Of a stretch of DNA of 64,000 nt, positions 1 through 64,000 are shown piece after piece. The notes beneath the pieces were generated by a model, which made no database searches, was not told where the DNA came from, and worked only from the letters and a program-made list of their open reading frames with translations. The stretch's first letter is position 1; the number at the start of each line of letters is the position of its first letter. The stretch comes from Naegleria gruberi. Its lineage: Eukaryota. The DNA lies in assembly GCA_000004985.1 (NCBI GenBank), contig GG738867.1. One strand, written 5' to 3'. A program made the position numbers and the translations under genes.

Positions 1-1
1 G

Positions 2-1470
2 AATTGGTACGAACAAATTGTCATGTTGAATACTAGTCTTGCTTCTGGAAGCTGGGGTGGAGCTGATGATGGTGTCATGCATTATCCATTATCATCTATC
101 CAAATCTTGACAAGTGTCTATGAGAATTCACCTGCTTCCATTGCTAATGGATGTGTTCTGGTCGATGATATTTATGCATTGAATTTTAATGGTGTTAATT
201 TGGATACATCCAAGTTTGTTTGGACTCCATTCAAGAATGCCAATGGAACTAATGGTATTGACATGTTGTCAAGAATGGGAGTTGCTCTCCATTACACAAC
301 TAATACTGCCATTCTTGATGCTGTTAAGAATGCTGGTTTCCAATGGATCAGATGTGATTTTTCTGGGGTTGGGTTGAACAAGTTAAGGGTGTTTACGACT
401 TTACAGTTTACGATAATTTCCTTACTCTTCTCCAAGCTCGTGGTTTGAAAGTTTTGTGGATTCTGACCTATTCCAATGATTTGTACAGTCCAGGAACTGC
501 TCCATTGACTGCAACTGCCATTTCTGCCTATGCCAACTATTCCAGAGCTGCTGCCAAGAGATATGCTAGAAAGGGTGTCATGTACGAAGTTTACAATGAG
601 GCTGATATTCAAGGAATTCCAACTGGTACTCAATATGCTAATTTGGCCAAAGCAACCATTTCTGCAATCTATGAAGGTGATCCATCTGCTCTTATTTCCA
701 CAACTGGATTGGGTGGATTCAATTATGCCTATTTGAGAGAGTACATGCAACAAGGAGGATCAAAAGGATATAATTTCATTGGTTTGCATCCGTATGGACC
801 TGGAAAGGCATATGGCTATGGACCATTGTGTGATCAAATGAGAAAATTCCGTTCAGTTATTAATGAATTTACATCCCTTTCAACATTTGGTGTCCATTCC
901 AATTATGGAAGTGTAGTTACAACCTATCCACCAGTCTTGGACACAGAATGGGGATTAAGCTCCACCGATTACAATGGAAATGGTTTGGATGCAACTGCCT
1001 TAAGATTACATGCCTCACTCGTAGCCAACAGAATGTTAGCTGGTTTAGCCATGGGCTTCCCACTATCTGTCTATTACGATATGGTCAATGATGGAACTGA
1101 CGCCACCGAAAGAGAATACAACTTTGGTTTGTTATATGCTGATTTAACTGAGAAACCAGCAATGAAAGCAGTCAAACAATTATTCAACATTGCCAGAAGT
1201 AGAATGTTTGATGGTTATGTTAAGGTTGTGGATTCTCCATCACTTGTGGCCATGAGATTTATGGGACAAAGTGATTATATTGTTGTGATATGGGCAGGTG
1301 ATTTGAATACCTATACTAATGTTTATCTGCCAGGTGTTGTTTCAGTTGTGAACATTTTTGGAAATGCTGTAACTTTGAGTGGTGGAAATTTAAAGATTGG
1401 TGCTGTTGATGGTCCTTATTATGCAACTTATAAGAAGGATTCTGCTACTTTGGCCTCTCAATTCCAATAA
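2..1470 (+). CDS. Glycoside hydrolase, GH5-like (cellulase/mannanase superfamily), 5'-partial. An apparent 1-nt frameshift in a T-run near nt 359-363 shifts the reading frame by one (ORF-track segments 23..448 and 445..1470).
   Basis: Translation contains FSWGWVEQ...GLKVLWILTYSND, a VYNEAD motif (acid/base NE) and a TEWGLSS motif (nucleophile E), which are typical GH5 signatures. The open frame runs off the window start. The two ORF-track pieces are contiguous only if a single T is inserted in the TTTT run at 359-362. Confidence 0.6.
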
Positions 1471-2109
1471 AATGTGATTATTTCAATGATTTTGTTTCTA
1501 GCCGAATCTTTGCGAAAGTAACGGAAACAACTGGCGCCAAAATACAAAAGATTGAAATTGACCTAATTTGTGCAGTGCCGGCAATAATTCCATGTAGTCC
1601 ATTATTTGCATTCCTCTGTGACAATTTTCAAAAACAATTCCACAACATTATTTCACACCTGCCAACCTTCAACCCATCAATCCAATTTTTTACATTTTCC
1701 TTTGTTGAACTTCCTTTTCCACAAAACTCTTTCAACCACCAAAATTAAACGTTAAAACAAATCATCACTATTTTCAAAAAAAAATATGGTCAATTCTGAT
1801 TTGTGAATCTTCATCATACAACAACAATAACAATAAGAATAACAATCTTCAGCATACAACAAGAGAAACGCAAAATTTTCTTTTCAAACACACTCTGAAA
1901 ACCGCACAACAGCAACAACAGCAGCACCAAAATACATTAAATTCCGTTGGGCGGGAAATCTTTTGGATTTTAATTCGCTAATTCACAATTCATCATCATC
2001 ATTATCCATTAACTATATAATTTATATTTATTTCTCTATATATTTGATTATTGTTTTCATAAATAATTCTTCATCATTAGACCGGAAAATAGTAAATAAT
2101 TTTCAAATC

Positions 2110-5100
2110 ATGGCATCAAGTGATGTTCCAATTGAAAACAACCATATATCAACAACAACAACATGGGGAAGTGCTGCTACTAATACAATAACATCAACTC
2201 CAAGACTATTGCCGAAACCTCCAGTAACACCAAGAGGAAGTACAAAGGGAAGTTTGACACCATTAACAACGACAACAACAACCACCACTACTCCAAATAG
2301 TACTATTGCTAATGTTGTTAATGTAGGGAAACAACCTCCTCCAATTACAAATATTATTAGAAATCGAATAGAATTGGAGGAAAGAGAAAAGGAAAATCAA
2401 CAAAATATTCATTTATCATCACCGTTAACATCACCATCATCAATGCATAATAGTAATACTAATAGCTATTCGAATGAATATGAAAATTCCTCATACCTTT
2501 TCCAAGATGAAGTTGAAGAATATAAAACACCACCCAAACAATCGAGCACATCAACTCCCACAACAGAATCTTCATCTGCACTTCCTCCTCCTCCACCTTC
2601 TCTTCCATCATCAATGTCTAAATTGGCTTTAAAGAATGGAAAGATCAATAATAATTATCAGAAAGTAGTGACGACCACCATGATGAGTCCTCCACCTCCT
2701 CCACCAATAACAGTGGTGAGGAATGCACCTATTGCTACAATAGCTAGTACTGCATCACCAACAGTTTCGAATAGTAGTAATACTACACAACCAGAATCAC
2801 CTCGATTGGAAAGATACAAACCACTTCCTTCTGTTGCTAAATATAAGAGAGATTCAGTGGTAATTGCTAATTTGGCCAGTTTACCACCTCCTCAAATAAG
2901 TGATATGAAAGCATTCCTTGATATTTATGACAATAAGATACTAATTGTTGATTCGAGAGCATTTAGTGGCAGTAAAACTGTTAGTGAGCAATTAATATCA
3001 AGATTCACATTACGTACATTGACCATTGACAGCATTTTAGGAAGGGGCTGTTCGGGATGTGTCTATTTATGTAGTGAGAATGGAGAAAAGTTGGCTGTAA
3101 AGATTGTCACTCCAACTGCTACTTTTGCACCTAATGTAAAAGCAGAGTATGAACTAATGAGGTCATTGAATCATGATAGTATCATGAAAGTCCATGATTA
3201 TTTTGAAATGTTAACCTCACTTCAACCTGGATCTTTATTTACAATGAAATATTATGAAAATGGAGATTTGAGAAGATTAATTGAGGATTTTGAAAAGAAG
3301 GAAAAGAAAATCTCTATTCATGTATGTATTTTTTATAATTTTTAATGTAATGTGGATTTACCTTTGAATGAAAATTGAAACAAACAGTTGATTTATGATT
3401 TCATTTATCAAATGGCTAGCTCTTTAAATTTTATTCACACTCAAAAAATAATTCACCGAGATTTGGTATGTTTTAAAATTAATCAATTTCATAACCATTT
3501 CATCAATAGAAAGTAAGTTTCCTCTTTTGTTCCTCTTACTAAATTTGATTAATAGCCTGAAAATATTTTTATGGAAAAACAAACAGATCACACTTGTAAA
3601 ATAGTATTGGGAGATTTTGGATTGGCTAAAACTATACAACAATCACATGGACTCTATTCGATTGTTGGAACAATGAATTACCTTTCTCCTGAAATTGTAA
3701 ATAATTCTGAATACGGAGCAGAAACTGATATATGGAGTTTTGGTGTTGTCTGTTACGAGTTAATGACCTTAAAGAGTAAGCAAGTTGAAAGAGTGGTTAC
3801 ACTCCGCCAACAAGGAGCTCTCGTCAATGACATGCTCAACAGATATCCTCAAGAGGTTACCATGATCGAGTTGATTGTTCAAATGTTGAACAAGAATCCC
3901 TCTGATAGACCATCAGCGGATGAAATTCTCAAACAACCATGCATGAAACACTTTATTGAAATGAAGAAAGTGTGTGAACATATTGTACAGAAGCTTACTG
4001 AAAGTTTGGCTTATTTCCAGAAAAATTACGAGTTTGAAAAATGTGTACAGATCAAAGATCTTCTACAGAGTATTAGTCAACTGAGAGCAGAGTCCTGTGA
4101 TTCGAGTAGACTCAGGATATCACTCTTCAATGCATATACATTCTTGGAAGAAAAATTACCTGAAAATATTGACCTAAAACCAACTAAACCAAAGGTCAAT
4201 TTGGCTTCCTCTCCAGAAAAGCAAATAACTACCAAGAGAAGATCTAATACCAAAGCTGGTGTAACAAGTCCATCTAATCAAAATCCTCCATCATCCAATA
4301 CAACAATAACTACCACCACCAATAATCAACCTAACTTTAGAGTAACCATCTCAGGAGATGAGGAATTTTCACATCATTCTGAGGAATCTGAAAATTCCTC
4401 TGGTTCCACCGATAGTTCAACTGCTGTCAAGAAAAACTCCAATGCAAATAGTTTAGAGCTCGAAGATCCAAATATTATTAGAAAGAGGTCATCCTCTCGT
4501 AATACTATTATAAATCAAATCAAGGGATGGGTTGGTTATGGAACAGAAAAGGAGAAAAGCTTTAGACAAACTGTGGTAATTAAGCCACCAGATCCAAACA
4601 AGTTCCAACACAGCCATCACATTGGAGTGGACGATAGAAATAGAGTGAGTGGAAATTATCCAAAAGATTTTGATTCAGTCTTACAAGACATGCATATGGA
4701 ACCAGTAGAAAGCCCAATTGTTGAAACTCCCACTCCTGTCATTAAAGAAGGAGAAGAGGAAGAAGAAATTAAACCAAGACTACACAGAAGATCAACAAGT
4801 CTATTCGAAAAGCCATCCCTCAATCAATCTCTAGATGAGATTACAACAGTCGCGAGTCCAACCAAACAACGTAGCTCGACTGTGAAAAGTAGTAATAGCC
4901 CTGTACCACCAGTGGAGATTTTAAAAGATCCTCCAAACTCACCACCAAGTACAACAACTCCTTCGACACCCTCTAACTCTGAAATACTCAAAATTTCTCC
5001 ACGATTTGGAAAGGCTGGAAAGTTAGAAGTCAGTCCAACTCCATTCGAAATTACTGGTACTCCTGTAAAATCTCCAAACACACAAAATGGTGTGGAAATT

Positions 5101-5214
5101 CCAAGTATTGGAGGTGCATTCAAACTCATCTCTGACCGAAGACAACAAGATATCATTGAAAAGAATATTGAAGAAGCTTGTAGCTCACCAACAGTTTCAA
5201 GAAGACGAAGGTAA
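2110..5214 (+). CDS. Ser/Thr protein kinase, NEK-like catalytic domain, with long low-complexity N- and C-terminal extensions. Multi-exon model: 2110..3321, 3388..3465, candidate micro-exon 3510..3512, 3556..5214.
   Basis: Kinase motifs are present: GRGCSGCVY...LAVKIV (Gly-loop and VAIK), IIHRDL | K | PENIF, DFGLAK, GTMNYLSPE and DIWSFGVVCYEL. The catalytic domain is split across ORF-track pieces 1963..3345 and 3571..5214. Intron boundaries are GTATGT...CAG (3322..3387), GTATGT...ATAG (3466..3509) and GTAAGT...AATAG (3513..3555). Confidence 0.7.
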
Positions 5215-5321
5215 AATAATAAACTATGATGACTGTTTCCAATAATTGTTAAACAACAATCCAAGAAATTTCAATAATTAAGAAAGGTTTTATTAATTCT
5301 TACATTACTAAAATCCAAGTC

Positions 5322-6209
5322 TTAAATATCATCGTTAGAAATGAGATTCTCCTTATTATTGTCACTCATTATTTCATCGTCTGAATTTTGATCTACAGCA
5401 GCAAAATCCTCATCAGTTGCATACAGTATCTTTTGCATATCTCTCATAAAGGTGAGTTGTTCCTGTGAAGCAGATTGATTATCTTCAATGGCTTGTGTAT
5501 ATAATTCAATGTCTCTGAGTTTTTGGAAGTAAAAGTCTCTTTCTCTCTCTAGGTTTTCAATTCTTAGTTGCATCATTGATAAAGAGGATTTTGGAGGGGC
5601 TGCTATCTTCTTCTCTATTTGAGTTCTAGCTCCTCCCCTTGTTGTGTTTACATTTCTAACGTTATTCATCTTATTGGTTGATGTTGTACTATTTATAGAG
5701 GTATTAAGGTTGTTGGTTGGTTTTCTTTGTGATATTGATGATGATACAGAGAGTGTACTAGTATTTGTTTGTGATGATCCTGCAATGGTTGTTGTTGTTT
5801 TTGTTGTTTGTCTATATTCCTTGATGGCAGCCTTTCTTTTCGAAACGGCATCATATCCAGCGTCTGTGCCTTCATTCAATTTGTCGTCATAGAACTTTTT
5901 AAGCCACTGTAGAAATTCTAAATTATCTTGATATTTTCCTCTAATTAATTTGTTAACTTCTATCACCTTCGGAATGTTCAGCTTGGTGAATACACTCTGT
6001 AGAATTTTATAATTTTTAATATATTCATAATCAAACTTGGCTTCAAAGTTTACTTTGGACATTGGTACAACTCCCGGAAAGAGACTATCTACTATTTGGC
6101 AAGCACAAGCTCCTGTACATGTTTGTTCTATACGTTCATATCCAAAACCGAACGATTCATTGATCCACTGCAGTAACTCCTTTCTTCCCATATGATAAGC
6201 GTCGGTCAT
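5322..6209 (-). CDS. EB1: Microtubule plus-end binding protein, EB1/RP family (calponin-homology domain plus EB1 C-terminal coiled-coil/EBH domain).
   Basis: N-terminal MTDAYHMGRKELLQWINESF...CTGACACQIVDSLFPG is a calponin-homology domain. C-terminal LRIENLERERDFYFQKLRDIELYTQ is the EB1-like signature motif. Single uninterrupted ORF. Confidence 0.85.
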   Translation of the reverse strand: MTDAYHMGRKELLQWINESFGFGYERIEQTCTGACACQIVDSLFPGVVPMSKVNFEAKFDYEYIKNYKILQSVFTKLNIPKVIEVNKLIRGKYQDNLEFLQWLKKFYDDKLNEGTDAGYDAVSKRKAAIKEYRQTTKTTTTIAGSSQTNTSTLSVSSSISQRKPTNNLNTSINSTTSTNKMNNVRNVNTTRGGARTQIEKKIAAPPKSSLSMMQLRIENLERERDFYFQKLRDIELYTQAIEDNQSASQEQLTFMRDMQKILYATDEDFAAVDQNSDDEIMSDNNKENLISNDDI

Positions 6210-6615
6210 GTTGATTGGTAGTTATGATGATATTTTTTTTTTTGAAACTCTTCTTTTGCTAACTGTTCATTTTGGCGCGAAAAGAAGCCTCCCTGTAATT
6301 TCTTCATTCACTTTGTTTGAAAACAATACTAGATGATTATTCTGAAACAGTTTATTACTTATTAATATTTCTTTGTTATTATGAAAGGTCATCTTCTGTG
6401 TGAGAATTTTAAAATTAGAAATGAACGTTAGGAATAACAATTCACCTTATTGCATCTTTTAATTTTTAATTATTTTAAAAAAATTATCGTTAAGAAACGC
6501 CCTAGTGGTATTAAGCCGAGTCGACTTCACACTTTTGAAGACCGTTGTACATATATAATAGTAACATTAATCTAATACAACAATCATTGTATAATAATCT
6601 AGGTAATTAATCATC

Positions 6616-8457
6616 ATGTCTTCGATGCCTCCGTTCGTGAAACAAAATTCAACCTCAAGCGTTTCATCATCTTCAGCTCCTAAAGCCTCAAAGCCATCAT
6701 TTAGGGAAAGATATCAATTGGATTCACCTTCTTCATCCCCTAGGACACCAACAACAATTGGAGAAGATGGATTTAATTCTACTGTTTCTGTTGAAGAAAC
6801 AAGATCGCCTTCCAACATTGTTTCGGCGGTAACATCATCAAAGGCAAGAATTATGGCTTTGCAAGAGGTTTTGCTCTCAAGAAAAGAAAAGGATAGAAGT
6901 GAATCACCAGCTGGTGAACAAAGAAAAACTCCATTTTCTATGGATTTTGAGAATAGATCGTCACCAAGAGTCTCTCCAAGAAATGTCTTTGACAACACTA
7001 AGGAGACAACTCCTACTATTGCCGTAACTTCATCATCGAATGTATTTACAGTACAAGGAGGTGAAGAGGGGAATAAGGTGGAAGTAAGTCAAGATCCAGT
7101 GCAAGCACATTTGGACAGAATTATGAATAGAAGAAAGGAAAGAGTTGTGACACAACCTGAACCAACGCAACCAGTAATGGATACCCCAAAGAGAGAACAA
7201 GAAACAAATGACAAGTTACAAGCAATTTTCGAAAGAAGAAAGAATAGAGAAGATAAATTGGAACAAATATTAATTGGAGAAGATTCTAACTCATCAGAAG
7301 ATGCTTCATCTGCATCAGGAGACATTATGAATGAATTCTTGAAACGAAGTGTTGAGAATAGCAGAGAATCATCACCAGTTCCAACCTCAACTTCTGATCC
7401 ATCAAAGATATCAGATCCAAAAATTCCAATGTCTGAAGCTACTTACAATCAACCAGAACCTAGAGAAAATATTCAACCAAAAATTGTTGAACCACCAGCA
7501 AGAGCAGTGGAAGATAGAAGAGATCTCACACCAACATTGCATCTGGATCATTTGAAATCATCTCCAATGCGTGGATCCCCTAAGATGCTTAGATTCAAGG
7601 AAGAAGATGAAATTTCCAGGCCAATTGAAGCACTTCCACATAATGTATCATTGTGGAGAATAACTGGAGAAAGATGGAAACTCTACAATGTTTCTTCGTT
7701 CCTTTCCAAAGAGTCGATGGCAATATTGTCGAATAGAACAACAGAACAACCAAATAATTTCGATGCCTTCTTTAATGAGACAGACACTGACCAAGGTGAA
7801 AGCTATCCTCACTACCAAAAAGCTCTTCAAAATCCATATCCTTCTTATCCATACGATCCTAAACCTGTCAGCAATCCATTTTCTTCTGAATTGAATTCCC
7901 CACAACCAAGAATGTTCAAATTCAGAAATCTTGATGATTTATTCCAAGCATCTTTTGAAGTTCCAACAGAAAATGGCATTGGAAAGAGACAGGCATTTAG
8001 AGCTGATTTGAATGGTAACTTTTTGAGATGTCTCAAAACTAATCAAGTTTTCAATCAATTTTTATCTATCGAAGAAGAAATTCTGAATAGATTGATAACA
8101 GGAAAGGAAGTTCTTAAAAACACTCCAAAAGGAAAGGTACACAAGAGATACCTTTTTATTGATCCAAAGAATAAGGAATTGGTATGGAGCGAAAATGAAA
8201 AGAAAAAGACTGGACTTGCTCGTGCTTCAAGAAGAATCAAATTGGCCGATATCACCCAATTGAAAGCATTGGAAATGACAATGGATCAAGCAAGAGTTAT
8301 GAAGATTGCAGTTCCATACGATAAGAAGCCATTTGGTTTGGTTATTGTATCACGAACAAGAACTGCTGAATTTATTGCAACAGAGAAACCATCCGAATTC
8401 CTTGCTATAGTAGTTGCCATTGCTTTAGCAGCTCACAAATATGGAACAACAATTTAA
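6616..8457 (+). CDS. Hypothetical Ser/Pro-rich protein with a possible PH-like C-terminal domain.
   Basis: 613-aa uninterrupted ORF. N-terminal two-thirds is low complexity and S/T/P/E-rich. C-terminal about 130 aa (KVHKRYLFIDPKNKELVWSE...FGLVIVSRTRTAEFIA) resembles a PH/GRAM-like fold. No confident family assignment. Confidence 0.5.
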   Translation: MSSMPPFVKQNSTSSVSSSSAPKASKPSFRERYQLDSPSSSPRTPTTIGEDGFNSTVSVEETRSPSNIVSAVTSSKARIMALQEVLLSRKEKDRSESPAGEQRKTPFSMDFENRSSPRVSPRNVFDNTKETTPTIAVTSSSNVFTVQGGEEGNKVEVSQDPVQAHLDRIMNRRKERVVTQPEPTQPVMDTPKREQETNDKLQAIFERRKNREDKLEQILIGEDSNSSEDASSASGDIMNEFLKRSVENSRESSPVPTSTSDPSKISDPKIPMSEATYNQPEPRENIQPKIVEPPARAVEDRRDLTPTLHLDHLKSSPMRGSPKMLRFKEEDEISRPIEALPHNVSLWRITGERWKLYNVSSFLSKESMAILSNRTTEQPNNFDAFFNETDTDQGESYPHYQKALQNPYPSYPYDPKPVSNPFSSELNSPQPRMFKFRNLDDLFQASFEVPTENGIGKRQAFRADLNGNFLRCLKTNQVFNQFLSIEEEILNRLITGKEVLKNTPKGKVHKRYLFIDPKNKELVWSENEKKKTGLARASRRIKLADITQLKALEMTMDQARVMKIAVPYDKKPFGLVIVSRTRTAEFIATEKPSEFLAIVVAIALAAHKYGTTI

Positions 8458-8542
8458 ATAAATTAACAATTATTCATCATTTTCTTCAATTAATTTGTAA
8501 TAATAACGGTCTTATTGTTCCCAAAAAAACTATTAATAAAAA

Positions 8543-9700
8543 ATGATTAATAATCGTGATGATCCTATTCTGAAGGAGGAAGAGATTGAAACTCTCTCTG
8601 ATTTGGATGAATTAGATGAATTGGACAATACACAAATTTTAGAACAATTTCTCTCCTTGTTGGAAGTTTACGAGAATTGTCTGAGTAATATTGCAAAATT
8701 ATTGGAGTACGTTGGAAAGAATAGTGCTGATTCGCTCTCAATTCGGAAGGATATTAAACATGAGAAGGATTTTGCACTCTCGCTCTCAAAGGATCTACAC
8801 GAATTATTATATGTTCATAATTCATACATTACCGAACATCATAATAATCACGTTGTTCGTTACAAGAAGAAAATGCAAGAATTGAATATTCTCTTTCAAA
8901 GATTTAAAGATTTGGAAAAGCAATATCCAGCATCGAACCTACCCGAAACAACCTCATCTACAAGTTACTACTCTCTAACTCCAGTCTATAAGAAATTATC
9001 AGGTTACATTTTCAAACAAGATGAAACTACCCATTTAGAGGAAGAATTGTTAAAACAACATGGAATTCATGATGATATGGAAATGTCTCACGATAAATTA
9101 GATGAATTGAAAAATGATTTGAAAGAATTGGTTTCAGTTTTTGAAACTCTTGAAGAAAGTTCCACAAAGAAGGATAAGAGAAAGAATAATCACTCTTCTT
9201 CTACAAGTATAGATGTAAATAATCACCCACAATCATCAACAAATAACAATAATAACCACTCGAGCAATAATCAAAGCACTGCTTCATCTTCTACTTCTGC
9301 ATCTCAAACCAGTAATGGTGCTTATTATGGAGCTGCTGTTGTAAGCTTGGGATTATTGGCTGGATCTCTAATTGGTGGACCTGTAGGAATGTACGTTGGA
9401 GGAAAATTAGGAGCTAGTATAATGACAACAGCTAGTTTGGGGAGTGGTATTGGTATGATTGGAAGTGGTCTACTCTTAGCAGGAAAGGGATATTTCTCTA
9501 GGCAAGAGAAACAACCACCAACTGAAATTGTAGCCACCACAACTACAAACAATCTTGATGCTTCATCCTCTACTACTATTATTGTGAATGGAACTACTAC
9601 TGAAAATAATGAACATTCTGAAAAGTCAGCAGAAGAAACAACTCCAAACACTCCACAAGATGAAAATTCCACTACTGAGGAAAGCAAAAAAGACAAGTAA
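8543..9700 (+). CDS. Hypothetical acidic helical protein with a C-terminal glycine-zipper double transmembrane hairpin.
   Basis: 385-aa ORF. Acidic N-terminus is DELDELD. Helical and coiled-coil segments follow. C-terminal GAAVVSLGLLAGSLIGGPVGMYVGGKLGASIMTTASLGSGIGMIGSGLLLAG forms GxxxG-rich hydrophobic hairpins. Confidence 0.5.
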   Translation: MINNRDDPILKEEEIETLSDLDELDELDNTQILEQFLSLLEVYENCLSNIAKLLEYVGKNSADSLSIRKDIKHEKDFALSLSKDLHELLYVHNSYITEHHNNHVVRYKKKMQELNILFQRFKDLEKQYPASNLPETTSSTSYYSLTPVYKKLSGYIFKQDETTHLEEELLKQHGIHDDMEMSHDKLDELKNDLKELVSVFETLEESSTKKDKRKNNHSSSTSIDVNNHPQSSTNNNNNHSSNNQSTASSSTSASQTSNGAYYGAAVVSLGLLAGSLIGGPVGMYVGGKLGASIMTTASLGSGIGMIGSGLLLAGKGYFSRQEKQPPTEIVATTTTNNLDASSSTTIIVNGTTTENNEHSEKSAEETTPNTPQDENSTTEESKKDK

Positions 9701-10137
9701 TGTATCATATGTATAGTATGCACCACCTTGTAAATATATTCTAACTATTAATAAACGTTAAATGGCATGTATTGATGAATATTAAGGTAAATATTATATA
9801 ATTATTTGAATAAATTGATTTCCAATGTTGTGAATTTCAATATTGAACTTAAATAGAAAGCAGCTTTTACAATTGTGAGTCATACAGAAGGTATTAAACA
9901 GATGGTGTGCAACTGTTAATATCTTCCAAACTATTAGCACTTTGTTTTCCTTAGTTTCGAATAACATTTCCAAGTTCAATTGTCAATTTAGAACCTTAGG
10001 TCTTGACCTATGAAATTTAGAAACCAAACCAAACTTTCTAAAAATAACAACTTAAAAAAATTCCTTCACTTCTCCCTCAAAATTCCATCACCAATACACT
10101 TTTCCTCAGCACCCTCAGAGAGAGTTTGAGAAAGTAG

Positions 10138-11577
10138 ATGACAACGACAATACTACATACAACAAGCACCACCACCACTGCTGCTAGTAACAACAATAAG
10201 GGTAATATTGATAAAACTGCTAATCTAATAAGTGAGGTTTTGTGTTCAGTTATCGGAGGAGGATCATCGAGAAGTACTATGGGTAATACAATGAAAGAGG
10301 AAGGTTCATCTTCTTCTACATCCTTAGTAGGAGGATCGTCGGTTTATATAAGTGATGAGGGGGTTTCGAATTTGAGCCATTATAAACCCTCATCACAATT
10401 GGATTATTCATTTATTTCAAAGATTTTGAATCCGTATTGGAATTATGTTGCTACATTGTTTCCTGATTGGATGGCACCGAATACAATTACTCTGATTGGA
10501 TTTTTGGCTGTTGTTTTTACATTTCTTGCAACAATTTATACGAATGATAGTGCAGAGCATCGTTGGATTTATCTGATGAATGCAATTGCATTGTTTTGGT
10601 ATCAAACAATGGATGCTTGTGATGGAAAACATGCCAGAAGAACACAAACTTCTTCACCTCTTGGAGAATTATTCGATCATGGTTGTGATTCAATTAATTC
10701 TCTAATGCAAACAGTGTTGGCTTTGGCTGCAATGCAATTATTGAATGTGGATGATGCTTGGATTTGTTTTGTAACATTGTTAACTGTAACTGCCATGTTT
10801 TACATTTCAATTTGGCAACAGTACCATACTGCAGTATTGAATTTTCAAAACTTTTCTGGACCAACCGAGGGTCAATTTGTAGTCATGATTGTCAACTTGG
10901 TTGTATTTGCATTCGGACCTATTGTATTCAATGATAACTTGATTCACTTGATTCTAGGTAATGTGGACGAATCCAGTATGTTGTATAGTTTGTCGAAGAG
11001 CGAGTTTGTCAAATTGAAGTATATTATCATTTTTGGAGTCAATGTGTCTACCATTACTGGAGTATTCCAATGTTTAAGAGATACAATCCAGTCAATTAAC
11101 AATACACATGATTTGGAAAATTCAAATGGACAAGAAAAGAGAATGAACAAAACTCCTGTTTTTAAATCTCTCTGTTCCTACCTAGTGTTTGCTTTGGTAT
11201 TTACCGTTTGGATTCTCATATCTGGTAGTAAGCAAACGTTGGAAAGAAATCTCTTGTCGGTTCTCTATTCCTACGGCATGTTTCATGCATACATAGTAAC
11301 AAGGACCATATTGGCCAGAGTTTGTGATATGACCATTCCAACTCTTATGCCAGTTCTGTATTTCCTAATTGTTGGATTGTTGAACACCCTATTTGGAATT
11401 ATGAAAGGAGGAAATGCCATTCTAGATGAAGGATTATATTTGAATATTTTGGTCATTGTGACCACTATTATGTATACTCATCTGGCCTATGATGTCATTT
11501 CCACATTAACTGCACACTTGGGAATTTATTGTTTTAGTGTGCAAAAAAGGAATCCAATCAATCCAACCTCAAAATAA
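10138..11577 (+). CDS. CDP-alcohol phosphatidyltransferase, choline/ethanolamine-phosphotransferase type (CPT1/EPT1-like).
   Basis: Catalytic motif DGKHARRTQTSSPLGELFDHGCDS matches D-G-x2-A-R-x8-G-x3-G-x3-D of the CPT/EPT family. The protein is polytopic and hydrophobic. The N-terminal 80 aa are low complexity. Confidence 0.8.
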   Translation: MTTTILHTTSTTTTAASNNNKGNIDKTANLISEVLCSVIGGGSSRSTMGNTMKEEGSSSSTSLVGGSSVYISDEGVSNLSHYKPSSQLDYSFISKILNPYWNYVATLFPDWMAPNTITLIGFLAVVFTFLATIYTNDSAEHRWIYLMNAIALFWYQTMDACDGKHARRTQTSSPLGELFDHGCDSINSLMQTVLALAAMQLLNVDDAWICFVTLLTVTAMFYISIWQQYHTAVLNFQNFSGPTEGQFVVMIVNLVVFAFGPIVFNDNLIHLILGNVDESSMLYSLSKSEFVKLKYIIIFGVNVSTITGVFQCLRDTIQSINNTHDLENSNGQEKRMNKTPVFKSLCSYLVFALVFTVWILISGSKQTLERNLLSVLYSYGMFHAYIVTRTILARVCDMTIPTLMPVLYFLIVGLLNTLFGIMKGGNAILDEGLYLNILVIVTTIMYTHLAYDVISTLTAHLGIYCFSVQKRNPINPTSK

Positions 11578-11744
11578 CTTGAATCTGAATTGATTTTGTA
11601 AATAGCAATGTAAAAAAGAAACCAACCTTAATTTATTAAATTCTAAGATTTTTAAAATATATTTTTAATTAAACTTTTTAATTATTGAAAAAATAAGGTG
11701 ATCTAATCGTGCCTTACCTTATCTTAATTGATTTTTACTGTACA

Positions 11745-11817
11745 TCCCCCTTAGCTCAGTCGGTAGAGCGTCAGACTGTTAATCTGCAGGTCGGTGGTTC
11801 GAGCCCACCAGGGGGAG
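11745..11817 (+). tRNA. tRNA-Asn: tRNA-Asn (anticodon GUU).
   Basis: Cloverleaf read by eye. Acceptor TCCCCCT pairs with AGGGGGA. D-arm is GCTC/GAGC. Anticodon loop is CTGTTAA. T-arm is GGTGG-TTCGAGC-CCACC. Discriminator G is followed by a T-run (CTTTTG). Confidence 0.9.
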
Positions 11818-12063
11818 ATACTTTTGTTCCTATTTGAATGGCTGTGCTATGGTTGTTCCTTTTTCCCAATCCTGTATATTCTCCTCGCCTACTTGTACCT
11901 TTGTTTTAAACTTTGATTAAGAATTGTTTTAAAGAATCCAAATTTTTCAACTTTCTTTTCTTTGAGAATATTTGTTAGTGGCATTGAAAAATGTAAAAAG
12001 TAGAATTGCACTTTTTCAAATTCATCCAAACATTTGGAAATTGATTTAATCAAAGTTTAAAAA

Positions 12064-13026
12064 ATGGAGCAACATGGTGGAGGGGAAAATGTTGTGTTTT
12101 GCTTGATCGATTTTTTCAAGACACCTTCATCATCATCATCGGAATCAAACAATAATTCATCACCATTACAAAATTATTTAAAACAAAAATTTAGAGAACC
12201 AACCAAGATGGAATATTCTGGTCGATTTATTATAGAAAAGATCATTGATTTTGAAAATACTTTTTATAATTTTGTAATTGTAAGAGAGTACAATTTATTA
12301 ATGATTATATTTGGTAATGGAGAAGTGAAATTTTTGGATTTGGATTCGTATATTGTGGTTCTTTCTCTTAATGTTGGCAAAGGGTTGAAAACTGTAACTT
12401 TGGAAAGAGCAATACCTTCTCAATTGAGTGTTATACTTGGAGCTTCAAATGACATTCTTCTCAAGTACGATTTAAAGAAAATATTGGAGGAAAAGCTTAC
12501 AAATGATTCACTTTCAACAGCTCTAATTTGGGAAAAAACAATTGATTGTGAATTTCTTTGGGGAATTGGCTCGATGGAAAATCAGATATTTGTAATAGAT
12601 TATAATAATGATGCTATTCGTGTCTATGATTCAAAAACTGGAGACAGTGTGTTGAGAATTTTGCCTGGATTTAATAATTTAGTTGACCTAAAGTTTTTAC
12701 CAAATGGTGATTTGATTGCTTGTGGAAATAAGTTTGTTGGACTATTTAAAAAAGATGAGAATGGAGAATGGAAAGTACACAAAAAAGTTCACTCAACTGA
12801 AAATGAACTTAATCGATGTTTTGCAATCTATTATGAAGAGAAATCAGAAAAGATTTATATCAGTGATGCTGATGGTAGTGTTTGTGTGTTTTCAAAAGAT
12901 TTAGTACAGCTCTCAAAACACAAGCTTGAAGAATTTAATGATAATTATTGCCTAGTCGTTAATGAAAAGAATGGGAAAATGTTAATTTCCAATTCTGGTA
13001 AAATGCAATTACTAATCCTGAATTAA
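12064..13026 (+). CDS. Hypothetical protein, possibly a beta-propeller-like repeat protein.
   Basis: 320-aa ORF. Periodic hydrophobic beta-strand-like segments occur (FVIDYNNDAIRVYD, GDLIACGNKFVGLF, IYISDADGSVCVF). No diagnostic motif. Confidence 0.45.
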   Translation: MEQHGGGENVVFCLIDFFKTPSSSSSESNNNSSPLQNYLKQKFREPTKMEYSGRFIIEKIIDFENTFYNFVIVREYNLLMIIFGNGEVKFLDLDSYIVVLSLNVGKGLKTVTLERAIPSQLSVILGASNDILLKYDLKKILEEKLTNDSLSTALIWEKTIDCEFLWGIGSMENQIFVIDYNNDAIRVYDSKTGDSVLRILPGFNNLVDLKFLPNGDLIACGNKFVGLFKKDENGEWKVHKKVHSTENELNRCFAIYYEEKSEKIYISDADGSVCVFSKDLVQLSKHKLEEFNDNYCLVVNEKNGKMLISNSGKMQLLILN

Positions 13027-13157
13027 ACCTTAATTATGAATTAATAGGAATACTAAATGGAATAAAAATCAAATTGTTGAACTCCTCTTGAATATCATTC
13101 GTGGTTTATTTACTAACTATTTTTAGTAAATCAGACATTTAAATTCTATTGATAACA

Positions 13158-14324
13158 CTATTTTTTAATCATAACGAGTATGTTGACTAGTCCACAATTC
13201 TTGTATTGTTCACAGTGAATTTTAAATTCACATCTTCTAATTTTGGTAATTGGTTGATTGCCATATTGATAGTAAATAGTAACAGAGTTTGAGTTGGCCC
13301 TGTCTTCAGCTCTTAAATACCACGAATAAGCTGAATCGAACTCTTGGCATCTAATATTTATCACCAAGTTTCCATCAAATAATTTAATTATTCCATAATT
13401 ATCCTCATCAGCCACAAGCAAGTAATTGGTAATAGATTGAGAGCTCAGTAATTCTGCATTATTCTCAATCGTTCCATTAATTGGAGACAAATCAATACCT
13501 AATAATTTGGCAATTTCTTCACAATTATGAGAATGATCTATTTGATTTTTGAAGATACTCCTAGCTTGCAAATGTAGTATTGGAAATGACTTTTCAAAAG
13601 GTTTCAAGTGGTCACTGGTAATGGTTGTTACTTGATTATGATATTTAATTTGCTCTCTCAGTAATTTTAGCTTTTTCTCAAGAGGAACAATCTCTTGTTG
13701 ACAAATCAAATCAACCAACTCATTGGTATACGTTTCCCAATCCTGATAATCATTAAATACCATTGCAACAAAGTCTTCTTGTGTAAACTCTCTTTCCAAC
13801 AAGTGTTTAATTTGAAAATATATTCCTGAATATTGCAAATTTTCTTCATTTCCATATATTCTCAATAGATATTCATTCAAACAATCCAAATCAAAGAATC
13901 TGGCCATAAAAACAATTTTCTTGACTCTATCACCATCCAATTCCTCTACTACAATCTCATCAGAATACAAGTATCTCATAACGAGTTCAAAATCCTCTTG
14001 TGTAATCTCACTTCCATCATTGAAAATGGATTTTTCCATTGTTATTAAATTAATAATTGGCTTTCCATCTTGTTTCTCCAAATTCCAAGTTTCATGTGAT
14101 TCTAACATGATTTTAAAAAGACCACTTCTCTTCACAATTAAATCATGTACCTGATAATCCTTGAAAGAGGTTCGGATAATGACATTTGTCATCAAATTCA
14201 ACTGGTTGGCTTGCTTTTTTAATGGTGGTGGAACATCTTCTTGGTCATGATTATTATTGTTAGCACTATTAAAGAGGGAAAGCAAATAATTGGAGAGGGT
14301 ATTTTCCTTTACTTGTGTTGACAT
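13158..14324 (-). CDS. BTB/POZ domain protein.
   Basis: The N-terminal region FKDYQVHDLIVKRSGLFKIMLESHETW...FELVMRYLYSDEIVV is a typical BTB fold signature. 388-aa ORF. Confidence 0.65.
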   Translation of the reverse strand: MSTQVKENTLSNYLLSLFNSANNNNHDQEDVPPPLKKQANQLNLMTNVIIRTSFKDYQVHDLIVKRSGLFKIMLESHETWNLEKQDGKPIINLITMEKSIFNDGSEITQEDFELVMRYLYSDEIVVEELDGDRVKKIVFMARFFDLDCLNEYLLRIYGNEENLQYSGIYFQIKHLLEREFTQEDFVAMVFNDYQDWETYTNELVDLICQQEIVPLEKKLKLLREQIKYHNQVTTITSDHLKPFEKSFPILHLQARSIFKNQIDHSHNCEEIAKLLGIDLSPINGTIENNAELLSSQSITNYLLVADEDNYGIIKLFDGNLVINIRCQEFDSAYSWYLRAEDRANSNSVTIYYQYGNQPITKIRRCEFKIHCEQYKNCGLVNILVMIKK

Positions 14325-14419
14325 TTTTTTAAAGCAAGCTAATCTGAACGAATCTTCACCACAATTGAGAATAAAAGATTACTCTCTTTGGTAATAACAT
14401 CTTTAAATTGTGTGTTTTA

Positions 14420-15934
14420 TTAATCACCAGAAACAGAGCCACATATTTTGGAAAAGAGTGGATTTCCTCTCCTAGGTTTGCTCTCCTTTTCCTTATCTTT
14501 CATATTCTGAATGATGGTTGTTGCCAAGTGAGTGAGAGCCATCTTACACTCATCCTTATCTTCTACATCAATTTCCAAATAACTGATTATCTGTTTCTCT
14601 TTCCACTTATCTACAACACTAATTACTTGAGAGGTATTTACAACACTAGGCATTCTATTCGAATGAGAATAAGTTCCCAAAACTATTGATGGTTTGACAA
14701 AATCATGTACGTCCACATACTTTTTGCTAATGGTCTGTTTGAGTTCATTCCATCCCTCTGAATGAGTAATATTAAACATGAATAATAATCCGTGACAATC
14801 CTTTGCTTCATCTTTCAAAAAATCCATCAAATACCAATTGAATTGTGAATAGAAATTGAAAGTGCACGTGACCTTTTCATTGTTATTCCTCAAAATAAAG
14901 CTAACTTGTCTATTTGATATGTACATTTGACCTCCAGCAGTTTTTAACATTTTGTGAACTAGACAATTATCCAAATCACCAATACAAATCAAATACAATT
15001 CGTAATGTTTGCTAATTTCCAATTCTCCACTATCTGAAACTGAATCATCTATCACTGAATTCTTTCTCATTATCGTCTCATCAACAGAGGCAGTATTATG
15101 ATGTCCATTGAAAAAGTAATTTCCATTTGCATTGGAATTTTGTGCATTTCCATAGAAAGCATTTGGTTTGTTTGGCACTGGAAATGTAATTTCCGAGGCA
15201 CTTGTTTGTGCAGAATTAACTTCCAATCCAAAATCAATCTGTGAAAAATCATCATTTTCCAATGCATACTTGTATTTGGAAAATGATTCATTATTTCCTC
15301 CATTATTCAACGACGAAACTTGACTATTCTTCTGATTATTCGTCAATATTTGAAGTGATTTATAAGCATCACCACTTTTTGATTCAATTTTCGAATAGGA
15401 TGCACTATTCCCACTCTTATTCAATTTCTGTTGTGAAGAAGAAGCAGAAGAACTATTCTTAAGTGCTGCTTTCAGATTATTAGTTGTTGCTATTTTTCTG
15501 TAGGGAGAAACGAGTTCTGGTAATTCTTGTGAACCACGTTTGTGAACGAAATGGGTTGGGACGATATTGATAGTGTTCCTTCGGTTGATTTCTAATTCTT
15601 CTTGGTTTATATTCGAATCTTGGTCAATGATCATGTCGAGAATGCTGGAAGAGGATGGTGATGAGGAGATGATTAGATTATTTTCACTATTTTGTTTGTG
15701 CATTTGTTTTGTGTGAGGAGGAGATTTAATATTCTCATCCTCATAATCATAAGAGGCATCAATTGATGCTTCTTCTTGTTGTGTTATTGGTGTCATGTAA
15801 TTTTTATCCGAAACCGTTTCGAATTTTGTTTCTGATTCTTCTTCAATGTTAGAAGACGAAACTGTTGGTAATATTTCCAAAGAGCTGTTGATTGTATGAA
15901 GTTCTCCCGATGGGTGTTGAGGCGAAAGATTCAT
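14420..15934 (-). CDS. Hypothetical protein. The N-terminal half is low complexity and S/N-rich; the C-terminal half is a globular domain of unknown family.
   Basis: 504-aa uninterrupted ORF. The C-terminal domain (YELYLICIGDLDNCLVHKML...GLLFMFNITHSEGW) has a loosely nucleotide-binding-like alternation but no intact P-loop. Confidence 0.5.
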   Translation of the reverse strand: MNLSPQHPSGELHTINSSLEILPTVSSSNIEEESETKFETVSDKNYMTPITQQEEASIDASYDYEDENIKSPPHTKQMHKQNSENNLIISSSPSSSSILDMIIDQDSNINQEELEINRRNTINIVPTHFVHKRGSQELPELVSPYRKIATTNNLKAALKNSSSASSSQQKLNKSGNSASYSKIESKSGDAYKSLQILTNNQKNSQVSSLNNGGNNESFSKYKYALENDDFSQIDFGLEVNSAQTSASEITFPVPNKPNAFYGNAQNSNANGNYFFNGHHNTASVDETIMRKNSVIDDSVSDSGELEISKHYELYLICIGDLDNCLVHKMLKTAGGQMYISNRQVSFILRNNNEKVTCTFNFYSQFNWYLMDFLKDEAKDCHGLLFMFNITHSEGWNELKQTISKKYVDVHDFVKPSIVLGTYSHSNRMPSVVNTSQVISVVDKWKEKQIISYLEIDVEDKDECKMALTHLATTIIQNMKDKEKESKPRRGNPLFSKICGSVSGD

Positions 15935-16606
15935 TGTGATGAAAATTGACCGTTTTTTTATGTTGTTTTATTTTAATACGAAAGTTCGCCATTCACCGAT
16001 TGTGGAGTTGGAAGTTGATATTCGAAACCCAATTTTTATTGCTCAAATAAGGTCGCACTGAGCATTAATTAAAACAGCGCCTATTTAGAAGGAAGCTATT
16101 TGAAAAATCCTTTATTCGAATGATCCTTAATAAGATCTAACAATCATGTAGTACTTTCTGTTAATATTGTTCTCATAAATTAGATTCTTATAAAAATATC
16201 TTCCAACATGTGAATTCATCATCATCATGTAATCTTAATAATTTTTTAATTTTTTAATACAATTGATGATGAAAATCACTTCCGAGCAGCTCCTATGTGA
16301 AACAAGATAGTAGAATTTGAACAAGTGATGATGAAAAATACAAATCTAGAATTGAAGCAAACTTCATATCAAAACACGTGTTTATCAATTTCCGATGAAT
16401 AAAAATTCTTCTCTAACTCGTCATCATCAAATATAATTTAATTTTTTAAAAATACAAAAAAACAAAATAACTTGTTGCTGATTTGGACTGTTGGCTGTAG
16501 TGGATTTTTCTCTCATCATCATCACTCCATTAACAATAACATCATCATCCATATATACGGAGTTTTTGTACAATAGTAGTTTTATATTGATCAACTATAG
16601 AAAATA

Positions 16607-17356
16607 ATGTCATCGATTGGAGATATGTGGGCAAGTTGGCCTTTTGTTACTAAACATTTGGGTGCCTTTTCGTTTGCCTTGACTTGTGCAGTCTCTTTCA
16701 AAATGATAAATCCATTCAATTTAGTATTATTATTTGATAGAGTGTTTAGTACAGATTTTGAAGTATGGCGTCTGATAACTAATGCTGTATTCTTTGGTGG
16801 ATTCGGAATGAATTTTCTTTTTGCATTCATGTTGTTTATTCAATACAGTTCGGAATTGGAAAAGAGTAGATTTGATGGACGTGTTGCTGATTTTATATTC
16901 TGCATCTTGTTTGGTTTGGTGCCAATGACTGTTTTGGCTTTCTTTTCTGGATCCTATGTCCTGTCCAGTTCATTAATGATGTATATGGTTTATATATGGT
17001 GTAATTATAATCCTGATAGTAATTTGAGATTAATGTTTATTCCTACTCAAATTCCGAGCAGGTGGTTCCCATTTGCTTTGACTGCATTCCATGTTGTTCT
17101 TGGTGGTGGAATTGAAACTGTCATTGAGGATGGTATTGGTATTTTGTGTGGACATTTGTATTATTTCTTGGAGGAAAAGTATCCAGAAGCTAGAGAAACA
17201 AAGATTCTCAATACTCCTTCATTGCTCTATTGGTTATTCCCTCCAGCAGCCATGGGAGGAGCTGTTCACGGTGTTCATGGAAATGCACCACCAAGAGCTG
17301 CTGCTGAACAACAAGGTCGTAGACCATTCCCAGGTCAAGGCAGAACTTTGAATTAA
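16607..17356 (+). CDS. DER1: Derlin (Der1-like ERAD membrane protein).
   Basis: Der1-like family signature: WRLITNAVFFGGFGMNFLFAFMLFIQYSSELE plus four TM segments. A C-terminal SHP-box-like RPFPGQGRTL (p97-binding) is present. Confidence 0.8.
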   Translation: MSSIGDMWASWPFVTKHLGAFSFALTCAVSFKMINPFNLVLLFDRVFSTDFEVWRLITNAVFFGGFGMNFLFAFMLFIQYSSELEKSRFDGRVADFIFCILFGLVPMTVLAFFSGSYVLSSSLMMYMVYIWCNYNPDSNLRLMFIPTQIPSRWFPFALTAFHVVLGGGIETVIEDGIGILCGHLYYFLEEKYPEARETKILNTPSLLYWLFPPAAMGGAVHGVHGNAPPRAAAEQQGRRPFPGQGRTLN

Positions 17357-17372
17357 TTTTCATAAAATAATT

Positions 17373-18434
17373 TTAATTAATATTTGGGTATAATAATTCC
17401 AAAAGTTCAGGATCCGAATTATCGAAATGTTCAGATGATTGTACAGTAGATTTGAACAAGAGCTTGTCACATTCAGATGGATTAGTCTTTCTCATTTCAT
17501 GATATCTCTTGATGAGTGATCTGACATGTTGTTGAACTTTTGATAATCCATCAAGTTTGTAATATTCCTCTAATGGAGTCCATTGACAAAGATCAATCTC
17601 ATTAGGACAAGCAGCGATGGCATCTTTGTGTTCTTGAGATTTAGGTTCCAAGAGACAAATATAATAAATATCTGGAACACCAAATCTGAAATCCTTCTTG
17701 TATCTGAATCCTAAAATTCCTCTAAAATTTGTTTCCACTGAGGTTTCTTCCCAAACTTCTCTCACACAACCTTCCTCAATAAATTCATGTTTCTCCAATT
17801 GACCTCCTGGGATTTTGAATGGCTTGACATGTTTTGGTAAATCAGTTCTAATATTAATCTTTTCAGTAATTAACAAAATTTCCTCTGTTTTAAAATCCAC
17901 AACACATCCACCAGTTCCAATATAATGTTGACAAAATGGTGGATAGGTATTCTTCTCCTCAGTTGCAATCCAACGATGCAAGAAAATATATTCAGGTGTA
18001 CAGTGATGAAATTCAAATCCAAACTTTTTCAAACAAATTGGAATTAATTCACTAAACTTGGCATCAATTTTCAAATGGGCACTTCTCACTCTACTTTGGA
18101 AATCAACCTTCTTAGAAGATCTGCTTTGCCATCCAATCAAGGCTTGTTGCAAAACTTTTTCAAACTCTTCAATATTTACAATTGATGATGAATCAGAGGA
18201 TTCAATATTTACTCGGACTGCTCTATATTGATCAATATGTGCCTTCTCGAATGCTTCATGCAATGACAACCCCGAATGGCTTGATGATTTATTATTCATC
18301 ATCATGGAAGTTGAAAATTGAGAGAATTTTGTGCATGAATTCGGAAGAATTTTCTTGGTTTTCAAGAAGAAACTTGTTTGATTCTTGTTGATCAATAGCA
18401 TTCTTTGAAGGGTTCTAGTTGGAGCTAGCATCAT
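17373..18434 (-). CDS. Nudix hydrolase (NUDT-like, ADP-ribose/NADH pyrophosphatase type) with an N-terminal extension.
   Basis: Nudix box GGQLEKHEFIEEGCVREVWEETSV matches G-x5-E-x7-REVxEExGV. The stop codon lies 16 nt from the Derlin stop, so the two genes converge. Confidence 0.8.
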   Translation of the reverse strand: MMLAPTRTLQRMLLINKNQTSFFLKTKKILPNSCTKFSQFSTSMMMNNKSSSHSGLSLHEAFEKAHIDQYRAVRVNIESSDSSSIVNIEEFEKVLQQALIGWQSRSSKKVDFQSRVRSAHLKIDAKFSELIPICLKKFGFEFHHCTPEYIFLHRWIATEEKNTYPPFCQHYIGTGGCVVDFKTEEILLITEKINIRTDLPKHVKPFKIPGGQLEKHEFIEEGCVREVWEETSVETNFRGILGFRYKKDFRFGVPDIYYICLLEPKSQEHKDAIAACPNEIDLCQWTPLEEYYKLDGLSKVQQHVRSLIKRYHEMRKTNPSECDKLLFKSTVQSSEHFDNSDPELLELLYPNIN

Positions 18435-18561
18435 CTTGTTGAGGATCCTTTGGGTATTTTTTTTTTAAATTTATTTTTAATTTTAATTTTTCAAATTCCA
18501 TAAATGGAAAATTGTAAAAGGATCTGTTGGAATTGATTGAATATTGAGAATTGAATTTGAT

Positions 18562-19467
18562 TTATTTTGAGATTTGGAATGGTTTTCTCTTTAAACAAAT
18601 TCTCTTCTTTTGATACTTTTTGCAAATTTTCTTTTGTTTCCAAATTTTGCAAATTTTCTTCTCAATTTTCCTAATGCACTTTTTGTAAACTTTTCGTTTG
18701 AGACATTTTGGCGGGAAATGTTGTTGTTGGGAACAGTATTTTTCCTTGTGGAATCGTACACATTGGAAGAATCTTCTCTTGTGTTTACAGACTTTCTTAC
18801 ACTTGAATTGGGCACAATATGAGTTTTTCCTAATTTGGAGACACTTCTTGAGGAGAATTCTTAGCTTGCAGAATTTAATTTTTCTGAATTTGACGCATTT
18901 CTTGGCGAAGGATACGATTTTGCACTTTTTCACGTGTTTGCATTTTTGTGGTTGGTAAGAATCGACTGATTTCGAATAAGAATCACAAATCTTTTTGGTT
19001 TCACACTTTCTTATTGGAACCTTCTTGTACTTTCTGCATACCTTTCGTTCTCCATGCTTGACACACTTTGGAATAAAGGTACGCTTTGCACAATAGTGAT
19101 GGAATGCCTTTTTAGTACAGATTCGTCTAGTTCCGTATTGATCACAAGTTGACCATCCTCTTCTATCAGCACATTTAGTTCTTCTGAATCCGAACTTGAT
19201 GCATTTTCTCTTTGGTTTTCCAAGTTTGATGCATTTGCAGAACTTTTTGAATTTGACACATTTGGTGATTTTTGAATGGTGTGCGCAAACTTTGAACTTT
19301 TTGAATTTCAAACACTTTCCTCTGATTATCTTCTTATGTAGACAGTGTTTTCTTCTTGGACTTGGATTATATTGGTCCACATTCGAATAAGAATCGACAG
19401 GAACAGAACAAGAAACTAAACTAATCAATAGAATAATGGCAAGAGTAAGAACCAGATGAGTTTTCAT
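18562..19467 (-). CDS. Secreted, highly basic Lys/Cys-rich repetitive protein.
   Basis: Signal peptide MKTHLVLTLAIILLISLVSCS. The mature protein is made of reiterated C-x-K-F-K-K-F-K-x-C / KKCxKxRK modules, with about 25% Lys and 12% Cys. The ORF could extend to an upstream Met at 19527. Confidence 0.55.
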   Translation of the reverse strand: MKTHLVLTLAIILLISLVSCSVPVDSYSNVDQYNPSPRRKHCLHKKIIRGKCLKFKKFKVCAHHSKITKCVKFKKFCKCIKLGKPKRKCIKFGFRRTKCADRRGWSTCDQYGTRRICTKKAFHHYCAKRTFIPKCVKHGERKVCRKYKKVPIRKCETKKICDSYSKSVDSYQPQKCKHVKKCKIVSFAKKCVKFRKIKFCKLRILLKKCLQIRKNSYCAQFKCKKVCKHKRRFFQCVRFHKEKYCSQQQHFPPKCLKRKVYKKCIRKIEKKICKIWKQKKICKKYQKKRICLKRKPFQISK

Positions 19468-19767
19468 GTTGATGCTGTTTTTTTCTAATAATAATTTGAT
19501 TTTATAATTATGAACGTTATTAATCACATTAAATGAAACTCAAATTCCAAAATACCAAAAATGGTAAGAAAGTTAACAACAATTTATTAAAAATTTACAA
19601 AAAATTAAAGACTGCAACTCAACATATTTCATTCCAATTCAGTATTTAAGCAATATTTATCAATGTAATTTAACCTTGACATGTTCCAATTCATAAATAG
19701 AAAGGAAACGATTGTCAATTAAATGATCTCACAAATTCGAAAGATTCATTTAGCACCAAAGTATTTA

Positions 19768-20553
19768 TTAACATTTTTGGCAATAAGATGGAATAACATA
19801 ATCAGCATCAGTATTAAAAGGTTTGAAATTCCAACTTCCTCCACTATATGAAGAAACACTTATCATTCCTCCATTCGAATCAACAACTTGTGTTTTTCCT
19901 TCCATGGAAATAATAGCACAATCATAAAAACATGGATATGGATCTGGATATGGAAGTGGAGGGGCCTTTCTTTGAATTGGTTGGACAATTAGGGTGTCAA
20001 TTTCAGTAGTATTCGAATTCACCTGCTTTCGTCTAACAAATTTTTGAGCTTTAACATGATCTTCAGTTTCAATTCCAATGGCAATGTCACCTTCAAAGTC
20101 AAAATCAAATTCTACGCATGTGACCATCAACATTTCACCTTGTTTAGTTAACTTTCTACAAGAGCAAGAAGTACCATTGAAAGTATACTCAACACCAAAA
20201 CTGGAAGGATACGGATCCATGAATCCCATAACTGTATTATCAACAACTAGTTGACCATTTATTTCAATACGGGAATCTAAACGATAACGACGATTATAGA
20301 AATCTGGCATGTGTCTTTGACGAAAAACTCCAAAACCAGAATTACAATTCATGCCATTACAATTTTCCAACATGGTTTTACTTCCTTCGAAATGGAAAGT
20401 ATGTTGACGAGGCATGCAACATGTGTGCATTGGCTGTTGTTGTTGATGAGATGATGTTGCAGGATAATTCTTCAATGGCGAGATGGCACATGTGAACGCA
20501 GCAAATGATACAAGAAGTAACAAGACAGAGGTGGCATTAAGGTACTTGACCAT
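19768..20553 (-). CDS. Secreted ependymin-related-like protein.
   Basis: Signal peptide MVKYLNATSVLLLLVSFAAFTCAIS. Conserved-looking Cys framework: CCMPRQHTFHFEG near the N-terminus, TSCSCRKL in the middle, and C-terminal PSYCQKC. These recall the ependymin/EPDR C-x-P-x-Q-W-E-G ... C-x-C ... P-x-x-C pattern. Family assignment from memory, moderate. Confidence 0.5.
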   Translation of the reverse strand: MVKYLNATSVLLLLVSFAAFTCAISPLKNYPATSSHQQQQPMHTCCMPRQHTFHFEGSKTMLENCNGMNCNSGFGVFRQRHMPDFYNRRYRLDSRIEINGQLVVDNTVMGFMDPYPSSFGVEYTFNGTSCSCRKLTKQGEMLMVTCVEFDFDFEGDIAIGIETEDHVKAQKFVRRKQVNSNTTEIDTLIVQPIQRKAPPLPYPDPYPCFYDCAIISMEGKTQVVDSNGGMISVSSYSGGSWNFKPFNTDADYVIPSYCQKC

Positions 20554-20825
20554 TTTTTTTTGGAGATTGAGTGATAATTAGCCGAAAGGAAATTGAAATA
20601 CGGAGATCGGAGACAGATAATTGAGGAGTTGGGCTGAGCTCTATACAATCTATTATCCCTTTTGAATGGCTATTTGGCTAATTAATTCTTGTTCCTTCAA
20701 CTCTGTACTTATACTTGTGAATTCCAAAAATCAATTAATTGCAGCCTCTACATTGCAATTGTAGGAACATAGTGATTTAGACTTACTAATCGATCAGTAT
20801 CTCCCTATTTGAACATAATCACGAA

Positions 20826-20906
20826 GCAGACTTGGCCGAGAGGTTAAGGCGCGAGACTCGAAATCTCGTGGGGAAACCTTCGTAGGTTCGAATCCTGCAG
20901 TCTGCG
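20826..20906 (+). tRNA. tRNA-Ser: tRNA-Ser (anticodon CGA), long variable arm.
   Basis: Acceptor GCAGACT pairs with AGTCTGC, discriminator G. Anticodon loop is CTCGAAA. T-arm is GTAGG-TTCGAAT-CCTGC. 3' flank is TCTGAAATTTTG (Pol III T-run). Confidence 0.9.
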
Positions 20907-21075
20907 TCTGAAATTTTGATTGTATTTTTTCTAATCTCTTTTTTCAGATAACTGACCTTAAATCCATGTTTCTAATGGTGGATCAAAAAACTACAAGGGT
21001 GGTTTGATGAAAATTGTTTAATAAAATTGTTTTAAATAAATTTTTTTTGATTCAAATAGAAAAAAATTTAAGGGA

Positions 21076-21678
21076 ATGGTTTTTGAAAAATCACAATACT
21101 ATTCCACTCTTGTTTGCTCTCCAGCTCCAACGAACAAACTCTCATTTTCGCAATTTGTAAAAGATTTTAGTAGATATACTTGGTCAGCCATTTGCACCGG
21201 ATTTGGACCATTTGCTGGTACTTTATTTGGTGGTTGGTTCATCACTAGACAACAATCAGAGTTTGAATTGAATAGAAAAATGGCCCAAGAAGCCTCTCAT
21301 TTGGAAGGACAAATTATAAAGAAACACACAGCTTATAGTAAATGCATGGGTGAGATTAAGGCCTTTGAATTGAAGGTTGGTCACTTGGATTATGCAGAAG
21401 TATTTTCGAAAAAGATGAAGGAGAGTCCAAGAGATCTAGAAATTACAAGAATTAATGAGTGCAGAGGATTGACAATAGATTGGTGGGAGATGGTTCAAAC
21501 TTTCCACACAAGGTATGGCATAGAGCCTGAATTGAAAAGAGAAAGATATAACGAACGATTTCAACATTTCAAAACACTTGTCGGTCCTCTTGATAGGTTA
21601 TTGGAAGGCAGAAACGATTTATTGAACACAATTTATCACTTTGATCCCTCAAAGCCAAGAAGTGAGCCTCCAAAATAA
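21076..21678 (+). CDS. Hypothetical small membrane-anchored protein.
   Basis: 200-aa ORF with one N-terminal Gly-rich hydrophobic segment (YTWSAICTGFGPFAGTLFGGWFI) and a charged helical remainder. Confidence 0.45.
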   Translation: MVFEKSQYYSTLVCSPAPTNKLSFSQFVKDFSRYTWSAICTGFGPFAGTLFGGWFITRQQSEFELNRKMAQEASHLEGQIIKKHTAYSKCMGEIKAFELKVGHLDYAEVFSKKMKESPRDLEITRINECRGLTIDWWEMVQTFHTRYGIEPELKRERYNERFQHFKTLVGPLDRLLEGRNDLLNTIYHFDPSKPRSEPPK

Positions 21679-21962
21679 TGACATTGGTTCAATTATTTAA
21701 ATAAATGGTGGGAAATTTGGTGCGCTCTGGAAACCCTGCAGTGTGAAATGTTACTGTTGTGATATTCATGGTTGTTAATCTGTACTTTAATTTCATTAGA
21801 ATTTATAGGATTGAAATCCTGACCTTTCTCGGGATTCACTTTCTATAGAAGGTGGTTTCAATCTTCTGATACATTACCAATCATACTAAATGTTAGAGAA
21901 TCATCTTTGATCTCAACTGAACCTTAATTTTATATTTCAAAGTAAATTGATTTTTGAAAGAC

Positions 21963-24900
21963 TTAATGTTTCACTTTATTAACCATTTTTTTATCCTTTT
22001 TCATTTTGAGATCCTCTTTTACCTCTTTTAGCTTCTTAACAAGCTCATCAAAGTCCTTAATTCCATTGGAGAGATCTAAGTTATTGCATTTTCTTCCCTT
22101 TGGAGATTTTTGTTTTTTGCAAGGAGAACCACCACCACTACTTGTTGCATTTCTATTAGGACTACTACTAGTACATGATGCTGTATTGCTATTATTTTGA
22201 ATGGTGATAACTGCTTGTGATGATGGTACCTCATTTCCGCACATTGGGGTTGCTTGTACTGTTAGAGTTTCTTCTGTTTCTTGTCTTGGAGATGAGTCTT
22301 GCTTTGGAATGTCTTGTTCTATCTGGTCTTGAACATCTTTATACAAGGTCAGAGTTTCCATAACTGTTGGAATATTTGGATTAATATAATATGGACCAGT
22401 GGATGTACTGTCGATATTTACACCTAATTTCATGGAATGATTGTTTTCCTCGAATGAAAATTCTTGTGAATTTGAGGAATGTTCAATGTAATCATATGAG
22501 ATGGGTTGATCCAATTGAGTAATAATAATGGTTTCAGTTACATTCTTTTCTTCCTGTTTTGGAATGGTTTCCCATGAAACAAGTTCAAAATTCTCATATG
22601 ATTCTTCGATTTCTTTCGTTTCTACTGTAGGGTCAATTGTTTCATTAATAATATCAGATGAAAAGGCTTCTAATTTGCATAATGCATCATAGAGATGGTC
22701 CTGAACCAACGAAATGTCAAGTTTTAGCATTTGTTCAACATTTCCATTCTCCTCTGTCAATTGATACAAAGCATTAATTTTGTCAATTGTTTCAGTATTT
22801 GCACAAGCGGCTATTTTGTCAACCATTACCCCAGTTTCAGATCTGACTAGTTCTTTGAGAGTTTCGTTTGTTCCGTTTTCAATTTGCTTCTTTGCTATTG
22901 ATTTCACACATGTTGTGGGTTCAATTTCTTGATTCTTATCATTAATCTTTGCTACAAACTTGCAACAAAGTTCATTATTGAATTTCATCACTTCCTCTCT
23001 TGATGGAAGATTATTAAGGGAAGTTTCCAATTTTCCAAGATTAACATTCTCTTTAATAATCTGTGAAATATTATTTTGTAAATCATCCACATATTGTTTA
23101 ATCTTGGTATCCACTTCCTCTTTTGTAGCTATCATCTTGATCTCATCAGTTAATGTTGCTAATTCGGATTGGTTGGTGTCTAATTTGTGAGCTATTTCAT
23201 CTGCAACAAGTTGTTGAAGAGTGTCAAGTGTGCTCTTCATTTCTTTATGGAGATTCTTTTCACTTGAATTAACAAGCTCATTTGTTTCATTGATGGACTT
23301 GCCAAGATGTTCAAAATGTGTTGAAAGGTGATTATCTAGTAAATTCGTTGTTTCAAATTTGGTCGAAATGAAATTCTCCAGATTATCAACTTTGGTGCGG
23401 AGTGCTTCATGTTTTTCTGAAATGATTTGATTTGTTTCACTAATCATTGTTTGAAGTGAATCTTTAAGAGTTTCTACAAATGTTTGCTTAGTTTCGTTAA
23501 GCATTGTTGGAAGATTGTGTAATGGTTTAAGATATGTATTGGATGTTTCTTTTGAAAGATTTTCCAAATCTGAAACATTCTTTGTTAATTTCGAAAGAGT
23601 ATGGCTTGATTCTGTAACTATTTTTGTGGATTCAGTTATAGACTTCTGGTTCTCTTCAACTGTTTTGTTTGTTTTTTCAAGCGTTGTTTGAAGAGTTTCT
23701 AATGGTTGTTTAATCTGGTTGACCACTTCCTCTTCGGTAAGTATCATCTTTACCTCTTCAGTTAATTGATTCAATGCAGAGGTTACAGAGTTATGAGTTT
23801 CTTTGCTATTAGTCAAAATACTATTATTAAATCTTTCCAATTTGGAAACTACCAAATCAGTGGAATCCTTTCCAACACTTGAAATGAATTTCTCAAGATT
23901 ATCAACTTTAGAACAAAGTGCACTGCTGAACTCAGTTATTCTAAAGCGTTCTAAAGTGGTAGTTGCACTAATCAAACCTGTCAATTTTGAGGCGACAGAG
24001 TTCTGGTTCTCTACAATGGCTTGTTTGGATTCATTAAGAAATGTTGGAAGATTTTCCAATGGTTTTAGATATTTCTTGGTAGTTTCTAATTGTTGTTCAG
24101 TAATCTTTCCCATATCTTTTTCTATTATATCCAAACTGGAGTTTACAATTTCCTGATATAGTTTCAAAGTTTCCATTTCTGATTCTAATGTGGAAACTAT
24201 GGTCGAACTTTCTTTGGTAACAATCTGTTGGACACTTTCAAGTTTGCTCTTCATTTCTTTATGAAGCACTTGATTCGTATCATCAATCTTTGCTACAAAC
24301 TTGCAACAAAGTTCATTGTTGAATTTCATCACTTCCTCTCGTGATGGAAGATTATTAAGGGAATTTTCCAATTTTCCAAGATTAACATTCTCTTTAATAA
24401 TCTGTGAAAGATTATTCTGTAAATCATCCACATGTTTTTTAATCTTGTTGACCACTTCCTCTTCGGTAACTATCATCTTGACCTCTTCAGTTAATTGATT
24501 CAATGCAGAGGTTACAGAGTTTTGAGTTTCTTTGCTATTAGTCAAAATACTGTTATTGAATCTTTCCAATTTGGAAACTACCAAATCGGTGGACTCCTTT
24601 GCAATCTTGGTAATTGCTTCAGTTTGACTCTTACCAACCCTTGAAATGGAATTCTCAAGATTATCAACTTTTGAAGAAATTTCAATTATTCTTCTATTGG
24701 TTTCTTCAATCTTTTTCGTTTCAACAAGATTTGACTCTAAATTGGTAGAAATGGATTTCTCAAGATTATCAACTTTAGTGCTGAGTGTTTCGTGTTCTGC
24801 TGAAATGATTTGATTTGTTTCATTAACCATTGTTTGAAGTGAATCTACAAACATTTGCTTAGTTTCGTTAAGCATTGTTGGAAGATTTTCTAATGATTTA

Positions 24901-26273
24901 AGATAGGTACTAGATGTTTCTTTTGAAAGACTTTCCAAATCTGAAACATTCTTTGTTAATTTCGAAAGAGTTTGACTTGATTCTGTAACTATTTTTGTGG
25001 ATTCAGTTATAGACCTATGGTTCTCTTCCACTTTTTTGTTTGTTTTTTCAAGCAGAGTTTCTATTGGTACAAGATATTTCTTGGCTGTTTCTAATTGTTG
25101 TCCAACATCTTTTGCTATTGTATCCAAACTGGAGTTTACAGATTCATGATATAGTTTCAAAGTTTCCATTTCTGATTCTAATCTAGAAGCTATGGTTGAA
25201 CCTTCATTGGTAACAATTTGTTGGACACTTTCAAGTGTGCTCTTCATTTCTGTATGGAAATTCTTTTCACTTGAATCAACAAGCTCCTTTATGAGTTGGG
25301 TAATGTTCTTATCCAAGTCGTCATGTTTTTTTTCAAGCTGGTGACCAAGTTTAACAGCGCCAAGGAAAGAATTGGCAATTTTTTCTTCAAGATATTTCTT
25401 TGTATTTTCTAGTTCTGAACTTTGATTTGTAGTATTCTTATTGACAGTAGAAACTAAGTCTGAAACATAGTTCCCCAATGTTTGTGTTTCTTTCTTAATT
25501 TCTGTTATCCTTTCACATTGGGAGCTATGAAGAGAAGTGACCTCCCATTGGAGTTTGTACCAAAACATTGCGATTGCTATCAAGAGTACTGAGAAGGGTA
25601 CTATTTGCAAACTATTAGATGAATAGTTTGAGGAACTTGATTCAGGGTTACTAAGGAATGAATAAAAGTTAGACAATTCGGCACCAATGAGTGGTAGATT
25701 CTCTGTTTTACCAAATTGACTCTTGATCCAATAAACTATCTCGTCTTTGGAATCTTTTCTCAAAAAGTTGTCAATAACATTTGGTTTTAGTTGATAACTC
25801 TTTGAAAAGTATGAAACTGAAAAGTATTCAAGCAGCTTTCTGACAATTGCTGAAGATTGATCACTTCCAAACTTGGTTGTGATATGATACTCTTTCTCCA
25901 GCACTGACACATTAGCCTTGATCATGAAGGGATTAAAGAACAAGTCCTTCTTGGCCATCTGCTTGTGAACAGTCATGGCATCTTCCTTATTAAGTGAACA
26001 GAAATCCTTAGTGTTGATCACTTGTTGGGAGATGTGATTATCAAAGATTGATGCCGAAAGCTGACCACTCTTGAAACAATCAAAATTGAAGCAGAATTCT
26101 TGAAGGGATCTAATGTTCCTCTCATAGAGAATGTTCTTAATAATTCTGGAGCAACAGGTGCTGTGAGGATTGAAGGTACATTCTGATAGGACGTCCTCCA
26201 CTTTCTTGGCTTGCGAGATTTTGCTGCCGAAAAACAAGATTACAAGCAGTAGGAGAAGGATCTTTGCGATCAT
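21963..26273 (-). CDS. Giant (1436 aa) signal-peptide plus transmembrane coiled-coil protein with internally duplicated modules.
   Basis: N-terminal MIAKILLLLLVILFFGSKISQA (signal or anchor). A Cys-containing about 200-aa domain follows. TM segment LQIVPFSVLLIAIAMFWYKL. Then about 1000 aa of heptad-like E/K/T/S-rich coiled coil containing repeated modules (TDLVVSKLERFNNSILTNSKET..., VDDLQNN.SQIIKENVNLGKLE...CCKFVAKI.D). A basic Cys-containing tail closes the protein. Confidence 0.7.
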   Translation of the reverse strand: MIAKILLLLLVILFFGSKISQAKKVEDVLSECTFNPHSTCCSRIIKNILYERNIRSLQEFCFNFDCFKSGQLSASIFDNHISQQVINTKDFCSLNKEDAMTVHKQMAKKDLFFNPFMIKANVSVLEKEYHITTKFGSDQSSAIVRKLLEYFSVSYFSKSYQLKPNVIDNFLRKDSKDEIVYWIKSQFGKTENLPLIGAELSNFYSFLSNPESSSSNYSSNSLQIVPFSVLLIAIAMFWYKLQWEVTSLHSSQCERITEIKKETQTLGNYVSDLVSTVNKNTTNQSSELENTKKYLEEKIANSFLGAVKLGHQLEKKHDDLDKNITQLIKELVDSSEKNFHTEMKSTLESVQQIVTNEGSTIASRLESEMETLKLYHESVNSSLDTIAKDVGQQLETAKKYLVPIETLLEKTNKKVEENHRSITESTKIVTESSQTLSKLTKNVSDLESLSKETSSTYLKSLENLPTMLNETKQMFVDSLQTMVNETNQIISAEHETLSTKVDNLEKSISTNLESNLVETKKIEETNRRIIEISSKVDNLENSISRVGKSQTEAITKIAKESTDLVVSKLERFNNSILTNSKETQNSVTSALNQLTEEVKMIVTEEEVVNKIKKHVDDLQNNLSQIIKENVNLGKLENSLNNLPSREEVMKFNNELCCKFVAKIDDTNQVLHKEMKSKLESVQQIVTKESSTIVSTLESEMETLKLYQEIVNSSLDIIEKDMGKITEQQLETTKKYLKPLENLPTFLNESKQAIVENQNSVASKLTGLISATTTLERFRITEFSSALCSKVDNLEKFISSVGKDSTDLVVSKLERFNNSILTNSKETHNSVTSALNQLTEEVKMILTEEEVVNQIKQPLETLQTTLEKTNKTVEENQKSITESTKIVTESSHTLSKLTKNVSDLENLSKETSNTYLKPLHNLPTMLNETKQTFVETLKDSLQTMISETNQIISEKHEALRTKVDNLENFISTKFETTNLLDNHLSTHFEHLGKSINETNELVNSSEKNLHKEMKSTLDTLQQLVADEIAHKLDTNQSELATLTDEIKMIATKEEVDTKIKQYVDDLQNNISQIIKENVNLGKLETSLNNLPSREEVMKFNNELCCKFVAKINDKNQEIEPTTCVKSIAKKQIENGTNETLKELVRSETGVMVDKIAACANTETIDKINALYQLTEENGNVEQMLKLDISLVQDHLYDALCKLEAFSSDIINETIDPTVETKEIEESYENFELVSWETIPKQEEKNVTETIIITQLDQPISYDYIEHSSNSQEFSFEENNHSMKLGVNIDSTSTGPYYINPNIPTVMETLTLYKDVQDQIEQDIPKQDSSPRQETEETLTVQATPMCGNEVPSSQAVITIQNNSNTASCTSSSPNRNATSSGGGSPCKKQKSPKGRKCNNLDLSNGIKDFDELVKKLKEVKEDLKMKKDKKMVNKVKH
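22900..25300. repeat. Intragenic mosaic duplications at about 95% nucleotide identity. For example, 22961-23190 and 24301-24530 are near-identical, offset by 1341 bp.
   Basis: Direct comparison of the two stretches shows only scattered substitutions. Antisense ORF-track artefacts 22960..23190 and 24301..24498 encode near-identical peptides. The protein-level modules recur in a different order, so this is not a simple tandem array. Confidence 0.7.
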
Positions 26274-26553
26274 ACTGATGTTGATTTTTTTTGTTGTTGA
26301 AAATTTTGATTAAGGAGCGAAGACTTTTGTCTATTTAAGGAAAAGTAATAGGAATGCAGTTTTGTAAAGTTGTTGCCCTTTTGAGGGACTTTTGGAGGAG
26401 GGTGGAACAAAAATTGCACAATTACAAAGCAAGTTCATTAGCCAATGACAAATGCTCAAATCTCTGTTTTAAATTACAAGCTTTTTTTTTGCCCAATTTA
26501 GGTAATCGAATTCTATACAACAAGAGTAAAGCAGAATTTACTTTGAAGAATAT

Positions 26554-29088
26554 TTATTTTAATAAAGCACTCAACATTGCTTCTTGAGATCCTTTGAGGA
26601 AAAGTAATGAATTACCAATTTTGTAATCAGACTTTTCTTGCAATTTGTGTTCTTCTAAAATGGTAAGGGTATTTTGTTTGGCATCCTTTCCAAGTTTTGA
26701 TGAAGAAACAAGTGATGAAAATCTCTCCACAAATTTTTCAAATGTAAACTTTGATGAATAGCCCTTTCTAGCCAATTTAATCATTTCCAAAATTCCATAA
26801 TTTCTAACTTGTTTTTGGACAAGTTTGTCATTGAAAGCAAGAGAGCTACCAGCACTGCTGTTACGAATGCAAATGACTGGATAGGTATACTTGGTGGAGG
26901 AAATGTGTTTCAATAGGAGTTCAACATTTTTCACATAGATGTCGGAGGCAAACTCTACAGAATTGGAACCTTGCAATAATTCAGAGTAAACTGTTTGAAC
27001 AATGGTATTCTTTGAGTTTTTGGCTAAGAATTCTTTGGATTGTTGAGGAATGGAGCTGATTGGATACACTGCCTGTTGGAACCAATCAATAACCTTATAA
27101 GTGACCTTGCCATTGAAATGTCCTAAAGAGAATTCCATATCAACAAGATTTGGTTTGAAGAGTTTGCTAACTTGTTCAGATTTTCCAGAGAACATTTTTG
27201 TGAGCTCTTGAATTATTGCTCCTTCATCGGATCCCTTGTACATGCTGTTAGTTTCCTTCTTGATAATAGTGAAAACTCCATCATTGGTATCCTCAATGGT
27301 GCTCAACAGAATTGATTTGGAGTTGAATGGAGAGAAATCAATTGGTTTCCAATCAATATTCTCTGATTTGTAAATTTCTTGTTCTTGATTGAATAACTTG
27401 TCGTGAATCAATTCTTTGAATCTTTCATTTGCATAATTGACCAATAATTGTTCCAAACCATTGTATTTTACACCTCTTTGAGCATCTACACCTGTTGCAA
27501 TGCTTTCAAATCCTGTACCAATATCGATGAGTGAAATTTCTCTATTGCACTCTGGATTCTTCAACATGTCATTAATGTTCTTTACAATCCATTCGAATAA
27601 TCCATTATAAAGAGTCATGACCATCAAATCTCTATAGTGAGAAGCTTGCTTGGCATTGACAAAGGTATCAACAAAGCTGTCACCAACAGCAACCGTTGGT
27701 TTTATCATTGTGAATAATAATTCCTTATCATCAACACCCAACAATCTTGTAGCTCTATAGAATGAAGCAAAACTATTTTCACTCAACTTGGTCATTGCAC
27801 TGGTATTTGATTCATTTTCAACAAAGTCACAATTATTTAAATGTAAAAGAGCGCACAAAATCTTGGTAACATCTCCAATATTAGTTTCAGTAAAACCAAC
27901 ATTGAGGAAGAGCTTTTCTACAGCAGATGAAAAACTTGTCTTTTGTTCGAGTTCCTTATTCAACAATTGAGTGAGTTTGAATTTGGTTTTCAATTTTTCA
28001 TCGGCCAACATTTGGTAAAACACTTGGAAATTATTAATAAATCCAGATTTGTAGTCAGTCTCTTCGACTGGAATACCTTCCTTCTCAGAAATCTTTTCCA
28101 TCACCCTCACCACTGCACGACTCATTTCCAAATTGAAACATTCGAAATGAGCACCAGTGAGTGAAGAATTGGTAAATTGCAAACCAATTTTTTTAGAAAC
28201 TCTGCTACTATACTTGGATTGCTCAGTTGATGAACTTGAAAAGAGTTCAATAATTTTCAAAGCATCACTTGCCTTTGAGACAATCTTGCTATTGGTCAAT
28301 TCTCCAAAAGAATCTAATAATAATTTTACAGTAGTTGATTTTCCAGAATTACTATCACCAAGTAGAATAATTGATTGATTTTCACCTGTTGAATTCAATT
28401 TGCTAAAAACTTGATTGGGTAATTTTTGTGAAATTTTTCCATCTCGTAAATTATTAACAGAATTTGAAATGATTGATGCAAATCCACCACAATCAGTAAA
28501 CACCAAAGGATTCCTATTATCTTCTAATCTAGATTTTAAATGATGTAAAATACAAGGTTCATTAACATGAGTCAATTGTGTCAAATCTTCCAACTTGGAC
28601 ATTCCAGGAGGATTCATAAACATGACACCCATCACAGGTACCTGAGCAATTTTCTTTTTAGGATCAGAAATATTCAACAATTCAACATTGACAACATTTC
28701 CATTTCTTTCCATCAACTTTCCCATTTGAAATAATTGATTTTGAACTTGTTGTTGTGGTTTTAAATCAGAACTCAATACCCAAACATGATTATCTCCAAA
28801 TTCTTGATCACTCAAAAGTTGTGAAAATAATTTTGTACTTTTCAATGGTGAAGATGAAGAAGATGAAGCATTGGAACTTGTTTTAAAAATTGGATGAGCT
28901 TTGGAACGTGAACGGAGGTTATTTTCTGAAGAATCCGAGAGTGAATTCTTATCATTGTCGAGACCTTGTGTTTTTTGGAGCAGTTGCTTACGACGAGCTG
29001 ATGAAGAAACTGGAGAGGAATCGTTTGCTGATGACATTTTTTTTGATTGTTGATTGATGAAGGTTTTTAGTCCAATTTTGTAAGACAT
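26554..29088 (-). CDS. Myosin motor (head) domain protein with no neck or tail encoded and with degenerate ATPase motifs.
   Basis: Myosin head signatures: NPPGMSKLEDLTQLTHVNEPCILHHLKSRL, EQLLVNYANERFKELIHDKLFNQEQEIYKSENIDWKPIDF and LIDIGTGFESI (switch II-like). P-loop is GDSNSGKS (consensus GESGAGKT). Switch I is KYSSRVSKK (consensus NSSRFGK). The ORF stops right after the converter-like end, GNSLLFLKGSQEAMLSALLK. Likely start Met at 29037. Confidence 0.7.
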   Translation of the reverse strand: MSYKIGLKTFINQQSKKMSSANDSSPVSSSARRKQLLQKTQGLDNDKNSLSDSSENNLRSRSKAHPIFKTSSNASSSSSSPLKSTKLFSQLLSDQEFGDNHVWVLSSDLKPQQQVQNQLFQMGKLMERNGNVVNVELLNISDPKKKIAQVPVMGVMFMNPPGMSKLEDLTQLTHVNEPCILHHLKSRLEDNRNPLVFTDCGGFASIISNSVNNLRDGKISQKLPNQVFSKLNSTGENQSIILLGDSNSGKSTTVKLLLDSFGELTNSKIVSKASDALKIIELFSSSSTEQSKYSSRVSKKIGLQFTNSSLTGAHFECFNLEMSRAVVRVMEKISEKEGIPVEETDYKSGFINNFQVFYQMLADEKLKTKFKLTQLLNKELEQKTSFSSAVEKLFLNVGFTETNIGDVTKILCALLHLNNCDFVENESNTSAMTKLSENSFASFYRATRLLGVDDKELLFTMIKPTVAVGDSFVDTFVNAKQASHYRDLMVMTLYNGLFEWIVKNINDMLKNPECNREISLIDIGTGFESIATGVDAQRGVKYNGLEQLLVNYANERFKELIHDKLFNQEQEIYKSENIDWKPIDFSPFNSKSILLSTIEDTNDGVFTIIKKETNSMYKGSDEGAIIQELTKMFSGKSEQVSKLFKPNLVDMEFSLGHFNGKVTYKVIDWFQQAVYPISSIPQQSKEFLAKNSKNTIVQTVYSELLQGSNSVEFASDIYVKNVELLLKHISSTKYTYPVICIRNSSAGSSLAFNDKLVQKQVRNYGILEMIKLARKGYSSKFTFEKFVERFSSLVSSSKLGKDAKQNTLTILEEHKLQEKSDYKIGNSLLFLKGSQEAMLSALLK

Positions 29089-29251
29089 TCATCAAATCAA
29101 CTAATTAAATTCTATCAATGAAATCTGGAGAAGAAGAAACTTGCTTTCAATACTGTCCAATTCGATTAATTCTCTTGACAATTGACTCATCATGATTTGT
29201 TATTAAATTTTGCAATTAATTTTAAAATTAAAAACAAGAAAAACAAAAAAA

Positions 29252-29879
29252 ATGAGCTTAAAGTCATCACAGCATCATAACGGATCATCAGCAACATCAT
29301 CTTCTAATAATCAATCATCACAACAACAACGATTATATGTCCGATATGTAGGTTTATAGTCGTTATATTAAATTATTATAATTTAGAAAAAATTAATTTA
29401 ATATTATTTTGATTAGTATGTTGGACATAAGGGAAAATATGGTCATGAATTTTTGGAAATTACTTTTCATCCCGATGGTTTATTAGAATATAAAAATAAT
29501 ACAGATTATAAAGGAGAGGGAGAAATATTGAAAACTGTAAATTTAAATAATATTGTGTTGGAGCAATTAAAGACAATAATTTTGGAATCACGTATTATGG
29601 AGTAAGTTTTGGATGTTAAATTTGGATATTAATCTGATGAATAGAGAAAGTGATCGAAAGTGGCCACTACCAGACAATATTGGAAAATCAGAATTGGAAA
29701 TTGTATTAGATAAGGAACACATTTCATTTGCCACCACTAAAATTCAAACTCTTTCCGAAGTTACCAAATCACATGATCCAGAAGGATTGAAGAACTTTTA
29801 TTATTTAACAGCTGATTTGAAAGATTTTGCACTCAACCTCATCAATATGCATCATAAACTCAAACCAATTCTGTACTAG
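29252..29879 (+). CDS. mago: Mago nashi (exon-junction complex subunit). Three exons: 29252..29347, 29417..29601, 29645..29879.
   Basis: Spliced translation gives ...[27 protein letters not shown]...LKTVNLNNIVLEQLKTIILESRIME-ESDRKWPLPDNIGKSELEIVLDKEHISFATTKIQTLSEVTKSHDPEGLKNFYYLTADLKDFALNLINMHHKLKPI. This matches the Mago nashi family essentially end to end. Introns are GTAGGT..TTAG (69 nt) and GTAAGT..ATAG (43 nt). Confidence 0.85.
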
Positions 29880-29944
29880 TAAAACAACAAATATCAAACA
29901 AATCCTGGTCGAGCATTCTTGCCTTAATTCCATTAATACTCGTA

Positions 29945-30025
29945 GCAGACTTGGCCGAGTGGTTAAGGCGACAGACTTGAAATCTGTTGGGGAAACCTTC
30001 GTAGGTTCGAATCCTGCAGTCTGCG
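29945..30025 (+). tRNA. tRNA-Ser: tRNA-Ser (anticodon UGA).
   Basis: Same scaffold as the Ser-CGA gene at 20826. The acceptor, T-arm, variable arm and 3' flank TCTGAAATTTTG are identical. Differences are confined to the D-loop and the anticodon stem-loop (CTTGAAA). Confidence 0.9.
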
Positions 30026-30157
30026 TCTGAAATTTTGTTTTAAGATATTCTAATATTTGTAACTATTGGTCTTTGTTTTTTACAATCGGGCATTTAAAGG
30101 ATTACAAAATTACTATCCAATTCTCCATCCGAAGCAGAATTGAAAGTATAAAAAAAA

Positions 30158-31200
30158 ATGCAACAAGAACAGGAGGAGGGTGATACATGTTTCGAAAGCG
30201 AACATGAGTACATCACCACACAAGATGGCTACAAAGTGTCTGGTACCTTGTTCTTTCCCATTCAACGTCATCTTGTAATTGATGAACACATGAAGACAAC
30301 TGTCATTTTATTAAGTGGAGCTATGGGAGTTCCTTCTAAATTTTATAGAGAATTTGCTAGATTTCTATGTGGAAAAACAAAATGTGTGATATCTACAATC
30401 GATTATAGANNNNNNNNNNNNNNNNNNNNNNNNNNNNNNNNNNNNNNNNNNNNNNNNNNCCATTCCAGGACTTTATTTATATTGGACACTCAATTGGTGC
30501 TCAAATACTGGCCTATTTCCCACCAGAATACTTGAAAAAACTGAGAGGAACTCTCCTAGTAGCGACACAAAGTGGTGCCCTTAAACATTGGCCATTAATT
30601 CGTCAGAGGGCAGAGTTGTACTTTTATTGGTATGTTTTTCTGCCGAGCATGACCATGCTGTATCCAAGGGAGGTTCCATTATTTGGTGTGGATAATCGAA
30701 TAATTTCAGATTGGTATGGAGCTGGTCGATGCCACAACAAGTATTTATTCGAATATTTTAATATTGGAGATGCAAAGGTTAATTCGAAACATGTATCTTG
30801 GATTTTACAAGACAAACCAGTGGTTGTATATAATGTAGATAATGATAAGTTTGCACCATATGATGCAACCATGTGGCTGACCAGAACATTTACTGAACCA
30901 AGTTTTGTTTCTGATTTGAAAATGGAATATTTCAATGACAAGTCAAAAGCTCTGCAAATAATGGATTTGAAATTTGATGGAAATGATAGAAAATTGGGAA
31001 CATTTGGAGGAAAACAAAAGATATTTTACTGTATTCGTGGCCAAGTTGCTAAAAATATTGGACATTTTAACTTTTTTAGGGAAAAGGAGGGAAAGAATGA
31101 ATGTTGGCCTCACTTGCTATCCCATTGTTTAGATTTATTAAATAATTGTGAAAATGATGATACATTAAATCCACCAACCACAAGACATAGTAAACTTTGA
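30158..31200 (+). CDS. Alpha/beta-hydrolase fold serine hydrolase with C-terminal PTS1 (-SKL), interrupted by an assembly gap.
   Basis: GHSIG nucleophile elbow (YIGHSIGAQ). C-terminal ...TTRHSKL*. Paralogue of 45097..46455. The frame changes across the 50-N gap (ORF-track 30158..30535 and 30532..31200). Confidence 0.65.
30410..30459. other. Assembly gap (50 N).
   Basis: Run of exactly 50 N characters inside the hydrolase CDS. Confidence 1.
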
Positions 31201-31221
31201 AGTGACGAGTTGGGCTTATGG

Positions 31222-31245
31222 TGAAGAAGAAGAAGAAGAAGAAGG
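31222..31245. repeat. (GAA)7 microsatellite.
   Basis: gaagaagaagaagaagaagaagg read directly from the sequence. Confidence 0.9.
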
Positions 31246-31251
31246 AACTGG

Positions 31252-31608
31252 TTGAGTAGGCAAAACTGGAAATACACCAGAATATTATTAGTATTGGAAA
31301 GTATGAAGGTATTGTGTAAAGTTCGCACAAGTAAGGTAAAAACATTAAAAAAAAATATAACCTCAACCAAATCTGTTGAAATGTTAAAGCAACAAGAGGA
31401 AGAAGCTCCAACCAATAATAAAAGAAAGACTGAAGAGCAGGTTTCTTTTGATGACTGGAAAAGAAATTTAGCAAAAGGCGTACCGAATGTATTTTATACC
31501 AACATACCAGGAGATATTGAAAAGTATCACGCAATGGAAAAGAAAGAAAATTTTATTATATTCTGTGATGAAGATGGTGATGATGATTCTGACTATGAAT
31601 ATTTTTAA
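31252..31608 (+). CDS. Hypothetical small protein with an acidic C-terminus.
   Basis: 118-aa ORF ending ...FCDEDGDDDSDYEYF. The true start may be the internal Met at about 31303. No family recognised. Confidence 0.3.
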   Translation: MSRQNWKYTRILLVLESMKVLCKVRTSKVKTLKKNITSTKSVEMLKQQEEEAPTNNKRKTEEQVSFDDWKRNLAKGVPNVFYTNIPGDIEKYHAMEKKENFIIFCDEDGDDDSDYEYF

Positions 31609-31922
31609 ATTATTGTAACTTGGTTGTGTTGATCTTAACGAATATCTGTTGTTTGATTGGCCGTATAATGAGGAGTAAGGGTAGGTCATTTGGATTTGTA
31701 AAATCTTATTAATAAAACAATTTTGTTGTGGATATTCAATCGTCTTATTTACACACAACTTTAAACACTGTTTAGAGTTTTTCAACTTTTTGAAACATCT
31801 TTCACAAACCAAATATTGACACGTTCTGAGAAAACACGTGTTGAACATGAACATTCTCTGACCAAAGAAATGCATTTTCCCAATTTGGATGTTTCCAACA
31901 GTTTTTCATCAGAAATTAAAAA

Positions 31923-33143
31923 ATGAAAAGATCTCCACTCGTACCATTAGTAGAACTTTGCATATTTGCTGTTCTGTTTATTTTCTTGGCACAATTTGCA
32001 GTGGCAGAAATTACCTTTCAAGTTTCGTCTGTTTCTGCAAATGATGTGAAAATTCCAGAGAAACCATTTAGTTTTGAACAGATTCTTCCATTCTCTCCTA
32101 ATTATTTGTATGCTGATGAGGATGATGATCTAATATTGAAAGGAGAAGGCTCCAATTCACAAATTAAATACGAAACTAAACCTATCCAATCAAGTTTCGA
32201 ATCCTCATTCAATAATAATCGATCCATCATTCAACTAGGATCAAATTCATTTGTAATGAGTGGTGTAACATCCTATTCGAATCATCACAATTTAATAATC
32301 AAGCCAGATGATGTATGGCTTGCAATTTCTACTCAATTTTCGAATTACGTAAATGGAAAGTCAGAAGAATTACGAGAGAAATTTGTAGATTTCAAAGGTA
32401 AAAAACAATTAACTGTTTATGGAGGTGGAACATTGTATTCTGCTGATTATGTCACTCTTTCGAATAAGATGACTGAACAAATTGAGATGAATATCAAAGA
32501 TCCAAGTATCCGAAATTGGATTATTCCAAATTTTTCAACAACCACCAAAACTGATAGAATGGTTGGTTCGATAGTATTGATGGCATCGATGAAAAATTAT
32601 TTTGATTATCAGATTAGTTTATCTTGTAATTTACCTAATGTTACCTTATTAGGAAATGTTGAAGATTGGATTGAAATTAGAGAAAGAGCCGAAAGATTAT
32701 TAGAATTTGATACCAAGGAAGGATATATGAGAAAATGGGTAAAAATACTTTTACCAATTTTGGATAAATTTGTTGACTCTGCAAAAGGAAATCCTGATAT
32801 TGAATGGTGGAATAGAATAGCTCATTGGGAAGGTGGAGGATCTGGACCATCGTATATAAGTGGTTGGATTACTGCTTTCTGTGTATTTTCAGAAAAGGGT
32901 CATTGGAAAGGAGACGAAACTTCAGTTAAACTGTTCAACAAGTCAAAGGAAATCACAAGTGAATGGCTAATTATTGACAGCGATGAAATACCAAGAGGTT
33001 ATGTCAATGTACCAATTCAAATAGACGATAATGGGATATTGTATAATACTGAAATGTTTGCTGGACATATGGTTTCTGATATTTTGAAAGATGGAAAGAC
33101 GATTCAACCAAGAGTTGATTGGGCTCTCTTCCTTATTCTATAA
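31923..33143 (+). CDS. Secreted hypothetical protein (406 aa).
   Basis: N-terminal hydrophobic signal [28 protein letters not shown]. Globular remainder with a [21 protein letters not shown] motif. No family assignment. Confidence 0.55.
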
Positions 33144-33906
33144 TATTAAATTCCATAATTTTCAGAATAATCTGTGTAGAATAGTTTACTTTCGTTTATT
33201 TACTCTATTACTAATTAAACAACAGTTTTCATAACATAATATTCATAATCACCATGAGCTTCAACAAAAGGCAAAATTTGGTTATGTAAATAATTGAGGA
33301 GAATGTCATGAACTTGAGTCATTTCTCAACAAATTGTCAACACCATCCTTACAGAATGAATTCCAACACTTTTCGAATGGATTTGTCAATAACTTTTCAG
33401 ATAATTTGAATGCTGTACTTTCAGTACTTCTCTTCTTGGCAGTTTCCCATCCATTTCTTGTTTTGGACATGCCTTCGTCCCACAATTCTCTGTGTGGTTT
33501 CCATGAGAGAACAGTTTGTCTACCTTGTTCAAGGAAGTGACACTAGTTTCGGAGCTTGTTTATGAAACGGTAAGTCTTCTCATCACACCATTGAAGCCTC
33601 TGTTTTCACCCAGCATCACCTGGTCTTGGAGCCAAGTGATCCATGGATGCATGAGAAGCTGCTACTCCTTTGATATCAACAGATTAACAATGTGACATTT
33701 TGTATGTTTTGTTTGTTTGTTTGTGTGTGTTTTTTTGATTTTGTTTTAATATTAGATGCCTTAATCTCTCAGCATTTAAGGAGAATATTGTTGCGAGACT
33801 TTTCTAATTATTAAGGTAAGTCGAACAATTATCAGGGCAGTAAATGAGTTCCGTGTATTTATAAACAAATCAACAAAAATTTTACCAATAATTTATAATA
33901 AATAGT

Positions 33907-36620
33907 TTATTTTAACATGTTTTCAGATTCCTCAGTAAGATACTTGCCAATAATGGATTGAACAATAGTATTCTCGAGTGGGGTTGCTGAAAAACATCTC
34001 TCTGCACAACTGGCCATCACTTCTTGAACCAATGATGGAAGATAGGTCTTATCTTCAATCAGAGTGGCAAGTTTTTGTTGCATAAAAGCAATTTCAACTT
34101 GCAATTGTTGGAAACCATTCTTACCAAAAGTGAGACCTCTAACACATTCTTCCATGGTCTTTAAAACAATCTTGAGAACTTCAGTAACAATTTCATTACC
34201 ACTGAAACTGGAATCACCTGCTCGTTGGAAATATCTTGGTGTCTTGATGGAGAAACTTGAAAGTTTCTTGTTGAAAATTCTCATTACATCCTTCACAGCA
34301 TCAGAATTTTGACTATATTTGAGTGAAGAAGATGAATCCAAACCACCATATGAAAGACTTGACTCACCACCACTTCTTCCACTTCTGCCACTTCTACCAG
34401 AGTCACTCTTTTCTGTTTCAGTGTCATGAATTTGACTAGGTGGGAATAATTCAATCAAGTGAGACCTTATATTGAAAAGATCTGTAACTGTAACTCTGAT
34501 AAAGCTTCTCACGTCACGAGGAACATCGGTATCGAGCCAATTATGTGATTCCATGCTAGTTCTGATTAATTTGGAAACCGATCTGGCTTGAATTTCAATA
34601 TAATATACAATTAAGTGGGAAGTACATTCCTTGATACGAATTTCCATATTTTCAATATTGAAGAAGGTATCTTCATCTTCAAGTTCTGTCATACGACTTC
34701 TTGAGGATGTCTTTCTCACTGATTCGGATGATGAAAACTTTTCACGAAGCATGTGCTTGAAATCTCTCAATGGAAGTTTTGTACAAAGTTTGGTCAATAA
34801 GAGAGCTCCGACACATGTCACCTTACGGAATTTGTATTCTTCTGGTGTTAAAATAGAAACCTTGCTATGAGGAGTACCATAATCCTTACAGAATAACAAG
34901 AGAGAATCAATAAACTCGACACACATGGATCTAATCCAATTCTTGTAAAAGCTTTCTCTTGATGCCATAATGGATCCTAGTGGAGTTTGAGTATCCTCTT
35001 CATTGATAAAAACTCTATAATTATCCAATCCTGATTCCAAATCATTTTTCAAATTTTGAATAGCTCCATCAACTATGGAATATAATTGATTAGCTTTGGT
35101 ATTATCAGGTGTTTCGGCTAGCTTTTGAATATTGGTCTCAGTGTTAATCTTGACCAATTCCATTTGATTCATTAAGAATGTTCTCACAGTGTCACCAACT
35201 AAATTGTAAACCTTTTCTTGAAGCTTGTTGTTTGGAATTTCTACAATATGTGAAACGGATTCATTACAGAATAATCTGAGAGCTAACTTCAAGTCCTCGT
35301 TGGAACTCTTTGAATTGTGAAGTAAACTTCTAATGTGTTCAAAATATCCAATGAATAATTGTTTGGTCCATTCACTGAAATCTTTGGTAAGTTGTTCGTT
35401 GGTGATTTGTTTTCTAATTTTTGGATCATTGGTAAGGAAGGTCATTTGGTAGGTATAATAACATGATTGTACTCTTTTCAAAAATGATGCATTCAGTGAT
35501 TTCACTCTTTCACTGGTGTTTGCTGATTCTGTTTGTTTAATTACCCTTTCCATATCTGCCTTTAAAAATTCTGATCTGACCTTCAGATAGGAATCTCTCA
35601 CTTGTTCAACTGGAACCTCCAAATCTATCAAAATGCCGACATAATCTTGAACCTTTGGATCATCATCATCGGCAATATTTAACAAATCCTTTTCAATATT
35701 GGTCTTCATCTTGTTGATAACATCAGTAGATTCCTTTTCAATGTTTTTAAATCCAGATAAATTAGCATTCTTTTTAAATATTCTACTAGCAATATTGTAA
35801 TACTTGACAGCAATATTATACTTTTTCATTTCTATACAGTCATTCAATCTTGTTGGTAATTCCAACAAGAATTGCATTTTCTTTAAAGTTCTGTTGACAC
35901 TGGAAAGTCTCTCAATCTTGTCTCTCTTGTTTTGAAGATTGGAGTTAATAGTTTCCGAACAAGTAGTAATTTTATCCATATTTTGTAAAAGTGATTTCAT
36001 TTCATCTTCCATTCCTTCCACGTGATGTTTCATCTTCTTGATAGTATCTGTTGCTGTGATAAACTTGTTGTAATTTTGATAGACAAGCATTTGAAGTGAT
36101 GTATCCAAATTCTTAGTTTCTTTTCTCAGTGCCGATTCTTGTTGCAATAAATCCTCCACTGATTTGTTCATCAGAGTCTTTTTTAAAAAGTCATCTGCAT
36201 TAAAGTGACTTCCATCTATTATTAATTTCATGATGATAATGATGATGATGAAGTATTGTTATTATAATAATATATTATAATTCATATTATTGTTGTGAAA
36301 AAGTACATTATATAAATTTCATATTAATCCAAATCAACAATAAAATTATAATTTAACACGAATTCACAAAATCAAAACCTACCAATATCTGTCGTATCAA
36401 AAACTTGACTATTATTTACAACAGGTCTTGAAGGTGTTCCTTCATCTCCTTGGTCTTCCTCATCAGCCATGGCACCATAAAATTGTGCCAACAACAATCG
36501 TGATCTCTCTCTTTCCTTGTCCTCGGTCAAGTCAGCCAATGGAGTAGAGGTAACAACCTCCTCCTCATTATTGTTGTTTTTCATCACAGATCGGGAGGGT
36601 GTTCTTGTTGGTGTACTCAT
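33907..36620 (-). CDS. VPS51: Vps51 (GARP/EARP complex subunit, Vps51/Vps67/Ang2 family). Two exons: 36384..36620 and 33907..36216.
   Basis: Spliced junction gives ...LLLAQFYG...VFDTTDID-GSHFNADDFLKKTLMNKSVEDLLQQESALRKETKNLDTSLQMLVYQNYNKFITATDTIKKMK. This matches the Vps51 N-terminal domain, with LVYENYNKFISATDTIRKM as its hallmark. Intron GTAGGT...AATAG is 167 nt (36217..36383). Confidence 0.75.
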
Positions 36621-36904
36621 TTTTTTACTGTGTATGATAGGAAAGATTTTTGTCCATCAAATTCTGATGAATATCAACACGGAAGGCAATGACATTCTTT
36701 AGGTAAACAATTCTATCTTGATATTTATTGTTATCCCTTCGATACTAAATAGCTGATGCTGATGATCCATACGACCTAAAATCAAGCATGCACATTTGGA
36801 TAATACAAAAAAATTGTTTTTTATTTTTTTTTAAATTTTTCAGTCATCAACAGATCATCACCATCAATAAGGAACGGCTACCTTTATTAAATAATATTAA
36901 AAAA

Positions 36905-39900
36905 ATGAATGTCTTCAATGCCATGTTCCAGACGAGAAAGGCTCCATCGTCGGCCACTGGAACCACTCAAGCCATGCATGTATTTTACATGTTGTCAATG
37001 GAAAAGATTTTGAAGAATTTAGTGAAGAAACAAACCGATTTGAAGAATGCTTGCCAAGAAGTTATGGGTATGTTTTGTTAGGGAGACTTTTTAGTTAATC
37101 AATAATCATTATTGTCATTAATTAAATTAACCTTCATTCACAAATAACAATGGAATAATATATAGATGTTATTAAAAAGTTGGAAAAGAACGAAGCCGAC
37201 GTTCTTAGGGATATTTCTGAAAATCCAAATAGATACTTTAAACCTTTGGAATTAGCTTGTGCAACCAAAAAACCAACAATAGTAGAACCGGCATTGGATT
37301 GTCTTCATAAATTGATGGCTTATGGATATATTGATAGTAAAATACCATATGAAGGGAAAACTGATCTTTTAATTGATGTTGTTGTTGCTACAATTTCTAA
37401 TTGTTTTGATCCAACACAAGACGACAATGTTCAATTACAGATCATCAAGGCCCTTCTTACAGCAGTTACATCATGTGATATCCATGGAAGGAGCTTGAGA
37501 TTAACCGTAAAGACTTGTTTCAATATTCATCTAGTTTCAAAGAATGAAATTAATAGAAAGACAGCACAAGCAACTCTCAACCAAATGTTGAATATTATTT
37601 TCCAAAGAATGGAATCAAAACCACCAAAAGCTAAACAACAAGAAGCTAATCAAGAAAATGTTCAAGATGAGAGTGCTCTTGCACAACTTCAGGAGGAAAA
37701 ACCAACAGAGGATTATATTAATGAATTTGTTGATGGAATAATAGATGACGTTGCCCAACAAATTTTGGAACAACAACAATATGATCTTGAGAATGAGGAG
37801 GATGACGAACCTATGGATGTTATTGAAAGTGAAAATAATGGAGAGTCATCGGATAAAACAAATACACGTAAGAGATCGGTTTCAGATGCTGATCACGAAC
37901 CAAACGCTCCAATTTTTGACAACCAATACCAAAAAGATGCTTTCTTTATATTTAGAGCATTATGTAGATTAGCCATGAAGCAACTCCCTAAGAAGTATGT
38001 TTTTGTTATTACAATTTATTAATTTAAATTAACAATTTAAAAACCTAGTCCAACCCCAGACTCCTTGGAACTTAAAAGTCGTTTACTTTCTCTTGAATTA
38101 ATTCACAACGTTTTGGAAAACAGTGGACCAGTGTTTAGAACATCTGAGACTTTCATTTCGGATATCAAGCAATTTTTGTGTTTATCACTTTTGAGAAATT
38201 GTACAAGTCCAGTTCCACCAATCTTTTCTCTTTCATTGTCCATTTTTAAATCCCTTGTTAAATATTTCAAAGTTAATCTGAAAGGAGAAATTCGTTTGTT
38301 CCTGACAAACTTTTTGCGTATCTTACACAGTGAAAATAGTACATATCACCACAAGATGTTGGTAATTCAGGTTTTGAGTTTTATTGCTCAAGATTCACAA
38401 ACATTATTGGATATTTTCGTTAACTATGATTGTGCTTTGGACTCTTTGAATATTTACGAACAAATTGCTAGTGAATTGTCAAACGTTGTACAAAACTTAC
38501 AAGCTGAAGGAGAATGGATGACACCTACACAAGAACTTAAATTAAAGACAGCATCTTTGAATGCTTTGGTGTCTGTTTTGGAATCACTTGTAAAGTGGAT
38601 GAATGAAAAGCAAGGTGAATCATCAGAGGAACTTAATAATCAATCCGAAGAAATGACTGAAGGTGAATACTTTGAAAAGCAAAGAAACATGAAGATTGGT
38701 CTGAAAGAAGGTATCAAACTTTTCAATAGAAACCCAAAGAAAGGTATCAAGTACCTTGTTGAAATTGGAAAACTTCCAGATCCTGAAAAAGTCGACAAGA
38801 CTGAATATGCTACCTCTGTTGCTAAGCTTTTATATAATACTGAAGATTTTTCAAAGAAGTTGATGGGTGAATTTATGGGTGAACAAGTTAATAGTGATAT
38901 TCTCCATGCCTTTACTGAATTACAATCATTTGCTGGTCTTCCATTCGATAAGGCATTCAGAAATTATTTGAATACATTCAGACTTCCAGGTGAAGGCCAA
39001 CAAATTGACAGAGTTGTCCAAAAGTTTGCTGAAAAGTACTTTAAGGATAACGGAAAGTCACATGTTTTTGCCAATGCTGATGCTTGTTACGTTTTTGCTT
39101 ACTCTGTAATTATGTTGAATACCGAATTGCACAACCCTGCTTTCAACTTCCGTGAAAGAATGTCTCTTGAAGCTTTCATTGCTAACAATAAGGGTATCAA
39201 TGATGGTGGTGATATTGACCACAAGTACCAAGAGTCTATCTATGGAAGTATTAAGAATAATGAAATTAAATTGAAGGGAGATGAAATGGAACAAATTGTG
39301 CAACAATCCCAAGATAAAACTCAACTTACAGCTCAACAAAATCCAAGAAAGAAGCGTATGTTGTTCACTTTGGAAAGCGAAAAGCTCGAAAAGGAAACAA
39401 GAAACTTGTTGAAATCAAGTCAATCACAGAGTGATTCTGATGATCAATTCTTCAGTGCTAATCACATTACTCACGTAAGAAGTATGATGGAAACAACCTG
39501 GGAATTTTTCAAGGAAGGTCTCAAGGCTACTTTGGAAAAGGACAAGTTTGCTGATACTAAGGTCCATGACAATTGTCTCAGAGGTTTGGAATATGCTATT
39601 CACATTACTAGCCGTTTTGATATGCCAACTGAAAGATTGGCTTTTGTTCAAACATTGTGTCACTTTACCAAATTGACCATTTCTGAAAAGGAATATGAAG
39701 CTCAAAATGATCCAAATCATATCCACCAAAATCCAGATACTCTCAAGAACAGATATATTATGCAAGATAGACACATCAAGGCTATCAAGATACTTCTCAA
39801 GATTGCCGAATTAGAAGGTAATTATCTTAAGGACAGTTGGGCCAATATTTTGGAATGTCTTTCTCAATTAGAAAGATTGCAATCTGATGTCCCACAAAAT

Positions 39901-41955
39901 CGTAACAAATCCAAGAGTGCTGCTAGATTAACTATTGAATTGACCCCAGAACAAATCAATTCTAATACCATCTTGAATAATAATATTGACCATCTTGTTA
40001 TTGATAAGATCTTTGTCAAGTCTGGTGAATTGAGTGATGATGCTATTGAAAGCTTTGTTAAGGGCTTGTGTGGCGTTTCTAATGATGAAATTAATCCAAA
40101 AGCTAATAGAATGACATGTACTGGTAACATTAATATTAATCCAGTACCAAGAACTTTCAGTTTGCAAAAGCTTATTGAAGTTGCTCACTATAATATTAAC
40201 AGAATCAAAATTGTTTGGTCCAAGTTGTGGGTTCACATGGGTAAACATTTCATCACTGTTGGTACACATGATGATTTGACTATTGCAATGAATGCTATTG
40301 ACTCTTTGAGACAACTTTCAATGAAATTCTTGGAACAAGACGAATTGGCTAACTATCACTTCCAACGTGACTTCCTCAAGCCATTCTTCCAAATTATTCA
40401 ACAAAGCAACAAGACTGAAATTAGATTACTCACTGTTGAATGTGTTGGTCAAATGATTTTGGGTAGATATAACAATATCAAGTCTGGTTGGAAGACAATT
40501 CTCCAAATCTTTGCTCAAGCAGCTTTGTGTGGATCACCAGTCACTGACGAGGGTTTTAGATATGTCACTGCAATGATGAAGGATGGTGGTGATGTTGATT
40601 ATTTCCATCAAATTCAACAAAACGAATCCTTTGTTGATTGTATCTTGTGTTTGACTGCTTTTGCTCGTAACTTGGCTAATACCAATATTTCCAAAAGTTC
40701 TATTGCACTTTTAAAGCTCTGTGCTCTTCATATTGTTAATAATAGAGTTGATGCTATCAAGAATGTTGACATTTACACTGATGAAGAAGTTCACTTCAAG
40801 TTGTGGTTCCCTATCTTGACTGGTCTCTCGCGATTGGTTAGTGACGATAGAAGAGAAGAAGTTAGAGCTAATGCTTTGAAGACTCTCTTTGAAGAAGTTC
40901 TCATTAACAGAAAGATTGGTGACAGATTCTCTCCAAAGCTTTGGAATTTCGTTTTCACTGGAGTTCTTTTCCCAATATTTGACGAAATCAAGCAAGCCAA
41001 TATCACTGATGAAAGCTGGATCAATACTACTTGTAGAAAATCCTTGAGCTTGATGGTCACATTATTTGCTCAATACTTTACATCCATTCCACAATTATTC
41101 GACAATATTCTCACCTTGATTAGTTCTCATTGTTTCTTTAGAGTTGAAGAGGATCAAGTCAATCAAAATACTGACTCTCCTTTGGTTGTTGAAAAGAAGA
41201 TTAAGAATGAAAAGCTTGCTGAAATTGGTAACGAGTCATTCAAGATTTTTGTTCAATTATGTGGTAAATTATTCAATGACCAACAATGGGATGCTGTTTG
41301 CAGAAGTTTGGAAAGTATTCTCACCATCAACCTTAAACTTAAGTCACCAATCGATAGCAGAATCCGTTTGAAGATTATTGAAACAACTAACGATATTCTC
41401 ACTACTCAATTCGATAACATGAAACTTGTTCACATTGAAAGTATGCTTGATTCATTGTTGAATTGTCATAACACCTCATTGGAATTCAACTCCAAGCAAA
41501 AGGGTAATGCTGAAAATGATTACGAGATTGAAATTGAAATGTTCTCCTGTACTGTTTATGTTAATATCTGTTCCAAGTTGTGCTCATCACCAAAAACAAC
41601 CGAAGAACTCTCTAAACGTCAAGAAGTTGGAGAAAATAGAATTATTGAGATTACCGAAAGAACTTTCATCAGATATTTACAACATATTGGTATTTTACAA
41701 TATTCTGGTAGTAATGCTGATTTAGATATTCAACAAGATACTGTCTTGTGTGGTAATAGATTAATGTCATCATTGGTTCCAACAGTTGTTTCTCTCCTCG
41801 AAGTTTACCTTTCATTCCCTGAAGAACAATTCCTCAAATACTTACCTAAATTCTACCCTCTTTTCACTAAATTATTGCTGACGCAACACAGAGAAATCAG
41901 ATTAGTTCTCCTTGACTTGTTCACTAGATTTGGTAAACAAGTTCTTTTGAAATAA
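36905..41955 (+). CDS. SEC7: Sec7-domain Arf guanine-nucleotide exchange factor, BIG/Sec7p class. Three exons: 36905..37067, 37166..37994, 38049..41955.
   Basis: Sec7 catalytic domain ...FRLPGEGQQIDRVVQKFAEKYFKDN...ADACYVFAYSVIMLNTELHNPAF has the catalytic Glu in the PGE motif. DCB/HUS-like N-terminal helical regions and long HDS-like C-terminal regions are present. Introns are GTATGT..ATAG (98 nt) and GTATGT..CTAG (54 nt). Confidence 0.8.
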
Positions 41956-41994
41956 ATTAATATTATTTATATTGTATTCGTGAAGCTTGCTTAT

Positions 41995-42870
41995 TTAGAA
42001 GAGCTCTCGTTCAATGTTGGAGAAGCTAGCTTTTGAGAAGGTGATTCGAGGAACCTGATTGAAATATCTGTAATTTGTCAATCTCTTGAAGAAATCAAAT
42101 CGAGACGAGTTGGAATAATCCAAAGTAACATCAATTTCCAAATCTCTGTAAACATTCATGACTTCATTCTCAATTAAATTGGTCAGATTTTTCCTACATT
42201 CCTCATGGATAGAATAACTTTCCTCCATTCTCCTTCTCAAATAATAAAACAAGATTACAACACTAATAATTAAAAACCCAACTGTAAATCCAGAAATGAC
42301 TCCAATTCCAGTAAAAACTATGTCCATGTCAAACATCTTATCCACCTTCTTTAAAACTTCATAAAAGGAAAAGAGCAGCACTCCCATCAATCCTATTGCA
42401 CTCAACACTGAAATCAAAACATAAATAGATAAAAACAATAGTGGAATATGAACCTTCCTCAAGTGGCTCTGTACCGTATGTGAGGCTTCTCTCAAAGTTT
42501 GTAAAAAGTGTTGCTCGTACTCTGCCATCAAAACACCATCAACACATTTGAATTCCAAATTCTTACTATCCATCTTGTAAACCACAAAATTAACAACCTC
42601 CCTCTTCATTCTAGTTGACAACAGTAACAATTCAGTAATACCTCCTCCACTCATCGATGAATAGGACGATGATCCTCTATTGAACATCTCGTGATTATAA
42701 AAGGCCTTCAATATCGACTTTCTCTTATCCAATTTACCAACAGAACCTTCCTGATCATGATTACTATAATATAGTGCATTCATACTCTTCCTATTAATAT
42801 CATTCATATTATTATTATACTTCGGGTGATGGTGATGATTTAATTCTTCAATTCCTTGCTCTTCCATCAT
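41995..42870 (-). CDS. Hypothetical membrane protein with two or three TM segments.
   Basis: 291-aa ORF. Hydrophobic segments HIPLLFLSIYVLISVLSAIGLMGVLLFSF and FTGIGVISGFTVGFLIISVVILFYYL. Confidence 0.5.
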   Translation of the reverse strand: MMEEQGIEELNHHHHPKYNNNMNDINRKSMNALYYSNHDQEGSVGKLDKRKSILKAFYNHEMFNRGSSSYSSMSGGGITELLLLSTRMKREVVNFVVYKMDSKNLEFKCVDGVLMAEYEQHFLQTLREASHTVQSHLRKVHIPLLFLSIYVLISVLSAIGLMGVLLFSFYEVLKKVDKMFDMDIVFTGIGVISGFTVGFLIISVVILFYYLRRRMEESYSIHEECRKNLTNLIENEVMNVYRDLEIDVTLDYSNSSRFDFFKRLTNYRYFNQVPRITFSKASFSNIERELF

Positions 42871-43290
42871 CTTATTTTTCCTTAATATAAAAATTCTCCT
42901 TTTGTTCGCTTAACGGCCAAGATTTGCGCCTAATTTTTTTTTCAATAAATTCATGAAACAGTAATCTTTGCAGTAGTAATACTGTTCTAATTTTGAAGAC
43001 GTTACTTTAAAGGAAATGGTTAAAAGCTAGTTAATTGTAATGGATGCGGACCTATATTTTCAGTAAGGTCTGCTTAAAAGAAAAGGACACTTGTAATAAT
43101 TTGTGACATTTGACTCTCATAAATTCATCAACAGTTCAAATTGCTCTCATCTGCCTCCTTGTGGTTGACTTGCTTTGTTTGCCACTCGTTCACCTTTTTA
43201 ATTCTAATATTCTCATATGAACCTTTCATCTCACGACTTGACTGTCATCATCGAGTCTAGACAACTTTAAAAAAAAATAACTAATTAAGA

Positions 43291-44265
43291 ATGCAATTCT
43301 GGATTCAAGACACAAAGCCATCTTGGCTGCCAGAAGGTTTTCAAGTGGTAAGTTTCAAGTAGTCAACTGAAGTATGAAATCCTCTTTTTCACATAGCCAA
43401 ATGAAATGTTAAATAAAGTGCAAGAATTGACCAAGGAAGCAGAGAATGTATATTATCAAGTTGACACTGAACGTAATGGATTTTTGAGAAGAAAGGAATT
43501 CAAGAAGGCAATGAAGAAGTTGGGTATCAACAAGTATGAAGCAAAGTAAGTTGTCTTGTTACAATTGACTGATAAATTTGAAGACACATGTTAATATTTG
43601 TTGATCAAGAACGTCTCAAAGTGGTTAGCATTAAGAATTATGTCAACTCCTACTTGTTCATCCAAAGTGGTGGATTGAATCACATCAATACTGATTATCA
43701 AGGTCCAATCACATCTGTAGTTGACCAAAGAACTCACATGAACAATACTGAGCCAGAAAGAATACCATTCGACATGTCTCAACTCTCCAAACAGCTATCA
43801 AACATCTCATTCCTTACTCAAAATGTCTTCCAATCCATTCCACGTCCAAAAAACATTGTTGGCTACTATCAAACAATGCAAGCAGCCAATGGCATGTACT
43901 TGTGCTCTGAAAATGGAAGACTGATTGCCAATCGTCCAGTTATTGGACCGTGGGAGAAATTCTTCCTACATCACGATTCAAGTTGGGGAGTTGATGGCAG
44001 AGCACTCAAAACTGTTTGGAATAAGTATATATGCTGTGAAATTGATAATACAGCTGTGGATAATAGAACTGCAGTTGGTCCTTGGGAGATTTTCAAACAA
44101 AGTATTCCAGATGATGGTGGACAGAGTATGGAAAGGAATGTTTACAAGTCGTGGACTGGGCGGTATCTCACATCTGATACTACTGGAAATGTTTCATTTG
44201 GTGCAACTTCAATTGGAACAAATGAGATTTGGATATGTAAGGTTGTTAGTGCAGTGTATATTTAA
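43291..44265 (+). CDS. EF-hand plus beta-trefoil (fascin/ricin-B-like) protein. Three-exon model: 43291..43347, 43397..43545, 43584..44265.
   Basis: Exon 2 encodes an EF-hand loop, DTERNGFLRRKE. Exon 3 carries repeated GPWEKF / GPWEIF beta-trefoil-type motifs. Introns are GTAAGT..ATAG (49 nt) and GTAAGT..GAAG (38 nt). The second intron is very short, so the model is tentative. Confidence 0.45.
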
Positions 44266-44441
44266 GATGTTTTGTAAATTAATAGTATTTAAAAATTGTA
44301 TGGTCGATAGTTAAATACTTATAATTTGTAAAGAAGTGTTGAAAATATGTGGAACAAAGGAAATTGAATCAATCATCTCTCTAATAAACTTAATTTCCAA
44401 CTTGTTTCCAATAATCTTTAGGAGTTACTTTCGAATAAAAA

Positions 44442-44918
44442 ATGTCATCAACATACCAAAACGCTGCCTACGATGAAGTTGCTCATCAACCACAACCATC
44501 ACAACCACCACAATATGGTCAATATCCAGTAATTCTCGACGATCATGGTCAACCAATCCACCATCCATCCGCTCAAAATTATCCACAATTATATGTAGAC
44601 GAAACCATGCCACCAAATCCACCTCTCAAAACTGTTCTCCGAGAAGTTTTTTCACCTTTTCCTAAACGTTTCGTCGCTTCTTCTCTTGCTGGTTTAGTTT
44701 TAACTTTGACTAATGTTTTACTTTTCGTATATTTACTTTTCTGGATTATTAATTCATCAGTTAATGCTTTCGAATACAAGACTGGATATGGTGTTTTCGT
44801 CTTGTTATTCACAGGATTAATGTCTGGATTAACATTGGTTTTAGGAAGTTCTTTCATGAGAATGTTGGTTGAATGTTTCTTGTCTGTTTATGCTTTGAGA
44901 GAAAAGAAATCACTTTAA
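44442..44918 (+). CDS. Small Pro/Gln-rich membrane protein (two TM helices).
   Basis: 158-aa ORF. N-terminus is P/Q/Y-rich. Two hydrophobic helices at the C-terminus. Confidence 0.45.
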   Translation: MSSTYQNAAYDEVAHQPQPSQPPQYGQYPVILDDHGQPIHHPSAQNYPQLYVDETMPPNPPLKTVLREVFSPFPKRFVASSLAGLVLTLTNVLLFVYLLFWIINSSVNAFEYKTGYGVFVLLFTGLMSGLTLVLGSSFMRMLVECFLSVYALREKKSL

Positions 44919-45096
44919 ATTAATATTCGAATCCGATTCATCATCATCATCACCAGTATATTAATGTATTATTATTATTGATCAAAAAAGCTAAAATCAA
45001 TAAATGTAAAATTATTGTTTTGTGATCACACAATTTTACAAAGTTGAACTATTTTACAATATAAGATTAATATTCTAAAAGGAATGGTGAAATATT

Positions 45097-46455
45097 TTAC
45101 AACTTGCTTGATCTGGCAGGGAAGGGATTGTTTGGAGAAAGGAGTGGATTGCTGGTTGAGTCAACTTTTGGAGATTCCAATAATTCCAAACAGAGTTTCA
45201 AGAGGTGTGGCCAACATTCGTCCTTTCCTTCCTGTTCTCTGAAGAAATTAAAGTGTCCAATCTTTTTGGCCACCTTTCCATGGATATAGTACATTCTCTT
45301 TTGATTTCCTCCAAATGATTTGATATCTGGTTCGTCATTTTGGAAAGTAATTCGTTTCTTGGTGATGTTTGTTGATTTTCCATTCAAATGTTGGAGTTTC
45401 AGATTTGAGATAAATGTTGGATCAGAGATGGATCTTAATAGCCACAAACTAGCTTGAAATGGAGCATAGAAATCATTCTCAATCACATAGGCAATCATTG
45501 CCTTATTTTGTAGAGCCCAAGAGGGATGTTTAGGATTGATTTTTGCTTCCTCAATTCCAAAATATTCGAAAATATAATTTGTGTTACATCTTCCGGCTGA
45601 GTACCAATCGGTGACCAATTGATTGGCTACATTAATAGGTGGAGTTTCCATTCGATAGAGTGTAGTCATGGTTGGTAGCATGATGTACCAATAAACATAG
45701 AGCAAGAGTCGTGGAATGATCCATGGCCAATGCTGAGCCACACCACTCTGTGAAGCAATCATGATAGTTCCCTTAAATTTACACAAATATTCATTTGGAC
45801 AATAGGCCAATACCTGCCCACCAATTGAATGAGCAATATATACAAATTCATTAATTGGTTTCACTCCATTAACACACTCTCCTCTCAATTTAACATCCAA
45901 ATTATTGCTTTCACATTTCAATAATTTATCCAATGATGAATTTTCCAAATAATCCATCACAGCAGGTAAATCAAATCTTCCCCAATTTACAATCGTTACA
46001 AATTTCTTTTGAATTTCCAAGAATATTTCCCTCTCACTCTTTCCTTCATCAAACTTGACACCATCAATTGAATCTTTTGTAATTCTCGATTTGAAACATC
46101 CTCTAAAATCAAAACTCATTACAATACATTTAGTATTCAAACATAAAAACCTGGCAAATTCTCTATAAAATCGAGATGGTACTCCCATCGCTGATCCTAT
46201 CACAATAGCACACTCTCTCAAATTATCATCTAGTATTATAACTTCTCTCAATGATGATGATGCAGATTTTGTATTTTCCTTTTCGTTATTAGCATTGATT
46301 GAAGTATTTTCCGATGATGAAATTTTCCTAAGGATCGGAAAAAAAATTGTTCCTGAGAGTTTGTATGAATCTCTGGTAATGATTTGGTGATGGCATTCGA
46401 GACAATCCACAGTGGTAGTTGGGAGTGAGGTGGAATCTGTGTCGTGTTGTGACAT
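45097..46455 (-). CDS. Alpha/beta-hydrolase fold serine hydrolase with C-terminal PTS1 (-SKL), paralogue of 30158..31200.
   Basis: AHSIGGQ nucleophile elbow. Shared blocks with the paralogue: GVPSRFYREFARFLC, HWPWII/HWPLI, DWYSAGRC and KIGHFNFFREQEGKDECWPHLL. Ends ...ARSSKL*. Confidence 0.7.
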   Translation of the reverse strand: MSQHDTDSTSLPTTTVDCLECHHQIITRDSYKLSGTIFFPILRKISSSENTSINANNEKENTKSASSSLREVIILDDNLRECAIVIGSAMGVPSRFYREFARFLCLNTKCIVMSFDFRGCFKSRITKDSIDGVKFDEGKSEREIFLEIQKKFVTIVNWGRFDLPAVMDYLENSSLDKLLKCESNNLDVKLRGECVNGVKPINEFVYIAHSIGGQVLAYCPNEYLCKFKGTIMIASQSGVAQHWPWIIPRLLLYVYWYIMLPTMTTLYRMETPPINVANQLVTDWYSAGRCNTNYIFEYFGIEEAKINPKHPSWALQNKAMIAYVIENDFYAPFQASLWLLRSISDPTFISNLKLQHLNGKSTNITKKRITFQNDEPDIKSFGGNQKRMYYIHGKVAKKIGHFNFFREQEGKDECWPHLLKLCLELLESPKVDSTSNPLLSPNNPFPARSSKL

Positions 46456-46596
46456 TTTTTTTAAATTTGTTATATTTAAATATTTATTAAATACTTTACA
46501 AAAGAAGTTTTTGATTAAAGATTTGTTGATTCAGTTTACTGTATCAGGTCTAAAAAGTCAGAGAACCCAAATGTAAAATAAAGTGTGTAAAAAATT

Positions 46597-46677
46597 CGCG
46601 GTCTACAGGATTCGAACCTGTGCGGGTCGCCCCAATTGATTTCTAGTCAATCACCTTAACCACTCGGTCAAGACCGC
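46597..46677 (-). tRNA. tRNA-Ser: tRNA-Ser (anticodon AGA).
   Basis: Reverse complement folds as follows. Acceptor GCGGTCT pairs with AGACCGC, discriminator G. Anticodon loop CTAGAAA. Long variable arm. T-arm CAGG-TTCGAAT-CCTG. 3' T-run. Confidence 0.9.
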
Positions 46678-47881
46678 TTGTTGTTCAATACATTTATTAT
46701 ACCCAATTATTTCTTTATTACAATACAGCTTAATTAACCTTAACTCAATCAAGATCAGTCAAAACAATTCAAGTTCGACAATAGACCTCGCATAAGCGCC
46801 ACCACGACTGCATGAAACTCATGTTCTTGACCACTACCTTTCAATAGTAGTCATTCGCATACCATATATACTTAAATTTTGATCTAAAACCATTGATGAC
46901 TTCATGCATTTTATTCCTTTAGTTAATTACGGAATGTGACCCGATCGAATTGGCAATTAGAACAACCAAATGCTTAACTAGAATCAATGCATCAACACCT
47001 TTCTCATTGAGTGTGTTGTACTTTCAACACCAATTGCATCATCATTCATGTGTTGGTTTTCTAGGTGGAAATCAGTTCACAATCAACAAGATTAAATTTA
47101 CTCAGTGTTCCTGCAAAGTAATAATATCTTTTGTGAGATATTATTCCTCTCAACACAATAAACCAAACTAATTCATTTCACTCCAAACAAAGTATCTCAA
47201 TACCAACACAATATTCTGAAACTGCACTTTATTTTACGCTCCTTCACAATTGGTAAACAAACACAAAGAATAGAAAAAGGGTATTTGTCAAATTTCAACT
47301 CTATACAGTTAATAAATTACACATGTGGGAAAAAATTTAGTTAAAATATCCACCGAATGTTTCGGACTTACATGTTGAATCCAAAAACACAATCTTATCG
47401 ATCTGTCAATGATTGTTTACAAAATGTTATAACTTGTTTGGATTGAAATTCATATAACGCAACTTTGAATGTTAAACTTTATCTCAATGTGTTGAGGAGT
47501 GTGGAATAAACCTGTCGAATGTTATGAGAGGAGTGGCGGCTCTACATACCAAACTAAATGTTATTGACCAATTTTTAGTCGATTCTTTTTTAAAACAAAT
47601 AAAACCACATCAGCTAGCATAGAATAGTTTCGTCTAGAGAATAGTCCAAATTCATAGCTAGAGTACTCTGAAGAGTAATACCAAATTGGATGGATAAACC
47701 TCATCGTCATCATCATCAGTTTCCAGTATCAGTACAACATTAATAGTAGGAATTAGAATATTTACTGTCAGCATCCAACTGTTTCAATGAAGATTAATCT
47801 TTGCAAAAATTACAAAATTTAATATCCATCTACATATTTCAATAATCGCACTGTAAAACAAGACATCTTTTGCTATCATAG

Positions 47882-49501
47882 ATGGATGGAGGTAACCATT
47901 CTCGTAACAATAATGAGAGTATTATTCGAAACTCTCATTCGAATAACATGCTTGATGTTCAGTCCTCTTTACAAGATTCAAAAACAATACATGAATTATC
48001 ATCAGCAACAACACCACAACAACAATTATTTGGAAAAGGTTCCTCTTCTTCTACCAGTTTAGTCTTACCATTGACTGGACTAAACCTTTCCAATAACAAT
48101 ACTACTAGTAATTCTATTAATATTAATAATAATAATACCAATGGTCTGTCTTCTAATAGTAGCAGACAATATGTATCAGATACAACAAGTGTACAAACTA
48201 ATAATCGATCAGATTCGTCCAATAGGAATCGAATAGGATTAGTGGATTACACAATGTCAGATTCTAAAGATGACGATACTCATCTATTGATGCTACAACA
48301 TTCCACTAATAATAATACTAATCCTCAACAAGTTTCGTCTATCCTTTCGAATACAACATCAACAGCTTATCAGCAACAAGTCTTTCACTCTACTGCACCA
48401 ACACAACTGCATGGCAACAACACAGGACACAACAAGATTTTATCATCGAATAACGATTCTTCCATAATATTACCCAACGTTTCGTCCCAACTTTCGAATA
48501 GCAACATGTTTGTTTCTTGCATAAACAAATCAGCAAATTCTGTCCATTTTAATAACAACCAGTCAATGTCTAACATGCAATCTGATACAATGGAGGCATC
48601 AGAAGGAATTTTCATGCCAAACTCGCAAAACTCTAGGAATAGTACAACAACAGGATTGGTTTCGAATAACTCCACGATGATGCATGTAGCATTCTCAACT
48701 CAAAAAAACATGCAAAATGGTCAACCAACATGCTCCTCATCATCGTCATTGGAAAATCAACATCAACCACAACATGCATTACAACAAACGAATGTTGGTA
48801 TAAACTCGACTAATCCAAACTATCAATTCCTAATTAATCAAATGCAACAAACACCATCATCATCATCATCATCCATGAGAATGCTTCCAAATGCAACATT
48901 GAACATGCAATTGAATGCGAACATTTCATCATCTCTACAAATGGTAAACAATCAGACGACGACGACAACAAACTTTTCAAATTCTTCTTCCAACATTCAA
49001 AACATTCCAACGACATTTAATTCAATGATTGTGGAATATCAGACAATGCCACTTTCTGTCAGTAATCAAACAAATCAATTGACATCCATTGGAATGCATG
49101 ATGAAACCATGTTGAAATTGGATTTGGAAGATTTTGTGAATACGTTACATAGTGAGGAATATAGAGTCTATATGGATATGAATAATCTCGTTTCGAATAG
49201 TTACCATTCGAATAGTATTGTAGTGAATCATCCTTCACAACAACATCCTTTAACGTCATCTTCTAATTTACCTCAACAACAAATATCATCACTACATGTA
49301 AATCCACCTCCTAATTTTGTCCCTTCTTCCAATTTATTGAATAATCCCAACCTTTCGAATATTGCAAACAACAATTTGCATATTATCTCTTCTCAACAAC
49401 AGCAATTGCAACCAATCAACATTAACAACATGCAAAGAGTTGTTTCTCTAAATCTAGGTTCCTCCTCTTTAAATCCTACTTCCCATTTCCCATTCGAATA
49501 A
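47882..49501 (+). CDS. Low-complexity Asn/Ser/Thr/Gln-rich nuclear-type protein.
   Basis: 539-aa ORF dominated by N/S/T/Q tracts. One short, more complex patch: ETMLKLDLEDFVNTLHSEEYRVYMDMNN. Confidence 0.4.
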   Translation: MDGGNHSRNNNESIIRNSHSNNMLDVQSSLQDSKTIHELSSATTPQQQLFGKGSSSSTSLVLPLTGLNLSNNNTTSNSININNNNTNGLSSNSSRQYVSDTTSVQTNNRSDSSNRNRIGLVDYTMSDSKDDDTHLLMLQHSTNNNTNPQQVSSILSNTTSTAYQQQVFHSTAPTQLHGNNTGHNKILSSNNDSSIILPNVSSQLSNSNMFVSCINKSANSVHFNNNQSMSNMQSDTMEASEGIFMPNSQNSRNSTTTGLVSNNSTMMHVAFSTQKNMQNGQPTCSSSSSLENQHQPQHALQQTNVGINSTNPNYQFLINQMQQTPSSSSSSMRMLPNATLNMQLNANISSSLQMVNNQTTTTTNFSNSSSNIQNIPTTFNSMIVEYQTMPLSVSNQTNQLTSIGMHDETMLKLDLEDFVNTLHSEEYRVYMDMNNLVSNSYHSNSIVVNHPSQQHPLTSSSNLPQQQISSLHVNPPPNFVPSSNLLNNPNLSNIANNNLHIISSQQQQLQPININNMQRVVSLNLGSSSLNPTSHFPFE

Positions 49502-49574
49502 TAATCAACCTAATATTATTCATCAACCAATTACACCAGCAACCATTGTAAAAATCATCCCAATATCTTCAACA

Positions 49575-50012
49575 ATGAGTAGTAGTAATCAACCAACTCT
49601 CACACCACAACTTGTTTCCAATATTTCCACCACAACTCAAAAGATTATTCCACCACCACCACCAACAAGTGTAAATATTGGAAACAATGCAAATGTTGAT
49701 ACACCCAGAGAATATGTCATTCACGAAAATGAATATGACAGAAAAAAGACTCCAAAATCCAAAAAGAGGCAATCAATTGACTATTGCAATCAAAAGAAGA
49801 TGGAATTTAAGATGGAAATTTCAACAAAGCATCCTCAACCGAATCCTGTGCAAGTAGTTGTTACCTCGTCATCTTCAGTAAGCACACCACAAAGTAATAC
49901 AACACCAACAACAAATTCTTCAAGTATAATGATGGGTCAATATGTCAACAACAACAATAATTCATTTTACAATGAACCACAAATGGATGAGAATCCTGAA
50001 GAAAATAAATGA
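49575..50012 (+). CDS. Low-complexity protein. It may be a downstream exon of, or a frameshifted continuation of, 47882..49501.
   Basis: Same strand and same composition, 73 nt downstream in a different frame. Contains basic KKTPKSKKRQSIDY. Confidence 0.3.
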   Translation: MSSSNQPTLTPQLVSNISTTTQKIIPPPPPTSVNIGNNANVDTPREYVIHENEYDRKKTPKSKKRQSIDYCNQKKMEFKMEISTKHPQPNPVQVVVTSSSSVSTPQSNTTPTTNSSSIMMGQYVNNNNNSFYNEPQMDENPEENK

Positions 50013-50269
50013 TTTTAAAAGGTGGTGTGTGAAATTCATTATTTGGACCATTGAATTATTGAACCAATTTGTAAAGTGGAGAAATAATGGAAAGTCAATT
50101 GCATTTATGTCAGTAAATAGAGGCAATGGTGCAACATTGCAAATCTGACTAATGATCCTTCCGGATGAAAATTTAAAGTATCTTCCAAATAATAATTCAA
50201 CAATTGTAATCAAGTAAAAAACACTGGACGAATTTGTGAATTTATATTAAGCCAATAGATAAAATGAAG

Positions 50270-50340
50270 TGCATTAGCCGGGAGTCGAACCCGGGTCACC
50301 AGCTTGGAAGGCTGGTATGATACCGTTACACTACTAATGC
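50270..50340 (-). tRNA. tRNA-Gly: tRNA-Gly (anticodon UCC).
   Basis: Reverse complement is GCATTAGTAGTGTAACGGTATCATACCAGCCTTCCAAGCTGGTGACCCGGGTTCGACTCCCGGCTAATGCA. The acceptor stem is perfectly paired and the anticodon loop is CTTCCAA. Confidence 0.9.
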
Positions 50341-50581
50341 TTCTTGCTAACAATTTTCAAAATATGGATTTTAAAAACTGCACTTCTTACGAATTTGGAA
50401 TGTTTGTTGAGCATTCTAATTTCTGTCAAAAGTTCGGTTGTAGGCTTACTCTTTGTGATTATGTTTGTTTCATTGTATACGAAATAACTTGGATACTACA
50501 AATAGGCTAAATATGACACAACCTTATCCTACCATTTGTGGAACAGAAATCATCGATTTAACGAACAGATTGGCCTAGCAA

Positions 50582-51568
50582 ATGTCATCTCCATTCAAAA
50601 AAATGAAACAATTAACATTTAAACTATTGATCTGTGCACTCTTTATTCTCTATTGTAGTTGCTCCATGGCTATGGCTGGTCGTGGTAGTGGAGGAAGCTC
50701 AGGTAGAAGTTCTGGAAGTAGTGGTGGTTCTAGAAGTGCTGCCTCAAGAACTACCAGATCAGCTAGTTCTGCTCCAGGGAGAAAGTCAACTACCAAGTCA
50801 AGATCTGGAACTGCAGCTAAAAAGTCCACCAAGCCATCTAAAAAAACAAGAACAACAAAACTGGTCAAAGGAGATGCACTCACTACAGGAAAATCAACAG
50901 TGGTTGTGAAGAAGGGTGACACTGTGAGTGAAATTGCATATAAACTTGCCAAGGAGCGTAATATTCCTTTCAAGGAAATGTATAAGGCAGTATATGAAGC
51001 CAACAGTAAATTACTTGGAGATAGAACTCAATTGTTTAACAAGTATGGTGCCAAGATGAGATTGCATGGTAAATTGGGTGATTTCAAGTTTAGAGATGCT
51101 ATCAAACCAGGTGATGTTTTGAATTTACCAACTTTGGGATTGAAACCAGAAAATCCAAATGGTGACAAACCTGGCAAGGGAGATCAACCAAATAATGGTG
51201 ATAAGCCTAGCAATGATAAGCCAAGCAACAACGTTGATCAGCCAAGTAATGCTGATAAACCAGACAATGGAAACAAACCAGATATTGCTCAGCCTGACAA
51301 TGGCAAGCCAGAAATCATTCCTGAAAAACCAAACAATGGTAACACTCCAGATAGTGGAAATATTCCACCTCACAGAGGTATTCCACCAATCATTGATGTT
51401 ACTCCAAAGATACCAATCTCATATCCAAAGAATCCAACTCCAATCAAACCACTTCCTATCAATAACAATGGTAAGAAACTGGTTCTCAGACATGCTAGAC
51501 TCAGAGGAAGAGGGGTTTTCATTAAGGTCAATGTTAACATTAATGGTCAACCAAATAAACTAGATTAG
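50582..51568 (+). CDS. Secreted LysM-domain protein with a Gly/Ser-rich linker and Pro/Asn/Asp-rich repeats.
   Basis: Signal peptide MKQLTFKLLICALFILYCSCSMA. LysM-like block VVKKGDTVSEIAYKLAKERNIPFKEMYKAVYEAN...IKPGDVLNLP. C-terminal reiterated NGDKP / SNDKP / DNGKP repeats. Confidence 0.6.
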   Translation: MSSPFKKMKQLTFKLLICALFILYCSCSMAMAGRGSGGSSGRSSGSSGGSRSAASRTTRSASSAPGRKSTTKSRSGTAAKKSTKPSKKTRTTKLVKGDALTTGKSTVVVKKGDTVSEIAYKLAKERNIPFKEMYKAVYEANSKLLGDRTQLFNKYGAKMRLHGKLGDFKFRDAIKPGDVLNLPTLGLKPENPNGDKPGKGDQPNNGDKPSNDKPSNNVDQPSNADKPDNGNKPDIAQPDNGKPEIIPEKPNNGNTPDSGNIPPHRGIPPIIDVTPKIPISYPKNPTPIKPLPINNNGKKLVLRHARLRGRGVFIKVNVNINGQPNKLD

Positions 51569-51752
51569 TTTTATTGAAATCTAACACTTATATGTCGTAT
51601 TGTAAATATTTTGAAGTAGGAGCAGAGTTGAAAACATAATATTGTTCCTGCTGCCATACTTGAGCTGAAATTCAATAGAGTTAGATGTTGTTGACTAAGC
51701 ACCGATTCTAGGAAGAATATCAGCATTACTGTATCTGTGACAATTTGAAAGG

Positions 51753-53330
51753 TCAATAAAATCTTCTGAACTTGGAAGGAGGAGCAATCATCCCTCCTCC
51801 ACCGAAGAAATGTGAATGTTGGAGGAATGTGACAGGAATATTCCCATCTTCTCTAATTCTTTTGAATTGTATCGTTTGTTCAGTGTTATGTAGCCCTCTA
51901 ACAGAAACGGTTTGATTTGTAACACTTTGAATATATTGAGCTTTCTTTTCTTCCAATTTTTTCTTATATGCATCCTTTTCATTTGTTGGCAGCTCTTTCC
52001 ACATTTTGCTAACCATTGACACAATCTCTTTTCTGGATTTATCTGGATTTTCTATAAGCATTTTTGGCTTGACAATATTGGTATAATAACTGTAAGCTGT
52101 TTTTTCTGGTTGCTCTATATTTCTGATTTTCTGCCCTTGACTAATTTCGAACATTCGATTCATTATTATGAACATGTCTTCTAGCATTAATGAAATGTCT
52201 TGAGTAATTTCTTTTTCATTGAAACAAGTATTAATATAATGAGTTGTTGAGTCAGTACTGACTGTGGCAGTTGTCAAACCATTTAACAGAGTTTCATTAG
52301 GAGTGGCATTATTATAAAATAATACATTTCCATCATCTTTGAAAATGATGACATTTTCGTAGATTTCTCCAAATATATAATTCTGTGAATCTCTAAACAT
52401 GTTGTATAATTTTGCCTTTCTCAAATTACAACTAACTTCATTATGTTGATAATAGGGAATATAATTTAAACATCTATGAATATTTGAAATAAGTGTTTCC
52501 TTACAACCACTGGTTTGAATTGCCCTTAAACCTGATTCACATAATTCTGATTCCAATTGTTGTAAATCACCTCCAGGGAAGTATTCCTTGTAAGAATTCA
52601 TTAAATCTTCCATTTTAGTCTTGACTTTAAAATTATATCCTTCATAGACAACTAATGCACCACGTAAAATACTCAATAATTGGAAAAAGTTATCAGTAAA
52701 GTTTAGATTAGGATATATCGACAAGTAAGCTCTCCTAATGGCTCTCATGGCAATTTGATTCAAAGTTGCTTGATCCTTAGCATTACTTTTCAAATGCTTC
52801 ATGAAACTTGTACAAGGACTGTCCTCTCCCGTCATTATATAATATTCATCATCAGAAATATCATCATCATCATCTCGGATTCTAAATACAACATGGTTAT
52901 CAGAAAATGTCTTCAAATGAGCTTCTTCATCTTCTTCATCTGAATCGAAATCATCATAATCATTCGTGAATGTATTCAAGCCTTCATCCATAGCAAAATC
53001 CATGTATGGATTAAAGTTGTATCTATTCCTTTTCTTCCTCTTCTCGGGCCGAGTTACTGCAGCTACAATACCTGCATCAGGTGCAAAAGGTAATACAGTA
53101 TCACTACCACCACACAAACAATTTACATAATACAATTTACAAAAACGTTCGGAGAAGAGTAATTCCTTCCACAACTTGTTGACCATCCACAATGGAGCAA
53201 ATTTATAATTCTTTTTTTCTCCTTTACATTCTACAGTATTAAAAAAGACATATTTTGGATGTATAAAGGAAAGTACATTGAGTATGAGTGGTTCTTGTTC
53301 AAACCATTCATAGGAGAGTGAAGAAGACAT
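51753..53330 (-). CDS. HMG-box DNA-binding protein.
   Basis: C-terminal HMG box EKTAYSYYTNIVKPKMLIENPDKSRKEIVSMVSKMWKELPTNEKDAYKKKLEEKKAQY. Preceded by an acidic region (DFDSDEEDEEAH). Confidence 0.6.
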   Translation of the reverse strand: MSSSLSYEWFEQEPLILNVLSFIHPKYVFFNTVECKGEKKNYKFAPLWMVNKLWKELLFSERFCKLYYVNCLCGGSDTVLPFAPDAGIVAAVTRPEKRKKRNRYNFNPYMDFAMDEGLNTFTNDYDDFDSDEEDEEAHLKTFSDNHVVFRIRDDDDDISDDEYYIMTGEDSPCTSFMKHLKSNAKDQATLNQIAMRAIRRAYLSIYPNLNFTDNFFQLLSILRGALVVYEGYNFKVKTKMEDLMNSYKEYFPGGDLQQLESELCESGLRAIQTSGCKETLISNIHRCLNYIPYYQHNEVSCNLRKAKLYNMFRDSQNYIFGEIYENVIIFKDDGNVLFYNNATPNETLLNGLTTATVSTDSTTHYINTCFNEKEITQDISLMLEDMFIIMNRMFEISQGQKIRNIEQPEKTAYSYYTNIVKPKMLIENPDKSRKEIVSMVSKMWKELPTNEKDAYKKKLEEKKAQYIQSVTNQTVSVRGLHNTEQTIQFKRIREDGNIPVTFLQHSHFFGGGGMIAPPSKFRRFY

Positions 53331-53472
53331 TTTTTTTCAATATTTATTTTTAATAAGAAAAATTTCAATTCATTTGCTTATATTCTTAAATCAATTTGCT
53401 TAATCGATTGTAAATAAGCATATTCGATGCACTTTTCCTCATGTTTGCTTTTGATAAAATTAAAATTTCAGA

Positions 53473-53553
53473 CGCAGACTGCAGGATTCGAACCTACGAA
53501 GGTTTCCCCAACAGATTTCAAGTCTGTCGCCTTAACCACTCGGCCAAGAATGA
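53473..53553 (-). tRNA. tRNA-Ser (UGA)-like copy with a degenerate 5' acceptor strand. Probable tRNA pseudogene or duplication breakpoint.
   Basis: Positions 8-81 are identical to the Ser-UGA gene at 29945, including the 3' flank TCTGAAATTTT. The first 7 nt read TCATTCT rather than GCAGACT, so only 4 of 7 acceptor pairs can form. Confidence 0.5.
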
Positions 53554-53647
53554 TAAAGAATAAGTAGAATTTATGAAAGAAAACCAATAGTGTGCATTTT
53601 GTAAAGTGTTCAGCCTTACTGTTCAGCACTATCTTTTCCAAAAAAAA

Positions 53648-54193
53648 ATGTCCAACGATCAATTTTTTGATGAGGATGAAATTTTGCAAAGTCTCTTTAC
53701 CAAATATCATGAAATAACATCATCATATGGAAATGGAACACTCTATCTCGGAAATCAGAGTAGTGTTGGTGCCTTTCCCGATAAATGGAATTATTCCGAG
53801 AAGGATTACCAACAAGTATTGTTAGAATTACAATCACTGAATATAAAATCAATTGTTTGTTGTGCTGATGGCTTGGCAATATTTCCTAATGAATTTGAAT
53901 ATTATCAAGTTGATGCAAGGGATTCTCCATCTTTTGATTATTTACCTATAATTGATGGAGCAGTTGAATTCATTAAAAGAAAACTCAATGAGGGATCTTC
54001 TGTGATCGTTCATTGCAATGCTGGAGTTTCCAGGAGTGCTACAATTGTGGTTGCATTCCTGATGAAAGTAGCCAAAATACCACTAGAGCAGGCTATTAGA
54101 ATGGTTAGGGAGAAGAGGAAATGTATTGATATCTCAAATTTCAAATCTCAATTAGTTCAATATGAAAATCAATTAAAGTTACTTGGAATGTAA
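53648..54193 (+). CDS. Dual-specificity protein phosphatase (DUSP).
   Basis: Catalytic loop VIVHCNAGVSRSAT (HCxxGxxRS). 182 aa from Met 53648. Confidence 0.75.
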   Translation: MSNDQFFDEDEILQSLFTKYHEITSSYGNGTLYLGNQSSVGAFPDKWNYSEKDYQQVLLELQSLNIKSIVCCADGLAIFPNEFEYYQVDARDSPSFDYLPIIDGAVEFIKRKLNEGSSVIVHCNAGVSRSATIVVAFLMKVAKIPLEQAIRMVREKRKCIDISNFKSQLVQYENQLKLLGM

Positions 54194-54319
54194 TGATCTA
54201 TTATCTCAAAGCAAGATGATTATCTTCCATTGCTAAAATTTTGAACAACTTATCGAGATGTTGAATTTCATGGTTCATGTGTATTTACAACAAGATGAAA
54301 GGGTGACACGGATTTTTGA

Positions 54320-56833
54320 TTGTTTTATGGTGTTGGAAGAATTATCCAACAAGACAAAAAAATGGAACTTAAAGATGGTTACTTTCCTTCTTCCAATGGT
54401 TCCGATTTTACATCATTAGCAAAGTTGCAACGTTTTTCACCCATTTCTGTCTCATTCAATGTATTAATTTGCTTTGATTCAAAATATGAGACCGAAGTGA
54501 GTGTAAAGAAACATCAACTATCCGATGAAACAAATTTACTGGTAAGTATTAATCCACACCAAAATAATTTATTATTGATTGACTAATTTATTATTATATT
54601 ATTGAAAATAGGTAGAAACTCTTTCATCCAATCACCATTTAAAAAATTGTGAATATTTACTGCCAATCTATGAGTGCATTCCAGATGATGTTGATTCATA
54701 TTTTACTATTTCTCCCTATTGTAAAGAAGGTGATCTAGAAGAATGGATTCGTAGGAATGAATTTTCTCTGCAAAAACCCATTCCTCCCGAAACTATTCTT
54801 CTCATCCTCTATCAGGTTGGCATTGGTATTGATACGCTCCACCACTCAAATATTATTCACAGAGATTTGAAATTGAAAAACATTTTCGTTAGGGAGTATG
54901 ATCCAAACACAGGATATATCAAAATAATGATTGGAGACTTTGGTGATGCCAAACAAATGGAAAAGAGTTACTATGAATCGTCTGGTACCAAAACTTTTAA
55001 TGATTCACCTCCAGAAATAATAGACCAATGGAAGCAAAACAAGAAGGATGTTAAGTGGACAAAGAAAGCCGACTTATGGGGCATTGGTTGTGTGTTGTTT
55101 AGGTTATTGACATTTGATTTGGTATGTTGAGAATAGTTGTTTCATTAACACAGAAAAGACTTCTCCACTTCATGATATTATTTTCGATGATGCTAATGAC
55201 AATTGGATTGTAAATCTTTGTAACAGATTTGTATGTAGTTTTAATAATCAATTATTTCAAAATAATCATTGACAAGTAGCAACTCGATGACTTGTTTGTG
55301 AAATTACTATACTACACCTTACAACCAATCTACTCACAGAGAGGAGGATCTGCTAGTTTTTTGGAAAGGGTATTATTGGTTTTAACCCAAAAAGGTTGTC
55401 ATATACGTGATGAAAAAAGTGGGCTGATTAATGGTATTAGCAAAGCATTTAACGAAAATACAACTGAATTGATAAAGCAACAAACTCTCGATATTAGCAC
55501 TTTCATGGGAATGAGAGAGGACTATTTGAGAAAATTGGCAATATCAATCATAGACAATGATTTGGAAATATTAGAAGAAGTTCCTCATGCATTGGAAAAA
55601 GGAGATTCTTTTTACCAACAGAAACTAATTATTATGCTTACTACTAATGATTTGAAAGATGAGAAAGGGATGGAAGATATTTTTGAAAAATCAATTCAAT
55701 TATTTCCAAAATGTATTTATCTATCCAAATTATCATGTTCCCTTTTCTTCATGCTTGAAAAATATGAAAAATCATTATTATATATTGAGAAAGTAACATG
55801 TAATTCTGTTTTTAAACTAAATTATGAAGACTGGATTACCTGCTATGACATGAAATCAAATATTTATGCTATTCAGGAAAAATGGGATGAAGCATTATCG
55901 ATTGCAGAATTTATTCTTTTGGAATTGGCAGTTAGGAAAAGTAATTGTATTCCAAAGCACGTTATTGCTTTAAATAGAGCTGAATTGTATTTTAATAAGA
56001 AAGATTATGACCAATGTATTGAATCATGTACATTTGTAATTGACACATTTGAGAACCTTCATTCTGTAGAGGATGAGAAAAATGCCCACCTTGTAGCATA
56101 TACTTTGGCTGCTAAAGCATATGGAGAAAAAGGAGATCAGTATAATTGCTTTAGATTCATCCAGGTAGCTCATTCTACTAATGAAAGAGACTGCACAATT
56201 CTAATTATCAGAGCACAGTTATATATCAAGTTCAATCAGATTGAGTCTGCACTCGATAGTATTTTGAAAGCAATATCTATACAACCTCAAACAAGGGAAT
56301 ACTACGAGCTTGCTTTAACTGTGTTTAAAATGTGCAAAAATGTAAACATGACCACTTTATGTTCTGAACTGATTACCAAATTGGATAATAGAAAAGAGAT
56401 TACCAACTCAGACCTGAGTTTATTACTTAAATTAGAAACAAAATCTACTATTGAAACCATCAAACAAGATTCCTCTCATAATACTGTTTCACCTCTAAAT
56501 GCTATTGTAAAAACCAAAATCACTTTGAGCACTCTACGTGGAACCACTGTTAAGGTGGAATGCACTGACATTGAAGGTATCATCAAAGAATGCAGACATA
56601 AATTATTGAACGATAAGTTGGAAATAATTGTAAACATGAAAGAAAAGACTAGAATTGACTATATCGAAGATTTGGACCCCTCAATTAATTACACAATTTT
56701 AACAGTTGAAGAATTCAAGGATTTAGACGCGAAACAACCTCCTTCCAACACAAATTCAATCCTATTATCCTCCATGGCAGCTCTTTCTTTCCTTGCTGCC
56801 GCAACCTCCTATTTATTCATTGTAAGGAAATAA
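54320..56833 (+). CDS. Protein kinase domain fused to C-terminal TPR-like repeats (paralogue 1, Gly-loop degenerate). Three exons: 54320..54541, 54612..55121, 55280..56833.
   Basis: IIHRDLKLKNIF, IGDFGDAK, SGTKTFNDSPPE and DLWGIGCVLFRLL. Introns are GTAAGT..ATAG (70 nt) and GTATGT..GTAG (158 nt). In exon 1, SPISVSF replaces the GxGxxG loop. Confidence 0.55.
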
Positions 56834-56839
56834 AAAAAA

Positions 56840-59075
56840 ATGTCATTGCTCCTCTCGTCATATTCTCGCTTCCAAAATGTTGAGATGATTGGTGCTGGGT
56901 CTGGTGGGACTGTTTTCCGTGCTTTTGATCAAGAAATTGGAAAACAAGTGGCCATCAAAGTGACTAAAAGTATTCAAGAAATGAAAATTGTAAGTAAATT
57001 CTTGTTACATTGTAATCAATGGACAATAATTTAATATATTATATTAATAGTATAATTATATTAAAACAAACAATATTCAAAATAATTACCTGGTTGAAAT
57101 TTATGATCATTTACAGAGTGGTGACGATGACTCTATTATTGTGATGGAGTATTTTCGAGAGGGAAATTTAGAAAATTGGTTGAAACAAAGAAAGAAACCT
57201 CTCAGTTGGCTCTTAATTTATAGTATCCTATTGCAATTAACATTCGGAATACACTACTTGCATTCCAATAAGATTTTTCATAGAGATTTAAAGTTGAGTA
57301 ATATTTTGGTGGTGGAGGAGGTTTGTGAACACATGGTGAGAGTAAAGATTGCAGATTTGGGATTATCGAAAATAGTGGATCATGATACAATCAAGCACTC
57401 CAAGGTTGGAACTCACTATTATCTTCCACCAGAAGTCAGACAACAAACCACTGAAGAAATTATACCAGAGAAAATTGATATTTGGAGTTTTGGAATTCTG
57501 GTTTTCAGATTATTGTCCAGAGATTTTACGTATGATGTGGCCAGCAAGTTGGTCAATAGTAAGGAGAAGGATTTTTGTGAGGATGTACTGATGAAGATGA
57601 TTCAGAATAATGAAAATGTTGATTGTGGGGTTGTGACTAATTTTGTAACATTTCTCACACCAACACTCAAATTGAAACCAAGCGAAAGGTATAATTCACT
57701 GGATTTATTCGATTTATGTTTCAATATTCCAAATAATGAGTCGTATGTCGATCAAGATACTATTGACCTACTTGTTGATTGTAGAGTTGATCCTTTGATA
57801 ATTGGAATTTGTTACTTTTCTCTCAAACAGACAGAAAAATCAATTCACTATCTCGAAAAAGTATTAGAGAACAAAACAGAAAATAACAATAGTGCAGAGA
57901 AGGGCTTTGCATGTGCAATCATGGCCTTTATAACACTGTTCAATGGTAAAAACAGAACCATTGTTAATTCAGAGAAAGAATACAAAGTCAATCCTGACTT
58001 TTTGAGATATATTGAATATGTGGAGAAATATTCAATTACTTTCAAGCTGTATCATTTGTTAAAATCAAAGCAATATTTTATGAGCCAGCATTATGAAAAA
58101 TCTATAGAACATGCAGACCAATGTATAGAACATATTGGCTCTGCCTCTAGTTTGAAAGCTTGTTGCTTGCATGGTTTAGGTTATTATGATAAAGCACTTG
58201 AGGTTATGAAGAAAATCAACCCAAAAACTGAAATGGATTACAGAAACATGTCATATATTTATTTGGTTGAATATCAAAATTATGAGGAGGCTTTAAAGTG
58301 TGCAAATAGTGCACTAGAACTCAATCCAGGAGTTCCTGATTTTTATTTACTGAAAGTATGCTGCCTCGCAAGTGCTGCTCCAAGTGAGGCTCTTACTTGT
58401 TTGAAGAATGCTCGAAAATTAATTGGAAAAGTAGGTGTATATTACTATCACAAGGGGAGAATCTATTTGAATATGGGGAGATTGGAAATGGCTCTTTCTA
58501 AATTAAATAAGGCCCAAGAATTAGGTGAGGAGAGTATGAATTTGATTGCAGTTTTGGAAATGGCATTGGGTAGATTACCTGAAGCTCTTATTTCAATCAA
58601 TAGATATTTAGAAAAGTATCCAAATAATATTACAGCCCATAACAACAAGTTCAAGATATTAATCATGCAAAATTTGACAGAGGAGGCGAAAATTGAGCTA
58701 GAATTAATTGAACATCTCAAACGTCTCAACATCAAAACTGAAAAAACCATCAAACAACAATTGTATTTTGAAAATGACAAACCTCCCATCTCAAACATCT
58801 CAAACACGAATATTAAGGAGTGTTATTTTGTTTCCAAAAACCATACCTTCAAAAGAAAGATTAAATTTAACTCTGTGGAAGATCTTTTGAAGCAATGCAG
58901 AAAAGAATTTCAAGACGAAACAATCACCACTTTTATTGACGAAAATTCACAAGTATGTGATTTAAAATTTGGAACTTTTATACATGGAAAAACCTATACT
59001 GTTACTGGTGATTTGTATATGGAACAAACTTCATATATGAGCTCGCTAATGAATTATCTTTTCCAAAAACGGTAA
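56840..59075 (+). CDS. Protein kinase plus TPR-like repeat protein (paralogue 2, catalytic motifs intact). Two exons: 56840..56989, 57051..59075.
   Basis: IGAGSGGTVFRAF, VAIKV, LVEIYDH...IIVMEY, IFHRDLKLSNIL, IADLGLSK, THYYLPPE and DIWSFGILVFRLL. Intron GTAAGT..AATAG is 61 nt. The C-terminal about 450 aa are helical TPR-like repeats. Confidence 0.7.
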
Positions 59076-60973
59076 ACAACAAAGGCCAAAATTGAAATAG
59101 TGCCTACTATTACATATGGGCTTATTGAACTCGATTCAGCTACTACACTGTATGTTTCATCTTCAATAATTTCATCAAATGCTTGGCATTTGGTTGCTCC
59201 TAAATGAATGGAAATAATTTTACGTTTGAATAACTTGCTGGCTTTCTCCATTAAATTTTCCATAGAATCTGAACGAATACAATGAATATAAGGGTGTCCC
59301 TCTAATCTCAGCTTTACATCCTTTTCAATAAACTTTCCTACAACGGTTTCTCTGTTGGCATTCTTATCCATTTGTTGAATATTATTGGAAGCCTCCACTA
59401 TATTACCCATTTCAAGTAGAATATTACTTCTTATTTCATTACTAAATTTGCAAGTGGGAATTTTCTGAAGATGATTATTGATTGATGAAAGAGCTTGGTC
59501 ATATCTTTTCAATTTTTGATAACATTGAGCTAGTAGTAAATCAATTTTGTTTTGAGGTATCTTAACCATCAAGAATTCCTCCAAAGCTTGCTCATAACTA
59601 CCAATAGCTCTATAAGTTTTTCCTTTCAAATAGTGGCATCTTGATTTGTCAAATTCTCTTTCAGATTCCTTCAGTACAGTATCGTAAATATCCAAAGCTT
59701 CTCCAAATCTTTTCAAGTGAGCGAGTGTCTTCCCCTTCCCCAATAAAATATTAAAATAATTTTTGTGAATTCTTAAATTGTAATTATCCAATGCAAAATT
59801 AAAATCTTCAAGTGCATTTGCAAATTCTCGAGTCTTATACCTACACTGTCCTCTATTGATATATACAGTATCTTCATCCAATCCATCACGAATAATAGAA
59901 TTGATATCTAATATTGCTTCAGAATATTGCTTACTCATTGCCTTGTAGGAACTCAATAGTATTCTTGGTCTCCTTTCACAAGGCTTTAATTGTGTAACTC
60001 TCTTGAGATATGCTAATACCTTTGCTGTGAATCCAGAATTGACAACTTGAATTTGACCACTAAGGAAATATACCAAATACCCTCCATTTTTCAAGTGTAT
60101 GTCTATTAATCGAATAATATCAGGTTCAAAACTTGATGCCAATTGTTCTGCGTCTATTTCTGGATTTTCAGCTGCATTGAAAACTTTGAAAAGCATTGAA
60201 TATAAAATCATTAAATCAAATATATCACCCTCTCCCAAAAACATTCTCAATTCTCTATTATTGATTACATTGTAAAATATCAAATCTTCTCTACCAACAG
60301 GAATTGAAACGTTCTCTCCACTCTCTGGGTGCAAGAATGCAATAACATTTAATTGTCTACAAATATCCTCAAAAAGTATAGAACTATTCACTCTCAAAGA
60401 TGGTTCAGGTTGAAGAGTTCCTTGTAAAATAATAATGAAAAAATTATCTTGTAGAGGTGTCAGCTTTTCTCTAATGATTTTCAACCATAATCTTTCATCC
60501 TCATCAATAGGAATAAAATTGGTTGACTGTATAATGAAAAGGTTATACACAAATTGATCCAACTATTGAAAACCTACCAATTTCAATAATTTCATGAGTA
60601 TTAAACCGACACACCACACGTCAACCTTCATCAATTGCATCTCTCTAGTCTCCTCATCATTCGTCATATGTAAGAGACCCTCCACTTCCTTTGGCTTGAT
60701 TTGTGAAAATTCTTCAATGGCCAACAAATGACTTTTAATATTTTCTCTCTCGTCCAAAGTGTCAAATTCTAACGAATCAATCAAAGGAATTCCTTCCTCC
60801 TTTTTAATAATTAATTTTAACAAATTCAAGTGTGCCTTTCCAACATTATGATGGTATTTATGTAAAAATAGAATTAATTTATAAATTAAATGGATGATGG
60901 TGATAGGATCATGATTGTTCTCTTTGGCAGTGTTGATAAATTCCTCCAATGTAAATCTTTTCATTTTTTTCAA
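59054..60973 (-). pseudogene. Truncated and degenerate member of the same kinase-TPR family (pseudokinase or pseudogene).
   Basis: Only C-lobe-like sequence is present (HHNVGKAHLNL in place of HRDLKxxN; VDVWCVGLILMKLL). The N-lobe is absent. An in-frame TAG (...KLVGFQ*LDQFVYN...) separates ORF-track pieces 60563..60973 and 59054..60562. The TPR-like tail is conserved with paralogue 2. Confidence 0.5.
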
Positions 60974-61029
60974 TAAAACAATTTCGCATAGAAATATTAG
61001 ATTGCAAGGTTTTCTTCATATTGTAAAGT

Positions 61030-63204
61030 TTATTTCTCTGATTCAAGGAAGGAATTGATGATATCAGTAAACTGAGAAGGAAATTCTCGTCTCTTTGCAA
61101 GTAATTCCAATGTTTCAGGTATTATTTTCTCATGCAATAAATCTAGACTTGGTCCATTAGAAGATTTCACTGTAAAGCACAATTTGGCATTGTATCCTTT
61201 TTCATTAATACATTGTCCAAACAATTGTCGTAATTGGTAGAAATACGTATAATCACAATCCATAAAAGTCATTGAAACTCTGTCAATAATAAATATGGTT
61301 TGCAATCTCTTTTCAGTTATTTCAATAATTTTGCTTTCTTTTCTAGTACCATCGATAGTGATTGAAACTTTGATTTTCTTTCCTGGTCTTTGTAACAATT
61401 CAATAAGTGACTTATTAGACATTTCTTCATAATCTTTGATAAATATTGAGCAAGCACCGAACCAATTCTTAATGGCCTCTTGTTGTATTTCAGGATGTGA
61501 TGTAAGGATATCCATATTAATCCATCTTATAGCCTTTGGTGCATATTTTACAATCTCTAAAGCATAATCCTTATTGCTAGATATAAACTTTGACACTTTT
61601 TGGAGACTTGTAAAAGGATCTTTTTTAAGAATTGCGATAATAATGTCCATTGAGTGTATGTACTCTTTAGGAATTGTGCTAATATTGTCTCCTCCTTTGA
61701 TGGAAGCAAGAACCATTTCTTTATCAATCTCAATACTACTATCAATTTCTGAAATGCTGAAACCTCTCCTCAAACAGTCTAAAATCAGCTCTCTATCGAT
61801 TCCAATGATATCCTTATATTCCTTTTTAAAAAGATACTTGAGAATGGATGGATTGACTCTTAGAGCCTCTTTAAGGAATTCCTTATCATGTCTCAATGAC
61901 TCATCCAATATCTTGAATAATTTTCTTTCCTGACGGCAATATTTCAACAGCCCTCTATTCTTCAAGAATTCACTGTCAACTTTGAGAGAAATATTCTTGG
62001 ATATGAATTCAGTGTCTATGGTAGTACTAACTTCTATTAACTTGCAGAATAAGTCGAAACTATTGAAAAAGCGATCATCCAAACATGCACAAATATCATC
62101 ACTTTCTACATCATGGCACAGGTACGATATGTCATAATCACGGGTTGTGCACGCCTTTACAATTTCCCAAGGCACAAATCCTATTTTTCCCTCAGCTTCT
62201 CCTTGATCCCAAGGGTAATCTGTATACTTTGAATTGGAAACCTTCGCTTTTTTTAATCCAATAATGTCAATGAGATTGCATGCTACTAAATATTCATCAT
62301 CAAATCCCAAATATCCCACCATTTGTTGTAATTGCAACACTAAAATTCCCTTATCACCTGGAACAAGGGAAACCCAATAATCACTTCTATAATTACAATT
62401 TTCAAAACTTGGATATGATAAACCTCCATAAAAAGAGCATAACAATTCCTTCTCCTTCCTTTGGAAACGGATAATATTTCCATTATTAGAAACTAGGAGA
62501 AATCTATTTGAGGATGTTGTGATTTTACACAGCTTCATATTGTCCATCTCAATAAACTCTACACAATTTGATATCTTTTCTCTGGTAATTTGAATTTCCT
62601 TTACCTCCTCATCTTGTTCATCTTTATCATCTTGGTCATTTTCTTCATCCTCTCCTTCATCTTCTTGATCATCTTCTTCATCTTCCTCTTCCTCTTCATC
62701 TTCTTCTTCTTCATCGTCATGTTCCTCTTCGTTTTGCTCTGTTTCATCATCTCCATCATTTTCATCTTTCCCTTGCTCATCTGTGACCATCATTGCATTC
62801 ACTTCCTCATCCATTTTCAATACCTTCAACAATCTTAACCAATATGCCAATGAATGATATTCATTCTCTGGATTACACTCTACAGACCAAGTCCATGTCA
62901 ATTTTCCTGAACAAATCTTGTTATTCCATAGAGTATCAACCCACTCCTTCAGCAAAAGTATGATCTTCTCACGGGAAAAGTACAAATCGTGCCAATCTTT
63001 ACACACCACAGCAAGTGATGGCAAATCCTTTGGTGAACAAAACTTGAATATATGACCCAATACAAATGGATCATATCGACAAACGAGAATATTTAGAGGT
63101 TTCTCCAATAATTGATTGGATTTTTGCTTTTTTGATGATGACAACGAGAGAGAGTTATCTTCCGAAGAGGTTCGCTTCATTTGGTGTTGGGAATTAGTAG
63201 ACAA
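61030..63204 (-). CDS. F-box-like protein with a long poly-acidic (D/E) tract.
   Basis: N-terminal F-box-like FVLGHIFKFCSPKDLPSLAVVCKDWHDL. About 60 aa run of D/E (DDETEQNEEEHDDEEEEDEEEEEDEEDD...). 724-aa uninterrupted ORF. Confidence 0.5.
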   Translation of the reverse strand: MSTNSQHQMKRTSSEDNSLSLSSSKKQKSNQLLEKPLNILVCRYDPFVLGHIFKFCSPKDLPSLAVVCKDWHDLYFSREKIILLLKEWVDTLWNNKICSGKLTWTWSVECNPENEYHSLAYWLRLLKVLKMDEEVNAMMVTDEQGKDENDGDDETEQNEEEHDDEEEEDEEEEEDEEDDQEDEGEDEENDQDDKDEQDEEVKEIQITREKISNCVEFIEMDNMKLCKITTSSNRFLLVSNNGNIIRFQRKEKELLCSFYGGLSYPSFENCNYRSDYWVSLVPGDKGILVLQLQQMVGYLGFDDEYLVACNLIDIIGLKKAKVSNSKYTDYPWDQGEAEGKIGFVPWEIVKACTTRDYDISYLCHDVESDDICACLDDRFFNSFDLFCKLIEVSTTIDTEFISKNISLKVDSEFLKNRGLLKYCRQERKLFKILDESLRHDKEFLKEALRVNPSILKYLFKKEYKDIIGIDRELILDCLRRGFSISEIDSSIEIDKEMVLASIKGGDNISTIPKEYIHSMDIIIAILKKDPFTSLQKVSKFISSNKDYALEIVKYAPKAIRWINMDILTSHPEIQQEAIKNWFGACSIFIKDYEEMSNKSLIELLQRPGKKIKVSITIDGTRKESKIIEITEKRLQTIFIIDRVSMTFMDCDYTYFYQLRQLFGQCINEKGYNAKLCFTVKSSNGPSLDLLHEKIIPETLELLAKRREFPSQFTDIINSFLESEK

Positions 63205-63469
63205 AATCTATGCTTTTTTTTATCAAAACTTTCAAAGTGAACAAACAGCTCTCAATGTTGGTGGTTGTGACTAGAAAGAACATTTTAAAAATCCAAAGAA
63301 AATTGGAAAATGTGGAAAGGTTGTTTGTTACCTTACTCCATGACGGCAAAGCCAAATGACAAAGGCCAATTGGTCAAGTTTACAAATTTCAATTTTTTTT
63401 TGAAAAATTATTAAAAAAAATATTTTGATATTTTTAACGGTTTTTACAGTAATCGACTTTTTTCAAAAG

Positions 63470-64000
63470 ATGGAAAGAAGAGTGAATGCACTACACAATG
63501 ATGACTATGAAGAGGTCAACCAAAAAGGATACGGAAGTGATCAGAGTTTTGATCCTGATGAAGATAAAACAACTTCCAACAAGCAAGAAGAAGAAGAACA
63601 ATTAATTACCAACAATCCATCATCATCCACCACAGATAATAAGAACACAACTGTTGTTGTTGCTGAAGAATCTGCAACGAACGGAAAGCCAAAGAGACAA
63701 AGAAAAAAGAAGAATCCTGCTAAGAAGACTTCTAATAATCAACAACAATCAACAAACAATGAAGATGAAGATGACATTCAATATGTAGAAGTGGAGGAGA
63801 ATGCAGTTGAAGTTATCAGTACAACGGAAGGAACACAAGTCAAAAAGAAGAAGAAAAAGAAGAAGCCAACTCCTCCAACAACTAGTAGCGACAATAACAC
63901 ATCAGCAGATAATTCTTCATCCAATACTAATCCTAAACCAGTAACAACAACAGGTAACCAACAAAGTACTGCTGATAAGAAGAAGAATAATGGAAAGAAT
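63470..64000 (+). CDS. Hypothetical Lys/Glu/Asn-rich protein, 3'-partial (runs off the window).
   Basis: ATG at 63470. Open frame to the window end. Alternating acidic and K-rich blocks (KKKKKKKKPTPP). Confidence 0.35.
   Translation, partial: MERRVNALHNDDYEEVNQKGYGSDQSFDPDEDKTTSNKQEEEEQLITNNPSSSTTDNKNTTVVVAEESATNGKPKRQRKKKNPAKKTSNNQQQSTNNEDEDDIQYVEVEENAVEVISTTEGTQVKKKKKKKKPTPPTTSSDNNTSADNSSSNTNPKPVTTTGNQQSTADKKKNNGKN

Follow-up and report, generated by a model that had tools for sequence, protein, structure and literature searches.

A predicted secreted, mostly disordered protein of Naegleria gruberi with one divergent LysM-type module

Introduction

The LysM domain is a ubiquitous module with a well-known general function. 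The gene described here raises the question of whether such a domain is present in a protein that consists largely of low-complexity sequence and, if it is, what it would be doing there. The gene lies in a stretch of 64,000 nucleotides of Naegleria gruberi DNA (GenBank assembly GCA_000004985.1, contig GG738867.1), which we refer to as the window. The initial annotation of the locus, made from the DNA letters, described a secreted protein with a Gly/Ser-rich spacer, one LysM domain and Pro-rich repeats, and proposed a chitin-binding effector of the type found in fungi, or a cell-wall protein. On balance we favor the reading that this is a secreted, mostly disordered N. gruberi protein, in which one divergent LysM-type module would dock on a polymer that contains GlcNAc. 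The features that are discussed are collected in Table 1.

Table 1. Features of the LysM-like gene of N. gruberi and of its two neighbors, in window coordinates
Feature	Position	Strand	Basis
Complete single-exon CDS, 328 aa plus TAG stop	50582..51568	+	ORF listing, sequence
Residues 1-32, signal-peptide-like N-terminus (MSSPFKKMKQ / LTFKLLICALFILYCSCS / MAMA then G)	50582..50677	+	Hydropathy, AlphaFold2
Residues 33-100, predicted disordered, basic Ser/Gly/Thr/Lys/Arg-rich spacer	50678..50881	+	Composition, pLDDT below 50
Residues 105-183, predicted divergent LysM-type beta-alpha-alpha-beta module	50894..51130	+	
Residues 146-176, putative lineage-specific insertion between helix 2 and the last strand	51017..51109	+	Modeled with low confidence in both runs
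Residues 189-262, acidic Asn/Pro/Asp/Lys-rich degenerate repeats (xNGDKP-type)	51146..51367	+	Repeat parse, composition
Residues 263-328, basic Pro/Ile-rich tail ending in RHARLRGRGVFIKVNVNINGQPNKLD	51368..51565	+	Composition, hydropathy, pLDDT below 50
tRNA-Gly(TCC), upstream of the LysM-like gene	50269..50340	-	ARAGORN
HMG-box gene, convergent (context only)	51753..53330	-	Pfam HMG_box, residues 410-469

The gene and its genomic setting

The window has a GC content of about 33%. Its genes are densely packed, with long exons and some introns, and there are five tRNA genes. A myosin-head ORF on the minus strand (26557-29088) is 100% identical to the N. gruberi protein D2VF08 (NCBI/UniProt), compared with just 44-47% identity to proteins of N. 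fowleri and N. lovaniensis. Judged by its sequence, the window is part of the nuclear genome of N. gruberi and is not fungal. This organism is a free-living bacterivorous heterolobosean amoeboflagellate.

The span originally given for the ORF is exact. The frame opens with the ATG at 50582 and runs unbroken for 328 codons up to the TAG (51566-51568). With twelve long ORFs from the same window as the codon-usage reference, frame 0 has a coding-potential score of 0.41 bits/codon, and the reference ORFs have scores of 0.20-0.47. The other five frames all have negative scores, and every segment of the protein, taken singly, has a positive one. Because native codon usage is found in frame 0 only and because the frame is kept in a second strain (see below), the ORF is a genuine gene and not a chance ORF. 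A recent horizontal transfer was considered and rejected, since the codon usage is native; a transfer in the distant past may have occurred.

The two flanking genes that had been named are also where they were said to be. The tRNA-Gly(TCC) gene confines the 5' end of the LysM-like gene to a 241-bp spacer. On the other side, 184 bp separate the stop codon from the end of the HMG-box gene, which has an HMG_box match of 44 bits against a Pfam cut-off of 25.4.

An exact-product look-up gave no exact-sequence match on record, and in a collection of 5.8 billion proteins the 97% cluster that holds the protein has metagenome sources only, with no NCBI or UniRef member. From these outputs the gene seems to be absent from the public N. 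gruberi protein sets, and one use of this report is to flag it. A tblastn search of the window found no paralogue.

A second strain

A word-index search of the 5.8-billion-protein collection with the full protein returned a sole homologue, P0001, with 97% identity. Its gene lies on L001, a metagenome contig of 2 kb (run ERR1078381) on which the tRNA-Gly, the ORF and the HMG-box gene have the same order as in the window. Because of this shared arrangement, the source of the contig is another N. gruberi-like strain. Its frame is unbroken over the full 327 codons, including the signal-peptide part, and its tRNA-Gly(TCC) is identical to that of the window.

The two coding sequences differ by 19 substitutions and one 3-bp indel. 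These correspond to 7 synonymous and 11 non-synonymous codon changes plus one in-frame codon indel, and the overall pN/pS is about 0.45, with the counts being small. The spacer at residues 33-100 accounts for four of the 11 amino-acid differences and the codon indel falls in the repeats (residues 189-262), while residues 101-188 have 2 synonymous changes and no non-synonymous ones (0/209 non-synonymous sites). Since the non-synonymous changes miss residues 101-188 completely, the pattern is that of a constrained folded domain with drifting low-complexity arms on either side.

Over positions 50341-52200 the substitution rate between the two strains is uneven. It is 3.3% in the 241-bp upstream spacer (8 substitutions, in addition to 43 gap columns that include indels of 34 and 7 bp, which are not multiples of three) and 1.9% in the LysM-like CDS, and there is one difference in the 184 bp of the 3' spacer and none in 448 bp of the HMG-box gene. 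The contrast may mark the boundary of a haplotype, or the LysM-like gene may evolve faster.

The N-terminus and the low-complexity arms

The signal peptide of the initial annotation is borne out as a signal-peptide-like N-terminus. The only hydrophobic segment of the protein, residues 11-27, follows a Lys-rich start and precedes A-M-A and then G, and this gives an n/h/c layout with small residues at -3/-1 of a putative AxA-like cleavage site. The second strain has V-M-A at this site, so that the small -3/-1 residues are kept despite the change A30V. AlphaFold places a helix at residues 4-29, and residues 1-32 contain all three Cys of the whole protein. By its sequence the N-terminus looks like a signal peptide, which would be cleaved. 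An alternative is that the segment acts as a signal anchor, i.e., a type II membrane anchor.

The mature protein would lack both Cys and N-x-S/T sequons and have a pI of 10.3. About 70% of the chain is predicted by AlphaFold2 to be disordered low-complexity sequence. The first arm was described as Gly/Ser-rich; Ser, Gly and Thr do abound in it (S18, G11, T9; also A7), but that description is incomplete, since the arm also contains K9 and R8 and has a pI of 12. It has a weak, sub-threshold Pfam match to a mucin-like glycoprotein.

The second arm begins with some 14 degenerate units that end in Pro, among them NGDKP, GKGDQP, NNGDKP, SNDKP, SNNVDQP, SNADKP, DNGNKP, DIAQP and DNGKP, and it is predicted to be disordered or extended (pLDDT below 50). 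The repeats had been put at about 100 aa, which is fair for the Pro-rich total because a Pro/Ile-rich stretch continues to about residue 293; the repeats proper occupy about 75 aa. In the DNA, TRF finds only two copies of a 15-bp unit (51199-51228). Instead of having expanded recently, the repeats are therefore either old or kept for the sake of their composition.

The tail at residues 263-328 matches no Pfam family. A word-index search with the C-terminal 70 aa gave zero matches, not even the near-identical stretch of P0001, which reflects a limitation of the index and not an absence. A GPI anchor was considered and rejected because the C-terminal end is not hydrophobic.

Sequence and profile evidence for a LysM-type module

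The claim of one LysM domain was to be checked with a Pfam profile search. The LysM profile (PF01476) matches the protein with 18.1 bits (E 0.0027), which is below the gathering cut-off of 20.9, and the alignment spans only profile positions 2-23 of 43 (residues 108-133). By the Pfam threshold, then, the claim narrowly fails, and this is the outcome that the initial annotation had named as a refutation; however, remote-homology and predicted-fold evidence back it.

The LysM signature is present as G112-D113-T114-V115-S-E-I118-A119 plus N141 in helix 2, and its G and N are invariant in a MAFFT alignment with 24 bacterial units. The best NCBIfam matches, which are also sub-threshold, fall on the LysM parts of YneA, PRK11198 (LysM/YgaU) and Rpf. 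An exhaustive HMMER scan of 1.84 billion representative proteins with residues 91-188 returned P0001 and 13 weak matches, whose E-values of 2e-6 to 4e-4 come from summed repeats, single bacterial LysM units matching at just 10-20 bits. At least 10 of the 13 are LysM proteins, mostly bacterial and FimV-like. When ten of the 13 were scanned with Pfam, eight were LysM proteins (six with FimV_N and LysM, one triple-LysM protein with the source name YgaU and one five-LysM protein) and two, a polyubiquitin and an RTX protein, were evident chance matches that get equal summed E-values, which is a caveat on all of the weak matches. Two of the other three matches, P0016 and P0018, contain FimV-type units as well.

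An hhalign comparison of residues 106-145 with a profile of the 24 bacterial units gave a probability of 98% and E 1e-13, a figure that is inflated by the units having been picked through their similarity to the query. The same 24-unit profile finds solved LysM domains at E 2e-11 to 1e-3, namely those of LytE, Ecp6, Kbp, phage phiCD508, SafA, the Volvox chitinase, Mg1LysM, AtlA and MltD. A phmmer search of PDB sequences found no LysM match with the domain alone, and only low-complexity scFv-linker matches with the full protein.

No eukaryotic homologue besides the strain variant was found in the 5.8- and 1.84-billion-protein searches or in a metagenome DNA-pattern scan, in which 184 pattern stretches matched and none was a relative. 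Literature searches likewise did not find a described Naegleria LysM protein. As far as these sequence comparisons go, the gene is an N. gruberi gene without a close relative outside that species.

In the FimV-like bacterial proteins of the metagenomes (P0006, P0007, P0010, P0011 and P0015-P0018), LysM-like units occur three or four times in tandem and follow a very regular 57-residue pattern (Y-x-V-K-x-G-D-T-L-S-x-I...F-T-K-M-M-K-A-I-Y-x-x-N-P-x-A-F...), and Pfam LysM spans just the first half of each unit.

Predicted fold, the putative loop insertion and what they would imply

AlphaFold2, when supplied with a LysM alignment, predicts a strand at 106-108, helices at 115-126 and 130-145 and a strand at 179-181, with a core pLDDT of 70-90 (mean 63) and low confidence at 150-171. 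The full-length control, in which the alignment consisted of the 97% strain variant only, predicts a strand at 105-108, helices at 115-126 and 130-160 and a strand at 179-182, with a mean pLDDT of 50 and low-confidence residues at 161-172 inside the module. Since the control gives the same order of elements, the topology is independent of the LysM-biased alignment. In the models the order is beta-alpha-alpha-beta and the two strands are paired antiparallel. Residues 101-188 are the sole region with pLDDT above 70, everything else being below 50.

A Foldseek search against the PDB found nothing significant, and its best match was a LysM module (E 0.22). Against the BFVD viral models the top five matches were all phage LysM (probability 0.57-0.98, E 0.03-0.5), the best E of 0.034 not being significant. 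Sequence, profile and fold methods point independently to one predicted fold, and there is a high probability that the module is a true LysM-fold module.

One feature of the module is unusual. From the invariant Asn141 to Pro183 there are 42 residues. The corresponding distance is about 21 residues in units of the FimV type and about 16 in the Pfam profile, and there would therefore be about 25 extra residues between helix 2 and the last strand. A different register has to be weighed, in which the last strand lies at 151-163 (LFNKYGAKMRLHG), residues 164-183 are an appendix and there is no insertion. MAFFT does place the FimV last strand on 151-163, with strand 2 at 156-162 (YGAKMRL); however, both AlphaFold2 runs pair strand 1 with 179-182 instead.

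In LysM complexes such as those of Ecp6, CERK1 and AtlA, the alpha2-beta2 loop forms one side of the ligand groove. An insertion of about 25 residues in this ligand-contacting loop could abolish or change binding. This leads to the alternative with the most weight among the three that we considered, which is that the LysM-like fold has been co-opted, no longer binds glycans and acts through the charged disordered segments or through another ligand, e.g., in a matrix, adhesive or polyanion-binding protein. The position of the insertion in the binding loop would agree with this, and there is a precedent in E. coli Kbp/YgaU, a protein whose LysM has a part in binding potassium. Against it, the beta1-alpha1 motif GDT-x-x-x-IA and the invariant helix-2 Asn are kept, and the domain has no amino-acid change between the strains while the disordered parts vary, which fits a constrained binding module. 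We regard co-option as possible, with about one chance in its favor for several against.

The second alternative in weight is a young orphan ORF with little or no function, an unexpressed or drifting secreted peptide whose likeness to LysM is convergent or accidental. The observations that would agree with this are the single homologue, a 97% strain variant, in the 5.8- and 1.84-billion-protein searches, the lack of any protein from an annotated source (NCBI, UniRef), the pN/pS of about 0.45, the divergence of the CDS compared with the unchanged HMG-box gene next to it and the fact that every family match is sub-threshold. Against this, the codon usage is native, a frame of 328 codons is open in two strains at roughly 35% GC with an in-frame indel only, and non-synonymous changes are lacking in the predicted folded domain; moreover, sequence, profile and fold methods converge on one fold. 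An orphan ORF is, in our view, unlikely.

Comparison with known LysM proteins

The nearest relatives of the module are the LysM units of the FimV/HubP and YgaU/Kbp types, with 30-38% identity over beta1-alpha1-alpha2. The Naegleria module and the FimV-type units have in common V-K-x-G-D-T-[LV]-S-x-I...[IV]-[PS]-F-x-x-M-x-K-A-[IV]-Y-x-x-N. The Pfam LysM match is a half-profile in the FimV-type proteins as well, yet these pass the cut-off through their summed repeats. The Naegleria protein has one unit, whereas they have three or four, and its unit has the extra residues ahead of the last strand. It also lacks the FimV_N domain, the transmembrane segment, the acidic cytoplasmic region, the C-terminal FimV/TPR part and BON; Pfam matched neither FimV_N nor any further family, and the hydropathy profile showed just the one hydrophobic segment at the N-terminus. 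Finally, its host is a eukaryote and its codon usage is eukaryotic. Identity as a FimV/HubP polar organizer was rejected, the LysM-like unit alone being in common.

Compared with canonical LysM/CBM50 domains, for example those of the Volvox carteri chitinase (5k2l), E. faecalis AtlA (2mkx) and E. coli MltD (1e0g), the Naegleria module is below the Pfam gathering score, has a longer helix 2 and has the insertion in the alpha2-beta2 loop. As modeled, the protein would be closest to single LysM wall-binding modules, with the fold and the motif in agreement and the curated Pfam score narrowly missed.

Like some bacterial LysM surface and spore-coat proteins (B. subtilis SafA, 7r1l, and SAG1386/EF1546, the latter with a weak NCBIfam match to the Naegleria protein), it combines one LysM with repetitive or Pro-rich segments. 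This likeness, which is drawn from general knowledge of those proteins, suggests a wall-anchored spacer protein. Beyond the LysM module it is an analogy and not demonstrated homology, and it is drawn between different organisms with different walls.

Fungal LysM effectors are usually disulfide-stabilized. The Naegleria protein differs from these compact proteins (Ecp6, 4b9h; Mg1LysM, 6q40) in its Cys-free mature part and in being mostly disordered, with long low-complexity arms. The last alternative, the fungal-type secreted LysM effector of the initial annotation, which would mask chitin or sequester chitin fragments during host interaction, is highly improbable, because the window is from N. 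gruberi (the 100% identical neighbor gene and the shared codon usage argue against fungal contamination of the contig), the mature protein lacks cysteine, the module is closest in sequence to bacterial units of the FimV/YgaU type and the exhaustive 1.84-billion-protein search found zero fungal homologues. To our knowledge, N. gruberi lives without a host, its trophozoites have no chitinous wall that would need protection, and no host interaction is known for it. The suggestion of a cell-wall protein survives in one form, that of a possible cyst-wall protein, and its fungal framing does not.

Proposed role

We infer the ligand, the localization and the biological role of the protein as follows. 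The product would enter the secretory pathway by way of its N-terminal signal peptide, and it would either leave the cell or be displayed on the surface. The mature chain would be free of Cys, very basic and mostly disordered, with a single folded element at residues 105-183. By analogy with every characterized LysM domain, this element most likely docks on a GlcNAc-containing polymer, and the groove for this would lie between the beta1-alpha1 loop (KKGDTVSEIA) and the alpha2-beta2 loop. The basic Ser/Gly-rich arm and the Pro-rich xNGDKP arm, which are of opposite charge, would be extended, flexible spacers and may also make electrostatic contacts, as in the bacterial LysM surface and spore-coat proteins.

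The polymer could be the peptidoglycan of prey bacteria, or it could belong to the cyst wall or extracellular matrix of the amoeba itself. Prey peptidoglycan would be the most economical ligand for a bacterivore, and the cyst wall would be the main alternative. The literature yielded no usable data on a LysM ligand or on chitin in Naegleria cyst walls. Two papers describe the LysM-like domains of FimV/HubP as periplasmic and peptidoglycan-associated (PMC12918733, PMC5285504).

A more specific and rather doubtful extension of the docking proposal is that N. gruberi took a FimV/YgaU-type LysM from a bacterium, possibly one associated with amoebae, and that this is now a species-specific secreted lectin for bacterial walls. 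The native codon usage, the eukaryotic signal peptide, the disordered arms and the new 25-residue loop would then be marks of domestication. If this were true, the protein would be a predator-side counterpart of the LysM pattern-recognition proteins of plants and animals, used in predation or defense.

If the module does bind peptidoglycan, the protein would be a rare case of a heterolobosean predator that recognizes bacterial walls through LysM, and would give a handle on how Naegleria recognizes or processes prey or builds its cyst wall. Current understanding is not overturned, and the specific biology (prey recognition, cyst wall, ancient bacterial origin) is put forward as a set of possibilities. 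The fold and its general role are commonplace; the novelty would be that a LysM-like module with an insertion occurs in a disordered, secreted and lineage-specific protein of a heterolobosean. The gene is also a useful test case, in which fold prediction recovers a LysM variant with an insertion that is missed at curated HMM thresholds.

Other genes in the window

Exact-product look-ups also found no exact record for the products of the HMG-box ORF (51753-53330) and of a Vps51/Sec5-like ORF (33907-36231). Together with the LysM-like gene there are, therefore, three complete-looking ORF products without an exact record, unlike the myosin. Either the public gene models differ from these ORFs, e.g., in introns or start sites, or the genes are unannotated.

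The kinase (3571-5214), myosin-head (26554-29088) and Sec7/BIG (38065-41955) ORFs all start in the middle of a Pfam profile, and their 5' exons must therefore lie upstream across introns. It follows that mechanical ORF coordinates under-call several genes in the window.

Two plus-strand ORFs at 47882-49501 and 49575-50012, of 539 aa and 145 aa, are extreme Asn/Ser/Gln/Thr-rich low-complexity sequences in which no Pfam family was found. They are 73 bp apart and may be exons of one gene. At 61030-63204 on the minus strand there is a 724-aa ORF with DUF4116 repeats (58.9 bits, Pfam), which belong to a family of no known function.

What the first reader, a model, noticed from the sequence alone, without database searches (positions are those of the whole stretch)
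54320..60973. Tandem array of kinase-TPR paralogues: one intact, one with a degenerate Gly-loop, and one truncated pseudogene with an in-frame TAG
Three adjacent members of one family (kinase domain plus about 450 aa of TPR-like repeats) occupy 54.3-61.0 kb. Paralogue 2 (56840-59075) has all catalytic motifs intact. Paralogue 1 (54320-56833) keeps HRDLKLKN and DFG, but SPISVSF replaces the GxGxxG loop. The third copy (59054-60973, opposite strand) has only degenerate C-lobe sequence and lacks an N-lobe. It carries an in-frame TAG exactly inside a GTAGGTTTTCAATAG 15-mer. That 15-mer mimics donor plus acceptor consensus but is too short to be a spliceosomal intron. This fits a birth-and-death expansion of a lineage-specific kinase family.
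Basis: partly seen in the sequence, partly recalled or inferred. Interest (0 to 1): 0.55.

Follow-up and report, generated by a model that had tools for sequence, protein, structure and literature searches.

The report
Naegleria kinase-TPR trio; TAG is intronic
Three neighbouring, very diverged kinase-plus-TPR genes of the amoeba Naegleria gruberi are really there, but the "stop codon" in the third copy most likely sits inside an ordinary 51-base intron, so that copy is probably a working gene, not a dead one.

Summary
The window is Naegleria gruberi NEG-M DNA. Copies 2 and 3 match NAEGRDRAFT_49011 and NAEGRDRAFT_67474 at 100% and 97% identity.

The sequence facts hold. There are three adjacent kinase/TPR genes. 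Copy 1 has no glycine loop. Copy 3 starts at the kinase hinge with no N-lobe. An in-frame TAG (60565-60563) lies in the 15-mer GTAGGTTTTCAATAG.

The pseudogene reading is not supported. The 15-mer is the 5' end of a canonical phase-0, 51-nt GT-AG intron (60577-60527). The public gene model uses exactly this intron.
- A 43-nt intron is validated in the same window, in the mago nashi gene.
- Only 1.1% of codons in long ORFs are spanned by chance by such an in-frame pseudo-intron.
- The 36 nt after the TAG look non-coding, while both flanking exons look coding.
- 15-nt GTA..TAG units are not enriched in the window.

Copy 3 is best read as an intact 619-aa protein: kinase C-lobe remnant, TPRs, small C-terminal domain, hydrophobic tail.

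The copies share only 22-25% identity overall (33% between the copy 1 and 2 kinase domains), so the duplications are old. No further members were found.

The real reading-frame problem is in copy 1, which has a 1-nt frame break at about 55122 and no public model. No transcript data were available. Interest is low.

The parts
54362..56833 (+). Copy 1 (P1), no public protein model. Layout: exon 1 54362-54541; 70-nt intron 54542-54611; exon 2 54612-55121; problematic stretch 55122-55279; exon 3 55280-56833. Kinase-like domain about 54461-55118, with no glycine in the Gly-loop but K, E, HRD, N and DFG kept. Pfam-detected TPRs about 55973-56290. Hydrophobic C-terminal tail about 56759-56824.
55122..55279 (+). 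Copy 1 frame break. The exon 2 frame stops at TGA 55128-55130. The +1 frame is open and coding-like over 55123-55230. A 49-nt intron (55231-55279, GTATGT..AAGTAG) joins that stretch in phase to exon 3. Alternatively, the whole 158 nt can be removed in frame as a GTATGT..AAGTAG intron.
56840..59075 (+). Copy 2 (P2) = NAEGRDRAFT_49011. Layout: exon 1 56840-56989; 61-nt intron 56990-57050; exon 2 57051-59075. Protein of 724 aa. Complete kinase domain (about 56873-57698), TPRs (about 57798-58691), small C-terminal domain, and a non-hydrophobic tail NYLFQKR*. The public model of 580 aa starts only at MVRVKIADLG.
59054..60964 (-). Copy 3 (P3) = NAEGRDRAFT_67474. Layout: exon 1 60964-60578; intron 60577-60527; exon 2 60526-59054. 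Protein of 619 aa. Kinase C-lobe remnant (about 60964-60359, HRD changed to AHLN), TPRs (about 59866-59468), small C-terminal domain, hydrophobic tail (about 59128-59057).
60527..60577 (-). 51-nt phase-0 GT-AG intron of copy 3: GTAGGTTTTCAATAGTTGGATCAATTTGTGTATAACCTTTTCATTATACAG. It has a TATAAC branch-like motif and a pyrimidine-rich 3' end.
60563..60577 (-). It is the 5' end of the 51-nt intron.
59211..59317 (-). Stretch that the public copy 3 model removes as a 107-nt intron, which shifts the frame. It is coding-like and aligns with the C-terminal domain of copies 1 and 2, so that model's intron is probably a mis-prediction.
59054..59075 (.). 22-nt overlap of the convergent 3' coding ends of copies 2 and 3.

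Best explanation
The locus holds three old, strongly diverged tandem paralogues of a Naegleria gruberi gene family. The order of parts is: kinase or kinase-derived domain, TPR solenoid, a roughly 65-aa C-terminal domain, and a short C-terminal tail.

- **Copy 2** is a complete, probably active Ser/Thr kinase.
- **Copy 1** is a kinase-like protein without a glycine loop, so probably a pseudokinase or weak kinase.
- **Copy 3** is an intact gene, not a pseudogene. Its pre-mRNA carries one ordinary 51-nt phase-0 GT-AG intron (60577-60527) that contains the TAG. Splicing gives a 619-aa protein that starts at the kinase hinge.

Inferred, not shown:
- Copy 3 keeps only a catalytically dead C-lobe, used as an interaction surface in the way KIND domains are.
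- The TPRs act as scaffolds.
- The hydrophobic tails of copies 1 and 3 anchor them in a membrane.
- The non-catalytic paralogues could then organise or regulate signalling by the active copy.
For: **Organism and public model**
- Copy 2 matches XP_002677351.1 at 100% identity and copy 3 matches XP_002677443.1 at 97%.
- The latter splices exactly 60577-60527.

**Intron plausibility**
- Confident introns in this window are 43-70 nt with GTAAGT or GTATGT donors.
- The 43-nt mago nashi intron is validated by an uninterrupted Pfam match, residues 1-137 against profile 6-142.
- N. gruberi introns average 203 bp, and a 30-bp minimum was used for Naegleria RNA-seq mapping (PMC8296547).

**Chance control**
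- Only 1.1% of 14,213 codons in long ORFs are spanned by an in-frame 30-100-nt GTRNGT...YAG pseudo-intron. With strict donor hexamers the figure is 0.3%.
- A random nonsense mutation would therefore rarely sit in one.

**Codon usage (log-likelihood ratio, LLR)**
- Exon 1 scores 0.200 and exon 2 scores 0.223. Coding sequence averages 0.25; other frames average -0.6 to -0.9.
- The 36 nt between the 15-mer and the 51-nt acceptor score -0.227. That is 2.4 SD below coding 12-codon windows and within the range of open non-coding windows.

**Other support**
- Apart from the intronic TAG, the 619 codons are open, although copy 3 is only 22-25% identical to its paralogues.
- The C-lobe homology is significant.
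- C-terminal 19-aa hydropathy is 1.68 for copy 1, 1.89 for copy 3 and -0.08 for copy 2.
- 15-nt GTA..TAG units are not enriched in the window.
Against: - No transcript evidence could be obtained. The public model is a prediction, and gene predictors do splice around stop codons.
- The same model has a doubtful 3' intron and a truncated 5' end, so it is not reliable in detail.
- GTAGGT is not the commonest donor here. The other GTAGGT candidates (36382, 30001) are not independently validated.
- Removing only the 15-mer also keeps the frame and gives a C-lobe length like copy 2.
- Amino-acid tests on the 12 extra residues were neutral.
- No orthologues were found, so selection could not be measured.
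- Structure models were of low confidence (mean pLDDT 50.7 and 52.8). The C-terminal domain fold and the membrane anchoring are therefore inferences.
Confidence: 0.75

Rival explanations
1. Copy 3 is a decaying pseudogene: N-terminally truncated and carrying a true premature TAG. The GT...AG around the TAG would be coincidental, and the public model merely splices around the stop.
For: - The in-frame TAG is real.
- The N-lobe is absent and the catalytic residues are lost, with AHLN in place of HRD.
- No Pfam kinase hit and no orthologue detected.
- The public model is unreliable elsewhere.
Against: - There is a single stop in 631 codons, despite only 22-25% identity to the paralogues.
- Codon usage is coding-like on both sides of the TAG.
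- The chance that a random nonsense codon lies inside a well-formed in-frame pseudo-intron is about 1%.
- The 36 nt after the TAG look non-coding.
- The protein starts cleanly at the kinase hinge and runs to a conserved tail.
Confidence: 0.12
2. The 51-nt intron is real today but young. It would have arisen by intronization of formerly coding sequence after a nonsense change or a 15-nt insertion, using cryptic splice sites that keep the frame. This mechanism is discussed in PMC2586383 and PMC3443670.
For: - Copy 2 has continuous coding sequence at this position.
- The intron length is a multiple of three, and only one in-frame stop lies in it.
- Removing the 15-mer alone gives a C-lobe spacing like copy 2 (72 versus 70 residues from DxW to the subdomain XI Arg), and a higher alignment score to frame-corrected copy 1 (98 versus 77).
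Against: - That score gain is not significant: 96 of 1000 shuffles against copy 1 and 567 of 1000 against copy 2 reach it.
- Codon usage of the 36 nt is non-coding-like.
- No outgroup is available to polarise the change.
Confidence: 0.08
3. The 15-mer itself is excised as an ultra-short spliceosomal intron, as in heterotrich ciliates such as Stentor (PMC9505925).
For: - It has GTA...TAG ends and a length divisible by three, and its removal gives an open 631-codon frame.
- A second GTA..AATAG 15-mer, GTATGTTGAGAATAG, sits at a similar place in copy 1.
Against: - 15-nt GTA..TAG units are not enriched in the window: 11 and 5 on the two strands, against 1-18 for lengths 10-39.
- Validated and candidate introns here are 43 nt or longer.
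- There is no room for a branch site.
- In copy 1, removing the 15-mer runs straight into TAA.
Confidence: 0.02

Closest known systems
Kinases with C-terminal TPR repeats: bacterial Hanks-type Ser/Thr kinases with TPRs (for example PknG-like) and plant BSK receptor-like cytoplasmic kinases (named from my own knowledge)
   Same: The domain order is the same: a kinase or pseudokinase domain followed by TPR repeats. The best non-self word-index hits to copy 2 are 700-900-aa kinase+TPR proteins from bacteria and metagenomes.
   Different: - Identity is only 20-33%, and mostly confined to the kinase domain.
- The exhaustive search gave a mix of plant, oomycete, planctomycete and ctenophore kinases, with no full-length relative.
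- The Naegleria genes have spliceosomal introns, an extra C-terminal domain and, in two copies, a hydrophobic tail.
- Nothing here shows horizontal transfer or orthology.
[quoted passage not shown]
   Same: Copy 3 keeps only a catalytically dead kinase C-lobe at its N-terminus, joined to other interaction modules. This is the logic of a KIND domain, where the C-lobe serves as a protein-binding module.
   Different: - No Pfam KIND match at E <= 0.1.
- The origin is independent: copy 3 derives from neighbouring Naegleria kinase paralogues.
- No binding partner is known.
Ordinary short U2-type GT-AG introns of Naegleria
   Same: - The intron has a GT...AG boundary pair, a length of 51 nt, low GC content (0.29), a pyrimidine-rich 3' end and a TAAC branch-like motif.
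- Its length falls within the 43-70 nt of other short introns in this window.
   Different: - The donor is GTAGGT and the acceptor is CAG, rather than the commoner GTAAGT or GTATGT donors and TAG acceptor.
- The length is a multiple of three with only one in-frame stop.
- Splicing has not been observed.
Ultra-short 15-16-nt introns of heterotrich ciliates (Stentor; PMC9505925)
   Same: The 15-mer has the same length and GTA...TAG ends.
   Different: The organism is different, and no 15-nt intron population is present in this window.

Membership tests
Eukaryotic protein kinase (Pfam PF00069) | Profile match above the curated cut-off (31.7 bits) | tested here: met
   Copy 1 scores 90.9 bits and copy 2 scores 144.7 bits. 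Copy 3 gives no match at E <= 0.1, so this feature is not met for copy 3.
Eukaryotic protein kinase (catalytically competent) | GxGxxG loop, VAIK Lys, alpha-C Glu, HRD Asp, catalytic Asn, DFG Asp | tested here: inconclusive
   - Copy 2 has all of them, with DLG in place of DFG.
- Copy 1 lacks every glycine of the loop but keeps the others.
- Copy 3 lacks the N-lobe entirely and has AHLNLLKL in place of HRDLKxxN.
- Activity was not measured.
TPR repeat proteins | Pfam TPR family matches above the cut-off | tested here: met
   TPR_1 or TPR_2 score above the gathering threshold in all three: copy 1 28.8 bits (TPR_1), copy 2 64.4 bits (TPR_2), copy 3 49.8 bits (TPR_1). AlphaFold is confident only for copy 3 residues about 270-390 of exon 2, which fold as helical repeats.
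Pseudogene (copy 3) | A disabling lesion that splicing cannot remove | tested here: not met
   The only stop lies inside a canonical in-frame 51-nt GT-AG intron, and there are no frameshifts.
Pseudogene (copy 3) | Loss of the coding signature | tested here: not met
   Codon LLR is 0.200 for exon 1 and 0.223 for exon 2, within the coding range.
Pseudogene (copy 3) | No transcription, or relaxed selection (dN/dS near 1) | not testable with these tools
   No transcript data and no orthologue were available.
U2-type spliceosomal intron (the 51-mer) | GT-AG ends, a length within the organism's range, branch-like motif and pyrimidine tract | tested here: met
   The sequence is GTAGGT...TATAAC...TTTTCATTATACAG, 51 nt. 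A 43-nt intron is validated in the same window.
U2-type spliceosomal intron (the 51-mer) | Removal observed in mRNA | not testable with these tools
   Only a predicted public model uses this intron.
Ultra-short (15-nt) intron class | A genome-wide population of 15-16-nt GTA..TAG introns | tested here: not met
   Counts for 15 nt (11 and 5 on the two strands) are no higher than for lengths 10-39.
KIND domain | Match to the KIND sequence profile | tested here: not met
   No such Pfam hit for copy 3 at E <= 0.1. The resemblance is functional and architectural only.
Tail-anchored membrane protein | A single hydrophobic segment at the extreme C-terminus | tested here: inconclusive
   The best 19-aa Kyte-Doolittle window is C-terminal in copy 1 (1.68) and copy 3 (1.89). 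The copy 2 tail scores -0.08. N-terminal signal peptides were not tested, and membrane insertion was not tested.

The most novel reading that the evidence does not exclude
The locus would preserve, side by side, three stages of kinase decay into a scaffold: an active kinase (copy 2), a pseudokinase without a Gly-loop (copy 1), and a C-lobe-only, KIND-like module (copy 3). All three are fused to TPRs and a shared C-terminal domain, and two have membrane-anchoring tails. The copy 3 intron would itself be newly made by intronization around a stop codon. This would be an independent, datable origin of a KIND-type module, together with a caught-in-the-act intron gain.
Probability: 0.1. Interest if true: 0.5.

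Novelty: new member of a known kind. Interest (0 to 1): 0.2.

Why it matters
The main value is for annotation.
- The public N. gruberi models at this locus are wrong or missing. Copy 2 is truncated by 144 residues and so loses its N-lobe. Copy 3 lacks its first 109 residues and its C-terminal domain. Copy 1 has no model at all.
- In-frame stops in raw sequence of intron-containing protists should be tested against the next acceptor before a pseudogene is called.

Biologically, a C-lobe-only kinase derivative lying next to its kinase paralogues is a neat natural example of how KIND-like interaction modules can arise. It is not unexpected, and nothing here bears on a long-standing open question.

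Tried and rejected
1. **Stentor-like genome with 15-nt introns.** Rejected: no excess of 15-nt GTA..TAG units, and the organism is Naegleria.
2. **Copy 1 with a 32-nt intron (55122-55153) and a 77-nt middle exon.** Rejected: the phases do not fit and stops appear.
3. **Amino-acid evidence for extra coding sequence.** I asked whether copy 3's 12 residues after the TAG, or copy 1's 26 or 36 extra residues, are homologous to the paralogues. Scores were no better than with shuffled inserts. These tests are neutral.
4. **A shared intron position between copy 1 (donor at 55122) and copy 3 as support for the copy 3 intron.** Dropped: the sites are two codons apart, and the copy 1 "intron" may in fact be frameshifted coding sequence.
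5. **Transcript or genomic context look-ups.** Two metagenome scans, one for the 51-nt spliced junction and one for the 15-nt-spliced or unspliced sequence, found nothing.
6. **Family census.** Three word-indexed searches and one exhaustive HMMER search found no further family member. The top non-self hits are generic multi-domain kinases from unrelated taxa. This gives no support for an expansion or for bacterial origin.
7. **AlphaFold models.** Copy 3 exon 2 and the C-terminal domain gave mean pLDDT 50.7 and 52.8, too low for a fold search. The beta-beta-alpha-beta-beta pattern hints at a beta-grasp fold but is unproven.
8. **Pfam on the C-terminal domains at E <= 10.** Nothing meaningful.
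9. **Validation of GTAGGT as a donor through the Vps51-like gene at 36382.** The domain starts at the junction, so this is not conclusive.
Full report
**Source and context**

The window is AT-rich (GC 0.30-0.38). The long exon of copy 2 is 100% identical to XP_002677351.1 (NAEGRDRAFT_49011). Copy 3 matches XP_002677443.1 (NAEGRDRAFT_67474) at 97%. Both lie on a 424-kb Naegleria gruberi scaffold. Published figures for N. gruberi NEG-M are 41 Mb, 33% GC, 1.7 exons per gene and a mean intron of 203 bp. A minimum intron of 30 bp was used for Naegleria RNA-seq mapping (PMC8296547).

Neighbouring genes:
- an HMG-box gene (51756-53330, - strand);
- a dual-specificity phosphatase (53606-54193, + strand);
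- an F-box/DUF4116 gene (61030-63204, - strand).

**Gene models**

- *Copy 2.* ATG 56840, one 61-nt phase-0 intron (56990-57050, GTAAGT..AATAG), stop 59075, 724 aa.
  - The kinase domain is complete: Pfam Pkinase E 4.4e-42; GAGSGG, VAIK, HRDLKLSN, DLG, PPE.
  - It also has several TPRs.
  - Its closest solved relatives are generic (STE20/MST, PAK, MAP3K12, all about 75 bits).
  - The public model is N-terminally truncated and starts at MVRVKIADLG.
- *Copy 1.* ATG 54362 and a 70-nt phase-0 intron (54542-54611) within one codon of copy 2's intron position.
  - Pkinase E 1.2e-25.
  - RFSPISVSFNV replaces the glycine loop, while VSVKK, HRDLKLKN and DFG are kept.
  - TPRs are detected.
- *Copy 3 (- strand).* ATG 60964 and stop 59056-59054.
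  - There is no Pfam kinase hit.
  - Residues 1-190 nevertheless align to the C-lobes of copies 1 and 2 (z 8.3 and 7.5; 0 of 1000 shuffles), starting exactly at the hinge/alpha-D (FTLEEFI against GDLEEWI).
  - The HRD motif has become AHLN.
  - The preceding same-strand gene stops 66 nt upstream, and tblastn finds no N-lobe elsewhere. The N-lobe is truly absent.
- *All three* continue into TPRs, a roughly 65-aa C-terminal domain and a tail ending Y-x-F-x-(K/R)-(R/K).
  - The shuffle tests put the middle and C-terminal regions above the shuffle mean for every pair (z 2.9-7.4; at most 11 of 1000 shuffles reach the score).
  - The tails of copies 1 and 3 are hydrophobic (Kyte-Doolittle 1.68 and 1.89). 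The copy 2 tail is not (-0.08).

**The TAG**

The in-frame TAG (60565-60563) is real, and it is the end of GTAGGTTTTCAATAG. The same GT donor (60577) also pairs with a CAG acceptor at 60527. This gives a 51-nt phase-0 intron, GTAGGT...TATAAC...TTTTCATTATACAG, of 0.29 GC. The public model splices exactly there...LMKLLKL|STNFIPIDE.... A predicted model can simply dodge a stop codon, so I looked for independent evidence.

1. *Intron size.* Open-frame-joining candidates with strong donors in this window are 43-234 nt long. The 43-nt one in the mago nashi gene is validated by an uninterrupted Pfam match.
2. *Chance.* In 14,213 codons of long ORFs, only 1.1% are spanned by an in-frame 30-100-nt GTRNGT..YAG pseudo-intron. 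With strict donor hexamers the figure is 0.3%. A random nonsense mutation would very rarely be so placed.
3. *Codon usage.* Exon 1 (LLR 0.200) and exon 2 (0.223) are coding-like.
   - The 36 nt between the 15-mer and the 51-nt acceptor score -0.227.
   - Coding 12-codon windows score 0.248 +/- 0.197, and open non-coding ones score 0.000 +/- 0.216.
   - My own rough calculation from these figures puts the odds at about tenfold in favour of non-coding.
4. *15-nt units.* GTA..TAG units of 15 nt are not enriched.
5. *Open frame.* One stop in 631 codons, in a gene only 22-25% identical to its paralogues, implies long-term maintenance of the frame.

I therefore read the TAG as intronic and copy 3 as an intact 619-aa gene. 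My confidence is about 0.75, with another 0.08 or so for the variant in which this intron arose recently by intronization.

The 107-nt 3' intron in the public model (59317-59211) is probably wrong. That stretch is coding-like (LLR 0.191). The frame continues to a tail homologous to those of copies 1 and 2.

**Copy 1 has the real frame problem**

- After ...LLTFDL, the exon 2 frame hits TGA at 55128.
- The +1 frame is open from 55123 to 55230 (36 codons, LLR 0.193).
  - Only 1.4% of non-ORF windows of that length reach 0.2.
  - Only 5.9% of them are open.
- A 49-nt GTATGT..AAGTAG intron (55231-55279) joins this stretch in phase to exon 3.
- Reading it would restore a normal C-lobe length: 74 residues from DxW to the subdomain XI Arg, against 70 in copy 2. 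With a 158-nt intron the distance is only 38.
- One extra base (a G at 55121/55122) would explain the break.
- The alternatives are a very young frameshift, an assembly error, or rescue by the in-frame 158-nt intron (55122-55279).
- Amino-acid comparisons could not decide between them.
- No public protein corresponds to copy 1. Its best database hit scores 42 bits.

**Family size and relatives**

The word-indexed searches with all three proteins returned no other Naegleria member. The exhaustive HMMER search with copy 2 exon 2 returned no full-length relative.
- The best non-self hits are bacterial or metagenomic kinase+TPR proteins (20-33% identity), or multi-domain kinases from plants, oomycetes, planctomycetes and a ctenophore.
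- "Lineage-specific" is compatible with this. "Expansion" is not shown. The divergence implies old duplications.

**Mechanism**

Shown:
- the domain content;
- loss of catalytic parts in copies 1 and 3;
- the hydrophobic tails.

Inferred:
- Copy 3's dead C-lobe acts as a binding module, as KIND domains do (PMC2064798, PMC3934834).
- The TPRs act as scaffolds.
- The tails act as membrane anchors.
- The shared C-terminal domain may have a beta-grasp fold. The model shows a beta-beta-alpha-beta-beta pattern but has a mean pLDDT of only 52.8, so this is unproven.

**Verdict**

The pseudogene and micro-intron-mimic interpretation is not supported. These are ordinary, poorly annotated genes with an ordinary short intron, and interest is low.

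Noticed in passing
window 55122-55279 (+): Copy 1 has a one-base frame break. A coding-like open +1 frame (55123-55230) is joined in phase to exon 3 by a 49-nt intron (55231-55279). Alternatively, an in-frame 158-nt intron removes the whole stretch. No public protein model exists for this gene.
   Followed up: partly
window 56831-56842 (+): The stop of copy 1 (TAA 56831-56833) and the ATG of copy 2 (56840) are only 6 nt apart and in the same frame. An AATAAA motif overlaps the stop. The promoter and 5' end of copy 2 must therefore lie inside copy 1, or the two genes share a transcript.
   Followed up: no
window 59054-59075: The convergent coding ends of copies 2 and 3 overlap by 22 nt. The imperfectly palindromic DNA encodes similar tails on the two strands, NYLFQKR* and VYRFWKR*. 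The 3' UTRs must be antisense to each other's coding sequence.
   Followed up: partly
window 56840-57272 and 59057-59317 / 60638-60964: The public models are mis-built. XP_002677351.1 lacks the first 144 residues of copy 2, which removes the N-lobe. XP_002677443.1 lacks the first 109 residues of copy 3 and splices out a coding-like 107-nt stretch, losing the C-terminal domain and tail.
   Followed up: yes
window 29602-29644 (+): A 43-nt GTAAGT..AATAG intron lies in a mago nashi gene. It is validated by a continuous Pfam match (E 1.2e-56) and serves as a local benchmark for minimal intron size.
   Followed up: yes
window 1843-5211 (+): A second kinase gene with a different architecture has a long N-terminal region and no TPRs. 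At least two introns lie inside its kinase domain, and one donor directly follows KIIHRDL.
   Followed up: partly
window 30410-30459: A run of 50 N marks an assembly gap inside a candidate ORF.
   Followed up: no
window 61030-63204 (-): An F-box protein with DUF4116 repeats and a long acidic Asp/Glu-rich tract lies immediately upstream of copy 3.
   Followed up: no
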